This document shows, piece after piece, positions 1 through 26,587 of a stretch of 26,587 nt of DNA. This DNA comes from Solirubrobacteraceae bacterium (GTDB lineage Bacteria > Actinomycetota > Thermoleophilia > Solirubrobacterales > Solirubrobacteraceae). The stretch lies in contig JBPCNM010000194.1 of the NCBI GenBank assembly GCA_051001255.1, positions 1 through 26,587 of the forward strand, written 5' to 3'. The notes beneath the pieces are model-generated. The model did not search any database, had not been told where the DNA came from, and saw only the letters and a program-made list of their open reading frames with translations. The position numbers and the translations under genes were made by a program. Position 1 is the first letter of the stretch, and the number at the start of each line of letters is the position of its first letter.

Positions 1-249
1 CAGATGGCTAGCGAAACGCTCGGGTGGCGACTCGTGGATGGCGCCGCGCTTGTCCGCGACGGCGCGATCTTCGGAGTCCCAACCAGACCGCCCAAAGGGA
101 ACTACCGGCCACCGCGGCGACCCGAGCGTGACTCCACCGCCGAAGCTGTGGCCGGCCTGGATCCCAATCTCGTACGCGGCGTCCTCGCTCACCAGCCACA
201 GGTGCAGGACGTCGGTGAGGTCCTCTGGAGTGAGGATGCATGAGTTCAC
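1..249 (-). CDS. Partial hypothetical protein running off the window start (not in the ORF track)
   Basis: Open minus frame from GTG 249 to base 1: MNSCILTPEDLTDVLHLWLVSEDAAYEIGIQAGHSFGGGVTLGSPRWPVVPFGRSGWDSEDRAVADKRGAIHESPPERFASHL. Strong third-position GC bias (GAG GAC CTC ACC GAC GTC CTG CAC CTG...). The start is uncertain. Confidence 0.4.
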   Translation of the reverse strand, partial: MNSCILTPEDLTDVLHLWLVSEDAAYEIGIQAGHSFGGGVTLGSPRWPVVPFGRSGWDSEDRAVADKRGAIHESPPERFASHL

Positions 250-501
250 TCGCCCGCCAGCGCTCGTGGCGTTCGCCGGCGGTCGGGTCGAACACCCGCA
301 AGGACGCAAGGACGGCGCACGGCCAGGGCTTCACCGACGCGGCGGGGAACGCTCGGACCAGCGATCCTGGCGCGGAGCATGCGGTTGGCGAGCGACCACG
401 GTCAGGCGCTCAGGCGCCGGGTGCTGTGATCGGCTCAGCGGGTCGCAATGGCCGCTTGCAGCCTCGAGGCTGGTTGCCGCATGGATTACTGGCGGCACAC
501 C

Positions 502-529
502 TTGCGCATGCGCGTTGCACTGGTATGTT
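502..529 (+). promoter_or_regulatory. Putative housekeeping-sigma promoter for the riboswitch leader
   Basis: TTGCGC (502-507), a 16-nt spacer, then TGG-TATGTT (extended -10, TAnnnT at 524-529), about 20 nt upstream of the aptamer. Confidence 0.4.
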
Positions 530-548
530 GTCGGCGCTCAATCGACCA

Positions 549-684
549 AGGCCGAGTTCCCGTCGACAGCGACGGGAAGCGGGGGAACCAACGGGACTCC
601 GGTCCCCAGGGGCGAATCGCCGCCAGCGTGCGGCGTAGCGTAGGTCGTCGAACGCGCGAGCCCGACAGCTAACTCCGTAGGCCG
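549..684 (+). ncRNA. c-di-AMP riboswitch (ydaO/yuaA class)
   Basis: Class hallmarks appear in the expected order: GCCGAGT, a perfect 9-bp hairpin TTCCCGTCG/CGACGGGAA (557-578), GGGGGAACCA (581-590), hairpin GGGAC/GTCCC, GGGGCGAATC (609-618), hairpin GCCGC/GCGGC followed by GTAG, and the terminal CGAGCCCGACAGCTAACTCCGTAGGC (657-682). GGCC at 550-553 can close P1 with GGCC at 680-683. Confidence 0.87.
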
Positions 685-832
685 CCCAATGGAAGGATGG
701 CTTCACCGTGCCTGCGACCAATCGCGGCTTGATCTCCCAATGCTCCGGATCTCGTTCACGATCGACGGGCGGCGCCCGGTCGGTTGCCTCCCGAGGAAGC
801 GCCTGCACGAGCCCTGACAACCGGTAGGTCCG

Positions 833-1369
833 ATGAACCTGCTGAGCGGCGGCGAGTTCTTCCTCCTGCTGCACCTTGGGCTGGGCATCGGCTTCATCCA
901 CGGCTTCGCCGGGGGGATCGCGACGCTCGTCGACCGGACAACCACGCGGCTTGCGGAGACGCGGCTGAAGGCGCGGGTGCGGGCCGCCAGCACGCTGTTG
1001 ATGGCGGCGGCGCTGTGGGGCGCCGTCATTTCGGGGACGTGGCTCGTGTATCCCGGTTACCGGGCGGAGCCGCCGGAGGGCGCCGCGACGGCCGCCTATC
1101 CGAAGGCGGACCTGCTGGCCAACGAGGACCTCGCGTTCTGGCACGACTTCGGGATGGAGTGGAAGGAGCACGTCGCCTGGCTGACGCCCTTCCTCGCCAC
1201 CGCGGTCGCGTTCGTCGCGATCCGCTACGGCCGCCGAGTGTCCAGCGACAAGCTCATCCGCTCGTCGCTCATCCGCCTGTTCACCGTCGCTGCGCTGGCC
1301 TCCGTGGTGGCGGCCGGACTCGGCGCCGCGATCAACAAGGTCGCGCCCAACCTGTTCCTGGATCTCTGA
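833..1369 (+). CDS. Uncharacterised integral membrane protein (about 4 TM), 178 aa
   Basis: Clear codon bias and hydrophobic segments. Motifs YPxYRA and WHxxGMEWKEHVAW, with several His in or near predicted TM segments. Confidence 0.85.
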   Translation: MNLLSGGEFFLLLHLGLGIGFIHGFAGGIATLVDRTTTRLAETRLKARVRAASTLLMAAALWGAVISGTWLVYPGYRAEPPEGAATAAYPKADLLANEDLAFWHDFGMEWKEHVAWLTPFLATAVAFVAIRYGRRVSSDKLIRSSLIRLFTVAALASVVAAGLGAAINKVAPNLFLDL

Positions 1370-1384
1370 TCGAAGGGTATTCCC

Positions 1385-1816
1385 ATGAGCCTCATCGACG
1401 AACGGTCATCCGGCGCCCCCGAGCGGCGCCCCGGGGCGCCGCCGTCACGCCACGGTCGACCGGCGGCCGAGCTGGCCGACACGGGCGAATCGCGTAGCGC
1501 TACGGAGCCCAACGGGGGAATCGCTGCGGCGTTGCTGGCCGCCGGCATCGGCTGCGCGGCCTTCGGCGTTCTCGTCGTCCTCGCCGAAGCCAGCGCCGCG
1601 GTCAAGGACGCGCTCACCGTCTCGGAGGGCGCCGGACCGCTGTCCGGAAAGGGCCTCGGCGCGACGGTGCTGTGGGCCGTCGCCTGGGCGGTGCTTCACG
1701 CAACGCTGCGCAACCGCGAGCTCCCGTGGCGACCCGTCGCGCGTACGACGACGGCGCTGATCGCCGTGGGACTCATCGCGACCTTCCCGCCTGTCTTCCA
1801 GCTCTTTGCGCACTGA
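1385..1816 (+). CDS. Uncharacterised membrane protein (about 3 TM), 143 aa, probably co-transcribed with 833-1369
   Basis: 15-nt gap after the previous stop. Disordered N-terminus, then PNGGIAAALLAAGIG..., GPLSGK..., and C-terminal ATFPPVFQLF. Confidence 0.8.
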   Translation: MSLIDERSSGAPERRPGAPPSRHGRPAAELADTGESRSATEPNGGIAAALLAAGIGCAAFGVLVVLAEASAAVKDALTVSEGAGPLSGKGLGATVLWAVAWAVLHATLRNRELPWRPVARTTTALIAVGLIATFPPVFQLFAH

Positions 1817-2047
1817 GCCGCGCGGTGGCAGCGTCCTGGCCACAGACACCGAGCCGCACCGGTCCACCGCCGGGTGTGGCCGCCCGCGTCCGGCGAAGCC
1901 GCGCTTGCGCTTTCCGTGCAACTGACGGTGCCGGACTGCGCCCGGCGCGCGTGCCGCGCTGTTGCTCTGTCGAGGAAAGCGGTGGCTGCGGGACTCGAGG
2001 GGCCGGCGGGGCGAAGCTTGGGAGCCTGTCGAGCCCGAGGAAAGGTC

Positions 2048-2710
2048 ATGAACAAGCTGCTGCTCGATGCCGCCGGCCGTCGCCCGTCGCCCGTCGCCGG
2101 CGACCATGCCGGTCGCCCGCCACGCAACAAGGGCATCCGTTACCCGGCCGACCCGCTCACCATCGAGGAGATCGTCGCCGTCATGCGGACGGCGGGCGGC
2201 GGGGCACATGGTCGCCGCCTACACGGATTGATCGTCGTGCTCTGGCGCGCCGGGCTGCGCATCCACGAGGCGCTCGCGCTCGGCGAGCCCGATCTCGACC
2301 ATCGCGCGGCTCGTTGCTTGTCCGGCACGGCAAGGGCGGCCGCCGACGCGAGGTCGGCATGGACGAGCGGGCGTGAGAACAACTCCAGCCATGGCTCAGT
2401 GTCCGGGTCAGACTCCCGTCGGTCCGCTGTTTCCATCATCAACGGCCACGCGCGGCCGGCCGTGGTCGAGCGCGGCCGCCCGCGCGGGAGCTTCGCCGGA
2501 CACCACGCACGCTGGCGTGCGTCGGCGCTTCGCGCCGCACCAGCTCCGGCACGCGCACGCCGACGAGATGGCACACGAAGGCGTCCCGCTGATCGTCACC
2601 CAACGCCAGCTCGGCCACCGCAACCCGCCCATGCCCGCCGAGCGCCGATGATCCGGCATCACATCGATCTATCTCCACGGCATCGACAGCGCGGAGATCA
2701 TCGACATTCC
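2048..2710 (+). pseudogene. Decayed tyrosine recombinase (phage integrase family, catalytic domain only)
   Basis: Catalytic motifs are spread over different frames: GLRIHEAL (R), VRHGKGG (K), HQLRH (HxxR), LGH, and GITSIY (Y). There is an in-frame TGA at 2374-2376 and several indels. Confidence 0.85.
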
Positions 2711-2891
2711 CTGCCGAAGAACTCGAATGTCGCAGCGGTCGACCGCTTCGTCGTCGATGCGTACCGAAGCGCTTGGGATGCTGGCCTACACGCGCCTTGA
2801 CGCGCGTCCTGAGGTCGAGCCAGTAACCCACATACGGTGACCGCATTTCGCGCGATGCGGCAGCGTCGTTCAAGTATCGGTTTGATCCCCG

Positions 2892-3685
2892 TCAGCCCAG
2901 CGCGTCGAGGAAGGCGAGCGCCGCGCGCTCGGCGTCCGCGCGCGGCTTGAGGCCGGCGTCGGCGGCGCGCGCCCGGAGCTCTCGGTAGAGGTCCGCGGCT
3001 GTGCGGAGCGCCGCCGTGCAGCCGGCGCGCGAGTGATCGCGCACCGCCGCCGCCAGCGCATCGACGAGCTCAGGCGCGTAGCGCTCGATGCGCCGCACGC
3101 CCTGGGGACGCTGCGCGTGCTCGCGCGCAATCAGCGGTCCGAGCGCGGCCGAGCGCAGGAGCGTAAGGAGCTCCAAGCACTCGAACAGCTCACCGCGACC
3201 GATCTTGGTCGCGCCGTAGTGCACCCAGACCCAGAAGCGGTCTTCGATCCACTGTCCGTCAGGCGCGGGCCATACGGCGGTCGTGGCCGCCGTCGCGTCC
3301 CGCACGGCGCCGTCGCGCTCCCAGAGGACGTGCGCGTCCTCGACGCGGTGAGCGAGGTCTCGGAGTGCGATCACCTTGATGTCCACGTGGAGCAGCGGGG
3401 TCCGTACAGCGCGATGAGCAGCCGCGGCTCGCCGACGTGATCGCCGGTGAACGCGGCCAGCAGCGGACCGATCGCGGCGGCGAGGTCGCGCACGTCGGGC
3501 GCGGCACCGTGGTCGCCGTCGCGACAGACGACAACCAGGTCGAGGTCCGAGAACTCGTCCATTGTTCCCGTCACGGCGGAGCCGCCCGCCGTGACGCCGA
3601 CGATGCGCTCGTCGCGCGCCGCGGCCGCGAGTAGCCGGTCGAGCAGCGGGCGGGCTAGAGCCGGCAGGGCGTCGTAGGACAGCAC
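2892..3685 (-). pseudogene. Pol-beta-superfamily nucleotidyltransferase (LinB/Lnu- or Aad-like fold) with one -1 frameshift
   Basis: N-half has GGSAVTGTMDEFSDLDLVV (GS...DxD motif). C-half ...PLLHVDIK...WIEDRFWVWVHYGATKIGRGELFE... is in another frame. Adding one G to the G4 run at 3397-3400 restores LYGPPLLHVD. Confidence 0.75.
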
Positions 3686-4087
3686 GCTCTGACCGTAACT
3701 CACCGACACCGGTGTGCCACAGCAAGGATCGCCGGCCATGCGCCGATGGCCTTGCCGAGCACGTGTGAGGTGGCCAACGCGGCCGCGGCCAATCGCACGG
3801 ATGCAGGACCAGCGCGCTGCTGCTTCCGCGCGTGAAAGCGAGCGGAGCCGCGCCGGTACCCCTCATGTAGCGGCCGGGTCGCGATCCTCCTTGCTGATCG
3901 CGATCCGGTCGCGGCGCTCGCATGGAGCCGGGGAACGCAGACGAGCAACGAGGCATCCCGCCAAGAGCCGCTCAACGAGCAGGCGCCGGTCAGCCCGTGA
4001 ACGTCCCAGCGTGGTCGGTGATCCGGCCACGCAGGCGCCCGACTACCCGACCCGGGCCGCCGCCCCGAGCCCGTGAGCGAGTCGAAG

Positions 4088-5101
4088 TCAACCCAGCACG
4101 GACAGCACCGCCGCCGCGATCCGGTCCTCGTTCGGCAACGCCACCGTCTCGAGGTTCTTCGCGTAGGGCAGCGGCACCTCGGCCATGCCGACGCGCTCGA
4201 CCGGCGCGTCGAGGTGGTCGAAGCACGCCTTGGAGATGCGCGCCGCCAGCTCGGCGGTGACGCCGTAAGACGGCCAGCCCTCCTCCACGCAGATCGCGCG
4301 GTTGGTCTTGGCGACCGACTTCGCGACCGTCTCCATGTCGAGCGGGCGCAGCGAGCGCAGGTCGACCACCTCGGCGTTCAGCCCCTTCTCCTCGGCCAGC
4401 TTCTCCGCCACGTGCAGCGCGCGCACCGTGGCGAAGGAGTGCGAGACGATCGTGATGTCCGAGCCCTCGCGGGCGACCGCGGCAAGGCCGATCGGCGTCA
4501 CGAACTCGGGGTCGAGCGGGACGTCGCCCTTCTCCTTGTAGATCGGCAGGTTCTCGATCACGAGCACCGGGTCCTCGTCGCGGATCGCCGCCTTGAGCAG
4601 CCCTTTCGCGTCGGCCGGGTTGGCGGGTGCGACGACCTTCAGGCCCGGCGTGCCGGCGAACCAGCCGTCGAACGACTGCGAGTGCTGCGCGGTGAGTTGG
4701 TTGCCCGCCCCGTTGGGCGTGCGGATCACCAGCGGGCAGCGCACCTCGCCGCCGAACATCGCGCCGATCTTGGCCGCGTGGTTGATCACCTGGTCCATCG
4801 CGACCAGCAGGAAGTTGAGCGTCATGATCTCGACGATCGGGCGTTCGCCGAGCATCGCGGCGCCGACGCCGGCGCCGACGAAGCCCTCCTCGGAGATCGG
4901 GGTGTCGCGGATCCGGTCGGCCCCGAACTCGGCCATCAGCCCCGCGGTGACCTTGTAGGAGCCCTCGAAGACGCCGACCTCCTCGCCCATGACGAAGACG
5001 CGCTCGTCGCGCCGCAGCTCCTCGCGCAGCGCAAGGCGCAGCGCCTCGCGGTAGGTCATGCGCTCGCTGCCGGTCGTGGCCGGCTGCTGCTCGTCGGTCA
5101 T
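4088..5101 (-). CDS. pdhB: Pyruvate dehydrogenase-type 2-oxoacid dehydrogenase E1 beta subunit
   Basis: MTYREAL...MGEEVG...GSYKVT...DTPISE...RPIVEIM...QHSQ...VDLRSLRPLD...VEEGW. Start at MTDEQ (5101). Confidence 0.93.
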   Translation of the reverse strand: MTDEQQPATTGSERMTYREALRLALREELRRDERVFVMGEEVGVFEGSYKVTAGLMAEFGADRIRDTPISEEGFVGAGVGAAMLGERPIVEIMTLNFLLVAMDQVINHAAKIGAMFGGEVRCPLVIRTPNGAGNQLTAQHSQSFDGWFAGTPGLKVVAPANPADAKGLLKAAIRDEDPVLVIENLPIYKEKGDVPLDPEFVTPIGLAAVAREGSDITIVSHSFATVRALHVAEKLAEEKGLNAEVVDLRSLRPLDMETVAKSVAKTNRAICVEEGWPSYGVTAELAARISKACFDHLDAPVERVGMAEVPLPYAKNLETVALPNEDRIAAAVLSVLG

Positions 5102-5106
5102 GGTGC

Positions 5107-6159
5107 TCACTTGCCCAGCCCCCCGTCGAACACGAGCTCCGCTTCGCCGAACGGGCTGCCGGGCCGCATGCGCGCGAACTGCTCGTCGGAGCCCTGGCTG
5201 TGCATCCCCCAGGCGAGCGCGTCGACGTCGGGCTCCGGGCTCTCGGTGGCGAACTCGACCGCCTTCTGTACTCGTTCCTCCACACGCTCGTCGATCGCGC
5301 GCAGCTCCTCGGTGTCGGCGCCGGCCTCGCGCAGGCGCGAGGCGGTGCGGAGCAGCGGGTCGTGCTGCTGGCGCTCGGTGATCTCGTCCTTGGTCCGGTA
5401 CGCGAGCCCTGCGTCCGCCACGGAGTGGCCCCGATAGCGGTAGGTGATCGCCTCCAGCACCGCGGGCTGGCGCTCCTCGCGCGCGCGGTCCAGCAGGCGC
5501 GACGTGGCATCGATGACGATCTCGAGGTCGTCGCCGTCGATCGCCTCGCCGTGCATCCGGTAGGCGCTCGCGCGCTTGTGCAGCTCGGGCTCGGCCGAGG
5601 CGCGGTCCACCGCCGTGCCCATCCCGTACTTGTTGTTGACCACCACGTAGACGATCGGCAGGCGCCACAAGGCGGCGAGGTTGAGCGACTCGTGCCAGGC
5701 GCCCATGTTCACCGCGCCGTCCCCGAGCTCGCATGCCACGGCCTGGCGCTTGCCCTGGCGTACGAGTGCGAGCGCGAGGCCGGTGGCGAGGGGAAGCTGG
5801 CCGCCGACGATCCCCCAGCCGCCGTAGTAGCCGCGATCGGTGTCGAGCAGGTGCATCGAGCCGCCGCGGCCGTGCGCGCACCCGTCGCGCTTGCCGAACA
5901 GCTCGGCCATGACCGCCTCGGGCGAGGTGCCGCGGGCGAGCGCGAAGCCGTGCGAGCGGTAGTCGGTGACGAGCAGGTCGTCGTCCTGCATCGCGTCGAC
6001 GACGCCGACGCAGGTCGCCTCCTGGCCCGAGGAGAGGTGGCAGTAGCCGCCGATGCGGGCCGCCTTGTACTGCCGCTCCGCCTCGGTCTCGAAGACCCGG
6101 ATGAGCAGCATCTGCTCGTACATCGCGAGCAGGTCGGTGTGGGCTGGCGCGATCGCCAT
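5107..6159 (-). CDS. pdhA: Pyruvate dehydrogenase-type E1 alpha subunit
   Basis: IGGYCHLSSGQEA, YRSHG, GRGGSMH, TPP motif GDGAVNMG...NN, and TYRYRGHSVAD. Confidence 0.93.
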   Translation of the reverse strand: MAIAPAHTDLLAMYEQMLLIRVFETEAERQYKAARIGGYCHLSSGQEATCVGVVDAMQDDDLLVTDYRSHGFALARGTSPEAVMAELFGKRDGCAHGRGGSMHLLDTDRGYYGGWGIVGGQLPLATGLALALVRQGKRQAVACELGDGAVNMGAWHESLNLAALWRLPIVYVVVNNKYGMGTAVDRASAEPELHKRASAYRMHGEAIDGDDLEIVIDATSRLLDRAREERQPAVLEAITYRYRGHSVADAGLAYRTKDEITERQQHDPLLRTASRLREAGADTEELRAIDERVEERVQKAVEFATESPEPDVDALAWGMHSQGSDEQFARMRPGSPFGEAELVFDGGLGK

Positions 6160-6162
6160 GGC

Positions 6163-6861
6163 TCAGGCCTCCTCGAAGAAACCGGGGTGTTGGGCGCGGA
6201 TGCGCGGCACCTCCTGCAGGACGTTCTGCAGGTGGTCGCGGAGCAGCGCCTCGGCGCCGTCCGCGTCGTGATCGGCCACGGCGGAGATCACGCGCCGATG
6301 CTGTTCGATCATCTCTGCAAGGTAGCTGGGAACGGGCATGCTCAGCCGCCGGATGCGGTTGAGGTGCCCGCGCGCGCGCTGACTGACCGGCCACACCGCG
6401 CGGTGCTCGGACAGGTCGCAGAGCGCGTGGTGGAACGCGTCGTCGAGCACGTAGAACGCGTCGAAGTCGTCGGAGTCGCGAGCGCGCTCCTGCGCCCGCA
6501 GCGTGTCCTCCAGCTCGGCGACGTCGTCCTCGGCGGCCAGGTCGGCGGCGCGGCGCACGCACGCGCACTCGAGCGCCTCGCGGATGAACTGCGCGTCAGC
6601 CACGGCCGAGGTCGAGATCCGGGTCACGAACGTGCCGAGCTGCGGCACGATCTCCACCAGCCGCTCGTCGCGCAGGCGCACGAGCGCCTCCCGGATCGGC
6701 GTGCGGCTGACGCCCAGGCGTGCGGCCAGCTCGTTCTCGGAGAGCTGGCGACCGGGCTCGAGCTCGGCGCGGACGATCGCCTCGCGCAGCGCAGCGTACG
6801 CCTGGACCCGGGCCGAAGTCGTCGAATGCTCATGCAGCAGCGAACGGTCGAGCCGGTCCAT
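6163..6861 (-). CDS. GntR family transcriptional regulator (FadR/FCD type)
   Basis: Winged HTH LSENELAARLGVSRTPIREALVRL...VPQLGTFV, and FCD-like C-terminus D..FHHAL...H..VISAV..HD. Confidence 0.92.
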   Translation of the reverse strand: MDRLDRSLLHEHSTTSARVQAYAALREAIVRAELEPGRQLSENELAARLGVSRTPIREALVRLRDERLVEIVPQLGTFVTRISTSAVADAQFIREALECACVRRAADLAAEDDVAELEDTLRAQERARDSDDFDAFYVLDDAFHHALCDLSEHRAVWPVSQRARGHLNRIRRLSMPVPSYLAEMIEQHRRVISAVADHDADGAEALLRDHLQNVLQEVPRIRAQHPGFFEEA

Positions 6862-6871
6862 GGGTTGAATA

Positions 6872-6883
6872 CTTGCATACAAG
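6872..6883. promoter_or_regulatory. Putative GntR autoregulatory operator
   Basis: Near-palindrome CTTGCATACAAG in an AT-rich patch 10 nt upstream of the GntR ATG. Confidence 0.5.
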
Positions 6884-6899
6884 CATCGATCGGGCGGCT

Positions 6900-7652
6900 T
6901 CACGTCAGCAACTGGACGATCGCGGCGAGCCCGACGACGACGATCACGCCGCGCAGGACGGCGGGTGAGAGGCGGCGCCCGATCTTCGCGCCGAGCTGGC
7001 CACCGGCCGCCGAGCCGACCGCCAGCAGCAGCGCCGGCAGCCACGCGACGCTCGCGAAGCAGAGGAAGATCGCGGCCGCCACGCCGTTGACCAGCGCGGC
7101 GAGCACGTTCTTGAGCGCGTTGAGCCGCTGCAGGTCCTCGGGGATCGCGATGCCGGTCAGCGCGAGCAGGATCACGCCCTGTGCCGCGCCGAAGTAGCCG
7201 CCGTAGACGCCGGTGCCGAGGACACCGCTCCACAGCAGCGGCCCGCCGTGCGGGCGCACCGCGTCGCGGCGCGCGGCGAGCGTCTTCGAGAGCCGCGGCT
7301 GCGCCACGACGAGCACGAGCGCGAGCGCGATCAGCACCGGAACGATCGCCTCGAACGCCGAGCCGGGCAGCGACAGCAGCAGGATCGCGCCGAGGATCCC
7401 GCCGAGCAGCGAGGCGCTGCCGAGCGTGACGATGCGCCCACGCTGACCCTTGAGCTCGTCGCGGTAGCCGATCGCGCCCGAGACCGAGCCCGGCACGAGC
7501 CCGAGCGTGTTTGACACGTTCGCGGTCACCGGCCCGTAGCCGACCGCCAGCAGGACCGGGAACGTCACGAGCGTGCCGGAGCCGACGACCGTGTTGATGG
7601 CGCCGGCGAACACGCCCGCCGCCAGCACCACCGCGCACTCGAGGAGGCTCAC
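6900..7652 (-). CDS. TauE/SafE (TSUP) family sulfite/anion exporter
   Basis: AGAINTVVGSGTLVTFPVLL and YGGYFGAAQG motifs. The GTG start overlaps the serA stop (GTGA). Confidence 0.9.
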   Translation of the reverse strand: MSLLECAVVLAAGVFAGAINTVVGSGTLVTFPVLLAVGYGPVTANVSNTLGLVPGSVSGAIGYRDELKGQRGRIVTLGSASLLGGILGAILLLSLPGSAFEAIVPVLIALALVLVVAQPRLSKTLAARRDAVRPHGGPLLWSGVLGTGVYGGYFGAAQGVILLALTGIAIPEDLQRLNALKNVLAALVNGVAAAIFLCFASVAWLPALLLAVGSAAGGQLGAKIGRRLSPAVLRGVIVVVGLAAIVQLLT

Positions 7653-9250
7653 ACGCGCAGGGTGCGGCCGTCCAGCACGCCCGGCTCTGCGAGCACCTCG
7701 CGCATGACGTCGTCGGGGATGTCGGCGTCGGTGACGACGATCACGACGTTGAGGTCGTCGTCGCTGCGCTGGACGCCCTGGGTCGCGCTGGAGATGTTGA
7801 TGCCGCGCTCGCCCAGCAGGCTGCCGACGCGCCCGAGCATCCCGGGGCGGTTCGGGTAGCGGAACAGGGTGAGGTTGACATCGTCGTCGAGCTGGAGGTT
7901 GAAGCGCTGGCCCCACGCCTCGAGCAGGTGCGGCCGGTGGCGGCGGCCGAGCGTGGTGCCCGCGACGCGGTAGCGCTCCTCGCCGCACACGATCGTGACG
8001 CGAACGAGGTCGGCGAAGTCGCGCGCGACGGTCTCCTTGCGCTCGGACACCGCGATGCCGCGCTCCTCGGCCAGGGTCGGCGCGTTGACCAGGTTGACCT
8101 CCTCCACGTGATCTCTCAGCACGCCCAGCAGGACGGCGAGCGTGAGCAGGCGCGTGTCGCGCTCGGCGATCCGCCCGAAGTACTCGACCTCGATCCGTTC
8201 GACGCCCGGCGCGAGCGTGCTGGCGAGCCGGCCGAGCCGGTCGGTGAGCGGGACGAACGGTCCGAGCACGTCCATGTCCTCAGCCGAGATCGCCGGGACG
8301 TTGACCGCCGTCGACACCACGCCGCCCGTCAGCGCCGCCACCACCTGCTCGGCCGTCTGCACCCCCGCGCGATCCTGCGCCTCGGTCGTCGACGCTCCCA
8401 GATGCGGCGTCACCACCACGTTGCGATAGCCGCTGAACAGCGGATAGTCGGTGATCGGCTCGGACGGGAACACGTCCAGCGCCGCACCCGCGACCTTCCC
8501 CGAGTCCAACGCGTCCTTGAGCGCGCGATCGTCGACCAGCTCGCCACGCGCGCAGTTGATCACGCGCACCCCGTCACGCATCTGCGCGAACGCCTCCACG
8601 TCCAGCCACCCCCGCGGCTCGGGCGTCGTTGGCAGATGCACCGTCACGAAATCGGCCTGCGCGTACAGATCAGCCGACGAACCGGCCTTCTCGGCGCCGA
8701 GCTCGCGAAACCGCTCGGCGGAGACGAACGGATCGAACGCCACGATCCGCATCCCGAACGCCTTGGCACGAGCCGCGACGAGCTGCCCGATGCGGCCGAA
8801 CCCGAGCACCCCCAGCGTCTTCTCATACACCTCGACGCCGCCGAGCTCCGAGCGCTCCCACCTGCCGGCCGTCAGCGAGGCATGGGCCTGGGGGATGTTG
8901 CGCGCCAACGCCAGCATCAATGCGACCGTGTGCTCCGCCGCCGCCACGACGTTGGACTGCGGCGCATTGGCCACGACGATCCCGCGCCGCGTCGCCGCCG
9001 CCACGTCCACGTTGTCGACGCCGATCCCCGCGCGACCGATCACGCGCAGGTTGTCGGCGCGCCCGATCAGCTCCGCGGTGAGCTGCGTCGCCGACCGGAT
9101 CACGATCCCGTGATAGCCCCCGATCCGCTCGGCCAACTCCTCCGCCGACCAATCGACACCCAGGTCGACCTCGAAACGCTCGCGCAGCAGGTCCACGCCG
9201 GAATCGGCGATCCGCTCCGCGACCAGCACCTTGTAGGACTCCGACAGCAC
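7649..9250 (-). CDS. serA: D-3-phosphoglycerate dehydrogenase (long form with ASB and ACT domains)
   Basis: IRSATQ, GRAGIGVDNVD, GVLGFGRIG, INCARG, ALDVF, TPHLGAST and C-terminal ACT NRPGMLG. Start GTG 9250 is inferred. Confidence 0.93.
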   Translation of the reverse strand: MLSESYKVLVAERIADSGVDLLRERFEVDLGVDWSAEELAERIGGYHGIVIRSATQLTAELIGRADNLRVIGRAGIGVDNVDVAAATRRGIVVANAPQSNVVAAAEHTVALMLALARNIPQAHASLTAGRWERSELGGVEVYEKTLGVLGFGRIGQLVAARAKAFGMRIVAFDPFVSAERFRELGAEKAGSSADLYAQADFVTVHLPTTPEPRGWLDVEAFAQMRDGVRVINCARGELVDDRALKDALDSGKVAGAALDVFPSEPITDYPLFSGYRNVVVTPHLGASTTEAQDRAGVQTAEQVVAALTGGVVSTAVNVPAISAEDMDVLGPFVPLTDRLGRLASTLAPGVERIEVEYFGRIAERDTRLLTLAVLLGVLRDHVEEVNLVNAPTLAEERGIAVSERKETVARDFADLVRVTIVCGEERYRVAGTTLGRRHRPHLLEAWGQRFNLQLDDDVNLTLFRYPNRPGMLGRVGSLLGERGINISSATQGVQRSDDDLNVVIVVTDADIPDDVMREVLAEPGVLDGRTLRV

Positions 9251-9261
9251 GGCCGCGGAGG

Positions 9262-9534
9262 CTAGCGCCGGGAGAGCTTCGCGGGCGTCCGGCACGCGGC
9301 GATCAGGGCCAGCTTCTGCGACCGCGGGAGCGCCTTGATCCTCGCCTCCTCGCGCCGTGCGGCGGTCCGGTCGGGCAGCGTCTGCGACCATGCGAGCGCG
9401 ACCGGCAGCCGGCTGCGCGTGTAGCGGCTGGCGCGGCCGGCGTCGTGAGCGGCGAGCCGGCGCTCGAGGTCGACCGTCCAGCCGCAGTACAGCGTCCCGT
9501 CCGCGCAGCGCAGCAGGTAGACCCAGGCGGCCAC
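9262..9534 (-). CDS. Small GIY-YIG nuclease family protein (YazA/UPF0213-like)
   Basis: WVYLLRCADGTLYCGWTVDLERRLAAH...YTR...EARIK. Confidence 0.9.
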   Translation of the reverse strand: MAAWVYLLRCADGTLYCGWTVDLERRLAAHDAGRASRYTRSRLPVALAWSQTLPDRTAARREEARIKALPRSQKLALIAACRTPAKLSRR

Positions 9535-9600
9535 GCCCGCAGCATGTCACCCGACCCAGCGGGTGGCGTCGACGACTGGCCAGCGGTGTGACGCAGCGCC

Positions 9601-9646
9601 GCTACCGGCGGTGCTCGGTGGCCGCTACTGGCGGTGCTCGGTGGCG
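9601..9646. repeat. 23-bp tandem direct repeat
   Basis: GCTACCGGCGGTGCTCGGTGGCC followed by GCTACTGGCGGTGCTCGGTGGCG (2 mismatches). It duplicates the last codons and stop of the 9625-9813 gene. Confidence 0.9.
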
Positions 9647-9813
9647 CCGCCGCCGCGCGACCACAGGAGCGTGACGCCGTCGAGGATGCAGCCGATCGCG
9701 GCGAGCAGCAACACCCACGTCAGGATCGGCCCGGTCCACGTCGCCGCGACGAGGCACAGCGCCGCGATCGCGAACGGCAGCCAGACGCGCTTGGTGGCGT
9801 TCAGCGAGCGCAC
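9625..9813 (-). CDS. Small membrane protein (about 2 TM), 62 aa
   Basis: MRSLNATKRVWLPFAIAALCLVAATWTGPILTWVLLLAAIGCILDGVTLLWSRGGGATEHRQ, with coding-like codon usage. Confidence 0.6.
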   Translation of the reverse strand: MRSLNATKRVWLPFAIAALCLVAATWTGPILTWVLLLAAIGCILDGVTLLWSRGGGATEHRQ

Positions 9814-9947
9814 GCACCGGACCCTACCGGCGCGCGTACCGCACCCGGGGGACCGACTTCACCTGCCGGGGTGATGTTCGGGGCGCCGCGCCGGTGTAGC
9901 GTCGGCGGGCGGCCACGATGGCCGCGGCGACACGGAGGGCGGCAACG

Positions 9948-11966
9948 ATGGAGTCCTATCAGCGGGAGCTCGAGCACCAGCGCGAGGCGGCGGCCCAGCG
10001 CGTGGCGGAGCGGACGACCGAGCGCCGGGATCACGAGGCGGCGCTCGCCGGCCCGGGCGGGCTGGCCGCGGCCGACACGCCCGAGCGGATCGCCAAGCGC
10101 CTGGACCGGCTGAGCCGCTACTACGCCGGGGAAGCAGCGCCATCCGTCGCCGGCAGCGCCCCCGAGGTGCTCGTCGAGGAGGCGCTCGACCGCGCCGGCG
10201 CCCTGCTCGAGGACGGGCGCGAGCCCGGCAAGCTGCTCGAGAAGATCATCAACACCGCGGACCTCGTCGGCATCCGCTACTTCGACGCGGGCGTCGCCGC
10301 CGCGCGCGCCATCGGCCGCGTCAACATCCGCGACGCGGGCGGGCGGCTGCAGGGATACGGCACCGGCTCGCTCGTGTCTCCCAGCCTGCTGCTCACCAAC
10401 CATCACGTGCTGCCTGGCGCCGAGGTGGCGCGCAGCAGCGTGATCGAGTTCAACTACCAGGACGGGATCGACGGCAAGCCGCTGCTCGCGCAGGTCGTGC
10501 CGCTGGACCCCGACCGGTTCTTCCTCGCCGACCACGAGCGCGACTTCGCGCTGGTGGCGGTGAAGGCCACTGCCGCGGAGCTGGCGCCGTTCGGCTTCAA
10601 CCGCCTGATCGAGGCCGAGGGCAAGGCGATCATCGGCGAGTTCGTGACGATCGTGCAGCACCCGCGCGGCGAGAAGAAGCAGGTCGCGCTGCGGGAGAGC
10701 AAGATCGTCGACATCCCCGAGCGCTTCCTGCACTATGCGGCCGACACCGAGCCGGGCTCCTCGGGCTCACCGGTGTTCAACGACCAGTGGGAGGTCGTGG
10801 CGCTCCATCATGCGAGCGTGCCCGCGCCCGAGCACGGCGAGCTGGGCGGGTTCATGAACGAGGGCATCCGCGTCAGCCGGATCCTGAAGTTCGTCCAGGA
10901 ACAGGCGCTCGCGCCGGCGATGCGGGCGCTCGCGGACGAGATCCTCGCGCCGCAGCGCGTCGAGGTCGGCGCGCCGGCGGCACCCACGGCCGCGGGTGCG
11001 CCGGCGCCGGCCGCCGCGCCATCGGCCGCGCCCGCGCCGCAGGGCCAGGTCACGATCACCGTCCCGCTCGAGATCACGGTGCGGATCGGCGGTGGTGCGG
11101 CCACCGCCACGGCTGCCGTCGCGCAGGAGCCCGAGGCGATCTCGATCGACCCCGACTACACCAGCCGCGGCGGGTATGACCCGGCGTTCCTGGCCGTCGC
11201 GCTGCAGCTTCCGGCGCCCGGTCCGGCGCTGGCCGCGGTCGCTTCGGCCGAGCTGCGCTACCACTACTTCAGCGTCACGATGCATAGGACGCGCGCGCTG
11301 GCGCTGTTCACCGCCGTGAACATCGACGGCAAGCTCAGCCGCCGCCCCAGGCGCGAGAGCGACCGCTGGTTCCTGGATCCGCGGCTGCCCGGGGCCGAGC
11401 AGACCGGGGAGGCCGTCTACCGCGACAACCCGCTGGACCGTGGCCATCTCGTCCGCCGTCTCGACCCGGCGTGGGGGACCTCCGATGCGCTCGCGAAGGT
11501 CGCCAACGACGATACGTTCCACTTCACCAACTGCACGCCGCAGCATCACCTGTTCAACGCCGGCAACACGTTGTGGGGTGGGCTCGAGGACTACGTGCTC
11601 GACAACGCCGACACGGCGAACCTGCGGGTGAGCGTGGTGACCGGGCCGGTGCTGGCCGCCGACGACGACGCCTACCGCGGGGTCCAGCTCCCGCGCCAGT
11701 TCTGGAAGCTCGTCGCCATGGTCACCACCCGGCGCAGGCTGTCGGTCACGGGCTACCTGCTCAGCCAGGCGACGCTGCTCGACGACCTCGAAGGCGATGA
11801 GGCCTTCTCCTACGGCGCCTACCGGGCCTTCCAGGTGCCGGTGCGGCGGATCGCCGCGCTCACCGGCCTCGGGCTCGATCCCCACGTCGCGGCCGATCCG
11901 CTGGAGCGCTTGGAGGCGACCCCGCTCCCGCGCGAGCTGATCCGCCCGGAGGACCTGATCCTCTGA
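9948..11966 (+). CDS. Trypsin-like (V8/Glu-C type) serine protease fused to a DNA/RNA non-specific endonuclease (NucA/EndoG-like)
   Basis: Protease triad: LTNHHVL (H), DFALV (D), TEPGSSGSPV (S). An Ala/Pro linker follows, then nuclease DRGHL, NCTPQ and N..W..LE. GGAG SD before ATG 9948. No signal peptide. Confidence 0.92.
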   Translation: MESYQRELEHQREAAAQRVAERTTERRDHEAALAGPGGLAAADTPERIAKRLDRLSRYYAGEAAPSVAGSAPEVLVEEALDRAGALLEDGREPGKLLEKIINTADLVGIRYFDAGVAAARAIGRVNIRDAGGRLQGYGTGSLVSPSLLLTNHHVLPGAEVARSSVIEFNYQDGIDGKPLLAQVVPLDPDRFFLADHERDFALVAVKATAAELAPFGFNRLIEAEGKAIIGEFVTIVQHPRGEKKQVALRESKIVDIPERFLHYAADTEPGSSGSPVFNDQWEVVALHHASVPAPEHGELGGFMNEGIRVSRILKFVQEQALAPAMRALADEILAPQRVEVGAPAAPTAAGAPAPAAAPSAAPAPQGQVTITVPLEITVRIGGGAATATAAVAQEPEAISIDPDYTSRGGYDPAFLAVALQLPAPGPALAAVASAELRYHYFSVTMHRTRALALFTAVNIDGKLSRRPRRESDRWFLDPRLPGAEQTGEAVYRDNPLDRGHLVRRLDPAWGTSDALAKVANDDTFHFTNCTPQHHLFNAGNTLWGGLEDYVLDNADTANLRVSVVTGPVLAADDDAYRGVQLPRQFWKLVAMVTTRRRLSVTGYLLSQATLLDDLEGDEAFSYGAYRAFQVPVRRIAALTGLGLDPHVAADPLERLEATPLPRELIRPEDLIL

Positions 11967-12238
11967 GTGAGGGAGAGAATCCGTCATGGAGCCGGCGCAC
12001 GAGGCGCTGGCGCTCTTGTGGAAGCGCCGCGCGAGGACGACTGAGGATAGTCCGGCGCAGGTTGGCGCTGGGCGCGTCTGTCGAGAGACGCGACGCGCGA
12101 GGCATCGTCCGGCCGGGAGCCGTTCTCAGACATCTACGTCAAGGTCGTCGAGGATGCTCTGCATCTCCGCGTCCGAGGTCCAGCGACCGGGTTCGGGGCG
12201 CCGGCCCCACGGCATGTCCTGTCGGAAGACCTCTACCA

Positions 12239-12442
12239 GCGGTCGACATCAACCCGCACGCGGTCGCTGCCGCACGGGAGAACGCGGCGCGCAACGGCGT
12301 CGCCGACCGGGTCGACGTCCGCGAGAGCGACGCCTTCAGCGTTGTCGACGGCGTGTTCGACCTTGTCGTCTTTGACCCGCCCTTCCGCTGGTTCGCGCCG
12401 CGCGACTGGCTGGAAGTCGCGACGACCGACGCGAACTACCGC
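12239..12442 (+). pseudogene. Internal fragment of a class I SAM-dependent methyltransferase (HemK/MTS-like)
   Basis: AVDINPHAVAAARENAARNGVADRVDVRESDAFSVVDGVFDLVVFDPPF. The upstream glycine-rich SAM motif and the C-terminus are missing. Confidence 0.75.
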
Positions 12443-12720
12443 CCGCATCGACGGCGACCCGGACCACCGGCTCAACGGATGCCTCCGCACATCTGAGCTG
12501 ATGGACCAGGTCGGACACGACCACGGCCCCATCCTGCACACCAGCGCCCAAACCTCCGACGGGCTGCTGATCGTGAACCTCTGGCCGTCAAGGACGGATC
12601 GCAAGCGGCCGCGGCCGACCCTCGCCGTCTGGCCGCCCTGCGGCGAGAGACGGTCGCCCCTGACCAGCAGCACAAGGAGCACCACGAGGTCGAGCGCTAC
12701 GCCCTCTTCGCTGAGCGCGA
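12441..12720 (+). pseudogene. 5'-truncated, frameshifted small hypothetical protein
   Basis: ARIDGDPDHRLNG...HTSAQTSDGLLIVNLWPS, then a frame change near 12589 to KDGSQAAAADPRRLAALRRE...HHEVERY. Both halves have coding-like codon bias. Confidence 0.55.
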
Positions 12721-12767
12721 CCAGGCATGCTGCCCGTTTGGCCGATCCACGCCACCGGATTCATACG

Positions 12768-12773
12768 TAGAAT
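12768..12773 (+). promoter_or_regulatory. -10 element of the TA operon (possibly leaderless)
   Basis: TAGAAT lies 7 nt before the in-frame GTG at 12781, and no SD is visible. Confidence 0.5.
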
Positions 12774-12942
12774 GACTGTGGTGTCGACCGCCGAGCATTC
12801 AGATGAGCCCACAATGATCGTCCTCCCGCCTGAGGAGGCGCTTCGGCAGGCGCGTCCGCTTCCTTCACGCGAACGCCTGGTCATCGAGGATGTGCCCCTT
12901 GAGGACTGGACGACGTTCCGCGAGGCCCTCACTGAAGCATGA
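12772..12942 (+). CDS. Putative antitoxin of the PIN toxin (start 12772 or leaderless GTG 12781)
   Basis: Small acidic protein ending VIEDVPLEDWTTFREALTEA. Its stop overlaps the toxin start (ATGA). Confidence 0.7.
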   Translation: MTVVSTAEHSDEPTMIVLPPEEALRQARPLPSRERLVIEDVPLEDWTTFREALTEA

Positions 12943-13376
12943 GCGATGTCCGCCCCGCCGGGGTGGTCGTCGACACCATGGTCATCAGCTGGCTGCTCGA
13001 GGATCGCGCCGACCAACTCACTGACCAGTACCGAGCACTGATCGACACCAGCCGAGTGCTGCTCGCCTTTCAGACCGTCATAGAGCTGCGCTACGGAGCG
13101 CTGCGCGCGGGTTGGGGCGATCTACGCCGCCGCCGCCTTGCGCGTCGAATCGCCGAGCTCGTCGTCAGACAGCCCGACGACACGATGATCGCGGTCTGCG
13201 CCGAACTGCGCCTTGACTGCCGGAGGCTCGGGCACCCGCTGGCCGGCAAGCCCCACGACGGCGATCGCTGGATCGCGGCGGCCGCCATCCGGCTACGGGC
13301 GCCGCTGGTGTCTGACGACCGGATCTTTCGAGCGGCTCCGCGGCTCGAGCTCCTCACCGTCGACGGCGAGCACTGA
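12939..13376 (+). CDS. vapC: PIN-domain (VapC-like) ribonuclease toxin
   Basis: Acidic PIN residues in VVDT, EL, DRWIAA and LVSDD..F. 145 aa. Confidence 0.88.
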   Translation: MSDVRPAGVVVDTMVISWLLEDRADQLTDQYRALIDTSRVLLAFQTVIELRYGALRAGWGDLRRRRLARRIAELVVRQPDDTMIAVCAELRLDCRRLGHPLAGKPHDGDRWIAAAAIRLRAPLVSDDRIFRAAPRLELLTVDGEH

Positions 13377-13647
13377 CGTCCGCGCCGCCCGCCGCGACCA
13401 CTCCTAGGCGGCCCAGATTTCGGCCGGGGCTACTGACCCACTCGTCGCCCGGCCTTGACGCTGGACGCGGATCCCCACTCGATCGCCCTCAGGGGCCAGC
13501 CAACAGCGCGCCCGCCTGATCCCTCGCAGGTCTACCACTTCACCTGCCGAGCCTGCCATTCCCCTGCGCCCGACACCGAGGTTCGGGCTGGCCGCCGAGG
13601 CGGATTCCCGGACGCTTTCTGCGCTCTTGCCGAGGCGCCGCGGGGCG

Positions 13648-15732
13648 TCAGAACGCCGTCGCCAGCGCGAGCGGGTAGACCGCCGGCGCGCCGCGGCGGC
13701 GCAGCTGGCCCGCGAGCATCGCGAGCGTCCAGCCGCTGTAGCGCACGTCGTCGACCAGCAGGCACGGGCCGGCGGGCAGCGCGCCGGCGACGGCGAACTG
13801 GCCGCGCACGTTCGCGACCTGCTGGGCGGAGTTCGCCATCTCGCGCTGCGGCGGCCCGTCACCGGTGCGCTCGAGCACCGGCGCGTACGGCAGCCCAAGC
13901 GCCGCCGCCAGGCGCTCCGCGCAGTCCGGCACGAGCGGGCCGCTCCGGAGCGACGGCACGCCGGCCACCCACGCCACCGGCGCGCCCCATCCGCGCACCG
14001 CCTCGGCGGCCGCGGCGAAGAGCTCGTCGTCGAAGCGCCCCGCGCGACGGCCGGCCTGCACCAGCGGGTCCCAGCCCCCGTCACCCAGCCGCGCCAGCGC
14101 GCGCCCCTCCTGCGCGCGGACGTCGTCGGGAAGCTTGCGCATCGCCCCGTCCTCGCCCGGCGCCATCTTCTTGACCTCCAGCACGAGCGGCCTGGAGCGC
14201 AGGTGCAGCGCGGCCTGGCGCACGAGCTCCGGCTCCAGCGGCCCGCCGAAGCGCGGGCCGGCGCAGACGGCGCAGCGGCCGCAGTCGCGCGGCTCGGGAT
14301 CGTCGAGCTCCTCCTGCAGCGCGCGCATCAGGCAGCGCCCGTCGGTGCCGAACGCGGCCATCGCCGCCTGCTCGCGCCGGCGCAGCGCGGTGACCTGCGC
14401 GTAGCGCTCGGCGTCGTAGGTCCATGCGGCGCCCGGTCGGTGGACCCAGCGGGACCCGGCGCGCGTCACCGCGCCCTCTACGTCGAGCACCTTGAGCATC
14501 GCCTCGATCCGCCCGCGCCCGAGGTTGACCACGGCGCTCAGCGCCGGCAGCGAGAGCCCGTCCTCGCCCGCGCCCTCGAGCGCCTCGAGCACGCGCACGA
14601 CCAACTCGCGCGGCGGGAACGCCTGCTCGATGAAGAAGTCCTGGATGCGGCGGTCCTCGGCGCCGCGCAGCAACACGACGTCGGCGTGCTCGACCCCGCG
14701 TCCGGCGCGCCCGACCTGCTGGTAGTAGGAGATCACCGACCCGGGCGCCTGGTAGTGCACGACGAAGCCGAGGTCCGGCTTGTCGTAGCCCATGCCGAGC
14801 GCGCTGGTCGCCACGACGGCCTTGAGCTCGTTGCCGAGCAGCCGCTCCTCGACGTCCACGCGCCGGGCGGTCTCGACCTCGCCGCTGTAGGCCTCGGCGG
14901 CGATCCCGTGGCCGTTCAACCAGCCGGCGACCGTGTCGGCGTCGCGCTTGGTGAGCGTGTAGACAATGCCCGAGCCCTCCAACCGCGGCAGCCACGTCGT
15001 CAGCCACGCGAGCCGCTCGGCCTGGCCGGGCAGCTCGACGACCTCCAGCCGCAGGCTGGAGCGCCCGAGCGGCCCGCGGTAGGTCCGCAGCGGCGCCGTC
15101 GCCCCGCCGCCCGCCCGCAGCTGCGCCTCCACGTCGGCCACCACGCGATCGTTCGCCGTCGCCGTGGTGCCGAGCACCGCGACGCCGTCCGGCAGCCGTT
15201 CGAGCATCTCCGCCAGTCGCCGGTAGTCGGGCCGGAAGTCGTGCCCCCAGTCGGAGATGCAGTGCGCCTCGTCGACCACGAGCAGCCCGACACGCTCGGC
15301 GAACAGCGGCAGCATCGCGTCGCGGAACTGCGGGTTGCTGAGCCGCTCCGGGCTGATCAGGAGCAGGTCGATCGCGTCGGCGGCGAGCAGCTCGCGGACC
15401 TCCTCCCAGGCGTCGCGGTTGGTCGAGTTGACCGTGTGCGCCCGGATGCCCAGCCGCTCGGCGGCGGCGATCTGGTTGCGCATCAGCGCCAGCAGCGGCG
15501 AGACGATCAGCGCCGGCCCGGCTGGGTGGGTGGGATCCGATCGCAGCAGCGCGGTGGCGAGGAAGTAGACCGCCGACTTGCCCCAGCCCGTGCGCTGCAC
15601 GCACAGCACGCGCCCGCGGTCGACCACGAGGTCGTGCACCGCCTCGAGCTGGTGCGGGCGAAAGCGCGCGTCCGGGCCCGCGAGCGCGTGCAGCAGTTCA
15701 GTGGCGCGGTCCTCGACGGTGGCGGCGGGCAT
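13648..15732 (-). CDS. recQ: RecQ-family ATP-dependent DNA helicase with C-terminal phosphoribosyltransferase-like domain
   Basis: TGWGKS, DEAH, TTATA, QQVGRAGR, Zn-binding CLM...CGRCAVC, and PRTase motif LLVDDVRYSGWTL. Confidence 0.92.
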   Translation of the reverse strand: MPAATVEDRATELLHALAGPDARFRPHQLEAVHDLVVDRGRVLCVQRTGWGKSAVYFLATALLRSDPTHPAGPALIVSPLLALMRNQIAAAERLGIRAHTVNSTNRDAWEEVRELLAADAIDLLLISPERLSNPQFRDAMLPLFAERVGLLVVDEAHCISDWGHDFRPDYRRLAEMLERLPDGVAVLGTTATANDRVVADVEAQLRAGGGATAPLRTYRGPLGRSSLRLEVVELPGQAERLAWLTTWLPRLEGSGIVYTLTKRDADTVAGWLNGHGIAAEAYSGEVETARRVDVEERLLGNELKAVVATSALGMGYDKPDLGFVVHYQAPGSVISYYQQVGRAGRGVEHADVVLLRGAEDRRIQDFFIEQAFPPRELVVRVLEALEGAGEDGLSLPALSAVVNLGRGRIEAMLKVLDVEGAVTRAGSRWVHRPGAAWTYDAERYAQVTALRRREQAAMAAFGTDGRCLMRALQEELDDPEPRDCGRCAVCAGPRFGGPLEPELVRQAALHLRSRPLVLEVKKMAPGEDGAMRKLPDDVRAQEGRALARLGDGGWDPLVQAGRRAGRFDDELFAAAAEAVRGWGAPVAWVAGVPSLRSGPLVPDCAERLAAALGLPYAPVLERTGDGPPQREMANSAQQVANVRGQFAVAGALPAGPCLLVDDVRYSGWTLAMLAGQLRRRGAPAVYPLALATAF

Positions 15733-15740
15733 ATGTAACG

Positions 15741-15840
15741 TCGCCTGGCAGGCGAAACCGAATTATGACGCCCCCGGAAGTTTCGCCCCCCGGCAGGCGA
15801 AACCGAACCAGCACGCCGACCGGAGGGTTCGCCCCCCGGC
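15741..15840. repeat. Two tandem ~45-bp palindromic (REP-like) units
   Basis: GGCAGGCGAAACCGAA...TTCGCCCCCC starting at 15747 and 15792. Each has the internal inverted repeat GGCGAAAC/G(T/G)TTCGCC. A small hairpin TCGCC-TGGCA-GGCGA lies at 15741-15755. Confidence 0.8.
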
Positions 15841-15857
15841 CGGCGCCCGGGCACCCG

Positions 15858-17378
15858 TCAGGCCAGCAGCGGGCAGAGCCAGCCGAGCTGCGGGTCGGCC
15901 CGCAGCCCGCGCGTGGCCCGTGCGACGAGCCGCCGGTGCCGCGCGGACGGCCGCGGCGCCTTCACCTCGCGCCCGCGCCGCGCACCGCCCTTGAGCTTGA
16001 GGATGTCCACACCGCGCCCGTGGTCGGCCACGAAGATGTACCCGCGGTGGTAGTACGGCGCCCACGCGACGCCGTCGTCGGGCCGGTAGTACGCCACCTG
16101 CTTGGGCCTGCGCGGGTTGCGCACGTCTATGAACCGGGTCCCCTGGTCATACCAGGCGTAGGCGAGGATCCCGTTGCGCTGGTCGAAGTAGTGCGCCGAG
16201 CAGTACGGCGACGTCGGGGAGTCGACCCGCGTCCCCTCCTGGTCGTGCGGGTTCCACGTGCCGACGGTCTCGAGCCGGAACGGCTGCTCCGGCGTCGAGC
16301 GCCAGGCTTGGCCGTCGTAGGAGCCCTGCAGCGTCGCGATCGAGAACTGGGCGCTGCCGTTGCAGTCCGGCGGCGCGTCGGCCTCCTCGGTGGCGAGGAT
16401 CAGCTCGGACGGGTCGTAGCCGTGCCCGCGCCGCGGCCCGTCCCGGCGCTCGCTGCCCGCGGGCCGGAACGCGTTGTGCATGAACTCCGACGGCGCCGCA
16501 CCCGCCTCGAACTCGCCCCCGGCATACGGGATCGGGTCGGTCGCGGTCGCCCGGCGGGTCGCGCCTGAGAGCGGGTCGCGATGGCGGCCCTTGGTCCAGT
16601 AGCCGCGCACGCCGCCGCGCCCGGACACCCAGGCGACGCCGCCGCCGTCGACCTGGACGTCGTGCGAGTAGGCGGTCTCGCCGTCGTCGCGGAACAGGTC
16701 CACGGGCTTGCCCGGGTCGGTCCTCGGGCGCGCGGGATCGCGCACGTCGGTGACGATGATCGGGCGGCCGCCCGTCCACCCGAACATGGTCTTCTGCCCG
16801 TCCGAGCTGGCCGGCCCGCCCGTCCACAGGTAGTCACAGTCGTTGATGCAGGTGGTCGTGTGGCCGGTCGGGAGTTGATGGAACGTGATGATCCCCAGCC
16901 GCTCCGGGTTCTTCGCGTCGACGATGTAGACGCCGGCGATGCTCGTGTCGCTCGCGGTGGTGCCGGTGAACGAGCGCGGGTCGCGCGCCATGAACACCAG
17001 CTTGCGCCGCGCGTCGACGTCCATGTCCTCGTTCTGCCAGAAGGTCGAGAGCTGCTCTTCGGAATCGTCGGTGTCGACCGGCGGGTCGCCCGGCAGGCGC
17101 AGCGCCTCGTTGTCGACGGCGTCCAGGAACCTCGGCTTGCGCGGGTTCGAGATGTCGTAGGAGCGCAAGCCGAAGCGTCCGGTCGCGAGCATCACGTCGC
17201 GCTTGCGGTACTGGAGGAAGTTGATCGCCGTCGCCCGCTTCAGCTCCGGCAGGTTGGCCACGAAGCCGACGTTGCCGATCGCGCCCTGCGGCGGCTGAGG
17301 CTTGGGCTCGGCGCCCGCCGGCGCGGCCGCGAAGGCCAGGATGGCGGCCGAGGCCGCAAGCACGTGCGTCGCTCGCAT
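15858..17378 (-). CDS. Secreted LVIVD-repeat (beta-propeller-like) protein
   Basis: Signal peptide MRATHVLAASAAILAFAAAPAGA. Repeats SYDISNPRKP, IVDAKNPERL, VTDVRDPARP and FIDVRNPRRP. Confidence 0.82.
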   Translation of the reverse strand: MRATHVLAASAAILAFAAAPAGAEPKPQPPQGAIGNVGFVANLPELKRATAINFLQYRKRDVMLATGRFGLRSYDISNPRKPRFLDAVDNEALRLPGDPPVDTDDSEEQLSTFWQNEDMDVDARRKLVFMARDPRSFTGTTASDTSIAGVYIVDAKNPERLGIITFHQLPTGHTTTCINDCDYLWTGGPASSDGQKTMFGWTGGRPIIVTDVRDPARPRTDPGKPVDLFRDDGETAYSHDVQVDGGGVAWVSGRGGVRGYWTKGRHRDPLSGATRRATATDPIPYAGGEFEAGAAPSEFMHNAFRPAGSERRDGPRRGHGYDPSELILATEEADAPPDCNGSAQFSIATLQGSYDGQAWRSTPEQPFRLETVGTWNPHDQEGTRVDSPTSPYCSAHYFDQRNGILAYAWYDQGTRFIDVRNPRRPKQVAYYRPDDGVAWAPYYHRGYIFVADHGRGVDILKLKGGARRGREVKAPRPSARHRRLVARATRGLRADPQLGWLCPLLA

Positions 17379-17534
17379 GTACCCGTCCCGAGGTCGGATG
17401 ACGAGAGCCAAGGGAAACCTATCGCTCGGCGCCGGTGGCTGCACGAGGGCGTGCGGAGGCACGAGTGCCGGCGGCGAGGGCAGCCGGAGGTCATGCGCCC
17501 GTACTCCCAGCCGGAAACCACTAGGCTCGGACGG

Positions 17535-18323
17535 ATGACCGGCCGCGTGGCTCTGATCACCGGCGCGTCGAGCGGCCTCGGCGAGGCGGCCGCGCAGCGC
17601 CTGGCCCGCGAGCCCGGGATGCGGCTCGTCCTGGTCGCGCGGCGCGCCGACCGCTTGGAGGCGCTCGCCGCGACGCTTCCCGCCTCGGCGACCGCCCTGG
17701 CGCTCGACCTGCTGGACGACGGCGCGCCCGCACGCGCCCGCGCGCACGTGGAGGAGCAGCACGGCCGGCTCGACCTGCTCGTCAACAACGCGGGCGCCGG
17801 CGGCCGCGGCGGCTTCGCCGAGACCGGCTACCCGACGGTGCGCCAGAACATGGAGCTGAACTTCTTCGCCCAGGTGCGGCTCAGCGAGGCGCTGCTGCCG
17901 ATGCTGCGACGCTCGGCGCCGAGCGCGATCGTCAACGTGGCGAGCACCGCCGGCCGCGTCGCGCGCCCCGGCGTCGGCGCCTACTCTGCCTCCAAGGCCG
18001 CCTTCGCGGTGTGGAGCGACAGCCTGCGCGCCGAGGAGCGCCCGCACGGCGTCCACGTCGGCACCGTGATGCCGGGCTTCATCCCGACCGAGGGGTTCCC
18101 GCAGCGCGAGCTCGCGGCGAAGCGCACGACGCGCTGGATGCTGGGGACGCCGGAGCAGGCGGCCGAGGCGATCGCCGAAGTGGGCCTCGACCGCCGCGCG
18201 GAGCGCTACGTCCCGCGCTTCTACGCCGGGCTGGCGGCCCTGCGCACGATTGCGCCCGGCCTCGTCCGGCGCGCGCTGGCGAGCAAGCGTGCCGACGTCC
18301 TGGCGACGTCGACGCGCGAGTAG
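17535..18323 (+). CDS. Short-chain dehydrogenase/reductase
   Basis: TGASSGLG, LLVNNAG, NVAS and YSASK motifs. Confidence 0.93.
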   Translation: MTGRVALITGASSGLGEAAAQRLAREPGMRLVLVARRADRLEALAATLPASATALALDLLDDGAPARARAHVEEQHGRLDLLVNNAGAGGRGGFAETGYPTVRQNMELNFFAQVRLSEALLPMLRRSAPSAIVNVASTAGRVARPGVGAYSASKAAFAVWSDSLRAEERPHGVHVGTVMPGFIPTEGFPQRELAAKRTTRWMLGTPEQAAEAIAEVGLDRRAERYVPRFYAGLAALRTIAPGLVRRALASKRADVLATSTRE

Positions 18324-18373
18324 AGGCCACGCCGCCGAGGGCCACGCCGGCCCCCGGCGGCTACGTCGGACGG

Positions 18374-18648
18374 CTACAGCAGCCCGAGCAGTCCCAGCCC
18401 GAGCAGCCCCGGCGAGTCGCCGTCCTCGGTGTACGGGTTGGTCGACGTCTCGGTCCGCGGATCGTAGATCGAGCACACGGTGGTCGGCCTCAGGAGGCTG
18501 CCTCCGGGCTTGCACAGAAGCCCGCTCTTCGCCTCGTTGAGCGGATCCTGCTCCTGCGCGGCGGCGGGGCCGGCGGCCCGAGCGCGAGCGCGCCGGCGAT
18601 CGAGACGGCGGCCAGTGCCCGTCGGGGAGCGGTCGTGGTGAACCTCAT
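18374..18648 (-). pseudogene. Small secreted protein (about 91 aa) interrupted by a single-base frameshift; missed by the ORF track
   Basis: AGGAGG SD 7 nt before ATG 18648. MRFTTTAPRRALAAVSIAGALALG, a frameshift at the C3 run 18577-18579, then (A)AGPAAAQEQDPLNEAKSGLLCKPGGSLLRPTTVCSIYDPRTETSTNPYTEDGDSPGLLGLGLLGLL*. The span is 275 nt, one short of a multiple of 3. Confidence 0.7.
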
Positions 18649-18771
18649 GCGAACTGCCTCCTGCAGTCCGTCAGCCGCTCGGTGGAGACGTGCGTCGGTC
18701 GTAACCAGCTCCGCGCCGAGCAGTTCGGCGAGGGCGACGCAAGAGATCGTCCGCGGGGCGGCCGTTCAGGT

Positions 18772-19581
18772 TCAGACGCGCCCAGCGGCCCGCACCAGCG
18801 GGGCCGGCGCGGCGACGTCGACGAGGTTGCGCCGCACCTGGAGGTCGATCCCGCCCGGGGCGAACGTGTCGGAGGAGTGCTGGACGGCCTCGCCGGACCC
18901 CACGTGCATGATCTCCTCGAGCTCGAGCACCGCCGTCGCGCCCTGGACGCTCAGCGCGCGCCCCAGCAGCTCGCGGCTCGAGATCAGCCGCGGCCGCACG
19001 TGCGTCACCGCGAACGCCACCATCACGCCCTGCGCGAGCAGCACGTCGAGCACCATGCCGCCGGCCTCGATCGCGCCGCGCAGCCGCGGCTCGGGCGGCA
19101 GCGCCACGCCGGGATGCACGACGTCGCGCATCACGGCGACCGGCTCGCGGTCGGCGAGGATCGTGCGCGAGATCGTCCACGCCTCGGTGTCGGCCGAGAG
19201 GCCGAAGATGTCGCCCAGCTCGGCTCCGAGCCGGCGTTCGACGATCTCCAGGTCACGCACCGCGAGGGCCACGCCGCGGCGCTCGGCCAGCTCGGAGTAG
19301 GGCCGCAGCACCTCGAGGCCCTCGTGGAACGCGGTCGGCCGCACGACCTGACCGACGTAGGTGCCCGAGCCCTGCCGGCGGGTGATTTCGCCCGTCTCCT
19401 CGAGCCGATCGAGCGCGGTGCGCAGCGTCCCGCGCGAGACGCCGAGCATGGCCGCCAGCTCCAGCTCGGGCGGGAGCCGGTCGCCGGGGCGATGCGTGCC
19501 GGCAGCCAACCATGCCCGCAACGCCAGCTCGGTGTCGTCCACCAGTGAGGGACGCTGCGAGCCGGGGGGGAACGGCGTCAT
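18772..19581 (-). CDS. GntR family regulator (HutC/UTRA type)
   Basis: RLPPELELAAMLGVSRGTLRTAL...RRQGSGTYV plus a UTRA-like C-terminus. Alternative starts at 19590 and 19593. Confidence 0.9.
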   Translation of the reverse strand: MTPFPPGSQRPSLVDDTELALRAWLAAGTHRPGDRLPPELELAAMLGVSRGTLRTALDRLEETGEITRRQGSGTYVGQVVRPTAFHEGLEVLRPYSELAERRGVALAVRDLEIVERRLGAELGDIFGLSADTEAWTISRTILADREPVAVMRDVVHPGVALPPEPRLRGAIEAGGMVLDVLLAQGVMVAFAVTHVRPRLISSRELLGRALSVQGATAVLELEEIMHVGSGEAVQHSSDTFAPGGIDLQVRRNLVDVAAPAPLVRAAGRV

Positions 19582-19604
19582 GGCGGCCATCATCCCATCC
19601 GGAC

Positions 19605-21284
19605 CTAGAACAGCCCGACGGTCCGCCCCTCGGCGTCGATGTCCACGTTCAGCGCGGCCGGCGACTTGCCCAGGCCGGGCATCTGCGTGATGTCGCCGCA
19701 CAGCGGCACGAGCCAGCCCGCGCCGGTGTAGGCGCGGATGTCCCGAACGGGGAGCGTGAAGCCCTCCGGCGCATTGAGCATCGTCGGGTCCGACGAGAGC
19801 GAGAGGTGCGTCTTGGCCATGCAGACCGGGAAGTGCGCGAGGCCGTCGTCGGTGAACTGCGTCAGCTTCTTCTCCGCCTCGGGGTAGAAGTAGACGTCCT
19901 TGGCGCCGTAGACGCGCTTGGCGACCGCCTCGATCTTGTCCTGGATCGGCTCGTCGTCGGCGTAGAGATGCTTGAACCGGGTCGGCTGCTCACACGCCTG
20001 CACCACCGCGTTGGCCAGGTCGGCGGCGCCCGCCCCACCGCGCGCGAAGCCCTCGTTGGCCTCCGCGCCGAACGCGCCGGCCTCCAGGGCGAGCCGCTTG
20101 ACGAGCTCGACCTCCTCGTTGGTGTCGCCCGGGCGCCGGTTGACCGCGACGACGGCCGGCATCCCGAACTCGCCGATTATCCCGAGGTGGCGGCGCACGT
20201 TGGCCATGCCGGTCTCGATCGCCCGCAGCGCGGTCGAGCGGTCCACGCCGCCCGCCTCCTCGACGTTGCCGTGGTGCTTGATCGCCCGCACCGTCGTGAC
20301 GAGCACGACCGCGCTGGGCGTGAGGTTACCGAAGCGGCAGACGATGTCGAAGAACTTCTCCATCCCCATGTCGGAGCCGAAGCCCGACTCGGTCATCACG
20401 TAGTCGGCGATCTTCATGGCGACCTGGTCGGCGACCAGCGAGTTGTTGCCATGGGCGATGTTCGCGAACGGCCCGCAGTGCATTAGGCACGGCTGGCCCT
20501 CGAGCGTCTGCACGAGGTTCGGCTTGATCGCGTCCTTGAGCAGCACCGCCATCGCGCCGGCCGCGCCGAGGTCCTCCGCCGTGACCGGCTTGCCGCCGTC
20601 GAAGGAGTGCGCCACGGTGATCCGGCCCAGGCGCCCACGCAGGTCTTGCAGGTCCTTGGAGACGGCGAGGATCGCCATCACCTCCGAGGCGGCGGTGATG
20701 TCGAACCCCGACTCGCGCGGGTAGCCGTTGGCGCGGCCGCCGAGGCCGACCGAGATCTGGCGCAGCGCGCGGTCGTTCATGTCCAGCGCCCGGCGCCAGC
20801 CGACCCGGAGCTGGTCGATCTTGTGCACGTTGCCGTGCAGGATCGAGGCGTCGAGCATCGCGGCGAGCAGGTTGTTGGCCGCGCCGATCGCGTGGATGTC
20901 GCCGGTGAAGTGGAGGTTGAGGTCCTCCATCGGCACGATCTGGGTCATGCCGCCGCCGGCGGCGCCGCCCTTGATGCCGAACACGGGGCCCAGCGACGGC
21001 TCGCGCAGGCAGGCGACCGCGCGCTTGCCGATGTGGCCCATGCCCTGCGTGAGCCCGACCAGCGTCGTCGTCTTGCCCTCGCCCGCCTTGGTCGGCGTCA
21101 TGCCGGCTACGCAGATCAGCTTGCCGTCGGGCCGGTCGGCGAGCCGGTCGATCACGCTGAGGCCGATCTTGGCCTTGTAGCGGCCGTAGGGTTCGATCTC
21201 TTCAGGCTCCAGGCCACAGGACTCCGCGACCGTCTCGATCGGGATCAGCTCCGCTTCCTGCGCGATCTCCAGGCTGCTCTTCAT
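19605..21284 (-). CDS. fhs: Formate--tetrahydrofolate ligase
   Basis: TPTKAGEGKTT, REPSLGPVFGIKGGAAGGG, HCGPFANIAHG, TESGFG and CMAKTHLSLS. GGAGG SD. Confidence 0.96.
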   Translation of the reverse strand: MKSSLEIAQEAELIPIETVAESCGLEPEEIEPYGRYKAKIGLSVIDRLADRPDGKLICVAGMTPTKAGEGKTTTLVGLTQGMGHIGKRAVACLREPSLGPVFGIKGGAAGGGMTQIVPMEDLNLHFTGDIHAIGAANNLLAAMLDASILHGNVHKIDQLRVGWRRALDMNDRALRQISVGLGGRANGYPRESGFDITAASEVMAILAVSKDLQDLRGRLGRITVAHSFDGGKPVTAEDLGAAGAMAVLLKDAIKPNLVQTLEGQPCLMHCGPFANIAHGNNSLVADQVAMKIADYVMTESGFGSDMGMEKFFDIVCRFGNLTPSAVVLVTTVRAIKHHGNVEEAGGVDRSTALRAIETGMANVRRHLGIIGEFGMPAVVAVNRRPGDTNEEVELVKRLALEAGAFGAEANEGFARGGAGAADLANAVVQACEQPTRFKHLYADDEPIQDKIEAVAKRVYGAKDVYFYPEAEKKLTQFTDDGLAHFPVCMAKTHLSLSSDPTMLNAPEGFTLPVRDIRAYTGAGWLVPLCGDITQMPGLGKSPAALNVDIDAEGRTVGLF

Positions 21285-21301
21285 TGGGTACCCTCCGGGG
21301 A

Positions 21302-22513
21302 TCAGTGGCTGACGGCGGCGGCGGCGAGCTCGGACACGAGCTTGTCCTCGTAGAAGCGCTCGAGCTTGAACGGCTCGATCAGCTCCGGCTGGCGGCCGGT
21401 GTCGACCAGCTCGGCGAGGGTGGCGCCCACGATCGGCGCAGCCTTGAAGCCGTACGTGCCCCAGCCGGCGCTGACGTGGAAGTTCTCGACCTCCGTCTCG
21501 CCGAGGATCGGCGAGTAGTCCGGGCTCAGGTCGCACAGCCCGGCCCACGAGCGCAGGATCCGCGCGTGCTCGAGCTGGGGGAACAGCTCCAGCGTGTGGC
21601 GCGTGAGGTCCTGGAGGAAGTTCAGCGTCCCGTTCATCCGGTAGGTCGTCCACGGCTCGATCTCCGCGCCCATCACAAACTCGCCGCGATCGGTCTGGGA
21701 GATGTAGACGTGCATCTGCGAGGAGACGATCACGATGTCGAGCAGCGGCTTGACGGGCTCGGTCACGCAGGCCTGGAGGATGTGCGTGGTGATCGGGAGC
21801 GGCACGCCGGCCATGTCTGAGATCAGCGTGCTCCAGCCGGCCGTCGCGTTGATCACGACGCCTGCATCGACCCGCCCGCGGCTGCTGTTGACCGCGGTGA
21901 TGCGGTCGCCGGCCTTCTCGAAGCCGGTGACCTCGGTGTAGGGGTGGATCTCCGCGCCGCCGGCGTCGGCGCCGCGCGCCAGGCCCCAGACCACCGCGTC
22001 GTGGCGGATGATGCCGCCGGGCGGGTGATAGAGCGCGCCCTGGATCGGGTGCGTCGCGTCGGGCGAGACGTCCATCGCGGGGGCGAGCTTTCCGATCTCG
22101 TCGGGGCCGATCAGGCGGGAGTCGATCCCCTGGAGCCGGTTGACCTCGGCGCGGTTGGCCATCACGAACATCGCGCGATCGGTGTGGGCGAGCGTCAGGT
22201 GCCCGCACTGGCTGAACAGCAGGTTGAAGTTCAGCTCCTTGGAGAGGCCCTCGTAGAGCTTGATCGACGCGTCGTAGAAGCGCGCGCCCTCCGGCGTCTT
22301 GTAGTTGGAGCGCAGGATCGTCGTGTTGCGCCCGGCGGCGCCGGAGCCGATATAGCTCTTCTCGAGGACCGCGACATCGGTGATGCCGCGCTGCTTGAGG
22401 TAGTAGGCGGTGGCCAGCCCGTGCGAGCCGCCGCCGACGATCACGACGTCGTATCGCCTCTTGAGGTCCGGGCGCGGCCGCCACATGCGCCGCTTGCGGA
22501 AGATGTCAAGCAC
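21302..22513 (-). CDS. soxB: Heterotetrameric sarcosine oxidase-like beta subunit (FAD)
   Basis: GGGSHGLATAYYL, GRNTTILRSNY, IIRHDAVVWG (His at the covalent-FMN position) and GWGTYGFKAAP. Start is GTG 22513 or 22522. Confidence 0.85.
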   Translation of the reverse strand: MLDIFRKRRMWRPRPDLKRRYDVVIVGGGSHGLATAYYLKQRGITDVAVLEKSYIGSGAAGRNTTILRSNYKTPEGARFYDASIKLYEGLSKELNFNLLFSQCGHLTLAHTDRAMFVMANRAEVNRLQGIDSRLIGPDEIGKLAPAMDVSPDATHPIQGALYHPPGGIIRHDAVVWGLARGADAGGAEIHPYTEVTGFEKAGDRITAVNSSRGRVDAGVVINATAGWSTLISDMAGVPLPITTHILQACVTEPVKPLLDIVIVSSQMHVYISQTDRGEFVMGAEIEPWTTYRMNGTLNFLQDLTRHTLELFPQLEHARILRSWAGLCDLSPDYSPILGETEVENFHVSAGWGTYGFKAAPIVGATLAELVDTGRQPELIEPFKLERFYEDKLVSELAAAAVSH

Positions 22514-23240
22514 CGGCGGCACCTGCCTCGGCTGACGCCTGCCCTGTCTCGGCCGGAGGCCTCGTCACCGCTTCGCTCGCTCGCCCCGAGGGCTCGTCAC
22601 CGGCTGACGCCTCGCCGGCTTCGCCTCGCACGAGCGCGTCGTCGCCGACCGGGCCGCCGCCGAGGTGGCCGGCGGCGTCGGCGACCACCGTCCACACGTA
22701 CTGGCCCAGCGCGGAGCCGAACAGCATCAGGTAGCGGTCCTTGGCCTCGCACAGGATCCCGCCGGGCGTGCGCGCGACCGAGCCGGGACGCCAGTCGCCG
22801 GGCTTGGTCTGCTGCGGGCGCAGGTCGATCGCGGTGAAGCGCGCGAACGTCTCGCGCGCGAGCGGGCCGGCGAGGCGCAGGGCGGCGAAGCCGGTCGTCA
22901 CGTCGAGCGCGCCGGCGGGCGGCTCCCCGCCGAGGATCAACGCGCGGGTCTTGGTCAGCGGCAGCCAGGTGCCGTCACCGTCGACCGTCGACCGGCCGAG
23001 CTCGAGCGCGGGGAGGTCGCCTTGGATCTCGTACTTGCGCAGGTGCGAGCAGTCCGCGAACGCCACCCGCCGCAGGCTGGTCTCCTCGCCCGCGTAGGAC
23101 ACCGCGACGTTCCAGCCGTCGCGCAACTCGAAGCGGGCGCCCGCCGCGCGCGCCTGGCGCTCCATCGGCGAGCGGGCGACCGCCGGTGACGAGCCGTCAG
23201 GCGAGGCAGGAGCGGTCGCCGAGAGGAACTCGAAGCTCAC
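22506..23240 (-). CDS. soxG: Sarcosine oxidase gamma-subunit-like protein (GcvT folate-binding fold)
   Basis: GGAGG SD. DVTTGFAALRLAGPLARETFARFTAIDLR and position in the operon. Confidence 0.7.
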   Translation of the reverse strand: MSFEFLSATAPASPDGSSPAVARSPMERQARAAGARFELRDGWNVAVSYAGEETSLRRVAFADCSHLRKYEIQGDLPALELGRSTVDGDGTWLPLTKTRALILGGEPPAGALDVTTGFAALRLAGPLARETFARFTAIDLRPQQTKPGDWRPGSVARTPGGILCEAKDRYLMLFGSALGQYVWTVVADAAGHLGGGPVGDDALVRGEAGEASAGDEPSGRASEAVTRPPAETGQASAEAGAAGA

Positions 23241-23271
23241 GATCGACGCACCTCCGCGCCGGGCTGGATGG

Positions 23272-26142
23272 TCACGACCGCAGCACCTCTCCCTCGGGGT
23301 CGAAGAACGGCGACGTGGTGACCGTCGCGGAATACGTGGCTCCCTCGTCGGAGATCGTGATCGTGTCCCCGTCGGCGGCCAGCGCGGCGGGGACCCACGC
23401 CATGCCGATCACCGCGCCGAGCTGGCGCGAGCGCCGCGACGACGTGACCTGGCCCATCGGGCTGCCGTTGTGCGCCATGACCACGGCACCCTCGGTCGGG
23501 ACGTGGCCGTTGCTCATCGTGAAGCCGACCAGCGCGGTCTCCGCAGGATGCTCGGCAGCGTGCTCGAGCGCCCACTTCCCGATGAACTCGTCGTCCTTGT
23601 CGAGCTTGACGATCCACGGCATCGCCGCGCCGTAGGGCGTGGACTCCGAGTCGGTGTCCTGGCCGACGATGATGTGCTGCTTCTGCAGGCGCAGCACGCG
23701 CTGGGGCTCCAATCCGAACGGGCGCGCGCCGGCCGCGACCAGCGCGTCCCAGACGTGCTCGCCATAGGCGGCGGGGAAGTGGATCTCGTAGCCGACCTCG
23801 CCGACGAACCCGATCCGGAGCAGTAGCGCGTCGACGCCGGCGACCTTGGCCCGCTTGCCGTCGAGATAGGCGAACCCCTCCGCGGACACGTCGAGATCGG
23901 TCAGGCCGGCCAGGATCTCGCGCGCCTTGGGACCGGCGACGTTGATCGCGCACAGCGCCTGGGTGACGTCCGTGACGCGCGCGTCGAGGTCCCAGGTGGC
24001 GAGCCACCAGCCGAACCACTCCTCGATCGACCCCGCGCCGCTCGACGTGGTCGTGACGTAGAAGGCGTCATCGTCGAGCCGGCAGATCGTGCCGTCGTCC
24101 ATGATCCGGCCCGCGTCGGAGGTCATCACGCCGTAGCGGACGCGGCCCGGCTTGAGGTTGGAGAACCGGTTCGGGTAGAGGCGATCGAGCAGCTCGCCGG
24201 CGCCGGAGCCGCGGACGAGCAGCTTGCCGAGCGTGGAGACGTCGATCACGCCGGCGCTCTCGTGCACGGCGAGCACCTCGGCCTCGGGATCGCCGTAGTC
24301 GTAGGCGCGGCGCCAGTCACCGGCCCACTTCACGGTCGCGTTCTGCTCGCGCTGGCGCCCGTGGATCGCCGAGCGCTTGGCCGGCTCGAACGGCCGCCCC
24401 GCCAGCACGCCCATCGGCACGCTCACCCACGGCGGGCGGGCGGTCGTCATGCCGACCTCGTCCGGCGTCAATCCCGTGTGGGCGCCGAGCGCGCGGATCG
24501 AGGCGAGCTGGGAGAAGCGGCCCTGGGACGGGCCCATGGTCACGGTCGTGTAGCGCTTGGAGAGCTCGATCGAGTCATACCCCTCCGCGGTGGCGAGTCC
24601 GGCTTCCTGGGTGGCCATGTCCTCGTAGAGGTGGACGACCGCCTTTCCTCCCTTCTGGCGCCCGCGCCCGATCCCCGGCGGCGTGGCGACCGTTGACGGC
24701 GCGGGCCGGTCGCGCAGCCGCGACTGGTCCTGCTCGAGCGTCGCGCGGTCGGCCGCCTCGCCGAAGCCGAGCGCGAGCGCCGCGCCGGCGCCCGCCAGCA
24801 GGCCCGAAAGCTCGGCCGTGTCAGCGTCGTCGTGGCCGGCGACCGAGCCGGCGGCGAGCACGAGGTCGGGCAGGCCGTCGGCCACGAAGCGGCCCGTCGC
24901 CTCGTCGTAGCGCGCCTTCGCGCCGCCCTGCAGCAGCAGCGACGTGGAGGGGATCGCGCCGCCCGAGACGGCGATCAGGTCGCACGGGAACGTGCGCTCG
25001 CGGCCCTCCAGCGCGTAGCCCTGGGCGTCGATCGGGGCGAGCACGGCGCCGGTGACCGCCTGGCGGCCGAGGCCGCGCACGACCGTCGCGCCGCGCAGCA
25101 GCTCGATCCCGGAAGCCTCGACCTTCTCGGCCAGCTCACCGCCGGCATCGCGGCGCAGGTCGGCGACGGCCATCACGCGCACGCCCGCGGCGTGCAGCGC
25201 GAGCGCCGCGTGCAGCCCGCGGTCGCCGGTCGTGGCGACGACCGCCGTGTTGCCCGGCTTGACGCCGTAGAGCGCGATCATGCGCCGCGCGCCGTCGGAG
25301 AGCATCACGCCGGGCAGGTCGTTGTCGGGGAAGACGAGCGGCTGCTCGAGCGTGCCGGTCGCGGCGACGTGGCGCGCGGCGCGGATCTGATGCAGCGTGC
25401 TGCCCTGCCACACCGGCACGAGGCCGTCGAAGAACCCGAGCGCGGGCGCGCTGGAGAGGATCTCCACGCCGGCCGCCCGCGCGCGGTCCGCCAGGGCGCG
25501 GGCCCGGACGTGAGCGCCCTCCTGCAGCAGCGCACCGCCGGGCTCTGAGTCCTCGTCGCACAGCACCACGTCGGCGCCCAGCTGGGCGGCGCGCAGGGCG
25601 GCGGTCAGGCCGGCGATCCCGCCGCCGATCACCAGCACGTCGCAGTGGCGGCGGCGATACTCGGTGCGCCACTCGCGATGCGCCTGCTTGGAGCGCAGCA
25701 CGCCGAGGCCGGCGGCGGAGCGCAGCACCTTCTCGTACAGCGGCCACAGCCGGCGCGGCCGGATGAACGTCTTGTAGTAGAAGCCCGGCGGGGTGAACGG
25801 GCCGCCGACGATGTCGGTGGCGCGCATGACGTCGAAATCCAGCCCGGGCTTCGCGTTGGTGTGCTCGACCGCCAAGCCGTCGGTGGCCGGCTCGGCGCAC
25901 GCGCGCACACCGGGGCGCCCGCCGATCTGCACGAGCGAGTTCGCGCACTGGCCGCAGCCGCAGAGCTCCCCGCGAGGGCGGTGGTACTTGAACGAGCGGC
26001 TGAACGTGCGCCGGCCGGAGACGTACAGCGCGGAGGCGATCGTGTCGCCCGTGTAGCCGTCGATCGGCTTGCCGTCGAACGTGAACGTGATCGGGGCGGT
26101 GCGGTCGATCCGCTCGCCGGGCTGCTGGGGCAGCCGGCTCAT
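23272..26142 (-). CDS. soxA: Sarcosine oxidase alpha-subunit-like protein
   Basis: GDTIASAL...RSFKYHRPRG, VIGGGIAG, KRYTTVTMG.SQGR, and a GcvT-like C-terminal half (DVSTLGKL, DDGTI, RIGFVGEVGYEI). ATG 26142 overlaps the soxD stop. Confidence 0.88.
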   Translation of the reverse strand: MSRLPQQPGERIDRTAPITFTFDGKPIDGYTGDTIASALYVSGRRTFSRSFKYHRPRGELCGCGQCANSLVQIGGRPGVRACAEPATDGLAVEHTNAKPGLDFDVMRATDIVGGPFTPPGFYYKTFIRPRRLWPLYEKVLRSAAGLGVLRSKQAHREWRTEYRRRHCDVLVIGGGIAGLTAALRAAQLGADVVLCDEDSEPGGALLQEGAHVRARALADRARAAGVEILSSAPALGFFDGLVPVWQGSTLHQIRAARHVAATGTLEQPLVFPDNDLPGVMLSDGARRMIALYGVKPGNTAVVATTGDRGLHAALALHAAGVRVMAVADLRRDAGGELAEKVEASGIELLRGATVVRGLGRQAVTGAVLAPIDAQGYALEGRERTFPCDLIAVSGGAIPSTSLLLQGGAKARYDEATGRFVADGLPDLVLAAGSVAGHDDADTAELSGLLAGAGAALALGFGEAADRATLEQDQSRLRDRPAPSTVATPPGIGRGRQKGGKAVVHLYEDMATQEAGLATAEGYDSIELSKRYTTVTMGPSQGRFSQLASIRALGAHTGLTPDEVGMTTARPPWVSVPMGVLAGRPFEPAKRSAIHGRQREQNATVKWAGDWRRAYDYGDPEAEVLAVHESAGVIDVSTLGKLLVRGSGAGELLDRLYPNRFSNLKPGRVRYGVMTSDAGRIMDDGTICRLDDDAFYVTTTSSGAGSIEEWFGWWLATWDLDARVTDVTQALCAINVAGPKAREILAGLTDLDVSAEGFAYLDGKRAKVAGVDALLLRIGFVGEVGYEIHFPAAYGEHVWDALVAAGARPFGLEPQRVLRLQKQHIIVGQDTDSESTPYGAAMPWIVKLDKDDEFIGKWALEHAAEHPAETALVGFTMSNGHVPTEGAVVMAHNGSPMGQVTSSRRSRQLGAVIGMAWVPAALAADGDTITISDEGATYSATVTTSPFFDPEGEVLRS

Positions 26143-26399
26143 CCGGCCTCGCCGGGCAGGGCGGTGAACTTCACGTCGTTGGTCGTCGTGTCGCGCTCGG
26201 CCACGAACCACGCCCGGCAGCCCGAGCGGTGAAACCACCACTCACGCTGCACGCCCGCGACGTTGCGGCGGAAGTAGTTGTAGGCGTTGAGCTCCCGGCG
26301 GTCGGGACGCGACGCCGGGCGGACGGAGATCTCCCCGCCGTACCCGAAGTCGGTCACCTCGCGGGTCCCGCAGTTGGGGCAGGTGAGGAGGAACGACAC
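26139..26399 (-). CDS. soxD: Sarcosine oxidase delta subunit (Zn-binding)
   Basis: CPNCG...EWWFHRSGC (Cys3His Zn ligands). GTG start 26399. Confidence 0.88.
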   Translation of the reverse strand: MSFLLTCPNCGTREVTDFGYGGEISVRPASRPDRRELNAYNYFRRNVAGVQREWWFHRSGCRAWFVAERDTTTNDVKFTALPGEAG

Positions 26400-26442
26400 G
26401 GCGGGATCGTATACAAATTCGTACAAACGTCGCAAGGGGAAC
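26400..26442. promoter_or_regulatory. Compact divergent promoter/operator region between soxD and folD
   Basis: AT-rich patch. Minus-strand TACGAT (-10, 26406-26411) lies 6 nt before the soxD GTG. Repeated CGTATACAAA/CGTACAAA with a GTATAC palindrome. AAGGGG SD for folD. Confidence 0.55.
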
Positions 26443-26587
26443 ATGGCGGACGGCATCGAGCGAGGGCGGACGATCGACGGGCGGGCCTACGCGGCCGAGC
26501 TGATGGACGAGGTCTCCGGCGGCGTGCGCGCGCTCGACGGCGCCGTCGGGATCGCGACGCTGCTCGTCGGAGAAGACTACGCCGCGC
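26443..26587 (+). CDS. folD: Methylene-THF dehydrogenase/cyclohydrolase, N-terminal part (runs off the window)
   Basis: MADGIERGRTIDGRAYAAELMDEV...GIATLLVGEDYAA matches the FolD N-terminal IDG...ATILVGxD pattern, next to fhs and sox genes. Confidence 0.8.
   Translation, partial: MADGIERGRTIDGRAYAAELMDEVSGGVRALDGAVGIATLLVGEDYAA

Follow-up and report, generated by a model that had tools for sequence, protein, structure and literature searches.

A c-di-AMP riboswitch aptamer upstream of an uncatalogued pair of membrane-protein genes in a Solirubrobacteraceae bacterium

Organization of the locus and the c-di-AMP regulon

The analysed stretch of DNA (hereafter designated as the window) comprises 26,587 nucleotides of a contig from a Solirubrobacteraceae bacterium (GenBank assembly GCA_051001255.1, contig JBPCNM010000194.1). 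Near its beginning, a weak promoter-like site (positions 502–529), a complete c-di-AMP riboswitch aptamer of the ydaO/yuaA class (540–700), a Shine-Dalgarno-like sequence (691–697) and a candidate leader open reading frame (ORF) (708–827) are followed by two genes designated as A (833–1369) and B (1385–1816). All of these features are on the + strand, and A and B are separated by 15 nt. The sequence-only reading of this DNA had described two tightly spaced membrane-protein genes without a known motif, and both parts of this description are borne out. The products are 178 and 143 amino acids long, and neither gene has a Pfam or NCBIfam match at a meaningful level. A degenerate tyrosine-recombinase gene of the phage-integrase family, recognized from Pfam and the ORF list and split over three frames, is located downstream on the same strand (2048–2800).

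The aptamer was detected by cmscan (Rfam 15) as a match to RF00379 on the + strand with a score of 62.3 bits and an E-value of 2e-12, covering model positions 1–134 of 134. The gathering score of this model is 38 bits, and this is the only Rfam match in the whole window. The 3′ strand of P1 ends at position 683. The segment 549–684, which had been read as a complete ydaO/yuaA-class aptamer from the letters alone, corresponds to the core of this match. Together with the orthologous aptamers described below, the covariance-model match confirms 540–700 as a genuine RF00379-class c-di-AMP aptamer, for which ligand binding is predicted. Leaders of the ydaO/yuaA class are known from kimA and ktrAB of B. 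subtilis, rpfA of Streptomyces and nlpC of C. glutamicum (PMC10117811, PMC9960051). Like these, the present aptamer is matched by the model over its full length and lies in sense orientation in a 5′ leader.

Three copies of RF00379 are present in the genome of the organism (3.18 Mb assembly, 489 contigs, 73% complete). The other two are located 5′ of genes that match PG_binding_1 and, below threshold, NlpC/P60. Hydrolase genes behind RF00379 represent the classic actinobacterial arrangement, as described for Streptomyces and Corynebacterium (PMC10117811, PMC9960051). The organism resembles the hosts of such actinobacterial regulons in being a high-GC soil bacterium and in carrying its other copies in front of NlpC/P60-type hydrolase genes. 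No DAC-domain cyclase was detected in the assembly that contains the window (73% complete); such cyclases were detected in 8 of the 9 same-genus genomes searched and in all 5 other genomes of the same order. From this distribution, the organism very probably produces c-di-AMP.

The promoter-like site was read from the sequence and consists of TTGCGC (502–507), a spacer of 16 nt and TATGTT (524–529). Seven of the 12 consensus positions are matched, and the −10 element fits the actinobacterial TANNNT pattern. The sequence-only reading had noted a promoter-like sequence upstream of the aptamer; the two hexamers are present, but a consensus scan of 300–2100 reported no promoter, the site at 502–529 included, and the site is only partly conserved. 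Specifically, the TANNNT element is kept in the related loci L035 and L033, and it is not clearly kept in L030 or L114. No promoter-like site was found by the consensus scan in 700–830. In the metatranscriptome run X20, short contigs cover 613–738, and a contig of a 92%-identical relative spans ~755 to 1055, reaching into A. These X20 sequences are assembled contigs from an RNA library in which DNA carry-over is possible, and transcript ends are not visible in them. Because of these two properties, they were given no weight as evidence of expression.

The A–B family and its predicted complex

Homologues of A are numerous and all unnamed. A word-indexed search gave at least 1,226 homologues at an E-value of 1e-3 or better, clustered at 90% identity, and an exhaustive profile search gave at least 631 cluster representatives at 50% identity. 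Longer forms of A found by the profile search have extra parts without a Pfam domain. When 34 members of the A family were compared with Pfam at E-values up to 1, the sub-threshold matches were scattered and no consistent family emerged. A and B are neighbours in almost every one of ~100 loci, which represent at least six phyla. In particular, B adjoins A in 24 of 26 species-representative genome loci examined by tblastn (Actinomycetota, Chloroflexota, Deinococcota, Pseudomonadota, Verrucomicrobiota, and Desulfobacterota), and the two genes are also adjacent in most of 66 metagenome loci. In two Pseudonocardia loci the gene order is B–A. One clade with ~48% identity in A lacks B, and there the gene immediately after A encodes an ECF sigma factor. 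The 11 other genomes of the same genus as the window, and 25 other genera of its family, gave no match to the pair. Judged by these sequence comparisons, A–B is a widespread, uncatalogued two-gene family with no Pfam or NCBIfam entry and no named homologue.

No third neighbour gene is conserved across the loci, and a Pfam tally of 48 immediate neighbours was heterogeneous. A gene for a multicopper oxidase and one for a Peptidase_M75 protein follow B in two sister clades (64–66% identity), and DoxX follows the pair in one locus. A gene for an outer-membrane beta-barrel of the Phenol_MetA_deg family lies beside the pair in three proteobacterial loci, and an ECF sigma gene and a two-component system neighbour A–B in the contig P0019. 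Operon-like neighbours thus include multicopper oxidase, Peptidase_M75, DoxX, ECF sigma, and outer-membrane barrel genes, none of which recurs often enough to be decisive; a copper or iron theme was considered and kept as a lead only.

The AlphaFold model of A is a four-helix bundle with a mean pLDDT of 88.7 and a pTM of 0.82. According to the positive-inside rule, both termini of A would face outward, as would the long loop that connects helix 2 to helix 3. In an alignment of 164 full-length members, the residues conserved at 85% or more are H14, W62, G68, T69, Y73, P74, Y76, R77, P90, L94, W103, H104, M108, E109, W110, K111, E112, H113, W116, P119, T123, A126, R143, G164, and P172, and they include the motif runs Y73-P74-x-Y76-R77, W103-H104, and M108-E109-W110-K111-E112-H113. 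Most of the conserved residues are located at the outer ends of helices 1–3 and in the outer loop, with the outer side assigned by the same rule. Among them, H14, Y73, Y76, R77, W103, H104, M108, E109, K111, E112, and H113 cluster at the predicted extracytoplasmic membrane face. The presence of His, Glu, Met, Trp and Tyr in this outer-face cluster suggests a metal, cofactor or small-ligand site rather than an ion-conduction path.

Structural comparison of A gave generic similarities. A Foldseek search against the PDB found nothing at an E-value of 1e-3 or better, and VIA-align across the PDB found generic helical bundles only, the best of which (Z of 11–12.5) were designed or unrelated bundles. 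Weak fold matches in the AFDB clusters and the Atlas included CopD, DUF2231, DUF2214, and cytochrome bd subunit I; the TM scores with CopD/DUF2231-type models (AFDB, Atlas) were 0.5–0.65 and the E-values in Foldseek against the AFDB clusters were 0.03–0.2. A shares with the CopD, DUF2231 and DUF2214 four-helix bundles these weak Foldseek matches and a conserved histidine in the first helix. It differs from them in having no Pfam match and in its generic matches in the PDB. A relation to CopD (PF05425) was considered and rejected, with an hhalign probability of 2% against 11 CopD domains from related genomes and no hmmscan match. The reading of the outer-face cluster as a metal or cofactor site is based only on residue types and on these weak, generic fold matches.

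The product of gene B, as defined by the ORF list and the alignment, has three predicted transmembrane (TM) helices, a GPLSGK loop and a variable N-terminal tail. Three segments of the B alignment are hydrophobic, and no charged or polar residue in it is conserved. Prediction of the A–B complex with both alignments gave ipSAE values of 0.91, 0.91, and 0.90, while the best of three controls was 0.00. The partner pLDDT was 79–80, and the contacts agreed by at least 95% between runs. In the calibration of this score, 58 of 80 solved complexes attained this mark, as did 2 of 110 mismatched pairs. The modelled interface consists of helices 3 and 4 and the loop 69–78 of A together with all three helices of B. 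A (four TM helices) and B (three TM helices) are thus predicted by modelling to form a 7-TM heterodimer. Because the residues conserved across the family are all in A and none that is charged or polar is found in B, the arrangement points to a site in A, with B in a structural role, more readily than to a conduction path. The proposal in the sequence-only reading that the pair forms an undescribed complex gains from the adjacency of the genes and from the heterodimer score (0.91 vs 0.00 for the best control); nothing specific to K+ or osmolyte transport was found.

Linkage of the riboswitch to the pair and the leader between them

Loci encoding A–B were searched for aptamers with RF00379 or with a covariance model that was derived from seven copies in this analysis. 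The aptamer lies directly upstream of the pair in every locus in which A is at least 79% identical to that of the window. These loci represent six lineages with A identities to the window of 99–100% (L047–L049), 92% (L035), 87% (L033/L034), 81% (L030/L032/L050 and, separately, L114), and 79% (L113), and the A proteins of the six lineages are 74–92% identical to one another. The alternative that homologous pairs never carry the riboswitch fails, because the aptamer is upstream in every close homologue examined. The sequence-only reading had proposed to test whether homologues stay adjacent and keep the riboswitch. Adjacency is kept across phyla and the riboswitch in the six lineages, but none of ~90 loci with 66% or lower A identity has an aptamer in front of A–B. 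The only nearby copy among these, in L017/L046, is in the opposite orientation and controls a protein of 198 aa that carries the NlpC/P60 motif YDCSG; this riboswitch-controlled gene is convergent to A–B and adjoins it. Since ~90 more distant A–B loci are without the riboswitch, the c-di-AMP control of A–B is, on comparative sequence evidence, a recent, narrow, lineage-specific recruitment and not a family-wide property, and the riboswitch therefore says little about the core function of the family.

Within the six lineages, the riboswitch–A–B unit is found in at least four different flanks, with L030 and L114 sharing the upstream side. The upstream genes encode the C-terminal part of an ABC-transporter ATPase in L030, LOR in L033, and DUF1989 in L035; in the window, no recognisable family lies upstream. 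A blastn comparison showed that the segment 397–2855 of the window is shared with the contigs L047–L049 at 98–99% nucleotide identity. The right end of this block varies among the contigs, from 2853 to 3057, and both flanks in L047–L049 are unrelated to those of the window; the block of ~2.5 kb is thereby found in two genomic contexts. It contains the promoter-like site, the aptamer, A, B and the frame-broken tyrosine-recombinase gene. The Pfam family Phage_integrase matches 2373–2648 with an E-value of 2.7e-9, and the gene is broken in L047 as well. At the block ends, searches revealed no tRNA and no clear terminal repeats. As the block is shared across unrelated flanks, the riboswitch and A–B behave as a single inherited module, which was probably once mobile.

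The distance between the aptamer and A in the window is 132 nt. The Shine-Dalgarno-like sequence GGAAGGA (691–697, + strand) is located 8 nt past the P1 3′ strand, inside the 3′ tail of the Rfam model, and is kept in all leaders of the riboswitch-bearing clade. Its spacing to the ATG of A is 7 nt in L033. In the window, the candidate leader ORF (708–827, + strand) begins with GTG and continues with 38 sense codons and a TAG stop (825–827) that ends 5 nt before the ATG at 833. The leader ORF of L035 has the same layout, with 38 codons and a 3-nt indel that preserves the frame. Those of L030 and L114 have a GTG start, 36 codons and a TGA that overlaps the ATG of A (ATGA), and that of L113 has an ATG start, 29 codons and the same ATGA overlap with the start of A. 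The leader peptides are basic, and their sequences are unrelated between lineages.

The leader ORF is open and in the frame required for a relay in three sequence-diverged lineages. In dinucleotide shuffles, a comparable ORF (start 3–14 nt from the Shine-Dalgarno site, frame ending within 12 nt of the ATG of A) arose by chance in 5–10% per lineage. The joint chance for three lineages is ~5e-4 if the lineages are taken as independent, a value that is optimistic because they share ancestry. A terminator scan found no terminator-like hairpin in the leader. The leaders fold less well than their shuffles (z of +1.4 to +1.6), and the fold of the whole segment 520–850 has a z of 0.18. Thermodynamic modelling gave no consistent change in the accessibility of the Shine-Dalgarno site between the free and the aptamer-enforced states. 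Open frames are common in DNA of 72% GC, which counts against the leader ORF, as does the non-conserved peptide.

The stop of the leader ORF is near or overlaps the ATG of A, and ribosomes starting at the site next to the aptamer would therefore pass to A by coupling. The layout of the aptamer, the leader ORF and the start of A suggests translational control that is relayed in this way. On the comparison of leaders, the gap of ~130 nt most likely reflects a leader ORF that is translated, rather than an orphaned switch.

Regulatory wiring and possible roles of A–B

The overall explanation that we favour, and regard as rather probable, is that 540–700 is a functional c-di-AMP riboswitch running a small A–B operon through a leader-ORF relay, with A and B forming a heterodimer. 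Transcription would probably start near 535. The aptamer would govern initiation at the adjacent Shine-Dalgarno site (691–697), which would serve the leader ORF (708–827). Termination-reinitiation would carry translation from the leader ORF into A, and from A it would continue over the 15-nt gap into B; a loss of translation may also lay the RNA open to Rho. As expected from characterised members of the class, high c-di-AMP would lower expression (OFF), and by the same analogy A–B would be expressed when c-di-AMP is low, alongside the peptidoglycan hydrolases. As for the origin of the arrangement, A–B would have been drawn into the c-di-AMP regulon of one narrow lineage of soil bacteria, high in GC and uncultured, and the riboswitch–A–B unit may since then have moved or persisted as a block.

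Control of rpfA was reported as premature termination (PMC10117811). Unlike the rpfA leader, the present leader has no evident terminator, and a Shine-Dalgarno site and a leader ORF follow its aptamer. In the mgtA leader of Salmonella, a Mg2+-sensing RNA is combined with the short ORF mgtL, and translation of this ORF modulates the RNA structure. The present leader is like that of mgtA, by analogy only, in placing a ligand-sensing RNA and a short ORF before a membrane-protein gene. It differs in the RNA class and the ligand, and its ORF appears to relay translation through the proximity of stop and start.

An orphaned riboswitch, which would control the leader ORF only or act as a stand-alone RNA while A–B is transcribed from its own start in 700–830, would be compatible with the 132 nt between the aptamer and A, with the outcome of the modelling, which gave no expression platform, and with the position near 755 at which the sole RNA-library contig reaching into A begins. 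We consider this quite improbable. The aptamer, A and B are kept together in at least four different flanks; the aptamer of L033 abuts the ATG of A; and in every lineage with a gap, the leader ORF ends at the start of A or 5 nt before it. Moreover, 700–830 gave no promoter-like site, and assembled contigs cannot reveal the start of a transcript.

As to the function of the pair, we favour a membrane heterodimer that would carry an outward-facing site for a metal, cofactor or ligand and would be expressed at low c-di-AMP, as the models and the analogy with characterised riboswitches would have it. Two other roles were weighed against it. K+ and amino-acid transporters are common targets of this riboswitch class (Nelson et al. 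2013, as summarised in PMC10117811), and a transporter of K+, another cation or an osmolyte, repressed by c-di-AMP like kimA, ktrAB and kdp, would agree with the predicted integral membrane heterodimer; the Phenol_MetA_deg barrel gene beside the pair in three proteobacterial loci hints at the passage of some solute. We nevertheless think such a role unlikely. Similarity to any transporter family is absent in Pfam and NCBIfam, and a set of seven TM helices in which hardly any polar residue within the membrane is conserved makes a poor fit to a channel or carrier. B is without any conserved charged or polar residue, the conserved residues are gathered at one face of the membrane, and the other riboswitch targets in this genome are cell-wall hydrolases. 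The last point would instead suit an envelope or cell-wall complex that could act in wall remodelling or envelope stress as partner, sensor or regulator and is co-regulated with the NlpC/P60 hydrolases. In agreement with this, the two other c-di-AMP riboswitches of the genome control PG-binding NlpC/P60-like genes, the riboswitch-controlled NlpC/P60-like gene of L017/L046 adjoins A–B in convergent orientation, an ECF sigma gene directly follows A in the clade without B, and another accompanies the two-component system in P0019. However, the adjacency in L017 is a single case, of which ~0.3 would be expected by chance among the actinobacterial loci examined (a rough estimate), the neighbours are otherwise heterogeneous, and members of the A–B family are also present in diderm phyla, whose envelopes differ. 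We regard an envelope role as unlikely to the same degree as transport.

A more far-reaching proposal, which we put forward as speculative and give a somewhat better chance than either of these two roles, combines two novelties. A–B would be a new heterodimeric inner-membrane family with an outward His/Glu/Met site and a role tied to turgor, K+ and cell-wall signals through c-di-AMP, and the leader would be a platform that we have not found described, in which the ligand controls initiation at a non-conserved leader ORF and translation is handed over to the main gene between stop and start. The target differs from known ydaO/yuaA targets in being a pair of 4-TM and 3-TM membrane proteins rather than a K+ or amino-acid transporter or a wall hydrolase. 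In Pfam and NCBIfam, neither A nor B matched the KimA, KtrAB, Kdp, amino-acid transporter, RpfA, NlpC/P60 or LysM families. CbtA/CbtB, a predicted cobalt transporter, is a two-subunit membrane system that was first inferred from its riboswitch context. Like it, A–B is a small membrane module of two genes for which an upstream riboswitch offers the approach to function. A sub-threshold match to CbtA was seen in one member of the A family (E = 0.0058) and in only one other (E = 0.31); the match is below the Pfam cut-off and the architecture of A–B is different.

The riboswitch itself is of a known kind, and what is new is the target family and, apparently, the leader-ORF relay. A riboswitch with a known ligand is one of few handles that tie the uncatalogued A–B family to a physiological signal, and this link is real but narrow, as it holds only within one limited group of soil bacteria that are uncultured. 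For mutagenesis, the predicted heterodimer and the few invariant residues at the outer face offer direct targets, and the culturable carriers Streptomyces, Nonomuraea, Yinghuangia and Pseudonocardia make knock-outs feasible. The leader-ORF relay, if true, would explain how such a switch acts at a distance from the start codon in high-GC bacteria without intrinsic terminators. By analogy with characterised switches, the riboswitch would indicate that, in one lineage, A–B is wanted when c-di-AMP is low, together with the peptidoglycan hydrolases.

Shared block around the riboswitch and the A–B pair

The c-di-AMP riboswitch and the A–B pair lie in a block (positions 397-2855 of the window, right end at 2853-3057) that is 98-99% identical to three metagenome contigs, L047-L049, which differ from the window in the flanks on either side. 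The block contains the promoter-like site (502-529), the riboswitch (540-700), the leader ORF (708-827), A (833-1369), B (1385-1816), all on the plus strand, and a broken integrase gene. No tRNA or clear terminal repeats were found in searches of the block ends. The block looks like a small, once mobile cassette. The integrase gene (2048-2800), which encodes a tyrosine recombinase of the phage-integrase family, is split across three reading frames. Because the L047 copy is likewise broken, across two frames, the window's gene is probably a real pseudogene rather than an assembly error.

Riboswitch-led hydrolase genes

The two other c-di-AMP riboswitches in the source genome, on contigs C99 (9560-9722, minus strand) and C291 (5233-5389, plus strand), are each located upstream of a PG_binding_1/NlpC-P60-like hydrolase gene. 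The C291 copy scored 39.6 bits, barely over the RF00379 gathering cut-off (38 bits). In a groundwater Actinomycetota genome, a c-di-AMP riboswitch (L017, 4653-4792, minus strand; L046, 204-343, plus strand) is predicted to control a gene for a 198-aa NlpC/P60-like protein, which has a YDCSG motif and no Pfam match. This gene is convergent to, and directly adjoins, an A–B pair; as a single case, the adjacency may be due to chance.

Neighbors of A and B in other clades

A B-like gene was not detected in one clade of A homologues with approximately 48% identity (L012, L055-L057, L059, L065, L066, and L111). An ORF of ~80 aa precedes A in this clade, and an ECF sigma factor gene lies 25-80 nt downstream of A. 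The partner of A may be a protein other than B in these loci. In the closest clades without the riboswitch (L039 and L042; A identity of 64-66%), a gene for a multicopper oxidase (L039, 6016-7137) or an imelysin/EfeO-like Peptidase_M75 protein (L042, 4002-5219) is located 3' of B on the same strand, within 32-45 nt. These neighbors are a possible hint at periplasmic metal chemistry.
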